Source of the DNA: Squalus acanthias | Lineage: Eukaryota | NCBI GenBank assembly: GCA_030390025.1 | Contig: CM059432.1 | Location: forward strand, 20,586,001-20,650,000 | DNA: 64,000 nucleotides | Direction of reading: 5' to 3' | Shown: positions 1 to 64,000 of the stretch, one piece after another | Position numbering within the stretch: position 1 is the first letter of the stretch | Layout: every line of letters begins with the position of its first letter | The notes under the pieces: model-generated | The model's input: the letters and a program-made list of their open reading frames with translations, nothing else | Told to the model about the DNA's origin: nothing | The model's database searches: none | Made by a program: the position numbers and the translations under genes

Positions 1-320
1 AATGCTGTGCATGGATGGAAACCTGATTGAAGAGATTCAAACATGGAATTGCAGGGAAGTTGGACATCCATTTGGGAGGGGACAACACATTTAAGATCTT
101 TGAAGAGATAAGGGAGATTGGACATGGGGTAGTAGTTTGCAAGAACAGAGGGGTCAAGGGTATGTTTTTTGAAGAGGGGGTGATGACGGCAGATTTTAAA
201 GGGAAAGGGACAGTACCTGAGGAGAGGAAAATGTTTACAATGTCTGATAGCTTGGGGGCCAGGGAGGGAAGTTGGGTGGTCAGTAGTTTAGTGGGAATGG
301 GGTCTAGGACGTAGGAGATG
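1..320 (-). mobile_element. L2-type LINE RT fragment
   Basis: Reverse strand reads LDPIPTKLL...SGTVP...KSAVITP...LDPSVLANY.P.SNLP...FESLQSGF, the typical L2 RT N-terminal region, with frameshifts. Confidence 0.8.
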
Positions 321-1989
321 GGTGCATGAAGGCACTGATGCAACATATGGCGTTCAGCATAACACTTGTTTGATATAGTAATGGTTTATCATGATGCCCA
401 ACCTCTTTCAGCGCCACACTTCAATTGGCCAAAGTACTATGTGGCTTTTGTGGGCCATTAAGACTTTCTCCTTGCACAAGCTGTTGCTTTCGTGGCCCTT
501 TTTTTGTGATAGTTTGTCCTTGAGACAGATCAGTTTTTTAAAAAAACAAGGCTAATTGAGCATGTTCAGACATTTGTAGGTGTGAATATCAATTTCTTAT
601 TTTGCAAGGGTACTTATTGCACAGCAAAAAAATACATTCATTATTCAATGTTTGTAGAGCCAATTTGTTCAGCTGCACATTATCGTATTTCAAATTTTGT
701 ATAATTCATTCATAAATTGTACTGACTGTCACTTTATAGTACAACAACCAAATAAGCATTTGTCCCATATTTAGAGAGACATTTGGGTAGATTTCCCCCA
801 CCCCGAGCGTGTTCAGGAGGCCGCCATTTTGATTAACAATTGTAAAAGGCACTGCCAAAAAAATCCTGCGTGCCCTTTTTAGATAGATGGGAATTTACTC
901 ACTTTCTTTAGGTTGTAGAACTTTACACAGACCTCCTCCTAGTCCATGATGTTGGAGCTGGAGTTCAATCTATCCATGATCTCCTGCCAAGCTCTTGGTG
1001 TCCTCAGCAAATTAGTTGAATGCATTTCCCTCCCAACCCCCTTCCCATTCCAATGATGGTGGCTGGTAATGTTACGGTCCCTGTATCAACACACTGAGAT
1101 CCCAATGGGTGAGGATGCTGTTGCTCTGGTACTTCTCCAAACTTTTCCTAGATTTAGAAAGAGTCCACTATTTATGCAATTTACAGGCAACTTAGCAAGT
1201 TGAAAAGTGTGAAAAGGAGCACTATTGAGGGAAAATCTTGATTGGCTACGGTGGTTCAAACAGGAAAAACAGAGAAACACTATTTTAAATTAGGTATACC
1301 GCACTTCTGCAAGATACGGGCTGTTCATCCATACTTTCCAAAATGAGGAAAAGGTGAATGGTGTTCTGCACTATGGGGTTAGACCCTTCACATAGATTCC
1401 TCAATTTAATAAAATCCTTGCCAGAGAAATGTAGCACATGAAAAATATTTGTTGTTCATGAAACGGATTGCAAAAGTTCACCAGAAATATGATTTTAAAC
1501 ATTTCTGATATGGCATCAATTTTTGAATATATTTGCAGTATATATTGAAGGTAATCTACCTAAGTAACTGCCATTCCATGAACATAGATGGGGACTCTGG
1601 AAAGCATTTAACTATGCTGAGAAAAAGGTGAAAGAAATAAAAGACTCTGCTTCCTAGCAACAGTCCTTGAACAGAAGATTTTATGGCTGGAACAAAATAT
1701 ATTATAACCTCGACATTATCGCTGGTTCACCTCTCTCTTCTTATTTTGCTCGTTCAGTGAGTCAAGCAAAGGTTTGGTTCAGTGGGGAGTGGAAGTTCTC
1801 TTCCGCCTCTCCCAAGTCCCCATTCTTTACATGTGAGCGTGGGTGTTCAATTATGAAGCCAACTTCACTGAATAGTGCCTTATCTTTCAACTAAGCATTC
1901 TGGCCTTAATATTCACTTGAATAACTTCAGACCTTATCTGTAGCTCCTATGTTCTCTCTGACAGGAAGTGTTGGCAATGGGAATAGGCG

Positions 1990-2885
1990 TGCCAGCACTA
2001 TTGAGAATGGGAGAAGGAGTGGGTTGGTGCTGTCACTAAGTGGGTGATTTTGCCAATGGGGGCGCATTGGAGGCGGGACTGCTGCTTGTCGGGTTTTAGT
2101 CCCGCCTCCATCGACATGTGGCCAATCCACGCTATTTTCCCTTGATTGACCTTGTTAAGCCCGCCCAGCGGGCTTAGCAGGCCAATTAAGGGGAAGCCGG
2201 TTACAGAGAATGTCAGCGTATGACGTTTCATCTGTCAAAAAGTTTTGACAGATGAAACGTCATCGTTTGACAGCTCTGTGAAGCTGTCAAACACTGACAT
2301 TCTCTGTTGTTTGATGAGTCCTTGTATTCAAGACTCATCAAACCTATCTGCTGAGCAGAAATTAGATGGCTGTTGCATCGGAGAATGCAGCAGCCATCTG
2401 TCATCTCTGCCGGTGAGATGCGAGACTCTCCGGTTCCCCAATGGTTAAAGCCTGCAGGAAGAAACAAAGGTAAGTAAACATTTTCTATCACTTTTCACTC
2501 ACCTCACATACTTACCTCTCCACATTTGCACCCATCACTTACCTCCACAGTGCACTTTTGGACCTCTCCGACTCCCGCAGACCCACTGCTCGCCTCGCTA
2601 ACCCTGGTGGGGTTTCCCGACGTTGGGAAGCTCGCATCCCTGCTGGAAAAATGGGGATGATCCTCTTAACTGCCTGTTAACTACCTGTTAACAGGCAGTT
2701 AAGTGGCTGTAATCCCCTTCCCGCCTCCAGGAGACGGGATCCCGGCGCGGGTCGGGTACCCGCCTCCTGGGAAGATGGCACGGAGGCGGGTTGGGGGCGG
2801 GATGGGTACCCGCTCCCAGATTCTGCCATTTTCCCGGCAGTCCCACCTCCAAACCCGCCTCCGCAGGGCTGGCAAAATCATCCCC
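1990..2885. mobile_element. Non-autonomous DNA transposon (Harbinger-like MITE) remnant
   Basis: GC-rich and rich in internal palindromes (e.g. cttaactgcctgttaa...ttaacaggcagttaag at ~2666-2703). Right end ...caaaatcatcccc resembles other TIRs in the window. Left end not defined. Confidence 0.4.
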
Positions 2886-3184
2886 TAAATGTCCTCACAT
2901 GCTTTCCAGCATGGGTCATTGGAATTTGATCAGGAATGGGAATCCTTGCTGATTTCGTAACCAAGGGACACTGAGACCAATTGTAGCACACCAGTGCTGC
3001 CCTGGCTCTGAACAGATCATTCAACACATACCAGGAATCAAATACAGGACATGTCTGGCCTTTGTGGTTCAGAGCCATGTAGGGTGGAGCATTTACCCAC
3101 TGAGCCATTCAACGTGCTTGCAATTTCATTTTTAATGTTTATATTTAGCCAAGAGTGTCTGCGTGTGGGTAGGTGGAAGAGAAC

Positions 3185-4189
3185 ATACCAATCCGAAACT
3201 AGGGTCCTAAATCGAAACAAAGGAAACTATGAAGGTATGAGGAGTGAGTTGGCTATGATAGATTGGGGAGCTTCATTAAAAGGCATGATGGTGGATAGGC
3301 AATGGCTAACATTTAAGGAACGAATGCATGAATTGCAACAGTTATACATTCCTTTCTGGCGCAAAAACACAAAAGGAAAAGTGGCCCAACCATGGCTAAC
3401 AAATGAAATTAAGGATAGTATTAGATCCAAAGAGGAGTCATATAAAGTTGCCAGAAAAAGTAGCAAGCCTGAGGATTGGGAGCAGTTTAGAATTCAGCAA
3501 AAAAGGATCAAGAATTGATTAAGAGGGGAAAAATAGAGTATGAGAGTAAACTTGCAAGGAACATAAAAGCGGACTGTAAAAGCTTCTACAAGTATGTAAA
3601 AAGAAAAAGATTAGAGAAGACAAATGTAGGTCAGAAACGGGAGAATTTATAATGGGGAACAAGGAAATGGAAGAGCAATTAAACAAATACTTTGGTTCTG
3701 TCTACACGGAAGAGGACACAAATAACTTCCCAGAAATGCTAGGGAACCAAGGGTCTAGTGAGAAGGAGGAATTAAAGGAAATTAGTATTAGTAAAAAAAT
3801 AGTACTGGAGAAATTAATGGGACTGAAAGCTGATAAATCCCCAAGGCCTGATAATCTGCATCCCAGATGATTGTCATCTTCCAAAATTCTACAGATTATG
3901 GAACAGTTCCTGCAGATTGGAGGGTGGCAAATGTAACCTCACTATTTAAAAAAGGAGGGTGAGAGAAAACAGGGAACTGCAGTAGTAGGGAAATTGCTAG
4001 AGTCTGTTATAAAGGATGTGATAACAGGACACTTAGAAAATATCAATGGGATAAGACAAAGTCAACATGGATTTATGAAAGGGAAATAGTGTTTGACAAA
4101 CCTACTGGAGTTTTTTGAGGATGTAACTGGTAGAATAAGGGAGAACCAGTGGTTGTGGTGTATTTGGATTTTCAGAAGGCCTTTGATAA
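3185..4189 (+). mobile_element. CR1 LINE ORF2 fragment (outer copy, 5' part)
   Basis: KVAQPWLT...EDWEQFR, KADKSP.PD.LHPR and YLDFQKAFD, with stops. Breaks at 'gcctttgataa' and resumes at ~12735. Confidence 0.9.
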
Positions 4190-5514
4190 CAGCAAACAAC
4201 AAACATATATTCCTCTGGGGCATAAAAACCCAAAAGGAAAAGTGATCCAACCATGGCTAACAAAAGAAATTAAAGCTAGTATTAAGTCAAAGGAGGAAAC
4301 TTATAAAGTTGCCAGAAAAAGCGGTCAGCCTGAGGATTGGGATCTTTTTAGAAATCAGCAAAGGGGGACCAAGAAATTGATAAAGAAAGGGAAAATGGAA
4401 TACGAACACAAACTAGCGAAATATATAAAAACGGATTGTAAAAGCTTCTATAGGTATGTGAAAAGGAAAAGACTGGTGAAGGTAAATGGAGGTCCTTTAC
4501 AGTCAGAGACGGTAGAATTTATAATGGGGAATGAGGAAATGGCTTGGAAATTAAATAAATACTTTGTTTCTGTCTTCACGGAGGAAGACACAAAAAAGCT
4601 CCCAGAAATACGAGAAAACCAAGGATGTGACGAGAATGAGGAACTTAAAGAAATTATTATTAGTAAAAAAACAGTACTAGCAAAATTAATGGGACTAAAA
4701 GTCGATAAATCCCAAGGACCGGATGACCTACATCCTAGGGTTTTGAAAGAGGTGGCCATTGGAATAGTGGACGCATTGGTTGTCATCTTCCAAAATTCTA
4801 TAGATTCTGGAACGGTTCCTGCAGATTGGACGATAGCAAATGTAACCCCACTATTTAAGAAAGGAGGGACAGAGAAAACAGGGAACTACAGACCTGTTAG
4901 CCTCACATCAGTAGTTGGGAAAATGCTGGAATCTATTATAAAGGATGCAATAACTGGGCACTTAGAAACTAATAGTAAGATTGGGCAGAGTCAACATGGA
5001 TTTATGAAAGGGAAATCCTGTTTGACAAATCTATTGTCGTTCTTTGAGGATGTAACTAGTGGAGTAGACAAAGGGGAACTGGTAGATGTGGTGTATCTGG
5101 ATTTTCAGAAGGCCTTCGATAAGGTCCCACACAAGAGGTTGGTGAACAAAATTAGGGCACATGGAATTGGGGGTAATATACTAGCATGGATTGAGAATTG
5201 GTTAACAGACAGAAAACAAAGAGTAGGGATAAACGGGTCTTTTTCAGGATGGCAGGCTGTGACTAGTGGGGTACCGCAAGGATCGGTGCTTGGGCCCCAG
5301 CTATTCACAATCTATATCAATGATTTGGATGAGGGGACTAAATGTAACATTTCCAAATTTGCTGATGATACAAAGCTAGGTGGCAGTGTCAGTTGTGAAG
5401 AGGCTTCAAGGGGATCTTGACAGGCTCAGTGAGTGGGCAAGAACATGGCAGATGGAATATAATGTGGATAAATGTGAAGTTATCCACTTTGGTAGAAAAA
5501 ACAGAAAGGCAGAG
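4190..5514 (+). mobile_element. CR1 LINE ORF2 (inner copy, 5' part; RT domain)
   Basis: ORF 4149..5420 contains [36 protein letters not shown] and FADD. Interrupted by the ERV in the codons for GRKNRKAE|YFLNGE. Confidence 0.95.
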
Positions 5515-5558
5515 TGTAGGAGTAAATTTATTATAGGGTTTTAATAAGAAATGTAAAA

Positions 5559-5654
5559 TTAAAGAATGTGCCGTAAGAAGTAAATTCGTAAATAGAAAAT
5601 GGTTTCTTAAAGAATGTGCCGTAAGAAGTAAATTCGTAAATAGAAAATGGTTTT
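5559..5654 (+). repeat. 48-bp tandem duplication in LTR U3
   Basis: ttaaagaatgtgccgtaagaagtaaattcgtaaatagaaaatggttt(c) x2, present in both LTRs. Confidence 0.9.
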
Positions 5655-5881
5655 GCTGACAGTGCAATGAGTAATGTCTGTGGTCAACATTGAGGCCCAC
5701 CAAGGAGGCCACCAAGGCAATAATAGTACAACGATTACACAATCACCGCATGACTGGCTAGACTGGCTAGTCCGAATGGACAAATGTGAGGCAAACCGCT
5801 ATGCTTGTAGTTTCGGTAGGGAAGTAACATTTGAACCTAACGTACATATTATAATTAGAAACCTGTTGCTAAGGCTATGTG

Positions 5882-5903
5882 ATTGGATGAATAATGTATA
5901 AAA
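5882..5903 (+). promoter_or_regulatory. LTR promoter: inverted CCAAT (ATTGG) and TATA box
   Basis: ATTGG at 5882-5886 and TATAAAA at 5897-5903, about 90 bp upstream of AATAAA at 5991-5996. Confidence 0.65.
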
Positions 5904-6051
5904 GGAATCTCATACCGCTGTAATTTCGAGAAGAAGTAGTCACTAAGCTGAGGGGTTTATGACATCTTCTCCCAAAGATCTTTGAACATTAATAAACTGT
6001 TTGCTTGTACCTATGACACAGAATGGAGTGAAATAATTTCTCCACAGCAAA

Positions 6052-6069
6052 TGGCGTCACGAACAGGAT
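6052..6069 (+). promoter_or_regulatory. Primer-binding site complementary to tRNA-Ser(CGA)
   Basis: TGGCGTCACGAACAGGAT is the reverse complement of ...AUCCUGUUCGUGACG-CCA, the 3' end of a vertebrate tRNA-Ser(CGA) as recalled. It lies 2 nt after the LTR end. Confidence 0.85.
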
Positions 6070-6676
6070 ACTTCGGAGCTGAAAACCGCCTGTACCAGTG
6101 AACAGGGCGAGTAGTCAAATCTTTGACCTGCCCAGAAATTGGGTCACTCGGAAGGGGGGTGTGTTCGGCAACGCAGTATCAAACGAATCTGGTGTCTGTG
6201 ACGGGTGAGAAACAGTTTATTAAAACCTAGGTGGCACATGAAGTGTTTGTAATGTATTAATAGTGGTTAAGATGATTGAAGCCTGATGTGTTATTTCGGA
6301 ATATAAATGTCTCGAGGACCCATGCTGAGCCGAAATTAAGAGGGCTATTGGGCCCCACGTGACGGCCAGAGGTAGTTGGGAATCCGAGACAGACAAAGAA
6401 TTTGTAAGAACCTCTCTGCTGCGTTGCATTGCGGGATCTATTGGATGGTATTACGTGAAGAATTGTGATAATGTATTAATGGCTACAAGTGAAACATCAC
6501 TGCTGAGACAAGTGAAATAATCACCTCTGAGACAAGTGAAACCTTCACCTCTGAGAGCAAGATAGTTACAAGTCAGGCCGCCATCATACAAGTGGTGGAT
6601 GATAGGCAGAACCTCTGAGAACGAGTTGGTAGGGCGGACCAGAATGCGGTAAACTAGTGACAAAGAATAATACATT

Positions 6677-7942
6677 ATGGCGGCGGGCGAGGAACCAGAT
6701 TGGGGCCCGCCAGGATCCATGAGTCGGCTCTACGCCGAGGACCAAAAGGGTTTTATTGATAAAATGAAGAAGGATGGATGGGATCCACTAGGAAAACCCC
6801 TGGCGCAACGGGAGTGGTGGGAGAAGCAGAAACAAAAGAAAACTAGAAAGGCAGGAGTAATTTTAATACATCAGTTGATAATGATAACAAAAGGGGTTAA
6901 GACACAAACCAGTAAGCTGGAAGAACAAGGAAAGAGAATAGCCGAATTAGAAAGTATAATAGAACGGATGGAATTGACAAATAGAGGGAATAGAAATGGT
7001 GAGGATAAAGAAAGGCCCCCACCGTATGCCTCGGCCCCAATCGAAAACGAAGGGGACGTTCCGGTAGTGCCGATGGCACCCGTAATACGATACCCAGCGG
7101 CAGCCAACAGTCGATATCGGGCTTTCACGCCTCTTGAAAAACAAGCCGTTCTCAAAGATTTGGGAACCCTCAAACCCCGTAGTCAGAACGCCGAAGTTCT
7201 GGAAAAATCTAGAGGGAATGTGGGACATCCATGATTGACAGTGTAAGGATATCCATCAGTTAGTTAGGGCATCATGCCCAGCCGACAAATGGAGAAATGT
7301 AAACCCCGCTGTAGGCATGCAGGATGGAGCACGGGCAGATGCAGTGGCTGCGGGGGTCGCACAGGCGGCACAACAAGCAGCATCTGGGCCTTTTAAAATC
7401 GCAGTAGAAGCAGCACTTGGGGGTCCTACTATAAATTGGGGAAAAATCCAATCAGTAAAATAATCAAAGGGAGTATCTAGTAGTGAGTATGGAGAATGAT
7501 TGTTTGATGCTTATTGTGAATAGTCAGGGCAAGCAAATCCACAGCGAACAGACCAATCCTTTATCCAGCTGTTTAAGGACGGACTCTCATCGGCACACCA
7601 AACCATCCTAGAGTTGGGAGTGTTGGTCGCCCCTACATACGATCTCGCGGTTCAATGGGCATGTCAGATAGATGCTAAGGGACCTGAACCCACAGGAAAG
7701 GGAGGTGTAAAAATCAAACAGGAGAAGGTAACAGCAGAGGGGGGGCATCGCAACCGTACAAGAGGATTCAGGGGAGCTGTTATACTTGTGGAAAAGTGGG
7801 ACATATGGCGAAGGATTGCAGGAGTGGAAAGAAAGGGGGATGTGACTATTGTGGTAAGCTAGGACACCAGAGTCACAACTGCTGGCAGAAGAAAGGAGAC
7901 GTGGACCAGACACAGGGCACTTATTTTAGTCCGGAGGAATAG
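6677..7942 (+). pseudogene. gag: ERV gag (disrupted)
   Basis: ORF 6677..7234 with PPPY late domain. After a frameshift, an MHR-like NWGKIQSVK*SKGVSSSEYGE*L. Two CCHC knuckles, CYTCGKVGHMAKDC and CDYCGKLGHQSHNC (~7778-7882). TAG at 7940-7942. Confidence 0.9.
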
Positions 7943-8120
7943 AAGGGACTTTATGGAGTACCTCAAGTCAAAGGGGAAGAGTCAATGACGGGAGGCGGCC
8001 CCAGTAAAGGAGGCTCGGATAACCGAGTCTACGTTGCAGCATTATTAGGGGGCCAATCGTGTGAAATGCTAGTTGATACAGGAGCATCAGTATCTTTAAC
8101 TGATTTGCCCCGTCCGACAA
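7943..8120 (+). pseudogene. pro: ERV aspartic protease N-terminal part
   Basis: In frame after the TAG: ...DNRVYVAALLGGQSCEMLVDTGASVSLTDLP with the DTGA active site. Homology is lost downstream. Confidence 0.85.
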
Positions 8121-8809
8121 ACCAAAGATAAAGAAGGAAAAGATCTAATTTGCAGGCGAACCAATCTGAAACTCAGCTTAGACAAAAAAAAGGGATTTGG
8201 AAAGCCAGGAAAGCTGCTGAGACACCTATGTAAAGAAAAAAGAAAGAAATTTAAAGTTTTACCGACATGGAAGTTATTAATGTCTGTGCCGAGACAAATA
8301 AACACAAGATTTGTTGAGTGAAAGGAATCTTAAAAGGAATGCTGTGATCTAAGTTTGAGTGAAAGAGTGTGTTTAAGAGTGATAGTTTCACTGACTGTGA
8401 ATGTTTAAGGAGTTGCAGTATTTCTTTTGTCTGAAAGTCTGTCATTTTTGTTTTAGCTCCACCCACTTTTTTGTACAGAGAGCTAAAAGCTGTTTAACCC
8501 TTTGGAGACCTGTCTTGAATGACGGACAAGTATGTTGTTTTAAGTTTGTTAATTGTTTTACAAAAGATAAGCTTCGGCCTTGAAGTCACAGTTGCCAATG
8601 TGCCTGGAAGAAAATGAATTTGAATGTTTACAAGGCATGGGTAATTGTTTCTTTGTTAATGTGGCTATGGTTTCTTTCTTTTCCAAGTGATACTGGTTAG
8701 TTTAAAAAAAAATTGATCTGGATTCATTGTGGCCACGGTGAAATTCTGGTTGGTGTAAATTTGTGTAGACCACATTGAATAAGATATTTAATGGTCTGAA
8801 ACCAGACTT

Positions 8810-9060
8810 TAAAATATTTACAATCTTGGATACAGAACGGGTTCTGGTCCATACCATTGGCAGAGGAATCACAAGGGAAATTCGCCTATACTGTCAGGGA
8901 TAGACAGTATACATGAACCAGGGTCCCGCAGGGGTTCCACAAGAATCCAAATATATTCCACCATGTACTGAGTCAAGCCTTAGACGAGTTAGACCTATCA
9001 AAGTATCAGAGTGTCCTACTCCAATGTGTCAATGACATAATGATTGCATCAGAGGATCCG
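8810..9060 (+). pseudogene. pol: ERV reverse transcriptase remnant
   Basis: LD-IQNGFWSIPLAEESQGKFAYTVRDRQYT*TRVPQGFHKNPNIFHH...VLLQCVNDIMIASED (YVDD decayed to CVND). Flanked by AT-rich sequence with no recognisable RNase H or integrase. Confidence 0.85.
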
Positions 9061-9656
9061 ATCAGGAGAGTTTTTTTTCATTTACGTGAAATAACGCAAT
9101 TGCGTGCATCTGACAATGTTTCGCTCCGCCTTCTTAAAAAAAAAACCCTGCAAAGGAGTTAACCCTTTCCACTGACAGCTATTTAAGTTATAGAAATGAA
9201 ATTGAACATTGACAAAACCTGTCAGTTCAACAGTACTGCTGTTTGGATTTCGGGATAATTTTGAAATGACAAAATGAACTCAGGCACTATATATTGGGTT
9301 ACTTTTGGGAAATAAAAGATCCTCTAAAATAATGATAAATAAAGGTGTTAATAACTTGGACCAAGTGAGAATGTTTGATCTATGTTTTCAATCTTAAATA
9401 TTGTACTGGACAGTAAAGTTCTTCCAGGACTCATGAATGAGATATGAATGGTAATTAATAGGATGTGTAAAATGGAGAAAGGAAGTGATTGAGGGTGAGA
9501 TAGAAACAGGAGAATTACACCACCAATTGAGAATTTTCCAAACTTTCTAGTGAAAGTCAGGAAAGAGTAGCTAAGAATAGTAAATTGATAGCTTTCTCTT
9601 GGAGACATTTGTGTCCCTGCCTATAATGAACTTTTTAAGAAAACTGAATTTGATAG

Positions 9657-10061
9657 CCTGGCCACTATCAAAGACATCGGGACCATGCAGAGGAAGATGA
9701 ACAAAGACCTCCAGACAATCTTTTGATAAGATACCTGAAAGCCCGAGAAAGGCACATGTGGCATGATGTGGAGATACCGATATGAGTGTGCAAATGTGAT
9801 TTGTTACATGTGAGGCAGTTGCCATCCGGGAATGTATGGTGAATCTGCACTGAAGAACGGGTCTCAGACATGCTCAGTTACTTGACAACAGCAAACCATG
9901 AGGTGGTTGATGTGGTTCAGGAGAGCGAGACAACCTTTAAAGCATTGACACATACTCCATCGAGAAACTATCTAATTAATGAAACAATCAGAATAGAGTT
10001 AAATACACTGGTACCTGTTAGAGGGATTGAAATTGAAGTTGAAGTGGAGAGTTACAATTGA
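9657..10061 (+). pseudogene. Unassigned ~135-codon frame between pol and env (candidate accessory gene)
   Basis: One frame broken only by two TGA codons (9783, 9840; CGA->TGA plausible): PGHYQRHRDHAEEDEQRPPDNLLIRYLKARERHMWHDVEIPI*VCKCDLLHV...IEIEVEVESYN. Confidence 0.4.
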
Positions 10062-10440
10062 GGGCTAAGGAGAAATCATGTTTAGTAAGAATTATCCACA
10101 AGATGGATATGAGTCAAAAGACATCTGCAGAATCTTTTAAGTCCATGATTTGTTGATTAGATGTTAAACTGTAATGTCGCTTGAAATGATTGTAAGACTG
10201 AATTTATAGTGTATTTGATATATGTAACCTATGTAGTAAGATACATAAGCCAATTGGGTACTCATGCCTATGACTAACCAGCACCAACAAATTAATTGAG
10301 CACACCGAAAGAGAAGATCCAAAGCAATATAGAGGAGACCCCAGGCGGGGTAACATCAAGAAAGATAGAAGAAACAGAGGATACCCCAGGCGGGGCAGAA
10401 TTGGAACACCGGAACAATGAATTGAATTTGAGTAAGGGAA

Positions 10441-11290
10441 TTGGTCTGGGCATCATGCATCATTCTGATTTGCTTCACATTGGGTTGGAGTAAATGCGAG
10501 CAGAAATATGAATTAAAGGTGACCAGGAGTGGGTACGGTGGTGCAACCTTCACGTATGGGACGTGGAATCTCGGTACAATTCCAAACATGACCAGTGGGG
10601 GGCCATGGAAGGGTAAAATCATGATAATGAATAACATATGGAGTAGGTATGAAGCCAATAATAACACTTACTTCATTGGGGTATATCGTACCCTTTGTAC
10701 ATCACTGCCTAAACCTCAAGGAACACCCAGCCTATCGTTATAAACGAGAAATTAATGAGGCTGAAAGATACTTCGTGATCTATCTACCCCCATACGGAGT
10801 TGCGAGAGCTATTAAAAAGATACAGGTTGTTGGCAGAGGTTTTAGAACAGGTTGGGAATGATACAGCAGAAGCTCTAATAGATATTAACGCCGAGATGGT
10901 AGCGATAAGGACAGTGACGCTACAGAACCGAATGACATTTGATTACCTCCTAGCAGAAAAGGGGGAACGTGTGCATTGATTGGGACAGAGTGCTGTACAT
11001 ACATTCCTGACAGTTCAGAAAATATAACTAATTTGGCAGAACACATACAGGAGGAAGTAAAGAAATTAAAACAACCTCCGGCATCCACCCTTTGGGGCTG
11101 GGCAACTGGATGGTTGGGATCACTCGGGACATCAGTAGTACAAGGATTGATTTTGTTCTTTGTTATAATATTAATGATGTATGGTCTGGTCCTATTGTTA
11201 AAATATTGTTGCGCTCAAATGTCACGGCCTGCTGTAAGTTTCATGATGGTTAATCAAGTGACACCCAGAGAGAGAGATGTATGGATATGA
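10441..11290 (+). pseudogene. env: ERV env (frameshifted; short SU, gamma-type TM)
   Basis: Signal-like VWASCIILICFTLG, furin site RYKR, ISD-like LQNRMTFDYLLA, CX6CC (CALIGTECC) and hydrophobic TM LILFFVIILMMYGLVLLL. Confidence 0.92.
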
Positions 11291-11413
11291 GTCCCTATAC
11301 AAGAATGCCACAGTCTGACTGATGGACTGTGAGCTCCTGGAATGTAAACATATCTACTTACATTACCAGAAATCCGTATGATGCTGGTTCCCTGTCACAA
11401 AGGAGTTTTGATC

Positions 11414-11432
11414 AGGGACCAACAGGAGGAAT
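11414..11432 (+). promoter_or_regulatory. Polypurine tract
   Basis: agggaccaacaggaggaat immediately 5' of the 3' LTR. Confidence 0.65.
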
Positions 11433-11967
11433 TGTAGGAGTAAATTTATTATAGGGTTTTAATAAGAAATGTAAAATTAAAGAATGTGCCGTAAGAAGTA
11501 AATTAGTAAATAGAAAATGGTTTCTTAAAGAATGTGCCGTAAGAAGTAAATTCGTAAATAGAAAATGGTTTCGCTGACAGTGCGATGAGTAATGTCTGTG
11601 GTCAACATTGAGGCCCACCAAGGAGGCCACCAAGGCAATAATAGTACAACGATTACACAATCACCGCATGACTGGCTAGACTGGCTAGTCCGAATGGACA
11701 AATGTGAGGCAAACCGCTATGCTTGTAGTTTCGGTAGGGAAGTAACATTTGAACCTAACGTACATATTATAATTAGAAATCTGTTGCTAAGGCTATGTGA
11801 TTGGATGAATAATGTATAAAAGGAATCTCATACCGCTGTAATTTCGAGAAGAAGTAGTCACTAAGCTGAGGGGTTTATTACATCTTCTCCCAAAGATCTT
11901 TGAACATTAATAAACTGTTTGATTGTACCTATGACACAGAATGGAGTGAAATAATTTCTCCACAACA
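11433..11967 (+). repeat. ERV 3' LTR (535 bp)
   Basis: TGTAGG...CCACAACA, with AATAAA at 11909-11914, followed by TSD CAGAG. Confidence 0.97.
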
Positions 11968-12734
11968 CAGAGTATTTCCTAAATGGTGAAAGATTGGGGA
12001 ATGCAGATGCTCAAAGGGACCTGGGTGTCCTTGTACATGAGTCACTGAAAGTGAATGTGCAGGTGCAGCAAGCCATTAGGAAGGCAAATGGCATGCTGGC
12101 CTTCATTATAAGAGGATTTGAGTACAGGAGTAAAGAAGTCTTACTCCAATTATATAGGGCCTTGGTGAGACCACACCTGGAGTATTGTGTACAATTTTGG
12201 TCGCCTTACCTAAGGAAGGATATACTTCCCATAGAGGGAGTACAACGAAGGTTCACGAGATTGATTCCTGGGATGGTGGGACTGTCGTATGAGAAGAGAT
12301 TGAGTAAACTAGGCCTGTATTCTCTTGAATTCAGAAGAATGAGAGGAGATCTCATTGAAGCATACAAAATTATTACAGGGCTTGATAGGATGGATGCTGG
12401 GAGAATGTTTCCCTTGGCTGGGGAGTCTAGAACCAGGGGCAACTGCCTCAAGATAAAGGGTAGGCCATTCAGTACTGAGATGAGAAGAAATTTCTTCACA
12501 CAGAGGGTGGTGAATCTTTGAAATTCTCTACCCCAGATGGCTGTGGAAGCTCAGTCATTGGGTATATTCAAAACAGAAGTCGATAGATTTCTGACTAGTA
12601 AGGGCATCAAGGGATATGGCGATAAGGCCGGTGAATGGAGTTGAGGCAGAAGATCAGCCATGATCTCATTGAATGGCGAAGCAGGCTCGAAGGGCCAAAT
12701 GGCCTACTCCTGCTCCTATTTCTTATGTTCTTAT
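11968..12734 (+). mobile_element. CR1 LINE 3' end (inner copy)
   Basis: RDLGV...LVRPHLEYCVQFWSP...RRMRGDLIE, a CR1 3' UTR and a (ttcttatg)n tail. Confidence 0.95.
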
Positions 12735-13302
12735 GTCCCGCAAAATTAAAGCACATGGGATTGGGGGTAATATACTGGCATGGATTGAAAATTGGTTAAC
12801 AGACAGGAAACAGAGAGTAGGAATAAATGGGTCTTTTTCGGGGTGGCAGGTGGTGACTAATGGGGTACCGCAGGGATCAGTGCTTGGGCCCTAGCTATTC
12901 ACAATATATATCAATGATTTGGATGAGGGATCCAAATGTAATATTTCCAAGTTTGCTGATGACACGAAACTAGGTGGGATTGTGAGTTGTGAGGAGGATG
13001 CAAAGAGGCTTCAAGGTGATTTAGACAAGTTGAGTGGGTGGGCAAATACATGGCAGATACAGTATAACGTGGATAAATGTGAAGTTATCCACTTCAGTAG
13101 GAAAAACAGAAAGGTAGAGTATTATTTAAATGGTGGTAGATTGGGAAATGTTGATGTACAGAGTGACCTGGGTGTACTTGTACACCAGTCACTGAAGGCA
13201 AACATGCAGGTGCAGCAAGCAGTTAGGAAGGCAAATGGTATGTTGGCCTTCATTGCAAGAGGATTTGAGTGCAGGAGCAAGGATGTCTTACTACAGTTAT
13301 AT

Positions 13303-13839
13303 ACACTGTTCCACGGAAGTACACTGTTCCACGGAAGCTCAGCGTAAGCTCGAGGAACAGCACCTCATCTTTCGTTTAGGCACGCTACAGCCCTCTGGAC
13401 TCAATATCGAGATCAACAATTTTAGATCATAACCTCAGCTCCAATCACATTTATATTTTATTTTATCCACCCTTTTATTTGTCCCCCCCACCTTTTTTTT
13501 CCTCCTAGAAGCTGGCAGCTGTCCTTCATTCTGCCAGTAGATTTCACACTTCATTCAGCCTTAATCTGTCACATTAACACCACCTCTAGCCTTGCATATC
13601 TCTTAATGTCTCTTAATGTCTCTTCATCTCCTCCTTTGTTCCTTTATCCCCTCCCCCTTTTCCCAGCTTTACCCTGGCCTTAAATCTATTTGATTTCCAG
13701 CTCTTCCCAGTTCTGATGAAAGGTCATCGACCTGAAACGTCAACTCTCTCTCTCCACGGATGCTGCCTGGCCTGCTGAGTTTTTCCAGCGTTTTCTGTTG
13801 TTATTTCGGATTTCCAGCATCTGCAGTATTTTGCTATCG
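13303..13839 (+). mobile_element. Penelope-like element 3' fragment
   Basis: GIY-YIG C-terminus HCSTEAQRKLEEQHLIFRLGTLQPSGLN and a pLTR-like tail. Flanking duplication tacagttata. Confidence 0.85.
13708..13746 (+). ncRNA. Minimal type I hammerhead ribozyme (Penelope pLTR)
   Basis: agtt-CUGAUGA-a-aggtc-atc-gacct-GAAA-cGUC-aact: intact core, stem II AGGUC/GACCU, palindromic stem III ACGU, GUC site, stem I AGUU/AACU. Confidence 0.75.
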
Positions 13840-14896
13840 TACAGTTATACAGATACAGAGCCTTGGTGAGACCACACCTGGAGTAGTGTGTGCAGTTTTG
13901 GTCTCCTTACCTAAGAAAGGATATCCTTGCCATAGAGGGAATGCAGCCAAGGTTCACCAGACTGATTCCTGGGATGGCAGGACTGTCGTATGAGGAGAGA
14001 TTGGATTGACTAGGCCTGTATTCACTAGAGTTTAGAAGAATGAGAGGGGATTTCATTGAAACGTATAAAATTCTGACAGGGCTAGACAGACTGGATGCAG
14101 GGAGGATGTTTCCCCTGGCTGGGGGATCTAGAACGAGGGGTCACAGTTTCAGGATATGGGGCAGGACATTTAGGACTGAGATGAGGAGAAATATCTTCAC
14201 TCAGAGGGTGGTGAACCTGTGGAATTCTCTACCACAGAAGGCTGTGGAGGCCAAGTCACTGAATATATTTAAGAAGGAGATAGATAGATTTCTAGACACA
14301 AAAGGCATCAAGGGGTATGGGGAGAGAGCGGGAATATGGTATTGAGATAGAGGATCAGCCATGATCATATTGAATGGCAGTGCAGGCTCGAAGGGCCGAA
14401 TGGCCTACTCCTGCTCCTATTTTTCTATGTTTCTATGTTTCTATCTGATGGCTAAAGGTTTAGTCGGAGTACCTGATACCCTATACTTATTGATCTAAGT
14501 TACTGCAAAAGATTAAAGATACTGGGTTTTTTTCCTTGGAAAAGAGGAAGCTACAAGGTAACCTAGAATTTTTTCAAGATTATGAAGGGAATTGACAAAG
14601 GTGGTTCAAGCAAATTGTCCACTATGGGAAAGAGTTCAATAACTAAGAGGCGCAAGATAAAAACGAGGAAGGAGTAAAGAAAGCATTTATATTGCATTCT
14701 CAGGTTGTCCCAAAGTATTTTTTAGCCCATTAATAAAAAAGTAAATCAGTTGGAAATTTTTACACAAAGGTCACAGATTTGTGGAATAAGGCACTAAATG
14801 AAGGTCAATGAAGCAAACAATATAAATGTGTTCAAGAAACAATTAGGTGCATCTCAAGAGAAGGGGGATTGAGGATGAAGAAAAAAAAGACAGACG

Positions 14897-15320
14897 ACAG
14901 ACTTGGATTTATACAGCGCCTTTCATGACCTCAGGATGCCCAAAAGCACTTTACAGCCAATGAAGTCATTTTGAATTGTAGTGTAGGAAACGCAGCAGCC
15001 AATTTGTGCACAGCAAGGTCCCACAAACAGCCATGTGATAATGACCAGATGATCTCTTTTAGTGATGTTGGTTGAGGGATAAATATTATGCAGGAGACCA
15101 GGAAGAATTCCCCTGCTCTGCTTCGACTAGTGCCATGGGATCTTTCATGTCCAAAATGAGAGGGCAGACGGGGCCTCGGTTTAACTTCTCATCCGAAAGA
15201 CAGCACCTCCGACAGTGCAGCGCTCCCTCACTACTGTACTGAAGTTTCCGCTTAGATTACGTGTTCAAGTCTCTGGAGTGGGGCTTGAACTGACAACCTT
15301 CTGACTCTAAGGCGAGAAAG
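14897..15320 (-). mobile_element. DeuSINE (SacSINE1-like)
   Basis: Reverse complement matches the + strand copies at 25822 and 43656. Confidence 0.8.
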
Positions 15321-16689
15321 TGAGTATGTAGGGTTAAGATCAACCAAGAAAGCACGACTTTGTTGGACCAAATGGCTTCTCAGTGTTCATAAATATTCTT
15401 ATGTTCTTGTGAGCTAGTGACATCACGAGCTGAAATTTCAGTCCGGAGCTTCTATCACCATTCATGACACTGGAAAAGGGATTCTGCACAAACTGTCCAC
15501 TCCCACGATTGTGTCTGACCAGTAGGTTAAAATCATTAAACACAGGGATAAAGCAAGGCTGAGTGTGAGTGACTCCAGCAAGTGTACCGCTTTCTCTCCC
15601 TTTGTAACAGTTAGGATTACTGTATATATTTATTCATATGAATATAATCCTTTTTGAGTCAAAGCTGTATAATCAAAATGAAACAATATCCATTTTAATC
15701 CAAATGCTCTGTCTGGTGATTTTAATGCCACATTGCCCCGGATTTTGTGGTGGAAATAACAGTGAGGCTATTGGCAACTTCTGGCGTCCGCTAATGCGCA
15801 GTTAAGCGTGGAAATCAGGAGGTTGCTGCACAAGTTCCCCCAGCTCTTCCAGAAGCTTTGCTGCACCGGTACCTCGCCGAGAGACTCGGCATTCAAATAC
15901 ATGCAACGGCGTGAAGTTGGGGTACTTATGTGATGGATACCCACTTAACACGCCAGAAAAAGATTAGGGTCGAGAATTCCAGAGATTCACAACCCTCTGA
16001 GTGAAAAGATTTCTCCTCATCTCAGTCATAAATAGCCGACCCCTTATCCTGAAACTATGACCCCCCTAGTTCTAAACTCTCCAGCCAGAGGATACAGGCT
16101 CTCAGCATCTACCCTGTCAAGCCCTCTAAGAATTGTATACATTTTAATGAGATCACCTCTCGTTATTCTAAACTCCAGAGAATATAAGCCCATTCTACTC
16201 AATCTCTCCTCAGAGAGATTGGCCTAGAAATTTGTGGCCACCACGAAAGTTGCCAGTGTCACCGGGGCCTCAGGTTAACGGCCGCTAAAAATGGTTGCGT
16301 CAGCAGGAGAGAAAAATTCTCGCTGGGGACTAAAGATTTTTAGCCCAGCGCTAAACTCACTGTGTAACGCCCTCCAGGTGGCGTAACTGCAGGCATCGGT
16401 AACGAAGTTGCCGTCCAGAAGCGGCATTTCATCTTCCAACAGCCTCTCGAAGTGAGGCAATGAGTTCGCTAGGCATTGTGGGACATTAAAAGGGCAATGC
16501 CTTATGAACTGATAAATATAAAAATGAAGTAAAAAAATGCAGTTTTTGGCCCTTACTGCCTTTAAAAAAAAAAATTAACATTCAAAATAAATTCCCAAAT
16601 GGGAATCTTCAGCTCTTAAAGCTAAATTCCCTTCCGCACCTCAAAAAATGGGAAAAGTGAGTTACAGTAGCGGAAGAGGAGCATGCTAG

Positions 16690-18368
16690 TTACTGTAGAG
16701 GAAGAGGATTGCATGCCAGAAATCCCAAGGAAACTAATACAGAATCAGGGACAGGGACTCAATAACATTAATGTCAGTAAAATAACAGTATTGAAGAAAA
16801 TAATGGCACTAAGAGTGACAAATCCCCAGGGTCAGATGGTTTCCATCTCAGGGTTTTGAAGGAAGTAGGTGAGCACATTGCCCTAACTATATTCTTCCAA
16901 AGTTCTCTCAATTCAGGAACCGTTCCTTTAGATTGGAAAATTGCGCATGTCACTCCGATATTTAAAAATGGCGAGAGAGGGAAACCAGGAATTATAGACC
17001 AGTTAGCCTAAAATCTGTTGTCAGGAAATTGCTAGAGTCTATAATTAAGGATAGGGTGACTGAACACCTCGAAAATTTTCAGTTGATCAGAGAGAGCCAG
17101 CATGGATTTGTGAAAAGGCAGGCCATGCCTGACAAACCTGATTGAATTTTTTGAGGAGGTGACTAAAGTAGTGACAGGGGAATGTCTTTGGATGTTATTT
17201 ATATGGACTTCCAGAAGTAATCTGATAAAGTCCCACAAAAGAAACTGTAACTACAGTAGAAGCCCACGGAATTGAGGGCAAATTATTGAGCTGGTTAGGA
17301 AATTGGCTGAGCGGCAGGAGACAGGCAGTAGGGATAATGGGTAGGTACTCAAATTGGCAGGAGGTGACTAGTGGTGTCCCGTAGGGATCTATGTTGGAGC
17401 TTCAACTATTCACAGTATTTATTAATGACTTAGATGATGGCATAGAAAGTCATATATCCAAATTTGCCAATGACACAAAGATAGGTGGCATTGTAGGCAG
17501 TGTAAATGGAAGCATAAAATTACAAAGTGCTATCAACAGATTAAGTGAATGGGCAAAACTGTGGCAAATTGATTTCCATGTAGGCAAATGTGAGGTCATC
17601 CACTTTGGACCTAAAAAGGATACAACAGGCTACTTTCTAAATGGTGAAATGCTAAAAACAGTGGATGTCCAAAGAGACTTGGGGGTCCAGGTACCTAGAT
17701 CATTAAAATGTCCTGAACAGGTGCAGAAAATAGTCAAAAAGGCTAATGGAATACTGGTCTTTATATCTAGAGGACGAGAATACAAGGGGGTAGAAGTTAT
17801 GCTGCAGCTATACAAAACCCTGGTTAGACCACACCTGGAGTACTGGGAGCAGTTCTGGGCACCACACCTTAGGAAGGATATATTGGCCTTGGAGGGAGTG
17901 CAGAGTAGATTTACCAGAATGATACCCGGACTTCAAGGGTTAAGTTACGAGGAGAGATTACACAAATTTGGGTTGTATTCCCTAGAATTTAGGAGGTTAA
18001 GGGGTGATCTGATCGAAGTTTTCAAGATATTAAAGGGAACAGATAGGGTAGATATTTCCACTGGTTGGGGATTCTAGGACTAGGGGCCATAGTCCAAAAA
18101 TTAGAGCCAGACCTTTTCAGGAGTGAAATTAGGAAACACTTCTACACACAAAGGGTGAGAGAAGTTTGGAACTCTCTTCCGCAAACGGCAACTGATGCTA
18201 GATAAATTGTTAATTTTAAATCGCAGATTGATAGCTTTCTGTTAACCAAAGGTATTAAGGGATATGGGCCAAAGGGATATGGAGTTAGGTCGCAGATCAG
18301 CCACGATCCCATTGAATGGTGGAACAGGCTCGAGGGGCTGAATAGCCTACTCCTGTTCCTATGTTCCT
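16690..18368 (+). mobile_element. CR1 LINE 3' half
   Basis: ORF 17391..18077 with the RT C-terminus (LVRPHLEY) and a CR1 tail. Confidence 0.9.
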
Positions 18369-18379
18369 AAGTGCTTCAG

Positions 18380-19060
18380 CACTAACACAATTGGCTCAGC
18401 AAGCCAGGGAAAGGGCACCCAGGATCTCGCATGCAGCACTCCAACTTTGTGCAGAGAGTCAACACTGCAAGAGAGGTCCTCTACCCACAGGGACCAGGAG
18501 GCCCTCCAGAAAGAACGATGTGGGACCACATCACGGAGACTGTCACTGCCAGCAGTGTGGCCCCCACCCACTGGCTCCAGTGCCCAAATAAGCTTCATGA
18601 CCTCAGACCACTGGTTAAGGTCAGTGAATGCATCTTCAAAAGCCATCTCCTACCAACTGAATCACTAGCCTCACACACTTCTCAGTGCACGACTCCCCCC
18701 ACCCCACCCCACCAAATCACTCACCTACCAACAATCTGCACTAATCACGAGGTACACCTCCCATTCCTAGCTTCCCCTCACCCCCTTGGAGGAGACAGTG
18801 CAGGCCATTCTTGGCAGGGGAATGGCTGAACCCTTGGCCAGCGGCAGGGCTGAAAGGATATAAGATGCTGGTATCCACATACATTATCCTCCTTCTGGCA
18901 TGCACCTCTTGCTTTTCCACCCTCCCCTCACCACAACTCCACCCTTGTGCTGTCCTCATTTCACACACCCAAGAAATGCAGCCTGCCCGGCCAGTGGTTG
19001 GCCAAAAACGGGGAGAGGAAAGTAAAGAAACAGAAGAAGAAGAAACACCATCACTCGACC
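18380..19060 (+). pseudogene. Harbinger Myb/SANT-like DNA-binding gene remnant
   Basis: RERAPR...REVLYPQ...WDHITETVTASSVAPTHWLQCPNKLHDL followed by a GT donor (aag|gtcagt). Homologous to 24983-25135. Confidence 0.65.
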
Positions 19061-20747
19061 AGCAAGGCCATTTGCAGTGTCCCCTACTGAAAGTCAGCAG
19101 CCTTCCACCAGCCATGCTGCAGCCACTGGGGTAGCACTGCGTGACATCAGTAGGATAGGCAAAGGCACACAAAAGACAATCACTTAGAGAATGCATAAGG
19201 GTGATGAGTTAATTTCTTGATGTCATATTGGATGGATATATGTATAAAGTTGGATTGGAAAGTTTGCTTTATGGTGGCTTTTATTTCAGCATTGTGGCCA
19301 AGAGGACGCTGTGATGGTCGGTAACAGAGGGAAGGAAAGGTGTGGGACAAATGTTGAAAGGGGTATTGTGGTTATGGTCACTGGTACCACAGGCGGGTGA
19401 TTGCATCCCGGATATCCTTCCTTTCTTCTTCCCCTTCTGCTTCCTCCTCTTCTGCTTCCTCTTCTTCTGTGTCTTCCTCTTCTGCACCTTCCTCTTTCCT
19501 CTGCGAGCAGATGCTGTAAATCTGAAATAAAAGCATAAAATTCTGGAAATACTCAGCAGGTCAGGCAGCATTATGCCTGAGACTTGAACTTTGTTTCTCT
19601 CTCCACGAATGTTGGTTGACCTGCTAAGTATTTGCATCATTTTCTGTCTTCTCAGAAGCCTTCCTTTACCATCTGAGGCCTTGCAAGTGTCCAGCAGCAC
19701 TCCCTGCACAATTAAAAAACTTTTATCATGTATTGCAGCAAGCCACTACTTCAATAAAATCAAAAAAATCCAGTCCAAAATCTTAAATGCAAACTTACCT
19801 GAAAGATGTGTGTCCCTTTAAGAGGTGCTGACAGCGCCTCTGTGAGTCTGCTGAATGTTGGGTATCCATGGCGAGCTTAGGACCCAGCGCTGAACTCAGC
19901 TTTAAGGTCCAAGTTTGCGAGGTGACATTAAGTCAGCGTTGCACGGTGACTGACGTCACCTCTCCTTAATTATTTGCAAGGCCATCGCTTTTACCGGCAG
20001 CGCTGCTGGACCTCTGAAAATGGCGGACAGCGCAGGACCCGCTACTAGCTGGTAAAAGAGCACCGGTCGCCGTCTATTTGCTACATTTCGCCGTAATGGG
20101 TGGCGTAAGCCTCCTGAACTTTTAGCCCATTGAGTATAATGGGCCGATATTCTCTGGAGTTTAGAAGAATGAGAGGTGACCTCATTGAAATGTATAAAAT
20201 TCTTAGAAGGTCTCATTCCTTCATATTTTAATTATTATTGGAGATATGAAAAAAATTAAAAAATTAGATTTTTTTACTTTTCTTTCTGTCTCTTTTATCT
20301 CTCTCTCTTAATCCCATCTTCCTTTCTCTTTCTTTACTTTGCTTTCTGTACATAATTTGGCATTGACTTAACCATTCTAATTTACACTCCCTGGTTTAGA
20401 CAGCTTGTCTCAGTAACAATTCTTCAATCTGATCGGGTAAGGAGATAGGCAGTTGCTTGTCCTGTTCACACAGGTCCCAGATGCCCTGAAGAGGGTGTTG
20501 TGCTGTTCTTGACTTCAAGTAACGACAATGTCCAGTGCAATAGCACAGAGAAAGTCTGGGCAAGTGTAAGTGTAATGAATGGCTGGTGCCGTTCGTTCAC
20601 CGCTGACCGCAAAATCCAGGCCATTATATTCTGATTATTGCACAATCAATGTTCAAGATGGCACTTTCCAAATGGAAAACAAAAAATTCTGAGGATTTAA
20701 TTTCCTCTCTGCCCTATTTTTAGGGCAATTTTTTTTACATAAATTCT

Positions 20748-21085
20748 TGTAGAATCATTCAGCACAGAAGGAGGCCATTTGACCCCTTGTGCATGTGCCG
20801 GATCTCTGAAAGAGCTACCAATTAGTCCTACTTCTCTGCTGGTTCCCCATAACCCTGCAAATGCTTCCTTTTTAAGTCGAGATCCAATTCCCTTTTGAAA
20901 GTTACTACTGAATCTGCTTCTACCACCTTTTCAGGCAGTTCATTCCAGATCATAACTCGCTGAGTAAAAAAACTTCTCATCTACCCAAGGCTTTTTTGCC
21001 AATTATTTTAAATCTGTGGTCTTCTGGTTATTGACCCTCCTACCAGTGGAAACAGCTTTTCCCTAACTACTCTATCAAAATCCCT
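20748..21085 (-). mobile_element. CR1 3' tail fragment
   Basis: tagaatcat...cacagaaggaggccatt. Same family as 61535-61750. Confidence 0.7.
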
Positions 21086-21308
21086 ACTCTATCATTTGGT
21101 AATTGTCTCTGCTATTTGAACAAAGTCGTTAACCCGTTTAAAATATGTGAGTCTCGCGAGCTGATTTCTCCCGTCATTTGTCCCTAGACAGTTATTTTAT
21201 TTATAACAGCCATTTCCAGAAATAAAAATACTGCCGATGGTCATGACTCCTGATAACCCAAGGTCATGCAGTCACCATTATTTCTGGATCATGAAATAAC
21301 TTGCTAGG

Positions 21309-21537
21309 TGACGTAAGAAAACTACTAGGCACTTGGTCTAAGCGTTAAACAAGGCTTTAATCAACTGTTTTTCAACATGGAGATCTAGTTGTGTCCTTCA
21401 CTCGTTCCTGTTAACGAATGTCCTGAGCAAGCTGGGCCCATGCCCGAGTATTTATACTCTCCCTGTACAGTGCCACCAGCAGGCCACCCAGTATTATTTC
21501 ATAAGTCATTTCCACATGAATGACAAGATTCATGTCA
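21309..21537 (-). mobile_element. Candidate small solo LTR (~229 bp)
   Basis: TGAC...GTCA termini, flanks ctagg/ctaag (4/5 TSD). On the minus strand TATAAA precedes ATTAAA. Confidence 0.45.
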
Positions 21538-22217
21538 CTAAGCACAACTTATCACTGCAGAAGTTATACCTGTGATATGATATAAAAAAAAAATCTCATC
21601 ATGGGCTGGCACTGAGCAGCTGTTTCACTTGTCTGAACGAACTTAATAACAGGAGATGAAAAATGATGAGTCTTTGTCAAAGTTGTAATTGAGTCTCTCA
21701 GTCTCATGAGATACCTGTTACTTTTCCCGCCCGTGTGGCCGCGAAATTGGAACCTTTAGCGCAGGCCGTTAAGGCCGGTTTGGAAGAAAAAATGGCGGCT
21801 GCCCACTTCCGGTGGATCCCGCGGCAGCCGCTATTTTGGGCAAGTTGGCAGCGCTGCCCTTGCCTGCGCTCGCTGCAGACATTTAAATGAGGCAGATGGT
21901 GATGCCAATGAGTGTGCAACGCTGATTTGACGCATAATCTGCCATTTTCAACGCCGCCGCTCCATTTAATGCCCTCTCCTAATCACGACCAGCTGACCAT
22001 GCATTCAGCAGCAGGAAGGACCCCCCAGCAGCGCTATTTAAAGGGATCATCAACAACTTGCAGCTGACTTGCTTTTTCAGATCAACTGGCACTGTGCAAC
22101 TGTTTGGAGCTTTCGAGAGTTGTTTGGAGTTACTGAGGTGACAGGGAGTGTTGCTGCAAGTGGAGAACGCCTTGCTTCTCATTTAAAGGGGTCTGCTCAC
22201 ACAACTTTCTCACAGTC

Positions 22218-22610
22218 ATGGGGGATCAACTTGCAGTCCCCTTTGCGCTTGAGTATGACAGGGAGCTGAAGCGGAGGCAGCGAAGAAGAGGACAAGATGC
22301 TCGCAGAGGGAGAAGGAGGAGTAGCACAAGGGCTCTCAGCAGGTGGCCTTACCCACCTAAGTTCTCAAGGGAGCACTTCTCCTACCTGCACCTAAGCCAG
22401 GAGCAGTGTATTAGGAGCCTCTGCTTCACCAAGGAGGTGATCATAGAACTCTGCTACCTCCTGCAACTAGACCTGCAACCTCAGAGCAGGGTGATGATGG
22501 CTCTCCCAGTGGCCCTCAAGGTCACCGTGGCCCTCCATTTTTTTCTCCACCGCATCTTTCCAGTCTGGGACAGGTGACAGAGCTAACATCTCCCAGTTCG
22601 TCGTCCATCG
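22218..22610 (+). pseudogene. Harbinger (HARBI1-like) transposase N-terminal remnant
   Basis: REHFSYLHLSQEQCIRSLCFTKEVIIELCYLL...ALPVALKVTVALHFF. Confidence 0.85.
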
Positions 22611-22619
22611 TCACACGGG

Positions 22620-22862
22620 GATCTGCTGCCTGCCTCCTCCCTTCCTTCCCATCCTCCTCGTCTTCATCCTCCTCCTCCTCCTCCTGAGGTGGTCCCAGAA
22701 CCCGTGGTGGCAAGGGCTGCACCCTCATGATGGCCACGTTGTGGAGGATGCAGCAGACCACCACGGAATGGGACACCCGCTCCGGTGTGTACTGGAGGGC
22801 TCCTCCAGAGCGGTCAAGGCAGCGGAACTGTTGCTTGAGCACCCCGATGGTCTGCTCAACAG
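22620..22862 (-). pseudogene. Harbinger transposase C-terminal remnant (inverted)
   Basis: EQTIGVLKQQFRCLDRSGGALQYTPERVSHSVVVCCILHNVA followed by an acidic tail. Confidence 0.85.
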
Positions 22863-23733
22863 TCTCTCCTCTACATTGGGGAGACCAAACGCAGATTGGG
22901 TGACCGCTTTGCGGAACACCTCCGTTCAGTCCGTAAGGGGGACGCCGAGCTCCCGGTGGCCTGTCACTTTAATTCACCATGAGTTCTGATGAAAGGTCAT
23001 CGACCTGAAACGTTAACTGTCTTTCTCTCTCCACGGATGCTACCTGGCCTGCTGAGTTTTTCCAGCGTTTTCTGTTGTTATTTCGGATTTCCAGCATCCG
23101 CAGTATTTTGCTATCACTTTAATTCACCGCTTCACTCCCACTCAGACCTCACCGTCCTCGGCCTCTTGCATTGTTCCACGGAAGCTCAGCGTAAGCTCGA
23201 GGAACAGCACCTCATCTTTCGATTAGGCACTCTACAGCCCTCTGGACTCAACATAGAGTTCAACAATTTCAGATCATAACCTCGGCCCCTATCCCATATA
23301 AATATATATTTTTTTTATCCACACTTTTTGTTTGGTCTTTTTGTCTTCCCTCCCACATGGCAGCTGTCCTTCATTCTGCCAGCGCAATTCACACTTCATC
23401 TAGAGCCATCCTTTGTTCCTTAACCTGTCCCATTACCACCGCCTCTTGCCTTGAATATCTCTTAGTGTCTCTCAATGTCTCTTAATCTCTCTTGCTTTCT
23501 ATCCTATCACTGACCTTCCCTTTTGTTCTTTCATCCCCTCCCCCTTTTCCCAGCCCCTAAACTTGCTTTAAAATCTATTCCATTTCCTGCTTTTTTCCAG
23601 TTCTGACAAAAGGTCTTCGACCTGAAACGTTAACTCTGTTTCTCTCTCCACGGATGCTGCCTTGGCTGCTGAGTTTTTCCAGTGTTTTCTGTTGTTATTT
23701 CGGATTTCCAGCATCCGCAGTACTTTGCTATTG
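22863..23733 (+). mobile_element. Penelope-like element 3' fragment with duplicated pLTR piece
   Basis: LYIGETKRRLGDRFAEHLRSV. A pLTR piece at 22980-23113 is flanked by the repeated tcactttaattcacc. Second pLTR at ~23590-23733. Confidence 0.85.
22981..23019 (+). ncRNA. Minimal hammerhead ribozyme motif
   Basis: gagtt-CUGAUGA-aaggtc-atc-gacct-GAAA-cGUU-aact. Confidence 0.65.
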
Positions 23734-23739
23734 TATTCC

Positions 23740-25135
23740 TAGACATCTGTTGGGGGACAGATTGCTGGAGTGCTGTGAGACCCTGCAAGCCCCTTATTAC
23801 ACTGGTAAATGCAGCCATGATGGCTGCAGTCTGAGCTTTCACTGCAGCACTGAGACATTGGATCGCTTCCGCCTGTGCTGCAATGGAAGCTGCGACATAG
23901 CCCGTCACACGCAGCATCATGGCTGGGTCCACAAGGTCTCTCGTGGAGTTGTCCATGCTTTCCAGCCTGGAAATCATGGGCTCCAAGCTCCACACAAAGC
24001 CCCATGCAATGTTGGAGCCAGACTCCTCCATGCTGCTTGACACTGACAAGAGGCTCTCTGGCCGGCTTGCCATTGCACCAAGCATTTCTGTGTGCATGCC
24101 CATCACCCTCCTCCTGAAGGCCGCACCATTGAGGTCATCATCTGAGTTCTGTGCAGCAGAACTCATGCGCGAACTCGCCCTCCGGGGAGCTAGCACTCGA
24201 GCTACCCTTTCCTCCTGGACTGGCTGCAGCCCACTCGTGCCCGGTGACTCACCCTGAGCAGATCCCGCCTCTATACTACCCTCTAAAGTAGGCGCAGTGC
24301 CAGTTTCTGAGCTGGTGCCTGTGAGTGTCAGATGCAGTGATAATGTGTCTTCTTCTCTATCACTGTCCTGCTCCATCACTTCAGGGGCAGGCTGGGCTGC
24401 TGCCAGTTCTTGAGTATCTGAAAGGAGAAATGCACAAGGATTGGATTGTGGTGAGGGGAGGGGGGGAAAGCAAGATAGCCATGCGTACACCATCAGCGGC
24501 TTGTAAGTGAGAAGAGATTGTGGGAATGAGGGGGAAGTGGGATGTGAGAGGAAGGATTAGGTATAAGCATAGCGTCATCATCAGCAATACTTTCAAGTTC
24601 CCCGCTCCCCACGAACTCTGTGACTGTCCCTCCAATTATGTTGAAAACTGTTTCCTCTAGCTCCCTGAGGTTCTGAAGTGTGGCTTCCCCTCCAGTCGTC
24701 TGCTGCTGCTCCTGGTGGTTGTGAGCCACCTTTGACTGCAAGAGAAAGGGAAGTGTGTCAGTGAGTGTGGTGCAATGTGTTTGAGTGATGTGCCTGCCAG
24801 TGTGTGCAAGGTGTACAATGTGAGTCTTGCAGCAATGGTAACTGTGTGAGGGTGAAGTGAAGTTATGATTGTGAGGTATGAATGGTAATTTGGTAGAGAT
24901 TGTTGGTAGGCGAGTGATGGGGGTGTGGTGCATTGAGCAGTGTGTGAGGCTTGTGGTGGGATACTTGATGATGCATTCACTGACCTTGACCACTCATGTG
25001 AGGTCATTAAACATTTTGCGGCACAGGGTCCAGGTCCTGGGGACAACACTCGTCGCAGTGACGGCTTCAGCGATCTCCTCCCACAGCCTTCTGGTGTTCA
25101 ACTTGAAGGTCTCCTGCCCCGCTGCGGGTAGAAGA
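23740..25135 (-). pseudogene. Harbinger Myb/SANT gene, three exon-like blocks
   Basis: LWEEIAEAVTATSVVPRTWTLCRKMFNDL (~25135-24983, followed by a gtcagt donor), then SKVAHN...ELEETVFNIIG (~24735-24585), then a low-complexity/coiled-coil exon (~24420-23740). Confidence 0.7.
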
Positions 25136-25821
25136 CCTCACGGCATCTTTGTACCCCAAGGACCAAGCCCTCCAGTGCCGCATCCGAAAATCTCCTTGCC
25201 CTTTCCCTTGGTTGTTGGGCCATGGCTCTGTTCACAATGACAATGCGGTGCTTCTGCAACAAAGCTCCTCCCCTTTAACTGGAGCAGGGAGCCTATGCCA
25301 AACTTCATTGGCCAGTAGACTGCACCCAATATTGGCTCCCTGTTCAGCGCTAAGCCAATCAGCAGCGCGTTTAGCGCTGAGATCAATGCTGCAATCATTA
25401 GAATGAGTAGGCAGCACGAATTTTGCGTGCTGCCTGCACCACTTTGAATGGCCGCGGGCACATAGCGCTGCGCGATGCCCTTACCCGTTTTCGGGCCTTA
25501 TCTGTTTAGCAGTAGTTTATTACTGATTGGTAATGAGTCTCAGGTGTCACTGCTGGAGCTGACGTTGTTGGTGACTTGTTCTCTTGTTTTAGTTTTTCTC
25601 ATTCCTTTCACCCTGCTATTTTTTCACCTTTCTCCTGACACTGTTCTTCAGTCTTCTCTTTGGTGATAAAATTCCAATAACTTTATCAGTGTGAGTAGTG
25701 AGATTTCCCATCTTGTACTCATTCCTGACTTTTACACTAAAATTCTTGACAGAAAGAATTTCACCTCCTTTGTTGCTTTCGCTCCCAGTTTATTTCTCTC
25801 ATCTTTTATGTGCTTTTATGT

Positions 25822-26285
25822 GTCAGCCAGTGGCTCAGTTGGTAGCACTCTTGCCTCTGAGTCAGAAGATTGTGGGTTCAAGTCACACTCTAGAGACTTG
25901 AGCACAAAAATCTAGGCTGACACTCCAGTGCTGAGGGAGTGCTGCACTGTCGGAGGTGTTGTCTTTTGGATGAGATGTTAAACCGAGGCCCCGTCTACCC
26001 CTCAGATGGATGTAAAAGATCCCATGGTACTATTTCGAAGAAGAGCGGGGAGTTATCCCCGGTGTCCTGGCCAATATTTATCCCTCAATCTACAGCACTA
26101 AAAAACAGATTATCTAGTCATTATCACATTGCTGTTTGTGGGAGCTTGCTGTGCGCAAATTGGCGGCTGCATTTCCTACATTACAACAGTGACCACACTT
26201 CAAAAAGTACTTAATTGGCTGTAAAGCGCTTTGGAACGTCCGGTGGTCATGAAAGGTGCTATATAAATGCAAGTCTTTCTTTTTT
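25822..26285 (+). mobile_element. DeuSINE (SacSINE1-like), full length
   Basis: tRNA head tggctcagttggtagc...ggttcaagtc, Deu-like core, and tail aggtgctatataaatgcaagtctttc. Confidence 0.85.
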
Positions 26286-26599
26286 TCTCTATGTTTGCCT
26301 ATTTCTCCAAGTTTTCCTTTGTTTTTCTCAGTCTGTCTCTCTTTGGCTCTTTATCTCTCTCTATATCTATGACTCTGTCTCTGTGGTGCCTCTGCCAGCT
26401 TGGCTAAGGCTGGTAGTATTCTAGCTGTTGAGTCAGAAAGCATTGCCTGCTCCAGGACTAGAGCATGCAATGCATGTTGACACTTTCGTGCAATATTAAA
26501 GAAGTGCTGTTGGAGGTGCTATCCTTCAAATGAGACGTTAAATCAATACTCTGTCTACCTGATGTCCTCTAGTTGTTCAACCAACACTGAAACAATTAC

Positions 26600-27130
26600 A
26601 AAGTTACAAAGTATTTATAGCACAAAAACAGGCCCAATGGGTCCATGTCGGTGTATGTGCTCCACACGAGCCTCCTCCCACCCCTCTTCATTGAACCCCA
26701 TCAACATATCCTTATTTTCCTTTCTTCCTCATGTGTTTATCTAGCTTCCACTTAAATACATCTATGCTATTCGCCTGAACTACTTGTGATAGCGCGTTCC
26801 ACATTCTAACCACTCTCTGGGTAGTAATGAGGTTTCTCCTGAATTCCCTATTGGATTTATTAGTGACTATCTTATATTTATGGCCCCTGGTTCTAGTCTC
26901 ATCCGCAAGAGGAAACATCCTTGCTATGTCTACCCTATCGAACCCTTTCATAATCTTAAAGACCTCTATCAGGTCACCGCTCAGTCTTCTCTTTTAAAGA
27001 GAAAAGAGCCCCAGCCTGTTCAATCTCTCCTGATAGGTATAACCTCTCAGTTCTGGTATCATTCTAGTAAATCTTTATGGCACCTGCTCCAGTGCCTCTC
27101 TATCCTTTTTATAATGTGGAGACCAGAACT
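26600..27130 (-). mobile_element. CR1 3' fragment inserted in an older DeuSINE (26400-27300)
   Basis: ORF 26712..26951 KGFDRVD...TRGHKYK...RVVRMWNAL. Confidence 0.8.
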
Positions 27131-28234
27131 GTCATTAACTTGTCATTAATCTCATTGCTGTTTGTGGGGCATTGCTTTACGCAAAACAGCTGTTGAATTT
27201 GCCTACATAGTCACTGCTCTTCAAAGTAATTTATTGTATCTGAAGCACTTTGAGATATTCCTGCAAGATGTGATAATGTATTTTGTAAATTCATGTCTTT
27301 CTTTCTATTTTATCTCTTTTTCTGTCTGTGTCCTCCTTTTCATCTATCCATCTGTCTCTATCTGTTGTCTAACTACATGTCTAATTGTTTCTGTTGCTGC
27401 CTGTCTCAGTTTGCCCTGTTCTATCTGCCTGTCCGTTTCTGTATCTGTCAACTCTTTGCTTTCTTTCTTCGTTCTCTGCATTCTCCTCTTTTGTTCTCTG
27501 CATTTGATCTCCAGTTTTATCTTTTTCCCAATCCTCTGTTTTCTGTTTTATAAAAACAATAAGAACATATGGGCTAGAACTTCAACAGCAATTCCCTGAA
27601 TATCCATCGTAACTTTGGCAGAAGAACGGTGGAAATGGTATAAACGGATGTTTCTCCAGGGTTTCTGTCACACTTAATGCAGGAGATCAGAAGATCCCCT
27701 GTGAAAATTACTGGTGGTCATGAACAGCGGCTGGGCCAACACAAACTGAGCCCTTAAAAGTCTCTGACCATTGATGGATACCAATTATAAGGTAAGCGGG
27801 TTGTTACAGATACTGATCTCAGAGTGGCAACTGTATGGCATTGAGGGGGTTGGAAGACGTTGTTCTAATTGTATGTTACTCCATGTCCAGTGACAAATGA
27901 GCTTGCCAGGAGAGATTTGACAGGAACGTAGGCTATTTCTTCAAATACTTTGTACCCTGCCTGGTATTTTCTTTTGCCATTTTTCTCACTTTTTATCCCT
28001 TCTTCTCCTGAAGGTATTGACATCCTGGGATATGATATTAGGGGTGCATGTAGCCCTCTGGTACCTTGCTTAAATGGCCATTCCTCAATGTGTGAGCCTT
28101 AGATAGTGGAAGTTGACAGGCTATTTGAACACAGAAAGCATCCACAGCTGAGCCTAGTCTTGCTCTCACCCAATTTCTATTTATATATACACACATATAC
28201 ACCACCGATTCCATCTCCCTCCCTGGCCACTGTC

Positions 28235-28775
28235 TCAGACTGGCCACAACCTCAGCATCCTATTTTACCCTGAGCTGAGCTTCCGACCCCATATCCTCTC
28301 CATCACAAAGTCTGCCTACTATCATCTCCATAACATTGCCCTTCTCTGCCCCTGCTTCAGCTTATCTGATGCTGCGACCCTGATCCATGCTTCTGTTACC
28401 TCCAGATTCGACTATTCCAATGCTCTCCTGGCCGACCTCCCATCTTCCACCCTCCATAAACTTGAGTTCATCCAAAACTCTGCTGCCCGTATTCTAACCT
28501 ACACCAAGGCCTCCTCACCCATCACTCCTGTACTTGCTGTCCAACAATGTCTCCAGGTCCATCTATGCCTTCATTTTAAAATTCTCATGATCATCTTCAA
28601 ATTTGTCGATGGACCCGCCCCTCCCTATCTCTGCAACCTCTTCCACCCCTACAATACTCCAAGAACTCTGCAATTTTTTCAACTCTGGAATCTTGTGCAT
28701 CCCCCACTCCCTTTGCCCCACAATTAGCGGCTGTACCCTCTGCTGTAAGCCCCGAGCTCTGGAGTTCCCTCCCTG
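28235..28775 (+). mobile_element. L2 LINE 3' fragment
   Basis: LIHASVTSRFDYSNALL...IQNSAARIL motif. Confidence 0.8.
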
Positions 28776-29109
28776 AACCTCAGTACTGCACTGGAGTGCC
28801 GGCCTAGATTTTGTACTCAAGTCCCTGGAGTGCCACTATGAACCCAGAATCTTCTGACTCGGAGGCAAGAGTTCTACCAATGAGCCACGGCTGGCATCTA
28901 AATGGAAAATGTCTGCGGATGATGTCACCGATTGGCAGCATGTAGATGAGGAACAGGAAGGGGCTAAGGATGTATCTTTAGTTGACTGCCAGGGTAATAT
29001 TGCGTGGCAGAAAGAGAAGTCATTGATAGAATTCCCCTGGCTATGCTTAGATAGGCTACGGGGAGGTTGAGGAGGATGACAAGGGGTAATGCTGCCACAA
29101 TCTCAGCAA

Positions 29110-29463
29110 CGGTAACATAGTGGTAATGTTACTGGACTAGTAATCCAGAGACCTGGACTAATAATCCAGTGACAAAAGTTCAAATCCCACCACGGCAGTC
29201 TGGGGAGTTTAAATTCAGTTAATTAAATAAATGTGGAAAAGCTAATACCAGACCATGAAACTACTGGATTGTCAGAAAAACCTATCTGGCTCACTAATGT
29301 CCTTTAGGGAAGGAAATCTGCCGTCCTTACCTGGTCTGGCTTATATGTTGACTCTTAACTGTCCTCTGAAATGGCTAGCAAGCCACTCAAGGGCAATTAG
29401 GGATGGGCAATAAATGCTGGCCTTGCCAGTGACGCCCACATCCTGTGAATGAATTAAAAAAAT
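29110..29463 (+). mobile_element. tRNA-derived SINE sharing the 3' tail of LINE family B
   Basis: A/B-box-like head (tagtggtaatg...gttcaaatccc) and tail aagggcaattagggatgggcaataaatgctggccttgccag...aaaa. Confidence 0.75.
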
Positions 29464-32194
29464 AATCATAACCACAGAGAAATTGGTTCATGACTTTGGT
29501 TAGTTTAATTTCGGTCTGATTGGAAACCTGATTGGAGAGATTCCAAAGTTGCATGAGAGATTGGCACAGAATCTAACAGCCACTTTTTTGCTATATGCAA
29601 AAGGCTGCCACAAAACCCCACCGTTTCATATGAAACTGCCAATATTTTTATGATGAAATTAAGTTGGTTTGTGGTAAAACAAAACATACATCTAAAGAAC
29701 GCCGAATAGCTCAAGGAGAAGTACTTGCAACCACCTAGATATCTTAGACACTCTTGGGTCATATGTCCTCCTGCCTTTTTGCGGTTTATTCTGAGTCATT
29801 TGTTTCTTTCCATTGTGCATCTTCCATTTAATTTTATTGCAATGAATCAGCAAATCAGTTGTGCATCGACTTTCATTATTCACACCCATGGAATAAATAT
29901 CCTTTCTTGTATGACCAGATATTGTAAACAAGCCGCTTCTGTATCCATGGAAACCTGAACTGAAAGTAAACCTGCTTGTTAAATGAATAAGGTTGGAAAA
30001 AGAGGTTTGAATTATTCGTGAATTATACGTGGGTGAGAAAGTGCACTTTGAAGATTTTGAGTAATCTTGGTTATAGAAAAAGTGCAAGTATTTTCAATTC
30101 AGAGACAACCTATTATATAGAAATCATAAGCCATAATTGCATCTCCATGATTCTTGAAATATTAGTTCTCGACAGTTTTCTACAACAGGTTTTTATAATG
30201 CTGCTGTAATTTAAATTTCATTTTGTGCAATAAATTACGAGTTTAATTATGTGGTTTGGTGATGTGTCATTAAAGACTCCACAGATAGGTGAATATAGAT
30301 TCAGAATAAAAAAAACAGCTGTGTCATCAGGGGCGTTGAGAGCGACAAATATTCCCACACATCATACACATTTGTCCTAATATGGGAGCCATGTGGGATG
30401 TTAACCTTTCATTTCTGTCACGATTCATTTTCTGAGTTAATAATTAGATTGGATCAGTGCAAAAATTCCATAAGCTTACCGTTCGCAAATATTAAACTGC
30501 AGCCAACCTCTTGATAAGGATGACTCAATCCTAGCAGGGAAAAAACAATCTTCAGAGAAAGGAATATTTAAGGGTCACCGTCGCGTATTATAATGACGAG
30601 GTGTAAGTGGAGGAGTGCACAGTGATGTGGCAACTTCACTATATTGTTTTGTCTGCCCTCATTCATTTTGAAGTTAGCAGGAAAATTAAGAAAGCAAAAT
30701 GCATTGCAAAAGTTTCAGCTTCCCTTGATCCATGGCATGGAATTGACTGCTGCATAAATGATCTTATTTGCCAAACTGAAAACGTCCAGTGAGGTGACAA
30801 TGCTCCTTTAAGAATGAAAGTGCATTGAAATTAATACATTTGGATGTTAAACATTAAACATACTAATCCAAATTTATCAATAAAAACAGACTGGAAATTT
30901 AAAAGGTCAAACCCTATCTTTTCGTCCACTCACTGAGCCAAAGCGAGAGTGTGCTTCAAGTAAACCCACCCCCCTCCCACTTTTCATGCTTCACTTCCTC
31001 TTTTCCCCTGTTTATAAATGGCGGGAGGCCTGGTGAATTCTGACGACTTTATTTTTCCTCAGAGCTGCTCCTGCTCCAGCGTTTACGGGCATATAAGGGG
31101 ATTCTGCTGCACTTCTGGCGAAGTTACAGCAGCAGAGCGGGGAGAGGTTCCATGGAAATTCCTACCATGGCCTCAATCCCATTTACGATAACTTACGCTG
31201 AAATTTTTGCTGGTTCATACGCCGATCTTGCCAATGGGAAATAATGCACAAATTTCCTGTGGAGCTCATTTGCTGACGCCGCAACATAAAAATCGATGCA
31301 GAACAAGTGCAAATACAGAACGACTGATGGGGGTAACAGCGACTGGGCTGCTGCCTTCTGTCGTGGTGCCTCGCTCTCAAAGCCTCTTGCCTCTGCTGCT
31401 CCTCTTTCTCTCCATTATGATGCAGAACCGGGGTATGTCCATTGGGAAGGCCATTCTAGCTGCTTAGACCTTCAGGTGCACAGAGACTGACAGCACTTTG
31501 GTTAAGTATGATACAAGTCTCAGAACATAAAAACATAAGGATTAGGAGCAGGAGTAAGCCATACAGCCCCTCGAGTCTGCTCCACCATTCAATAAGATCA
31601 TGGCTGATCTTCGACCTCAATTCTACTTTCCTGCCCGATCTCCACATCCCTTCGTTCCCCGAGAGTCCAATGAGTCCAAGTAAGAACATTAAAAAAAAAT
31701 GCAAATTAAATCACTATCAAACTCCAGAAATCTCAGTTATGCCAATATTGGGGGATTTCTGACCATGCTGCACCTACATTTTTGAGTCTACATCTACGTC
31801 AGTGCATTATTAGTGTAAATGCAGGAAGCTCCCGTGAGCTGGTCTTTTGTATGTGGCGGGGCGATATAAATAAGTGGCAAAGGTTTTAGGCGGACGTATC
31901 TTGGAAAGGATTGAGGAAATTCACACGATGATTCATTGTAAAACCGCCGTAAGTCAGTTAACCCGCAAATCTCCTCGCAAGCAAATGGTGCTCTGCAGCT
32001 CTTATGCCATAGTTGCGCTGAAAAGTTCCAGGCAAACCTGAGCCTATATGTTTTTGGCCAGGGTGCAACCCCAGGATGATTGGAGTTTGAGCATTCAGCT
32101 ATTCACTGGACTGTGAGCATGAATGGACTTGGATTTAGCTGGTTGAGCAATGTATTAGACCTCAGAATATTCTTGCACTGTTATCTGCAAACTG

Positions 32195-32880
32195 TAGGTA
32201 CAGCAGGCAGTTAAGAAGGCAAATGGTATGTTGACCTTCGTAGCGAAAGGGTTTGAGTACAGGAACAGGGATGTCCTGCTGCAGTTGTACAGGGCCTTGG
32301 TGAGGCCACACCTTGAGTACTGTGTGCAGTTTTGGTTGCCTTATCTGAGGAAGGATGTTCTTGCCATGGAGGGTATGCAGCGAAGATTCACCAAACTGAT
32401 ACCTGGGATGGCAGGAATGACGTACGAGGAGAGATTGGGTCGATTGGGCTTATGCTCGCTGGAGTTTAGAAGAATGAGAGGCGATCTCATTGAAACTTAT
32501 AAAATTCTAACAGGGCTAGACAGACTGGATGCAGGAAGGATGTTCCTGATGGCAGGTGAGTCCAGAACAAGAGGTCACAGTCTAAAGATAAGGGGTAAGC
32601 CATTTAGGACAGAGATGAGGAGGAATTTCTTCACCCAGAGAGTGGTGAACCTGTGGAATTCTCTACCACAGAAGGCAGTTGAGGCCAAGTCAGTAAATAT
32701 ATTCAAGAAGGAGTTAGATATATTTCTTAAGGCGAAAGGGATCAAGGGATATGGGGAGAAGGCAGGGACAGGGTACTGAGTTTGGATGATCAGCCATGAT
32801 CTCATCGAATGGCGGAGCAGGCTCGAGGGGCCGAATGGCCTACTCCTGCTCCTATCTTCTATGTTTCTATGTTTCTATGT
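32195..32880 (+). mobile_element. CR1 3' fragment
   Basis: ORF 32228..32779 and a (tttctatg)n tail. Confidence 0.9.
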
Positions 32881-32889
32881 ATACTCCAT

Positions 32890-33756
32890 GGGGGAAAAGT
32901 TCGGTTGCTTAGCGCCTCCCGTTAGCAAAGCAACTAGCGCCCGGACGCGGCGATGTTTTCGCCGCTCGTGAAATTGACTAGACATTTTGCGGCGGCGCTA
33001 AACAAAATTGCCATGATCTCCTGCGCCCAAAGATTGTGACGTCAGTCGAGCATGCAGTGCCCTGGTAGCGCCCCGGACCGGATATTGAGTGGCGCCCCCT
33101 GCTTTACTGCCTGCAAATGGCAAACGACAGGTTGAGGGGAGCATTTTGCAGTCGGGAAGGAACTGGGGGAGCGCTATTTAAAGGTGACCGCTTCCTGCCT
33201 TTTTTTGTCGGCGACATTTTTGCACCACACATTCTGAGAGAGAGAGAGAGACTTCTGGAAAGATTCAACGCTGTGTGAAGGAGTTTTGGGTACTGAGCAG
33301 CACTTTGCAGGGTCATTTTGATTTGACCTTCCTTGCATCAATTTAGAAGAGACTATGGGGGCTGCACTCTGAGCTGTTTCCCTGGGTCTCTCCATTGTTC
33401 TTTCCAGCAGATTTGATGTACAGGTCTCTCCAGGCCGAGATTCAAGGCTGCAATGAGCAGGGTGTGGATGGAGAGCAAGATCGACCCTCCACTTTAAGAA
33501 CTGTCCGGCGCCAGTGTGTCTGTGTTCCATTGCTGACTGAGATCACGTGAGCTTCGCCCGCGCTCTGAGTTAGCGCCTCGCTCCTCGGCCTTTGCGCCTT
33601 AAGACAGGTGTGTAGCGCCCAATTTAGCACTCCAAACACCTCCAGGGCCGATAAAAGCCAAGTTTGCAGTCGGAGGCGATAATTAACGGCAGGCGCTAAA
33701 CTTTGCGCCCAGCCGATAATTGCGCCCCAAACGGGGCGATACCGAATTTCTCCCCC
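32890..33756. mobile_element. Harbinger-type MITE
   Basis: TIRs gggggaaaagttcggt / accgaatttctccccc, with TSD CAT. Confidence 0.75.
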
Positions 33757-33769
33757 CATGAGTGTACAT

Positions 33770-36700
33770 TAGGGTGACCATATTTTCTGAACTGAATCCG
33801 GGGACACACAGGGTGGGAGCACAGCAATGTAGCCAGGATGGAAAATGTAGGGTGCACAGCGTAGCGAGGCAAAATTTTTCAGCAGCCTATATTTTAAGAG
33901 TTGCACATATACACCACAAATGCGAAACAAATGTGCATATAATTAATGTGGATGTGACGTCACAGTATTGAAGTGCATTGAGTGTCACTCAGTTGTAACT
34001 AACCGCTACGAAACAAAATAATAAGAATGAAACCGGACGGACCACCCGGCATCGACCTCGGCACCGGCTACGGACACGGCAACGGCACACCCAGCCCAGT
34101 CAACCCTGCAAAGTCCTCCTCACCAACATCTGGGGACTTGTGCCAAAATTGGGAGAGATGTCCCACAGACTAGTCAAGCAACAGCCTGACATAGTCATAC
34201 TCACAGAATCATACCTTTCAGCCAATGTCCCAAAATCCTCCATCACCATCCCTGAGTATGTCCTGTCCCACCAGCAGGACAGACCCACCAGGGGTGGTGG
34301 CACAGTAGTATACAGTCGGGAAGGAGTGGCCCTGGAAGTCCTCAACATTGACTCCGGACCCCATGAAGTCTCATGGCTTCAGGTCAAGCATGGGCAAGGA
34401 AAACTCATACTAATTACTACCTACCGCCCTCCCTCAGCTGATGAATCAGTACTCCTCCATGTTGAACATCACTTGGAAGAAGCACTGAGAGTAGCAAGGG
34501 CACAGAATGTACTCTGGGTGGGGGACTTCAATGTCCATCACCAAGAGTGGCTCGGTAGAACCACTACTGACCGAGCTGGCCGAGTCCTGAAGGACATAAC
34601 TACCAGTCTGGGCCTGCGACAGGTGGTGAGTGAACCAACAAGAGGGAAAAACCTACTTGACCTCGTCCTCACCAATCTACCTGTCACAGATGCATCTGTC
34701 CATGACAGCATTGGCAGCAGTGACCACCGCACAGTCATTGTGGAGACGAAGTCCCGTCTTCACACTGAGAACACCCTCCATCGTGTTGTGTGGCACTACC
34801 ACCGTGCTAAATGGGATAGATTCAGAACAGATCTAGCAGCTCAAAACTGGGCATCCATGAGGCGCTGTGGGCCATCAGCAGCAGCAGAATTGTATTCCAC
34901 CACAATCTCATGGCCCGGCATATCCCTCACTCTACCATTACCACCAAGCCAGGGGACCAACCATGGTTCAACAACGAGTGTAGAAGAGCATGCCAGGAGC
35001 AGCACCAGGCGTACCTAAAAATGAGGTGCCAACCTGGGGAAGCTGCAACACAGGACAACATGCATGCTAAAAAGTGGAAGCAGTATGCTATAGACAGGGC
35101 TAAGTGATCCCACAATCAACGGATCAGATCAAAGCTCTGCAGTCCTGCCACATCCAGTCGTGAGTGGTGGTGGACCATTAAACAACTAACAGGAGGAGGA
35201 GGCTCCAAGAATATCCCCATCCTCAATGATGGTGGAGCCCAGCACGTGAGTGCAAAAGACAAGGCTGAAGCGTTAACTTCAGCCAGAAGTGCCAAGTGGA
35301 TGATCTTCCGAGGTCCTCACCATCACAGAAGCCATTCTTCAGCCAATTCAATTCACTCCACGTGATATCAAGAAACGGCTGAGCGCACTGGATACAGCAA
35401 AGGCTATGGGCACCGACAACATCACAGCTATTGTGCTGAAGACTTGTGCTCCAGCCTCTAGCCAAGCTGTTCCAGTACAGCTACAACACTGGCATCTATC
35501 CGACAATGTGGAAAACTGCCCAGGTATGTCCTGTCCACAAAAAGCAGGACAAATCCAACCCGGCCAATTACCACCCCATCAGTCTACTCTCAATCATCAG
35601 CAAAGTGATGGAAGGTGTCTTCGACAGTGCTATCAAGCGGCACTTACTCACCAATAACCTGCTCACTGATGCCCAGTTTGGCTTCCATCACGACCACTCG
35701 GCTCCCGACCTCATTACAGCCTTGGTCGAAACATGGACAAAGGAGCTGAATTCCAGAGGTGAGTTGAGAGTGACTGCCCTTGACATCAAGGCAGCATTTG
35801 ACCAAGTCTGGCATCAAGGAGCCCTAGTAAAACTGAAGTCAGTGGGAATCAGGGGGAAAACGCTCCACTGGCTGGAGTCACACCTAGCACAAAGGAAGCT
35901 GGTTGTGGTGGTTGAAGGTCAATCATCACAGCCCCAGGACATCGCTGCAGGAGTTCCTCAGGGCAGTGTCCTAGGCCCAACCATCTTCAGCTGCTTCATC
36001 AATGACCTTCTCTCCAACATAAGGTCAGAAATGGGGATGTTCGCTGATGACTGCACAGTGTTCAGCGCCATTCGCAACTCTACAGATAATGAAGCAGTCC
36101 ATGCCCACATGCAACAAGACCTGGACGATGTTCAGGCTTGGGCTGATAAGTGGCAGGTAACATTCGCGCCACAGAAGTGCCAGGCAATGACTATCTCCAA
36201 CAAGCGAGAGTCTAACCATCTCCCCTTGACATTCAACGGTATTACCATCGTTGAATCCCCCACCATCAACATCCTGGGGGTCACCATTGACCAGAAACTT
36301 AACTGGACCAGCCACATAAATACTGTGGCTATAAGAGCAGGTCAGAGGCTGGGTATTCTGCGGCGAGTGTCTCATCTCCTGACTCCCCAAAGCCTTTCCA
36401 CCATCTACAAGGCACAAGTAAGGAGTGTGATGGAATACTCTCCAGTTGCCTGGATGAGTGCAGCTCCAACAACACTCAAGAAGCTCGACACCATCCAGGA
36501 CAAAGCAGCCCGCTTGATTGGCACCCCATCCACCACCTTAAACATTCACTCCCTCCACCACCGGCGTACCGTGGCTGCAGTGTGTACCATCTACAAGATG
36601 CACTGCAGCAACTCGCCAAGGCTTCTTCGGCAGCACCTCCCAAACCCACAACTTCTTCCACCTAGAAGGACAAGGGCAGCAGGCGCATGGGAACACCACC

Positions 36701-37659
36701 ACCTCCAAGTTCCCCTGCAAGTCACACACCATCCTGACTTAGAAGTATATGGCCGATCCTTCATCGTCGCTGGGTCAAAATCCTGGAACTCCCTACCTAA
36801 CAGCACTGTGGGAGTACCTTCACCACACGGACTGCAGCGGTTCAAGAAGGTGGCTCACCACCACCTTCTGAAGGGCAACTAGGGATGGGCAATAAATGCT
36901 GGCATTGCCAGCGATGCCCACATCCCATAAACGAATTTAAAAAAAGACGCACTTTTTTGACAACGCCATTTTTACTTTACACCGAATCTCAAATCTTGCG
37001 TGTGTTCAACGCCATATGTCATTCAGTCAGTGTCTTAGGGCAACTGCAATAGTGCTGTAACATCTACTCGTCCCCGATTACCCCAACTTTTAATTTCTCA
37101 ATTTAAAATCTGTTCCAGACTGAGATTTTCCATATAAGGTGTGAAACACCCTCTGTCTCAGAAGGTTTCAGTAACTTCTTCCCGGTGGGAGAATTTAGAG
37201 CTTAGTCATTAAAATAAAACCATGATTTGATCTGATCTTTGCACCATGCTGCTCTCTGAGGTAAAGTAAATCCACTCACCCACCAGCCCTCACTGCGCCC
37301 TTGGCTTCTGCTCCGATTTTTTGGCCGCTGCTCATGTTCAAGGATCCGCCCTCCTGCCAGTCACTATTGGCTGATACAGCTTCCTCCTGATAGGATGAAA
37401 CCTAACCCACAGGTCCCACCTATGCTGCCAGCAGCAGCCAATCCCAGGAGGGCATCGCTCTGACAAACGAATGCCGCGCCCTGATTGGTCTAGAAGATCT
37501 GAGGCGTGATGAAAAATGACGTTTCAGCGGTCAATGAATATGGCTCTATTTGGGGACGAGTTTCCTGAACCGGGGACTCTTCCGGGGACACTGTTTGCCC
37601 GGGGACACAGTACCTCATCCGGGACTGTCCCCGGAAAACGGGGACGTCTGGTCGGTCTA
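33770..37659. mobile_element. Non-autonomous hAT (Blackjack-type) element split by a LINE
   Basis: Left TAGGGTGACCA, right ...ggggacgtctggtcggtcta, subterminal ccggggac repeats, and 8-bp TSD gtgtacat/gtgtacct. Confidence 0.75.
34028..36945 (+). mobile_element. LINE family B (APE endonuclease + RT; CR1/Jockey group), near-complete ORF2
   Basis: ORF 34140..35018 (LTESYL, YRPP, GDFN, LDLVL, SDH) and ORF 35446..36882 ([26 protein letters not shown]), ending in an A-rich tail. Confidence 0.92.
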
Positions 37660-37998
37660 GTGTACCTGTATATATGGTTGTATGCAGACTGTATTGAATA
37701 TTATGAGAAAGTAGACATGCATAAACAATGATGTAAGACCAGGCCCCGATATTTACAGGGAGGAGGGGAGAGTGCGTGGGAGCACGGTAGCGGGGAGGGG
37801 GGAGGGGGAACCTGGCAAGGCCTGGGACGTGGAGGTCCTGTCGAATTTAATGGCAGGACCTCATTATAATTCTTTTCTTCTGTTTCACGCCCGGCAGCCG
37901 GCCAAATTGACAGCCTGGCTGACTGCCGGGCGGGAAAACCAGTGGCAGGAGGCCGCGTCCAGTGACCCATGGAGATAGTCCCCGGCAATCAGGATCAC

Positions 37999-38392
37999 AG
38001 GGCAGGCAGGAGATTGGGGGGGTTGGGGTTGGGGAGGTTGATCGTGGGGCAGGCCGGAGATCGGGGAGTTGGGGGTGGGGAGGTTGATCGTGGGGCAGGC
38101 CGGAGATTGGGGGGGTTGGGGGTGGGGAGGTTGATTGTGGGGCAGGCCAGAGATCGGGAGTTGGGGGTGGGGAGGTTGATCGTGGGGCAGGCCGGAGATT
38201 GGGGTGTTGGGGGTGGGGAGGTTGATCGCGGGGCAGGCCGGAGATTGGGGTGTTGGGGGTGTGGAGGTTGATCGCGGGGCAGGCCGGAGATTGGGGGTGT
38301 TGGGGGTGGGGAGGTTGATCGCGGGGCAGGCCGGAGATTGGGGGTGTTGGGGGTGGGGAGGTTGATTGCGGGGCAGGCCGAAGATTGGGGTT
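37999..38392 (+). repeat. G-rich minisatellite, ~46-47 bp unit, ~8 copies
   Basis: ggggcaggccggagattgggggtgttgggggtggggaggttgatcg(c/t) repeated. Confidence 0.95.
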
Positions 38393-38574
38393 GGAGTGGG
38401 GGGAGAGAGGCTGCGATTGGCAGAAGGCAGGTTGAAGGTTTTCTTGAAAGGCCAGGGGTGCACTCCTGCACCTTCTGGCCCACAAGGAGTACAGTGAAAA
38501 GCAATTATATTCTTGAGCCAGCAACTCTCGCCTCCTATTCAGTGCCATTCACAACTCCTCAGATTATAAAGTAG

Positions 38575-39422
38575 CCCATGCTCGCATGCAACAAGACCTG
38601 GACGATGTTTAGGCTTGGGCTGATAAGTGGCAGGTAACATTCGCGCCACAGAAGTGCCAGGCAATGACTATCTCCAACAAGCGAGAGTCTAACCATCTCC
38701 CCTTGACATTCAACGGTATTACCATCGTTGAATCCCCCACCATCAACATCCTGGGGGTCACCATTGACCAGAAACTTAACTGGACCAGCCACATAAATAC
38801 TGTGGCTATAAGAGCAGGTCAGAGGCTGGGTATTCTGCGGCGAGTGTCTCATCTCCTGACTCCCCAAAGCCTTTCCACCATCTACAAGGCACAAGTAAGG
38901 AGTGTGATGGAATACTCTCCACTTGCCTGGATGAGTGCAGCTCCAACAACACTCAAGAAGCTCGACACCATCCAGGACAAAGCAGCCCGCTTGATTGCAA
39001 CCCCATCCACCAGTTTAAACATTCACTCTCTGCACCACTGGTGCACTGTGTCTGCAGTGTGTTCCATCTAAAAGATGCACTGCAGCAACTCGCCAAAGCT
39101 TCTTCAGCAGCACCTCCCAAACACGCAATCTCTTCCACCTAGAAGGACAAGGGCAGCAGGTGCATGGGAACACCGCCACCCCCAAGTTCCCCTCCAAGTC
39201 ACACACCATCCTGACTTAGAATTATATCACCGATCCTTCATCGTCGCCGGGTCCAAATCCTGGAACTCCCTCCCGAACAGCACTGTGGGAGTACCTTCAC
39301 CACACGGACTGCAGTGGTTCAAGAATGCGGCTCACCACCACCTTCTCAAGGGCCATTAGGGATGGGCAATAAATGCTGGTCTTGCCAGCGACGCCCACAT
39401 CCCATAAACAAATAAAAAAAAT
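38575..39422 (+). mobile_element. LINE family B 3' fragment
   Basis: Homologous to 36100-36945. Confidence 0.92.
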
Positions 39423-39685
39423 ATTCACTGGCGGGTTTCCCGGCCGGCAGCTGTCAAATTTAAATCGGGCTCCAATTTCATTGTGGGAGCCCAATTTAAA
39501 TATGATAATGATGTGTCCCACCTACCCAAAATGGGACACATGCACACCTCGCAACCCACCGCTGTAAAAATGGCAGTGGGTGTGTACGTGGTGGGTTGGG
39601 GATGTGATCCCCGTCTTGTAGGGTTTAACTGCTCCCCCCCAACCTCCTACGCTTGTCGTGGGGGTGTTAATATCGACCTCCGGGT

Positions 39686-40360
39686 GACAGCTGTGACTCA
39701 GTGGCAGCACACTTGCCTCAGAGTCAGAAAGTTGTGGGTTCAAGTCTCATGGAAAAAACACAAAATCTCGGCTGACACTCCAGTACAGTACTGAGGGAGT
39801 GCTATACTGTCAGAGATGCTGTATTTTGGTTGAGATTTTAAACCGAGGTCCCATCTGCCTCTCAGGTGAACGTAAAAGGCACAATTTCGAAGAGGAGCAG
39901 GGACTGTTCCCTGGTGCCCTGGCCAATATTTATCCCTCAACCAACATCACTGAAACAGATTATCTGGTCATTATCTCATTGCTGTTTGTGGGAGCTTGCT
40001 GTGGGCCATCAGCAGCAGCAGAATTGTATTCCACCACAATCTGTAACCTCATGGCGCGGCATATTCATCAATCGACCGTTACTGTTAAGCCAGGGGACCA
40101 ACCCTGGTTCAATGAGGGGTGCAGAAGAGCATGCCAGGAGCAGCACCACGTGTACCTAAAAATGAGGTGCCAACCTGGGGAAGCTAGAACACAGGACTAC
40201 ATGCATGGTAAACAGTGAAAGCATCATGCTATAGACAGAGCTAAGCGATCCCACAACCAAGGGATCAGATCAAAGCTTCAAAAGTACTTCATTGGCTGTA
40301 AAGCGCTTTGGTACATCCAGAGGTGGTGAAAGGCGCTATATAAATGCAAGTCTTTCAGTC
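39686..40360 (+). mobile_element. DeuSINE with internal LINE B fragment (39998-40277)
   Basis: SINE body, then an abrupt switch to LINE B sequence at gctgtg, then back to the SINE tail at cttcaaaagtac. Confidence 0.8.
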
Positions 40361-40436
40361 TTTCGATCTATTTGCCTATCTGTCTGTCTGCCTACAAAAT
40401 CCCAGTACTCCAGAAAAGAACAGTCATCACGAAGTG

Positions 40437-40800
40437 TCAGCCTGGCTCAGTTGGTAGCATTCTTGTCTGTGGGTTAGACGATTTTGGGTTCAAGCCCCAC
40501 CATAGATTTGATCACCTAATCTAGAGCAACACTTCAGTGCAATATTGAGGGTATGTCGCATTATTAGTGTTTTTCAGATGAAAGGTTAAACTGAAGCACC
40601 TATCCACCTGCTCAGCTGGATGTAAAGGAACCCATAAGACTATTTGAAAAAAGAGCAGGGATACCTCTCAGTGTCTTGGTCAATATTCCTCCCTCAACAA
40701 CAGTGACTACACTTTAAAAGTAATCCATTATTTGTAAAGTACCTTGGGATGTCCTGAGGATGCGATAAGGCACAATATAAATGCTTGCTCATTCTTTCTT
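40437..40800 (+). mobile_element. Older degenerate DeuSINE
   Basis: tggctcagttggtagc head and a diverged core and tail. Confidence 0.65.
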
Positions 40801-41011
40801 AGACATTGGGAGTACTAATGCAATGCTTTGGCTAGTTGGACCAGTCATACTGTATTCTGTATAGTGCACAATATCACCATGGACTGAGGACTCAATATGG
40901 ACATGAATGAACAGCAACAGCAAGCTATTGGAGAACAGGAGTGTTATATAATTAATGTCTGGGTACAACTAACCCATTTGAGATAGTTTACTCACATTAC
41001 ATTTCCCAAGT

Positions 41012-43185
41012 CATCGTGTTGTGTGGCTCTAACACTGTGCTAAATGGGATAGATTCAGAACAGATCTAGTAACTCAAAACTGAGCATCCATGAGGCGCTG
41101 TAGGCCATCAGCAGCAGCAGAATTGTATTCCACCACAATCTGTAACCTCATGCATGGCATATCCCTCATTCTACCATTACCGTTTAGCCAGGGGACCAAC
41201 CCTGGTTCAATGAGGGGTGCAGAAGAGCATGCCAGGAGCAGCACCACGCGTACCTAAAAATGAGGTAGCAACCTGGGAAAGCTAGAACACAGGACTACAT
41301 GCATGCTAAACAGTGAAAGCATCATGCTATAGGCAGGGCTAAGTGATCCCACAACCAAAGGATCAGATCAAAACTCTGCAGTCCTGCCACATCCAGTCAT
41401 GAATGGTGGTGCACAATTAAACAACTAACGGGAGGAGAAGGCTCCATGAACATCCCTTTCCTTGATGATGGCAAAGCCCAGAACTTGAGTGCAAAAGACA
41501 AGGCTGAATCATTTGCAACCATCTTCAGCCAGAAATGCCGAGTGGATGATCCATCTCGGCCTCCTCCTGAGATCCCCACCATCACGGAAGCCAATCTTCA
41601 GTCAATTTGATTCACTCCACGTGATATCAGGAAACAGCTGAGCGCACAGGATACAGCAAAGGCTATGGGCCCCGACAATGTCCCGGCTGTCATACTGAAG
41701 ACTTGTGCTCCAGAACTAGCTGCGCCTCTAGCCAAGCTGCTCCAGTGCAGCGACAACACTGGCATCTACCCGACAAAGTGAAAAATTGCCCAGGTATGTC
41801 CTGTCCACAAAAAGCAGGACAAATCCAATCCAGCCAATTACCGCCCCATTAGTCTACTCTCAATCATCAGTAAAGTGATGGAAGGTGTTGTCAACAGTGC
41901 TATCAACGGCACTTACTCACTAGTAACCTGCTCACCGATGCTCAGTTTGGGTTCTGCCAGGACCACTCGGCTCCAGGCCTCAATAAGCCTTGGTCCAAGC
42001 ATGGACAAAAGAATTGAATTCCAGAGGTGAGGTGAGGGTGACTGTCTTTGACATGAAGGCAGCATTTGTCTGATTGTGGCATCAAGGAGCCCTAGTAAAA
42101 TTGAAGTCAATGGGAATCAGGGGGAAAATTCACCACTGGCTCGAGTCATACCTAGCTCAAAGGAAAATGGTTGTGGTTGTTGGAGGCCAACTGCAGGAGT
42201 TCCTCAGGAGAGTGTCCTAGGCTCAACCACCTTCAGCTGCTTCATCAATGACCTTCCCTCCATCATAAGGTTAGAAGTGGGGATGTTCGCTGATGATTGC
42301 ACAGTGTTCAATTCCATTCGCAACTCCTCAGATAATGAAGCAGTCCATGCCCGCATGCAGCAAGACCTGGACAACATTCAGGCTTGGGCTGATAAGTGGC
42401 AGGTAACATGCGACACAAGTACCAGGCAATGACCATCTCTAACAAGAGAAAGTCTAACCACCTCCCCTTGACATCAATGGCATTACCATCATCGAATCCT
42501 GCAACATTAACATCCTGGGAGTCACCATTGACCAGAAACTTAACTGGACTAGCCACATAAATACTGTGGCTACCAGAACAGGTCAGAGGCTGGGTATTCT
42601 GTGGCGAGTGACTCACATCCTGACTCCCCAAAGCCTTTCCACCATCTACAAGGCACAATGCAAGAAGTGTGATGGAATACTCTCCACTTGCCTAGATGAG
42701 TGCAGCACCAACAACACTCAAGAAGCTTGACACCAACCAGGACAAAGCAACTGCTTGATTGGCACAACATCCACCACCTTAAACATACACTCCCTCCACC
42801 ACCGGTGCACCGTGGCTGCAGTGTGTGCCATCTACAAGATGCATTGCAGCAACTCGCCAAGGCTTCTTCGACAGCACCTCCCAAACCCGCGACCTCTACC
42901 ACCTAGAAGGACAAGGGAAGCAGGTGCATGGGAACACCACCACCTCCAAGTACCCCTCCAAGTCACACAACATCCTGACTTGGAAATATATCGCCGATCC
43001 TTCATCGTCGCTGGGTCTAAATCCTGGAACTCCCTCCCTAACAGCACTGTGGGAGTATCTTCAGCACATGGACTGCAGCGGTTCAAGAAGGGGGCTCACC
43101 ACCACCTTCTGAAGGGCCATTAGGGATGGGCAATAAATGCTGGCCTTGCCAGCGACGCCCACATCCTGTGAATGAATAAAAAATA
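41012..43185 (+). mobile_element. LINE family B, 5'-truncated
   Basis: RT motifs with stops and frameshifts, same 3' tail. Confidence 0.9.
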
Positions 43186-43655
43186 ATGTGCAATGATATA
43201 CAATAGGAAGATGGTGATGTGCAGCAGCCACCATCAGCAGACCAGCCATTGAGGCAGGTGCATGAGGGTATCATTGCCCAGTTTTTCCTTGAGCGTGCAG
43301 TTGTCCATAAATACTTGCTATTGAATAGATTTACAATCGCAGAACTGCTAGTTGCTTTATCTGTTTAGTTTTTACTAAGAACTACATACGTTCTGTTGTC
43401 TTTACTTTTGGACAACACACTTTCTTTTCTGCATAATAAAGAAATGACAGAATGCCAGACTAATTAAAGATGAATTCAAATTCTTCAGTGTTTCAGTGAT
43501 ACAATGTTTGAGTGCATGTGGTGTATATTATAAATTTGTTTTTCTCTTGTTGTTACTCCCTATGACTTGTGAACTTCTTGGTAAGCCTTGTGTATGTACC
43601 GTACTCCTAAGTATTTACCTATATGAAAGAATAACACTGCTGGCTGGTGGCTTAG

Positions 43656-44125
43656 TGTCAGCTGTGGCTCAGTGGGTAGCACACTCGCCTCTGAGTCAGA
43701 AGGTTGTGGGTTCATAGTCCCACTCCAGGGACTTGAGCACATAAGTCTAGGCTGATACTCTAGTGCAGTGCTGAGGGTGCGCTGCACTGTCAGATATGCC
43801 GTCTTTCGGATGAGATGTTAAACCGAGGCCCCGTCTGCTCTCTCAGGTGGATGTAAAAGATCACATGGCACTATTTCGAAGAAGAGCAGGGGAGTTCTCC
43901 CCGGTGTCCTGGCCAATATTTATCCCTCAATCAACATCACTAAAAACAGATTATCTGGTCACAATCACATTGCTGTTTGTGGGACCTTGCTGTGGACAAA
44001 TTGGCTGCCGCGTTTCCTACATTACAACAGTGACTACACTTCAAAATAGTACTTCATTGGCTGTGAAGCGCTTTGAGACGTCCGGTGGTCGTGAAAGGCG
44101 CTATATAAATGCAAGTCTTTTCTTT
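43656..44125 (+). mobile_element. DeuSINE (SacSINE1-like), full length
   Basis: Same structure as the 25822 copy. Confidence 0.85.
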
Positions 44126-46075
44126 CTCAGCTAACAGTTGAGCCCATTGCATTCCTCGGGTCCCCTGCTACTAACCCACTGTACCCGCATTAGCACTCAA
44201 GTTACTGTGGATTCATTGCTTTAAATGCAGCATCTGCAATTGCTTGTGCTGTGGTATGTAATGGCACGGAACTGTCACTGACATGAGTGGTATCTGGCTG
44301 AACCATGTGTTTCACCGTGGCTGCCACTGCTGGAGGGCATGCCTTCACAACCCCCAGTAATCTGATTCAACAAAACCTGCTGGGCACTTATGATTTCTCT
44401 GATTCCCTCCTTCACAATTGTCTGTAATCATTCTCGAATAGAACTGAAGCTGGCCGGAGTTACTTCTCGGAATTTGGGCCCGGAAGCATTCATTGCAGCC
44501 ATTGGTTCGTTTATGCGCGACACTCCGACCAATGTGTCTGCATTATTGAGCTTGTCACTCCAGATCACATTGATGCTGCTCCATGTATAATCGCAGATTA
44601 ACAGCAGGCGTCCTTTTGTTTAACCGACCCATACAACTATGTACATGATGGCAAAGACAGTGTACAGAAGGATGGAATAGAGGCAAATGCCTGCTCAACA
44701 CAATCCCTGCGTTGAAACATCCTCTGTTAGAAAGCAAGCCCACTGAGGTCGGTATTCTGAGACAGCTCAGGAGCGCAGTCAAAATGCCAGACCTTTGGTC
44801 TATTCCCACTGGCCCCTTATTAACCCCGACCTCTGCCACTCTTTCCTCACAAGTGCCCTTTATTTCATCCCATGCTTCATCATCCATATCACTATATAAT
44901 TTGTCTTTATCTGCATTGTTGTTTAATGTAAGTGTGTATGGGGATAATTGGTGCTTTAGAAAATGTTCCTTTGTGGATAAGAAATGAAGATCATTTGATT
45001 CTTCTTATTCTGTGAAGAGAGCAGATGGAACAACCACACTCCTGTTTAAGCATTGTGTTGTCATTACATAAACTATTACGCACGTGACCATGTCTACTAT
45101 ATATGGACACACTGATGTAACACATGGTATAAACCATCATAGAATATATGCGGCGAGGCTCCGATTCAAAAACAAAACAAAATCAAAGGGTGACATCGCA
45201 GGAGAGCAGGTAGGTGATTGGTTGGTGAGTATTACAGCTTATGTTGCTCTCTAAGTTAGGGAAGGGGGTTAAATTAAGAACTGAGAACTGTAACTTGCTG
45301 GTACTTATTAAATTAATAACTTAAACTAGATAAAATAATCAAACAATAAAATTAAAATATCAATTGAACAAAAGCTTTAACTAATTAAATAATAAATAAA
45401 ACAAGGTTAGAGATAGAGGGCAGGTGGTGTGTCGTAACTGCAGCATCTGGGAGTTTGTGGAGAGCATCGCGATCCCGAGCAACCACATCTGCAGTGTGTC
45501 TGCAACTCGAGGAACTTCAGCTCAGAGTTGTTGAGCTGGAGTATGAGCTGCAGACATTGCGATGTATCAGGGAGGGGGAGAGTTACCTGGACACTTTGTT
45601 CCAGGAGGCAGTCACACCCTTTAGGTTAAGTAGTACTTTAGAGTAAGCCAATAGTCAGGAACAGGAGGGTGTGACCACGAGTCATGAAGGTATGGGGACC
45701 CAGGGTGTAGTGATGGAGGAGCCTCAGCCCTGGACCTTGTCCAACAGGTACGAGGTACTTTCTACCTGTATGGATGAGGAAAAGGACTGCAGGGAGGATG
45801 GGCAAACAGACCACGGCACTGTGGTACAGGGGGCCATCCAAGTGGGGGAGAAGGAAGGAATGTGGTAGTAGTAGGGGACAGTATAGTCAGGGGGATAGAT
45901 ACTGTTCTGTGCAGCCGCGAAAGAGAGTCCCGAAGGCTGGGTTGCCTGCCCAGTGCCAGGGTTAAGGATATCTCCTTGCAGCTGGAGAAGAACTTGGAGT
46001 GGGAGGGGGAGGATCCAGTTGTCATGGTCCATGTAGGAACCAAAGACATAGGTAGAACTAAGAATGAGGTTCTGC

Positions 46076-47507
46076 TGTAAGGGTTTTTTGTCTCGGGCTT
46101 ATTTGTTGGTCAGCCAGTTATGTTTTCCTGGACTGTGCTGCCCGCTGTGCGGTTGCGAATCGCTATCCCCTTTCTAGTTCTGAGCCCAGGACTTATCGAG
46201 CGGCGATAAGGACAAACGAACAGACCCGTGGATTGGTGCGAGGAAAACCAATGTTTATTTAACAGAGATGAAACATAACATGTCAATCTTAACTTCGGTA
46301 CAAACGAGGGAAATGACAGTAGAACAATACCTCACCCCTCCCAACCCCACTTTACTAGCTAAGTTAGACTCTTGAGGACCAGGGATAATGCTCACCAAAC
46401 GAATCCTTTGACAGTTGAGATATGGTTTAAAGTCCTTCTAAGTACAAGTTTCATAAGGCTCTTGTGCCTCGAGGTGTTTGATGGTCACTGGAACCGTTGC
46501 TCTGGTTTCTTGCGTGTCAGTCTGTTTCTGGAGCTGCTGGCCTTCTTCGTTGAACGGTCTTGTTTTCAGTTGAACTGTGTACTGGAGAACTCCTGTGCTT
46601 CAGCTGTCCTGCTTGTGGCCTCTCTGTGTGGCTTGAACAGCTTGTTTTAAACTGCTAGGCTGCAAAACTGCTCGTCTCTGTGGAACTCCTCTCTGTAGAA
46701 CTCGTCTCTGTAGAACTCGTCTCTGTAGAACTCCCGTTTCTTCCAGCACAGGTCTCTGTAGCACTCCGGCTTGCAGAACTCGTCTTTGTAGAACTCCCGC
46801 TTCTTCCAGCACAGGTCTCTGTAGCACTCCGGCTTGTAGAACTCATCTCTGTAGAACTCCCGCTTCTTCCAGCACAGGTCTCTGTAGCACTCCGGCTTGT
46901 AGAACTCATCTCTGTAGAACTCCGGCTTGTTCCAGTCTAAAGTTATACTGTTCGATTGTTCCTTATTTGCCCGACAAATCTTCCCAGTGCTTTGTTTAAT
47001 TCTGGTAGGCTCGTTAAGGTAGTTAACTTTAGTGGCAGGAGATGGCCTTTAACGATATTAAATATTTGTTACGTGGAGGATGATTGCTGGTCTGATGGTT
47101 GTTCATTTGTGTTGAGTACGTCTTTGTATAAATGCTAAACAGTTTGTTGGGGCTGGAGACGGGTCGACCACCTGTCTGTAGAGGCCAGCCCCGCCTCCTT
47201 TGGCAGCCTGTACTGAGGTCTGTTTAAAATGTTTAAAAATGTCCCTGGTCCAATACACTCAATTGGTTTTAAAATGTCCAAAGCCCCTTTTTCTTAGGGT
47301 CTCTCTCTTTTCCTCTGAGTCTTTTGGGGGTCTGGGAATTTCGCAACTCTCTTGCAGACCCAGGCATGTCACCTGGCCTGCTGTTTTTGCAGGGCCCTGG
47401 TTTCTGTTCAATGTCGCAGGCTTCTGCCCTGAGGTCTAGAAGCCACTTTGTCTAGGGTACCCCTTATTAATAACTCTGGGGAATGTGGGAATTTTGAGAA
47501 CCCTACA
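46076..47507 (-). mobile_element. Solo LTR, 1432 bp, inserted in CR1 ORF1
   Basis: TGTAAGGG...CCCTACA termini and 4-bp TSD CTGC (46072-75, 47508-11). CR1 frame EVLL|REFEELG rejoins across it. Minus-strand AATAAA near 46255. Confidence 0.85.
46670..46930. repeat. Compound tandem repeat (15-bp units and 63-bp higher-order unit x3) within the solo LTR
   Basis: ctgtagaactcgtct repeats, and gtagaactcccgcttcttccagcacaggtctctgtagcactccggcttgtagaactcatctct x3. Confidence 0.9.
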
Positions 47508-49124
47508 CTGCTGAGGGAGTTTGAGGAGCTAGGGTCTAAATTAATAAGCAGAACCTCAAGGGTAATAATCTCTGGATTACTACCTGAGCCACGCGCAAAT
47601 TGGCATAGGGTGAAGCAGATCAGAGAGTTAAATGCGTGGCTCAAAGAGTGGTGTGGGAAGAAGGGGTTTCAATTCATGGGGCACTGGCACCAGTACTGGG
47701 GAAATTTAGAAATCTAAAGAGAAAGGTCAAGGCAATAGAGCAGTGTAGCAATTTGGGTAAAAATAAGCAGAGTGTGACAGGAAGGGACAGAAAGTTTAAT
47801 GGTAGCAGTGCAGCAGAGAATAAGGTCAAAGCAGGGAATACTGGTAAAACATTTAAATTAAAGGCTCTTTATCTGAATGCATGAAGCATTCGTAACAAGA
47901 TAGATGAACTAGTGGCACAAATAGAGATAAATGGGTTTGATCTAATAGCCATTACAGAGACGTGGTTGCAAGGTGGCCAAAGTTGGGAACTAAATGTTCC
48001 AGGGTACTTGACGTTTTGAAAAGACAGGCAGAATGGAAAAGGAGGGGAAGTAGCCCTGATAATAAATCTTGTAATGTGTAATGAGACAGGATTAATTAGC
48101 AGAGTGATCATAATATGATAGAATTTCACATTAAGTTTGAGAGTGACTTGCCTAAGTCTGAACCTAGAGTCTTAAACTTAAATAAAGCCAATTACATAGG
48201 TATGAGGGGACGAGTTGGCTAAGGTAGATTGAAAAAATAGATTAAAAGGTATGGTGGTAGATAAGCAGTGGCGAGCATTTAAAGAAATATTTCATAATTC
48301 TCAACAAAAATACATTCCATTGAGAAACAAAAACTCCACAGGAAAAGTGACCCAATCATGGCTAACTAAAGAAGTTAAGGCTAGCATTAGATTGAAAGAA
48401 GAAGCTTATAATGTTGCGAAGAATAGTAGTAAGCCTGAGGATTGGGAGAGTTTCAGAAACCAGCAAAGAATGACCAAAAAATTGCTAAAATGGGACAAAA
48501 TAGATAATGAGAGAAAACTAGCAAGAAATATAAATGCAGATTGTAAGAGTTTCAACAAGTATGTAAAAAGGAAACAAATAGCAAAAGTAAACGTTGGTCC
48601 CTTAGGCTGAGACAGGAGAAATTATTATGGGGAATAAGGAAATGGCAGAAACGTTAAACAAATATTTTGTATCTGTCTTCACAGTAGAAGATACAAAAAG
48701 CATACCAAAAATGGTGGGGAACCAAGGGTCTAATGAGGGTGAGGAACTTAACGTAATTAACATAAGTAGAGTAAAAGTACTAGAGAAACTAATGGGACTA
48801 AAAGCCGACAAATCCCCTGGACGGCCTTCATCCCAGGGTTCTAAAAGAGGTGGCTGAAGAGATAGTGGATGCATTGGTTTGGATCTTCCAAAATTCCTTA
48901 GATTCTAGAACAGTCCCAGTGGATTGGAAGGTCACAAATGTAACACCGCTATTCAAGAAAGGAGGAAGAGAGAAAACAGGGAACTAAAGGCCAGTTAGCC
49001 TGACAGCAGTTGTCAGGAAAATGCTAGAATCCATTGTTAAGGAAGTGGTATCAGGGCACTTAGAAAATCATAACATGATTAGGCAGAGTCAACATGGTTT
49101 TATGAAAGGGAAATTGTGTTAGAG

Positions 49125-49400
49125 TCATAAATGTGCGGGTTAGGTTGATTTGGCTATGATAAATTGACCCTTAGTGTTAGGGGGGGATTAAATATGTGGG
49201 GTTATGGGGATAGGATGGGATATGTTAGGGGGAATTAAATACGTGGGGTTACGGGGGTAGGGTGGGATATGTGTACTGTGGGGATTAAAGCAGGGGACAG
49301 GGTACTGGATTTGGATGATCAGCCATGATCGTATTGAATGGTGGAGCAGGCTCGACGGGCCGAATGGCCTACTCCTGATCCTAGATTCTATGTTTCTATA
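49125..49400 (+). mobile_element. HE1/V-SINE-like fragment joined to a CR1 tail
   Basis: atgtgcgggttaggttgatttggctatgataaattgacccttagtg...ggggttacggg followed by a CR1 3' UTR. Confidence 0.6.
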
Positions 49401-51292
49401 CAGTCATAGAGTCATAGAGTCATACAGCACAGAAAGAGGCCCTTCGGCCCATCGTGTCCGCACCGGCCATCAAGTCCTGTCTATTCTAATCCCATTTTCC
49501 AGCACTTGGTCTGTAGCCTTGTATGCTATGATGTTTCAAGTGCTCATCTAAATGCTTCTTGAATGTTGTGAGGTTTCCTGCCTCTACCACCCTTTCAGGC
49601 AGTGAGTTCCAGGTTCCAACCACCCTCTGGGTGAAAAGGTTTTTCCTCAAATCCCCTCTAAACCTCCTGCCCCTTACCTTGAAACTATGCCCCCTGGTTA
49701 TTGACCCCTCTACTAAGGGGAAAAGTTCCTTTCTATCTACCCTATCTATGCCCCTTATAATTTTGTACACCTCAATCAGGTCCCCCCTCAGTCTTCTCTG
49801 CTCTAAGGAAAACAACCCCAGCCTGTCCAGTCTCTCTTCATAGCTGAAGCACTCCAGCCCAGGTAACATCCTGGTGAATCTCCTTTGCACCCTCTCCAAT
49901 GCAATCACATCCCTCCTATAGTGACCAGAACTGCACACAGTATTCCAGCTGTGGCCTAACTAGTGTTTTGTACAGCTCCATCATAACCTCCCTGCTCTTA
50001 TATTCTATGCCTCGGCTAATGAAGGCAAGTATCCCATATGCCTTTTTAACCACCTTATCTACCTGTCCTGCTGCCTTCAGGGATCTATGTACATGCACAA
50101 CAAGGTCCCTCTGATCCTCTGTCCTTCCTAGGGTCCTACCATTCATTGTGTATTCCCTTGCCTTGTTTGTCCTCCCAAAATGCATCACCTCACACTTTTC
50201 AGGGTTAAATTCCATTTGCCACTGTTCTGCCCATCTAACCATCCCGTCTATATCGTCCTGTAGCCTGAGGCTTCCCTCCTCGCTATTTACCACTCCACCA
50301 ATTTTCGTGTGATCTGCAAACTTACTGATCATACCTCCTACATTCATATCTAAATCATTAATGTACACTACAAACAGCAAAGGACCCAGCATCGACCCCT
50401 GCGGTACACCACTGGACACGGGCTTCCAGTCACAAAAACAACCTTCGACCATCACCCTCTGCCTCCTGCCACTAAGCCAATTTTGGATCCAATGTGCCAA
50501 GTTGCCCTGGATCCCATGGGCTCTTACCTTCTTGACCAGTCTCCCATGTGGGACTTTGTCAAATGCCTTACTGAAGTCCATGTAGACTACATCAACTGCA
50601 CTACCCTCATCCACACACCTAGTCACTCCCTCGAAAAATTCAATCAAATTGGTCAGACATGATCTCCCCCTGACAAAGCCATGCTGACTATCCCTGATTA
50701 ATCCCTGCCTCTCCAAGTGGAGACTAATTCTGTCCCTCAGAATTTTTTCCAATAATTTCCCTACCACTGATGTTAGGCTCACTGGCCTGTAATTCCCTGG
50801 TTTATCCCTACTACCCTTCTTGAACAATGGTACTACGTTAGCTGTTCTCCAGTCCTCTGGCACATCCCCTGTGGCCAGAGAGGTTCTGAAAATTTGTGTC
50901 AGAGCCCCTGCAATCTCCTCCCTTGCCTCACACAGCAGCCTGGGATACATCCCGTCAGGGCCTGGGGATTTATCTATTCTTAAGCCTGCTAAAACCGCTA
51001 GTACCTCCTCCCTCTCTATATTAATTTGTTCAAGTATATCACAATCCCCCTGCCTGATTTCTATGCCTACATCACCCTTCTCCATAGTGAATACAGATGC
51101 AAAATATTCATTTAAAACCTCACCTACATCTTCCGGCTCTACACACAGATTGCCACTTTAGTCCCTAATGGGCCCTACTCTATCCCTGGTTATCCTCTTG
51201 CCCTTAATATACTTATAAAACACCTTGGGATTTTCCTTTATTTTGCCCGCCAGTGTTTTTTCATGCCCCCTCTTCACTCTCCTAATTTCTTT
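49400..51292 (-). mobile_element. CR1 LINE (second subfamily) RT and 3' end, antisense insertion
   Basis: ORFs 49916..51085 and 49486..49938 with RT motifs, and a (tatgactc)n tail. Confidence 0.93.
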
Positions 51293-52056
51293 TGTGTTTG
51301 ACAAAATTATTAGAGTTTTTTGAGGATGTAACTAGCAGGGGAGATAAAGGGGAACCTGTGGATGTAGTATATTTGGATTTCCAAAAGGCATTCGACAAGG
51401 TGCCACATGAAAGGTTATTGCACAAGATTAGGGTTCATGGGGTTGGGGGTAATATAATAGCATGGATAGCGGATTGATTAATGGACAGAAAACAGAGAGT
51501 AGGGATAAACAGATCTTTTTCAGGTTGGCAGGCTGTAACTAGTGGGATGCTGCAAGGATCAGTGTTGGGGCCTCAGCTATTCACAATCTATATTAATGAC
51601 CTAGATGAAGGGACTGAGTGTAATGTAGCCAAGTTTGCTGATGATACAAAGCTAGGTGGGACAGTAAGCTGTGAGGAGAACACAAAGAGTCTGCAAAGGG
51701 ATATAGATAGATTAAGTGAGTGGGCAGTAAGGTGGCAGATGGAGTATAATGTAGGGAAATGTGAGGTTATTCACTTTGGTAGGAAGAATAGAAAAACAGA
51801 ATATTTTTTAAATGGTGAGAAACTTTCAAATGTTGGTGTTCAGAGAGATTTGGGTGTCCTCGTGCAAGAAACACAGAAAGCTAGCATGCAGGTACAGCAA
51901 GCAATAAGGAAGCCAAATGTCATGTTGGCCTTTATTGCAAGGGGGTTGGAATATAAGAGTAAGGAAGTCTTGTTACAATTGTACAGGGCCTTGGTGAGAC
52001 CACACCTGGAGTACTGTGCACAGTTTTGGTCTCCTTATCTAAGGAAGGGTATACTT

Positions 52057-53340
52057 GAAATAACAACAGAAAATGCTGGAAACATTCAGCAGGCCAGGCA
52101 GCATACGTGGAGAGAGAAACAGAGTTAACGTTTCAGGTCTGTGACCCTTCGTCAGAACTGGTAAAAGTTGGAGATGTAACAGGTTTTAAGCAGGTGCAGA
52201 GGCAGGAAAAGGGGGGGGGGTGGGGGGGAGGAAGGAATTTAAGACACAATGGCCCAAAAATTAGTCCCGCGACGCGAGAGTACGCACTGTGTACTCTCGC
52301 GTATTCTGTCTCCAAATGCCGGTTTTCTGCATGCACTGCGCATGCGCTGAAAACCGGCACTTGGTGAATGGGAAAGGGGGCGGGTCCTCGGTGCACCGCG
52401 TGCGCGCTACAGGCTGCGCGCACGCTGTGCACTTAGTGCTTTGGACGCGCAGGTAAGTACGGAAGATTTTAGAAATGAAAAAAGGAGGAGTAAGACCCAC
52501 TTTTAACATGTTAAGTAGTGAATTAAGTATTATTTTGAATTTTTTTTAACAGGTATATCTTTTTTAGAGACTTTAAAGACAGGTAAGTTTATTTTTATAA
52601 CTTTTTAAAAGTTTTTAAATTTTTTCAAAAATTTAATTTTTTATTTAAAATGGTTAATTTATTTAACTATACTTATTTTATTAATGTGATGGTTTTTTTT
52701 TTAAATTTAATTGAGCTTTAGCTGTTATTTTGGGGGTGTGTAAGATTCATAGCTTTCACAGCACTTATGTGAAACTTATGAATGGAAGATGGTGTGCTGC
52801 CATTGGCTCTAACTGAGTCACGTGATCCCACAGCTCGCACGAATTCACTACGCCGGTGGGATACGAAAGCACTGCACAGCAGCTGTCCAGAACATGAAGT
52901 TCGTGCGAGCTGGAACTGAAAAAGCCAACGCGGAGTGAGAGATCGCGGGGAAGCCTTACCCCCGCGTCAACACTCAGTCTTTAATTTCTGGGCCAATCTG
53001 TGCTAGGATTGAACTCAGGAGAGATAAAATGTTGCAAATGGGGATGGCAGAATCATCAACAGCTGCCGCCTGAAAAAATGGAGGGGTTATAGTTTGAAAT
53101 TGTTGAATTCAATGTTGAGTCCAGAAGGATATAAAGTGCCTAATCGAAATATGAGGTGCTGTTCCTCGAGCTTACGTTGTGCTTCATTGGAACAGTGTAA
53201 AAGGCCGAGGACAGAGAGGTCAGAGTGGGAATGGAGCGGAGAATTAAAGTGACAGGCGACCGGAATCTCGGGGTCACCCTTACGAACTGAACGGAAGTGT
53301 TCCGCAAAGCGGTCACCCATTCTGCGTTTGGTCTCCCCAC
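52057..53340 (-). mobile_element. Penelope-like 3' fragment in CR1, itself split by a MITE
   Basis: ORF 53087..53359 GETKRRMGDRFAEHFRSV. pLTR with hammerhead motif at 52123-52160 (CUGACGA...GAAA). Confidence 0.85.
52251..52994. mobile_element. Harbinger-type MITE
   Basis: TIRs ggcccaaaaatta / taatttctgggcc, with TSD AAT. Confidence 0.75.
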
Positions 53341-53895
53341 TGCCTTGGATGTGGTGCAACGAAGGTTCACTAGATTGATTCCTGGGATGAGAGGGCTGTC
53401 CTATGATGAGAGATTGTGTAGAATGGGCCTATACTCTCTGGAGTTTAGAAGAATGAGAGGTGATCTTATTGAAACATACAAGATTCTGAAGGGGATTGAC
53501 AGGGTAGATGCTGAGAGGTTGTTTCCCCTGGCTAGAGCGTCTAGAACCATGAGGCATAATCTCAGGATAAGGGGCAGGCTATTTAAGACCGAGATGAGGA
53601 GGAATTTCTTCACTCAGAGGGATGTGAATCTTTGGAGTTCCTGCCCAGAGGGCTGTGAATGATGAGTCTTTGAGTATATTCAAGGTTACGATTGATAGAT
53701 TTTTGGACTTTAGGTGATTCAAGGGATATGGAGATTGGGCGGGAAAGTGGAGTTGAGGTCGATGATCAGCCATGATCTTATTGAATGGCGGAACAGGCTC
53801 GAGGGGCCAGATGGCCTACTCCTGCTTCTATTTCTTATGTTCTTATGTTATATAATGGTTGGTCTGCACACCCATCAAACCTTCTAAAGTCTAAT

Positions 53896-54613
53896 GGGGG
53901 GAAAAATTGGGTTGATTTGCACCTCTCATTAGTGCCCCCGGGCGCAAATCAGCTAGCGCCCGGGCGCGGCGCCGCTGACGCCTCCCGCAAAATTCAACGG
54001 AAGGTTAGCGGCGGTGGTAGCTGGTAGCTCCCCACAGTGCTGCGCTGCCGGTGATGGTGTCATCGCCGTGTGCAGCGCCCCGTTTGCACCCCGGCCACAA
54101 ACTTCACTTGCGCTTCCTGACCTATCGCCAGACGAAACGTCCGACAGGGTCAGAGGGGCATTTTTGTAGCGGCGGCGGTGCTATGAAAAGGGGAAGGTGT
54201 CGGGCGGCCATTTTTTTTGGCCAACTCCCAGCACCTGCCCCCTTCCCCTTTTTTCCTCGGGGTGCCGGCTGTGATCGCTGAGCCCTGCACTCCTCTTGAG
54301 TGCCGGCTGTTTTCCTGGCACCCCGCTCCCCGGTGGTCTACCAGGGCCCCGGTGCGCGCAGCGCTAGGCCCCTCCCCTTTAATCAGGGGAGGAGACCTGC
54401 AATGACGCGGCGCTACGTGCTAACGCGTGTGGCACTGTTGCACGTAGCGCTGCGACCTTCAGTTGTCGTGCCCCAAGAAGGAGGTGGAACACTTCCAGTA
54501 GCACTCCACCTCCTGCTTGCGGCGCTACTAGTGAATTTCTGGCGGAGGGGCGCTAACTTTAGCGCCCCGGCGACGTTAGCGCCCCAAAATAAGTGCCACC
54601 CAATTTTTCCCCC
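53896..54613. mobile_element. Harbinger-type MITE
   Basis: TIRs ggggggaaaaattgggt / acccaatttttccccc, with TSD AAT. Confidence 0.8.
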
Positions 54614-54844
54614 AATATCTTTGAGAACCTCCCTTTTTATTAATTCCACAATTCTCACTTTCTATTCAGTTATAAAAAAATCCTGGAATGTTCCACCAAC
54701 TGCTTCATTCCTTGTCCTTTTATTATGTGTGTCTTTTGCCTTTAACCATAAGAGTGATTTAAGAGAGGTTGATTTGAACCATAGAAATTGCTTCCAACAG
54801 TACATTTTCTTTGCCATAACAACAAGAGTTATGTCCTTGCGTTA

Positions 54845-55570
54845 GCCATAGTTGGTGTCATATTTGACCCCGAGATGAGCTTCTGACCACACATCTGCGC
54901 CAGCACTAAGAACGCCTATTTCCACCTCTGTAACATCGCCTGACTCCGCCCCGCCTCACTCATCTGCTGCTGAAACTCTCATCCATGCCTTTGTTACCTC
55001 TAGACTTGACTATTCCAACACACTCCTGGCCGGCCACCCATCTCCTACCCTCCGTAAACTTGAGGTCATCCAAAACTCGGCTGCCCATGTCCTAACTCAC
55101 ACCAAGTCCCATTCACCCATCACCCCTGTGCTCGCTGACCTACATTGGCTCCTGATTAACCAACGCCTAATTTTTAAAATTCTCATCCTTGTTTTCAAAT
55201 CTCTCCATGGCCTCGCCCCTCCCTATCTCTGTAATCTTCTCCAGCTCTACAACCCTCCGAGATATCCTGTGCTCCTCTAATTCTGGTCTCTTGAGAATCC
55301 CCGATTTTAATCACTCCACCATTGGCGGCTGTGCCTTCAGCAGCCAAGGCCCTAAGCTCTGGAATTACCCTCCCTGAACCTCTCCACCTCCCTACCACTC
55401 TTTGTTCCTTTAAGATGCTCATTAAAACCTACCTCTTTGACCAAGCTTTTGGTCAAATGCCCTAATTTCTACTTATGTGGCTCGGTGTCAAATTTTGTTT
55501 GATAATGCTCTTGTGAAGTACCTTTGGGCATTCTTCTGCGTTAAAGGTGCTATATAAATACCAGTTGCTG
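54845..55570 (+). mobile_element. L2 LINE 3' end
   Basis: AETLIHAFVTSRLDYSN...HITPVLADLHWL, with tail aaaggtgctatataaatacc. Confidence 0.85.
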
Positions 55571-55869
55571 TAATCTGCTATTTTCACTTGTGCTACCTTC
55601 CTCGTCACATGCTTCTTGATATTTTTCAGAGTACAGCATTTTTTCATATAGCTGTAGCAACTAGTTATCTTCATCTCCATCTCTAGTCTTCACTTCTACC
55701 TTATAGTATTATTCTTACCTTCTTTTGCTACTCTTTTTTTAAACCATAAAACTTTTTCTGGGATTCTGCCACCTGCCAGATCCTGATGGTAGTTGTTCCC
55801 AAGTTCAAATTATCTATGATGTGTGGCGCAGTTAGCTTGCCTCCAGAGCATGTCTGTGGGCTGCTTAGC

Positions 55870-56650
55870 CAACAACAACATCTTGCTATTTTGTAGTGCT
55901 TTCATAGAAAAAATGTCCCAAAGTACTTCATAGATAAGTGTGTGCAAAATGGACCCAAAGGCAGGGAAGGATAGATTCGAAGGGGTGATTAAAGGCCTGG
56001 GTTAAATGAATGGTATTGAGGAGGTTTGTTTAAAGCAGGAGAGAGGGGAGAGGTGGAAGGATTTAAGAAAGGAATCCCAGAGAGTAGGACCCAAGTGGAT
56101 AAAGACAGTGCCACCAATGTTGGAGTAAAGGGTGGAGGGACGCACAAGAGGTCCAAGTTAGAAAAATGGAGAATTTGAGATAGATAGATTTTTGGTCTCT
56201 AGGGGAATCAAGGGATATGGCGATCGGGCAGGAAAGTGGAGTTGAGGTCGAAGATCAGCCATGATCTTATTGAATGGCGGAGCAGGCTCAAAGGGCCATA
56301 TGGCCTACTCCTGCTCCTAATTCTTAAGTTCTTATGTTGAGGGAGAATATAGGACTGGAGGAGACTGCAGCGATAGTGTAGTCTGAAGCCACGAGGGGAT
56401 TTAAAGACGAGGATGAGGATTGGCGAGTCAATGTGGGTCAGCAAGAACAGGAGTGATGGACAAGTAATGCAGAACAGGATATATGCTGCAGAGTTATAGA
56501 GAAGTTGGATTTTATGGAGGGTGGAAGATGGGAGGTTAGCAAGGACAGCATTGGTGTAATTGAGTCTGGAGATAACAAAGGCAGGCATAAAGGTTTTAGC
56601 GGCATAGAGGCTGAGGTAGGGGAGTTGAGCGATATTCTGGAGGTACAAGT
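55870..56650 (-). mobile_element. L2 LINE 3' fragment with inserted CR1 tail (+, 56178-56337)
   Basis: ORF 56208..56648 AFVISRLNYTNAVL...NSAA. Confidence 0.75.
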
Positions 56651-59600
56651 AAAAGTTGCTTGTAATAGAGAAGATAGGGGTCTGAACAAGAGTCCAAAGT
56701 TGTGAATAATCTGGTTCAGCATGAGAGAATGGCCGAGAAGCGAAGGGGAGATGCTAGACAAAAAGAAATTCTGTTTTTCCATTACCCGGTTAGTGAAATG
56801 GCATCATGAATTTGTCAATTCTCTAAATTTTTTCAAACTGGGCAGCTAAATTTTTTAAATTAATTTTTGGGATGTGGGCTTTGCTGGCAAGGCCTGCATT
56901 TATTGCCCATCCATAGGCCATTTCAGAGGGCAGTTACATATCCTTCAGAGGACAAAAGTTACATATAGGCCAGATTCGGTAAGGATGGCAGGTTTGTTTC
57001 CCTAAAGGACTCACAAACTTTTCAACACTGATACCAATGAAATGGCTCATTAACTGCTTGAGAAGTGGGATTATTATTATAGGTGTGTCTGGATTGGCTC
57101 GTTTTCTGTCGTTCCTATTAATGAAACCATGTTACACAAGATGGCCCATGGCAAAACCATTCCACCATTTTGATTGCAGGCCATTCAAAAAAGCCCATCC
57201 AGCTCATTTGAAACAAATAAAGAAAATATAGCCCCTAGAAATTAAATATTAAGCAGAATTACCGCTGATTTGGGTAGGGTCAAGGACGTTTAAAATTTGT
57301 GTTATTTGTGTGGTGCCTGGCCAATTTGCTTCGATGTAACAAGTAACTCTTAAAAACGTTCCATCATTTAGAGTCCTTTTTCCCTCTAATTATCACCCTT
57401 TTTGTATCCCATGAAGGAACTGACTCATACTGAGGTAGGTTTTCACAGGTGCCAGCAACTCTCTGACACTTTACACAAGTGGCCTTTTATATTGCACTGG
57501 CCTTGTGTTTCAACTCTTCACAATCCTAATGGCTGAGGGCAGGTGTCTTAACCACGGTTGCTAAGTTCCTTTTGAATGGTCATCCATCATCCTAAACATA
57601 ATCAAAACATGCGACTAAGTGGTAAAGTGTATTTGTACATTCTTTTCGACATTTTAATTATTACATAAATGTGACCATTCCTGAGAAAAACATAAATGCC
57701 AGAAAACTTCAATTAAAAACAAAAAATACTGGAACTGCAAAGCTGCTCAAACAGCATCGGAAAGCAAAGATAGAGTAACATTTTGTTAATATTACATTAG
57801 GAATTATTTCTTATTTAAAGGCACACTGCAACATGAACCTATATCTATTTCAAGTGCAGATCGACCGGCTCTGTATTTATAAGATAGGTTGGGGCTATTA
57901 ATAGACCTCGTCACATTGTCCAGTGACCCAATGGATAATTGACATTTCTGTTTGATACTATAGACATAACCAAAGACATTCACATTGGAGGCTATCAATA
58001 TAAAGGTTGGCGCAGGTATTGATCATTTGCCATTACCCATTAGGTAGATTGTGTATCATCTCATATTTTCAAAGCATGTTAAAGATATTGGGTGATCCTT
58101 ATTGCTGCATATAATGACCTACCAAAATAGGGCACCGAAATCTGAATGATCTTGTAGGCCTTGAAATGACACTACTATTAGCGCTTGAATGCTTAGTGCA
58201 TTAATTTGAATTTCTTTTGCTAATTTAACATAAGCAACAACGTGTTTTAAATAAATGGTTTAATGACTTCATGAGTATGACAGAAAAAATGAATTTCATA
58301 CGAATGCTCTCAATGTTTGTAGACTGCTACGGCACAGCGCAATTTTGAGACCCTCTCAGAATCCTGGATGTAAAACTGTGCAAAGCTATTCACTTTTATC
58401 AGGATCCACATAAGGCATCAATGCCACCGTTATGCTGCTGGTACTAGCTTGACACTGGCAACTGCTGGCTCCGTCCAACTCTGTACTTGGACATAACAGA
58501 GTTCCAGCATAATTAAGATAAAAGCGTAGAGCTCCGCTCATCGGCATCCAAAAGCTGATGACATTTTAATGTCAGTAAAGACGTGACTGTCTGGTTAGCT
58601 TTTCAGTAACATAAGGACCGTCCAATATATTGAATGTGTTTGAAAATTCATTTTACACCATTTCCAGTTTTACTGACGCTTATTTGAAAGTACCTGCCAT
58701 AATTCGACACTAATAGGCTGAGATCAGGAGGTGCGGATTGCAATTTGCAACTGGCAAGACCTCTGGTACATCGCCTGCCAGCGAATCACGCTTTGATGAC
58801 CAGGAATGCATGCGTGCTTACAGATGTGCAGAGAACAGTGCTTCCCAGTGGTAAATTACTGATATTTTGAGAGTGCTGGTGACAGTATCCGCTTTCTCAG
58901 GACATTAATAAGACCCCACAGTAAATTTATAAGTGTGAAGTCCAACAGAGCTTGGTATTTAAACCTAGCTTCCGACCAAATCAACTGAACAATGTCAAGC
59001 CCGCGTAGCGCGAACCAGACTCCTGGAGACGGGTGTGACACTGTCACTTTCTAGCGATAGATGGCAAGTTACATTGTTACTTTTGTATTAAAGTGCAGTG
59101 GAGAGTGATATGCATCAGTGTAAAAAAAATGACTCTGTAACTGGACCCTCTCATTGTGCTCAAATTGGCAACCTCAAACTAGGCGAATGAAAAGGAAAAA
59201 ATCTGCAAATGCTCGAAAAATGAAGGGAAAACAGGAATTGCTAAAATAAAATTACACAGGTCAGTCAGTACCTTTGGAGAGAAAAGATGGGTTAATGTTT
59301 TGGTGGACCCTTTCTTTCGAACTGAAACTAAAATATGAAGCATTTTAGAAGATTCAGAAAATAAGGAGGGTGGGGGAAAAGACACAACAGATACTCCAAT
59401 CACAGATAAGAGCTCCTTCCCAAGATCCACAAACAGGACTGCCCTGGTAGACCCATCGTTTCAGCCTGTTCTTGCCCCGCAGAACTTATCTCTTCCTATC
59501 TCGACCCTATTTTTTCTCCCCTTGTCCAGTCTCTTCCCACCTACATCCGCGACTCTTCCGACGCCCTCCGCCACTTTAACAGTTTCCAGTTTCCCGGCCC

Positions 59601-59954
59601 CAACCGCCTGCTTTTCACTATGGACGTACAATCCCTCTACACTTCCATCCCCCACCAGGATGGCCTGAGGGCGCTCCGCTTCTTCCTTGAACAGAGGCCC
59701 AACCAGTCCCCATCCACCACCACCCTCCTCCGCCTGGCTGAACTTGTTCTCACATTGAACAACTTCTCCTTTGACTCCACTCATTTCCTCCAAATCAAAG
59801 GTGTTGCTATGGGTACCCGTATGGGTCCTAGCTATGCCTGCCATTTTGTGGGATATGTGGAACACTCTTTGTTCCAGTCCTACTTGGGTCCCCTCCCTCA
59901 CCTCTTTTTCCGATTGATGAATGTATCAGTGCCATCTCCTGCTCTCGCCCTGAA

Positions 59955-60980
59955 TTGGAAAATGTCATTCACTTTGCTTCCAATTTCCACCCTTCCCTCA
60001 CCTTCACATGGTCCATCTCCGACTCTTCCCTTCCCTTCTTTGACTTCTCTGTCTCCATCTCTGGGGATAGGTTATTGACAAACATTCACTACAAGCCCAC
60101 TGACTCCCACAGCTACCTGGACTACACTTCCTCCCACCCCGCCTCCTGTAAGGACTCTATTCCATTCTCCCAGTTTCTCCATCTCCGCCGCATCTGCTCT
60201 GACGATGCCACCTTCCATACCAGTGCTTCCGACATGTCTTCCTTTTCCCTCAACCGAGGATTCCCCTCTACTGTGGTTGACATGGCCCTCGACCGTGTCC
60301 GTTCTATCTCCCGCACTTCTGCCCTCACCCCTACCCCTCCCTCCCGGAACCATGATAGAGATCCCCTTGTCCTCACCTTTCACCCCACCAGCCTCCACAT
60401 TCAACGAACCATCCTCCGCCATTTCCGCCACCTCCAGCGTGATCCCACCACCAAACGCATCTTCCCCTCACCTCCCCTTTCAGCATTCCGTAGGGACCGC
60501 TCCCTCTGCGACACCCTAGTCCACTCCTCTACCACCCCCAGCACCCCTTCCCCTTCGCCCGGCACCTTCCCGTGCAAGCGCAGGAGATGCAACACATGCC
60601 CTTATACCTCCCCCCTTCCCACTGTCCAGGGCCCCAAACACCCCTTCCAGGTGAAACAGCGATTTACTTGTACTTCTTGCAATTTAGTATACTGTATTCG
60701 CTGCTCACGATGTGGTCTCCTCTACATTGGGGAGACCAAACGCAGATTGGGTGACCGCTTTGCAGAACACCTCCGTTCAGTCCGTAAGGTGGACCCCAAG
60801 CTCCCGGTGGCCTGTCACTTTAATTCACCGCTTCACTCCCACTCAGACCTCACCGTCCTTGGCCTCTTGCATTGTTCCATGGAATCTCAGCGTAAGCTCG
60901 AGGAACAGCACCTCATCTTTCGATTAGGCACTCTACAGCCCTATGGACTCAACATAGAGTTCAACAATTTCAGATCATAA
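59955..60980 (+). pseudogene. Penelope RT thumb + GIY-YIG endonuclease (frameshifted from 59620 ORF)
   Basis: YKPTD, HP, CKRRRCNTC linker, and LVYCIRC..C.LLYIGET.RRL..RF.EH. Confidence 0.9.
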
Positions 60981-61294
60981 CCTCGGCCCCTATCATATAT
61001 ATATATATTTTTTTATCCACACTTTTTGTTTGTCTTTTTATCTTCCCTCCCACATGGCAGCTGTCCTTCATTCTGCCAGCGCAATTCACACTTCATCTAG
61101 AGCCATCCTTTGTTCCTTAACCTGTCCCATTACCACCTCCTCTTGCCTTGAATATCTCTTAATGTCTCTCAATGTCTCTTAATCTCTCCTGCTTTCTATC
61201 CTATCACTGACCTTCCCTTTTGTTCTTTCATCCCCTCCCCCTTTTCCCAGCCCCTAAACTTGCTTTAAAATCTATTCCATTTCCTGCTTTTTTC

Positions 61295-61333
61295 CAGTTC
61301 TGATGAAAGGTCTTTGACCTGAAACGTTAACTC
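61295..61333 (+). ncRNA. Minimal hammerhead ribozyme motif
   Basis: cagtt-CUGAUGA-aaggtc-ttt-gacct-GAAA-cGUU-aact. Confidence 0.65.
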
Positions 61334-63061
61334 TGTTTCTCTCTCCACGGATGCTGCCTGGCCTGCTGAGTTTTTCCAGCATTTTCTGTTGTTATTACAG
61401 ATAGGAGCTCAATGGGCTGAATTATATGAAAGATTATCTCAGTGAGGCAATAGAAATACATTTTTAAAAAGAACATACATCTAATATGGTGAGAGGCCTG
61501 CCTAAGTAAAAATGGTGAGACAACAAGGGGAATTATAGAATCATAGAATGATACAGCACAGAAGGAGTTCATTTGGCCCATCGTGCCTGTGCCGGCTCTT
61601 TGAAAGAGCTATCCAACTAGTCCCACTCCCCTGCTCTTTCCCCATAGCCTTGAAAAATTTCCCCTTTAAAGTATTTATCCAATTTCCTTTTGAAAGTTAT
61701 TATTGAATCTGCTTTGTCGAATCTTCCAGGCATGGCATTCTAGATCATAACCTAGGGCGGAACAAACACAACCCTGGCAGATGAAGGTCTAAAATAAGTG
61801 CTGAAATGTTGGGAAGAAGACAGTAAGTACCTCAGTCAAAGTCACAACTGTGCTCTGATGAAGTGTCTACACACAAAAGGCCAATTAGCCTCTCTGTCCT
61901 GGAGAGACTAGGCCACATCTCATATCCTACAAGAGGACAGGCATTCTTGAGATTCATTGGGAGTCCCATATAGACAACTTTTATCTGGAGCAATTGGTGA
62001 AGTTACAAGTTCTCCAAGGTTAGAACAAGCTTAAATATAAACAGAAAATGCTGGAAATACTCAGCAGATCAGGCAGCATCTGTGAGCCTTGCCTCACTGA
62101 GATAATCTTCCATATAATTCAACCCATTGAGCACCTATTTGTGATTGCAGTATCTGCTATGTTTGTTCCCACATCCTCCTTATTTTCTGATTCTCCTAAA
62201 ATGCTTCATCTTTTAGTTTTCAGTTCTAAAGATGGGGTCCACTCAAAACATTAACCTATCTTTTCTCTCTCAAGGTATTGACTGACCTACTGTGCAATTT
62301 TCATTTTAGCATTTTCTGTTTTTCCTTCATTTTTGACGAAAGGTCACTGACCTGAAACGTTAACCCTGTTTCTCTCTCCATAAATTCTGCCGACCTGCTG
62401 AGCATTTCCAGCAATTTATGTTTATATTTCAGATTTCTAGTATCTGCAGTATTTTGTCTATGTATTAGAACAAGCTTAGCCAGGCGGAGGAGGGTGGTGG
62501 AGGATGGGGACTGGTTGGGTTGCTGTGCAAGGGAGCCTGGAAATCGCCATGGCAAGGGATGGAAGTGCAGAGTGACAGTGTGTCCATGGTAAAAAGGACA
62601 CAATTGGTGCTGGAGAACCTGAAATCATCAAAGTAACAGAAGGCATCAGAAGAGTCACAGGTGTGGGTGGATAGAGACTGGACAAGGGGGAAGAATAGAA
62701 ATGAAATAAGAGGAAATTAATTTGTTGGTACAGGAGCAAGCTGAAGCAGTTGTTTTACTGGGACAGTCCTATTTGTATGTCCTGGAGGTAGAAGTGGCAA
62801 TGTAGGGTTGGAGAATTACAAGGTTAGAGGGGGCAGTTCTCCAGATATGAGATGTGGAATAGTCTTGAGAAATAATGCTTTACTGTTTGGTAGAACAGGC
62901 TGGAGTTAATAGCTCAAACTAGGGTTTATACTGTGCTTTCTGCATCCATACAACATGAAAGCTGCGCCTCGTTGCAAAACTGCGGTATAACTGGCCTGTT
63001 AACACTTCGAGCAAAAGCCCCGAGTGCAACTGAAGATGAAGATTTTGACATGTTTCTTTTA

Positions 63062-63826
63062 CTAATACATTCCCTCGTCTTCTGTGCCCTCTTCCCTTTC
63101 TGTCAGAAATAAGAGAGCTGCAAACTGTAGGGATTCAATACTGTCCATTAATAAAACGCACAGGTTAAATACTCCCTGTCTAAAGGGATGAATGAAAAAG
63201 ATATATTCAAACCGTCTGTATTGGAGAGAGGTAACAGGACGCCGAGTCGGCAGGATTACCACTTCACCGAAGCCAGCACTTGGCCTTTCATCTACAAGGG
63301 CGAAAGTAACACAATATTTCAGCGACTTTCTGTGGGAAAGTGAGACTCGTTTCCTCAGCGACTTACAGAAGGATTTCAATTTCAGGTCCCTCCGCCGGTA
63401 ATAACTTCTGCAGAATGTATTGATCCAAGAATCCAACAGACATCAGGACCTTGTTTGGGGAACGTTAGGGCCATCCGCTACATTTTTAAAAAAATAGACA
63501 GAAGTCAATAACTAAATGGTCGACCTGAATGTGTTAGTCGCCTCCATGAATCGTCTCTCGTTCTGGACTGGAAACTCCAAGTGCTTGAAAATACGATTTT
63601 AAATTGCTGTCTGGTCGCCTGGATTATAGCGACGGTGGATCTTAACCATTTTGGAAGAAACGAAAGTGATATCAAGTGGATCGTCTCCCCAGTCCTCAAG
63701 ACAACGCGATCTTGTCACCGTTCACAACCCATCCCCATCATATTCACACTGGACTTGGGAACACATTGCCAGTTAGTAGGCGTCTTTGGATTCCCCTGCG
63801 TTGCATAGTTGAATGGGAAACGGAAT
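63062..63826 (-). pseudogene. Unidentified decayed coding sequence (~255 codons)
   Basis: One minus frame with 5 stops and a 124-codon open 3' part. CpG-rich, and the opposite strand shows a long antisense-shadow frame. Cut by CR1 at ~63830. Confidence 0.4.
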
Positions 63827-63829
63827 ATC

Positions 63830-64000
63830 ACAGAATCATAGAAATTTACGGCACAGAAGGAGGCCATTCGCCCATCGTGTCTGTGCCGGCGGACAAAGAG
63901 CTATCCAGCCTAATCCAACTTTCCAGCTTTTGGTCCGTAGCCCTGTCGGTTACGGCACTTCAAGCGCATATCCAAGTACTTTTTAAATGCTATGAGGGTT
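63830..64000 (-). mobile_element. CR1 3' tail
   Basis: cagaatcatagaa...cacagaaggaggccattcg. Confidence 0.75.

What the first reader, a model, noticed from the sequence alone, without database searches (positions are those of the whole stretch)
5515..11967. Endogenous retrovirus with a mosaic of class-defining traits - candidate undescribed lineage in a cartilaginous fish
Seen in sequence: 5-bp TSD, Ser PBS, Gag with PPPY and TWO CCHC knuckles, RT signature NGFWSIPL...PQGFH with a YVDD-like site, and an Env TM with ISD and CX6CC. Established: NGFW/PQGF/YVDD is the foamy/class-III-like RT pattern and 5-bp TSDs are typical of class III ERVs, but foamy Gag lacks zinc knuckles. Gammaretroviral Gag has one knuckle, and CX6CC+ISD is gamma-type Env. 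Lokiretroviruses were described with paramyxo/pneumovirus-F-like Env instead. Inference: a basal (SnRV-like, ERV-S-like or loki-related) backbone carrying a gamma-type envelope, which does not fit the standard genera cleanly.
Basis: partly seen in the sequence, partly recalled or inferred. Interest (0 to 1): 0.85.

Follow-up and report, generated by a model that had tools for sequence, protein, structure and literature searches.

The report
Broken shark retrovirus, snakehead-related group
This is a broken, recombined copy of an endogenous retrovirus that likely belongs to a snakehead-retrovirus-related group already sampled in sharks and likely spread by borrowing enzymes from relatives; most of its 'mixed' traits are shared with published shark elements, although its sister families carry two unrelated envelope genes.

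Summary
The provirus is real: 535-bp LTRs (7 mismatches), 5-bp TSD, tRNA-Ser(CGA) PBS, Gag with PPPY and two knuckles, an RT remnant and a gamma-type Env remnant. All genes are broken; RNase H and integrase are missing. Its RT falls outside class I and the foamy clade, in an unresolved grade with snakehead retrovirus (clade Huo). Published shark ERVs already show the trait mix. Elephant-shark CmiERV lineage I has a Ser PBS, in-frame TGA, the same RT motifs and a TM about 70% identical, but one knuckle. Whale-shark Rh_ty_ERV4 shows two knuckles and the same junction. TSD length varies (4-6 bp) in the family, so it is no class marker. The true mosaic lies within the lineage: Gag and Env come from subfamily A, and the RT remnant from subfamily B, which carries an unrelated non-gamma Env. 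The copy belongs to a non-autonomous group, likely mobilised in trans. No formal description of this two-knuckle sub-lineage turned up in my searches; Repbase and Dfam were unavailable. The scan has no earlier look-alike of this Gag, though it noted other ERVs in this genome. Verdict: new member of a known kind.

The parts
5510..5514 (+). Left target-site duplication (5 bp)
   Evidence: identical to 11968-11972
5515..6049 (+). 5' LTR, 535 bp; TATA-like box at 5897, AATAAA at 5991
6052..6069 (+). Primer-binding site for tRNA-Ser(CGA)
6677..7988 (+). gag, broken (frameshift near 7190-7200, stops at 7461, 7497 and 7521, further frame changes); PPPY 7016-7027; ends at an in-frame TGA with a CGG context
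7778..7882 (+). Two CCHC zinc knuckles (7778-7819, 7841-7882)
   Evidence: 34 of 40 gag-bearing relatives have two
7989..8128 (+). Start of the protease (DTG motif), then cut off; holds a predicted 6-bp stem 8 nt after the gag stop
8129..8768 (+). Segment with almost no protein match, shared with deleted sibling elements and deleted subfamily-B copies
8769..9057 (+). RT remnant of subfamily-B origin, broken (frame change near 8830, stop at 8914, altered catalytic site)
9058..10473 (+). Segment without protein match that stands in place of RNase H, integrase and the 5' part of env; shared with many other copies
10474..11290 (+). env remnant, gamma-type, broken: SU piece, furin site 10736-10747, ISD 10920-10943, CX6CC 10970-10996, membrane span
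11423..11432 (+). Polypurine tract
11433..11967 (+). 3' LTR, 535 bp
11968..11972 (+). Right target-site duplication (5 bp)
4134..5514 (+). Host LINE RT region into which the provirus inserted; it continues after 11972

Best explanation
This is a broken, recombined provirus that lacks RNase H and integrase, likely belongs to the snakehead-retrovirus-related ('Huo', class III-like) group already sampled in sharks, and was likely copied by enzymes borrowed from relatives. Shown: its LTR, leader, gag, protease start and env remnant match subfamily A, while its RT remnant matches subfamily B. The same broken middle part sits at many unrelated sites. Inferred for the parent viruses: Ser-tRNA priming; Gag-Pol made by readthrough of an in-frame stop; a two-knuckle NC (probably the ancestral state, with SnRV having lost one); an SU-TM disulfide-linked gamma-type Env; and an integrase that leaves 4-6-bp duplications. 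Inferred for this copy: template switching between co-packaged A and B genomes, deletions, mobilisation in trans, insertion into a LINE, then neutral decay.
For: RT tree, 55 rows: the window groups with subfamily B (100/100), the family is one side of a branch (85/94), and it lies outside the class I clade (100/100) and the foamy-like clade (100/100). Family plus gamma-like rows is rejected (p 1e-7); a clade of family, SnRV and the other non-class-I, non-foamy rows is not rejected (p 0.09). The SnRV anchor P0036 matches the SnRV record in PMC1224870 supplement 6 by eye. By-eye counts against published shark ERVs: Rh_ty_ERV4 protease start 21 of 29 and RT core 30 of 44 identical, listed in the Huo block; CmiERV-I RT core 28 of 44 and TM 44 of 63. 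Recombination: the RT remnant is 92-94% identical to 6 of 6 B copies and 67-72% to 5 of 5 A copies; 5' gag is 91-97% identical to A with no match to B. Spread of a broken form: the RT stop is shared by 4 of 4 siblings tested, and 40 of 40 scored candidates match the non-coding middle at 90-100%. Readthrough: 28 of 37 loci with a protease motif have an in-frame TGA 25-26 codons upstream, followed by CGG in 14 and CTA in 10. These are the type II contexts of PMC13517186.
Against: The tree backbone is unresolved. The family is not SnRV's sister (39-44% identity over RT-connection, against 36-41% to class I rows), so 'Huo' rests partly on the label order in a published figure read as text. Whole Pol scores best to MLV-type RT-RNase H (371 bits against 220 for foamy), while RT alone scores best to a foamy RT (154 against 135). 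The tree holds no named ERV-L, HERV-S or lokiretrovirus reference. The env of Rh_ty_ERV4 could not be seen. The stem after the stop shows no covariation and overlaps a conserved protease motif. Mobilisation in trans and readthrough are untested.
Confidence: 0.82

Rival explanations
1. The family is a separate deep, genus-level retroviral lineage (two knuckles, Ser PBS, readthrough) that earlier Pol trees lumped into Huo; its sister subfamilies have exchanged unrelated Env types.
For: It forms its own branch with shark and minnow proteins and is not SnRV's sister. SnRV and CmiERV-I have one knuckle, and ERV3/ERV4 none. Gamma-type TM was found in 21 of 30 loci with A/C-type RT and 0 of 12 full B-type loci; an unrelated Env was found in 10 of 12 B loci and 0 of 30 A/C loci.
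Against: A member (Rh_ty_ERV4) is already published inside the Huo block. A joint clade with SnRV is not rejected. Knuckle number is labile (PMC1224870 passages). This rival differs from the best reading mainly in rank.
Confidence: 0.13
2. It is a divergent class I (epsilon/gamma-like) ERV, which would explain two knuckles, readthrough and gamma-type Env without any mosaic.
For: Whole Pol scores best to MLV/XMRV RT-RNase H. Epsilon viruses have two knuckles. Many TSDs are 4 bp.
Against: It lies outside the 100/100 class I clade, which includes shark epsilon-like rows. Family plus gamma-like rows is rejected. No Gag_p30 hit on a relative's Gag. RT motifs match SnRV and CmiERV-I.
Confidence: 0.03
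3. It is a foamy-like or lokiretrovirus backbone that captured a knuckled Gag and a gamma Env.
For: RT alone scores best to a foamy RT structure.
Against: The genome's own foamy-like elements (confirmed against foamy Pol structures) form a separate long branch, 32-36% identical. Pol follows gag in frame after a stop. Loki Env is F-like, while this Env is gamma-type.
Confidence: 0.02

Closest known systems
Whale-shark Rh_ty_ERV4, clade Huo (Xu et al. 2018, PMC6001957; supplements 2 and 7)
   Same: By eye: the tail of one knuckle plus a second whole knuckle, an in-frame TGA-CGG junction, protease start 21 of 29 and RT core 30 of 44 identical.
   Different: A different host and subfamily. Its env, LTR and PBS were not visible to me. 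The paper's passages that I saw give no trait description.
Elephant-shark CmiERV lineage I (Han 2015, PMC4422223; supplement 1)
   Same: By eye: TG...CA LTRs, a Ser PBS identical to that of many relatives here, in-frame TGA after gag, the NGFWSIPL/PQGFH RT motifs, and a TM with ISD and CX6CC, 44 of 63 identical. Clusters with SnRV in that paper.
   Different: One knuckle, a longer coiled-coil Gag and a divergent protease. It is listed apart from Rh_ty_ERV4 within the Huo block.
Snakehead retrovirus (SnRV)
   Same: In-frame gag-pol stop and the same RT motif set. Its single knuckle and the stretch after it resemble this family's second knuckle (by eye).
   Different: One knuckle, a UAG-GGC junction, 39-44% RT-region identity and a longer Pol. 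Arg PBS (recalled). Its Env was not examined.
XtERV-S (Yedavalli et al. 2021, PMC8278194)
   Same: Class III-like backbone with a class I-type TM, Ser PBS, 5-bp TSD and an in-frame TGA.
   Different: No Cys-His box, YIDD, a dUTPase-like segment, and ERV-L-related Gag and Pol.
ERV3/ERV-L and ERV4 (Chong et al. 2014, PMC4299795)
   Same: 5-bp TSD typical; outside class I and class II.
   Different: Both lack Gag zinc fingers. That paper leaves SnRV- and Ovex1-related ERVs, some with a zinc finger, unclassified.

Membership tests
Clade Huo / SnRV-related ERVs | Pol outside class I and the foamy clade | tested here: met
Clade Huo / SnRV-related ERVs | Pol forms a clade with SnRV and class III ERVs | tested here: inconclusive
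   Backbone unresolved; joint clade not rejected, p 0.09; no named ERV-L or HERV-S row
Clade Huo / SnRV-related ERVs | Same lineage as a published Huo member (Rh_ty_ERV4) | tested here: met
   By-eye identity of protease, junction, knuckles and RT; label order in the S2 figure text; not computed
Gammaretrovirus / class I | RT inside the class I clade | tested here: not met
Gammaretrovirus / class I | Gag p30 capsid family | tested here: not met
   Only zf-CCHC hits on a relative's Gag
Gamma-type Env | ISD plus CX6CC in TM, CXXC in SU, furin site | tested here: met
   Window TM; CWVC, furin site, ISD and CX6CC in 3 of 3 relatives' env frames; hits to syncytin and MLV TM structures
Spumaretrovirinae / foamy-like ERVs | No Gag knuckles; RT in the foamy clade | tested here: not met
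   Two knuckles; separate branch
ERV3 (ERV-L, ERV-S) and ERV4 | Zinc fingers absent | tested here: not met
ERV3 (ERV-L, ERV-S) and ERV4 | 5-bp TSD | tested here: inconclusive
   5 bp here, but 4, 5 and 6 bp in relatives
Lokiretrovirus | Env related to paramyxo/pneumovirus F | tested here: not met
   This element's Env is gamma-type; definition
Lokiretrovirus | RT sister to all other retroviruses | not testable with these tools
   No loki reference sequence could be obtained
Named Repbase/Dfam family | Match to a library entry | not testable with these tools
   Libraries not held

The most novel reading that the evidence does not exclude
Sharks and some teleosts carry a formally undescribed, genus-level retroviral lineage with a two-knuckle Gag and Ser priming. 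Its sister subfamilies have swapped between a gamma-type Env and an unrelated, possibly F-like Env, use three different canonical readthrough signals (UGA-CGG, UGA-CUA, UAG-GUA) ahead of one conserved stem, and still recombine with each other, as this copy shows.
Probability: 0.4. Interest if true: 0.55.

Novelty: new member of a known kind. Interest (0 to 1): 0.32.

Why it matters
The copy itself is an ordinary dead provirus. The family is a useful sample of the least-described part of the retroviral tree. It shows that knuckle number, TSD length and Env type, all used as class markers, vary among close relatives. It offers an Env exchange between sister subfamilies whose RTs are about 65-70% identical. 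Its gag-pol junctions carry type II readthrough hexamers that the passages I read of a 2026 review do not list for any retrovirus, and a reporter assay can test them.

Tried and rejected
The viral-contig scan for RT relatives found none. A search of the genome with Pfam Fusion_gly found nothing, but ran in a reduced mode in which no control rang, so it is uninformative. No named SnRV, ERV-L, HERV-S, foamy or loki protein came back from three homologue searches; SnRV was identified through a paper supplement instead. The original SnRV paper is not held. Long records in the PMC6001957 supplement are cut, and a positive-control motif was not found, so the env of Rh_ty_ERV4 is unseen; bioRxiv supplements, which may hold this family's Env, were not seen. 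Sequencing runs: no RNA holder is on record, and laid contigs could not show whether this insertion is fixed or polymorphic, because the flank is a high-copy LINE. Fold of the subfamily-B Env: the single-sequence model was useless (pLDDT 32), the alignment-based job had not finished, and Pfam and PDB sequence searches gave nothing significant. The Atlas gave only weak look-alikes among fusion proteins (recognition below threshold). Its fold is therefore open. The stem after the stop has no covariation support, and a synonymous-site check had only 6 usable sites. A first junction census selected on the stem motif and was replaced by an unbiased one. A PBS tally failed through a faulty pattern and was not used. 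Rfam and tRNA scans of the window were blank. I rejected the 5-bp TSD as a class marker and the 'foamy-type RT motif' as foamy-specific.
Full report
Observation. The element runs from 5515 to 11967 with two 535-bp LTRs that differ at 7 sites (K2P 0.013), an exact 5-bp TSD and an interrupted LINE frame on either side. The PBS matches a host tRNA-Ser(CGA) gene. PPPY, two CCHC knuckles, a protease start, an RT remnant and a TM with ISD and CX6CC are present. Every gene is broken. The RT covers only about 90 codons, its catalytic site reads C-V-N-D, and RNase H, integrase and most of SU are absent. LTR divergence gives about 30 million years at the shark rate assumed in PMC4422223 and about 3 million at the mammalian rate quoted there; the rate is uncertain.

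Family in the genome. The 3.7-Gb genome gave 196 gag matches and 150 RT matches, both lower bounds. I fetched 56 loci, chosen as the closest gag hits or for long open frames, so they are not a random sample. Two knuckles were found in 34 of 40 gag-bearing loci, and YVDD in 40 of 46 catalytic-motif matches. Of 37 loci with a protease motif, 28 have an in-frame TGA 25-26 codons upstream; 19 loci had no motif. Relatives have the order PR-RT-tether-RNase H-IN, with no dUTPase hit, and an Env with CWVC, furin site, ISD and CX6CC. TSDs are not fixed: 4 bp in 6, 5 bp in 4 and 6 bp in 1 of 11 proviruses with an exact match, and 5 bp in 5 and 4 bp in 2 of 7 solo-like LTRs, one of the two ambiguous. The PBS varies among Ser-CGA, Ser-AGA and Ser-TGA.

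The real mosaic. Segment by segment, the leader (82-96%), gag (87-97%), protease start and env remnant match subfamily A. The RT remnant is 92-94% identical to subfamily B and only 67-72% to A. Subfamilies A and C carry the gamma-type TM (21 of 30 loci, none with the other Env). Full B copies carry an unrelated Env without ISD or CX6CC (10 of 12, none gamma-type). The copy is thus a recombinant of two sister subfamilies with different envelopes. The RT stop is shared by 4 of 4 siblings tested, two gag stops are private and one is shared with one sibling, and gag differences among siblings are mostly non-synonymous. All 40 scored candidates match the non-coding middle. I infer that a defective genome was copied in trans and decayed further after insertion. 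That this happened by template switching and helper enzymes follows from general retroviral biology and was not tested.

Placement. The nearest proteins come from sharks (Mustelus, Heterodontus), then minnow, eel, herring, frogs and coelacanth; the Heterodontus protein also has two knuckles. P0036 matches, by eye, the SnRV Pol printed in PMC1224870 supplement 6, and six own-genome foamy-like loci supplied foamy anchors. The careful RT-connection tree used 55 of 85 rows; near-duplicates and surplus class I and gypsy rows were dropped for run time. In it the family is one branch (85/94), outside class I (100/100) and the foamy-like clade (100/100), in an unresolved grade with SnRV. Family plus gamma-like rows is rejected (p 1e-7). 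A clade with SnRV and the other basal rows is not rejected, but not shown either (p 0.09). Against a close tie to SnRV: identity over this region is 39-44%, little above the 36-41% to class I rows, and whole Pol scores best to MLV-type structures.

What is in print. Han 2015 (PMC4422223; first half of the text and supplement 1 part 1 read) places CmiERV lineage I with SnRV. By eye its sequence has a Ser PBS, one knuckle, an in-frame TGA, the same RT motifs (28 of 44 core residues) and a TM 44 of 63 identical to the window's. Xu et al. 2018 (PMC6001957; passages, supplement 2, part of supplement 7) define clade Huo. Their Rh_ty_ERV4 shows, by eye, two knuckles, TGA-CGG, a protease start 21 of 29 and an RT core 30 of 44 identical, and is listed in the Huo block. 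bioRxiv 2021.11.23.469661 (passages, sections 7-8) reports gamma-type Env on class III SnRV-related Pol and in six cartilaginous fish; its supplements were not seen. PMC8278194 (parts 1-2 of 8 and passages) describes XtERV-S, a class III element with a class I TM, Ser PBS and 5-bp TSD but no knuckle. PMC1224870 (passages) gives SnRV one knuckle and treats knuckle loss as recurrent. PMC4299795 (passages) gives ERV3/ERV4 no knuckles, notes that TSD length is not consistent within classes, and leaves SnRV-related ERVs unclassified. PMC11089739 (passages) finds that most cartilaginous-fish ERV RTs are clade III. PMC7947760 (passages) defines the loki Env. PMC9967133, PMC3758190, PMC5753468 and PMC12440569 were seen as passages only. 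Searches found no paper naming a two-knuckle Huo lineage; the library lacks most subscription papers, Repbase and Dfam.

Mechanism of the parent viruses (inferred). They would be simple retroviruses primed by tRNA-Ser, with Gag-Pol made by stop readthrough and a covalently linked gamma-type Env in subfamilies A and C. The junction hexamers are UGACGG (A), UGACUA (C) and UAGGUA (B; 2 in frame, 3 in alignment 101). PMC13517186 (passages) lists these as type II and type III signals and names other contexts for the retroviruses it covers. A 6-bp stem follows an 8-nt spacer in 96% of cells, but without covariation and overlapping a protease motif, so it is only a lead.

Earlier scan notes. No look-alike of this Gag was found. 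Notes on other pieces of this genome describe SnRV-clade and class I elements with F-like Env and pol-less families. They prompted the look at subfamily B's Env and supplied the loki paper; I did not check their claims beyond that.

Verdict. This is a new member of a known kind: a defective recombinant of a shark Huo-type lineage already present in published data sets but, as far as my searches reach, not described trait by trait. Interest 0.32; novel case 0.4 likely, 0.55 if true.

Noticed in passing
L051-L056, L061-L066: Subfamily B, the source of the window's RT remnant, carries an Env with a furin site and a long Cys-rich second subunit, without ISD or CX6CC and with no similarity to the gamma-type TM (10 of 12 loci). 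Its fold is untested.
   Followed up: partly
window 7986-8064 and alignment A2: Three subfamilies use three different canonical readthrough hexamers (UGACGG, UGACUA, UAGGUA), each followed by an 8-nt spacer and the same 6-bp GC stem (96% of cells paired, no covariation).
   Followed up: partly
window 6052-6069; L011-L066: The PBS switches among three Ser isoacceptors (CGA, AGA, TGA) within the family, even between close siblings. The CGA pattern has one exact tRNA-gene match in the genome, against 75 and 51 for the other two.
   Followed up: partly
L011-L066, L076-L105: TSD length is mixed: 4 bp in 6, 5 bp in 4 and 6 bp in 1 of the 11 proviruses with an exact TSD (22 of 56 loci gave an LTR pair); 5 bp in 5 and 4 bp in 2 of 7 solo-like LTRs (30 loci examined).
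   Followed up: partly
L094, L096, L097: LTRs preceded by a polypurine tract and followed by a PBS suggest tandem proviruses sharing an LTR.
   Followed up: no
window 8112-10400: This middle part is covered far more deeply than gag in genomic contigs, and a joint skipping about 6896-8116 occurs in 4 of 4 runs. This hints at a more abundant, more deleted non-autonomous group.
   Followed up: partly
L011-L050: Some related subfamilies include copies with LTR pairs over 99% identical and long open frames, so parts of the lineage were active more recently than the window copy.
   Followed up: no
L070-L075: The genome holds a family of foamy-like ERVs (49 matches to the foamy protease family; best hits foamy Pol structures).
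   Followed up: partly
window 33999-36882, 49916-52128, 59832-60980: Other retroelement frames in the window: a LINE endonuclease plus RT, further LINE RT pieces and a weak GIY-YIG hit (Penelope-like by inference).
   Followed up: no
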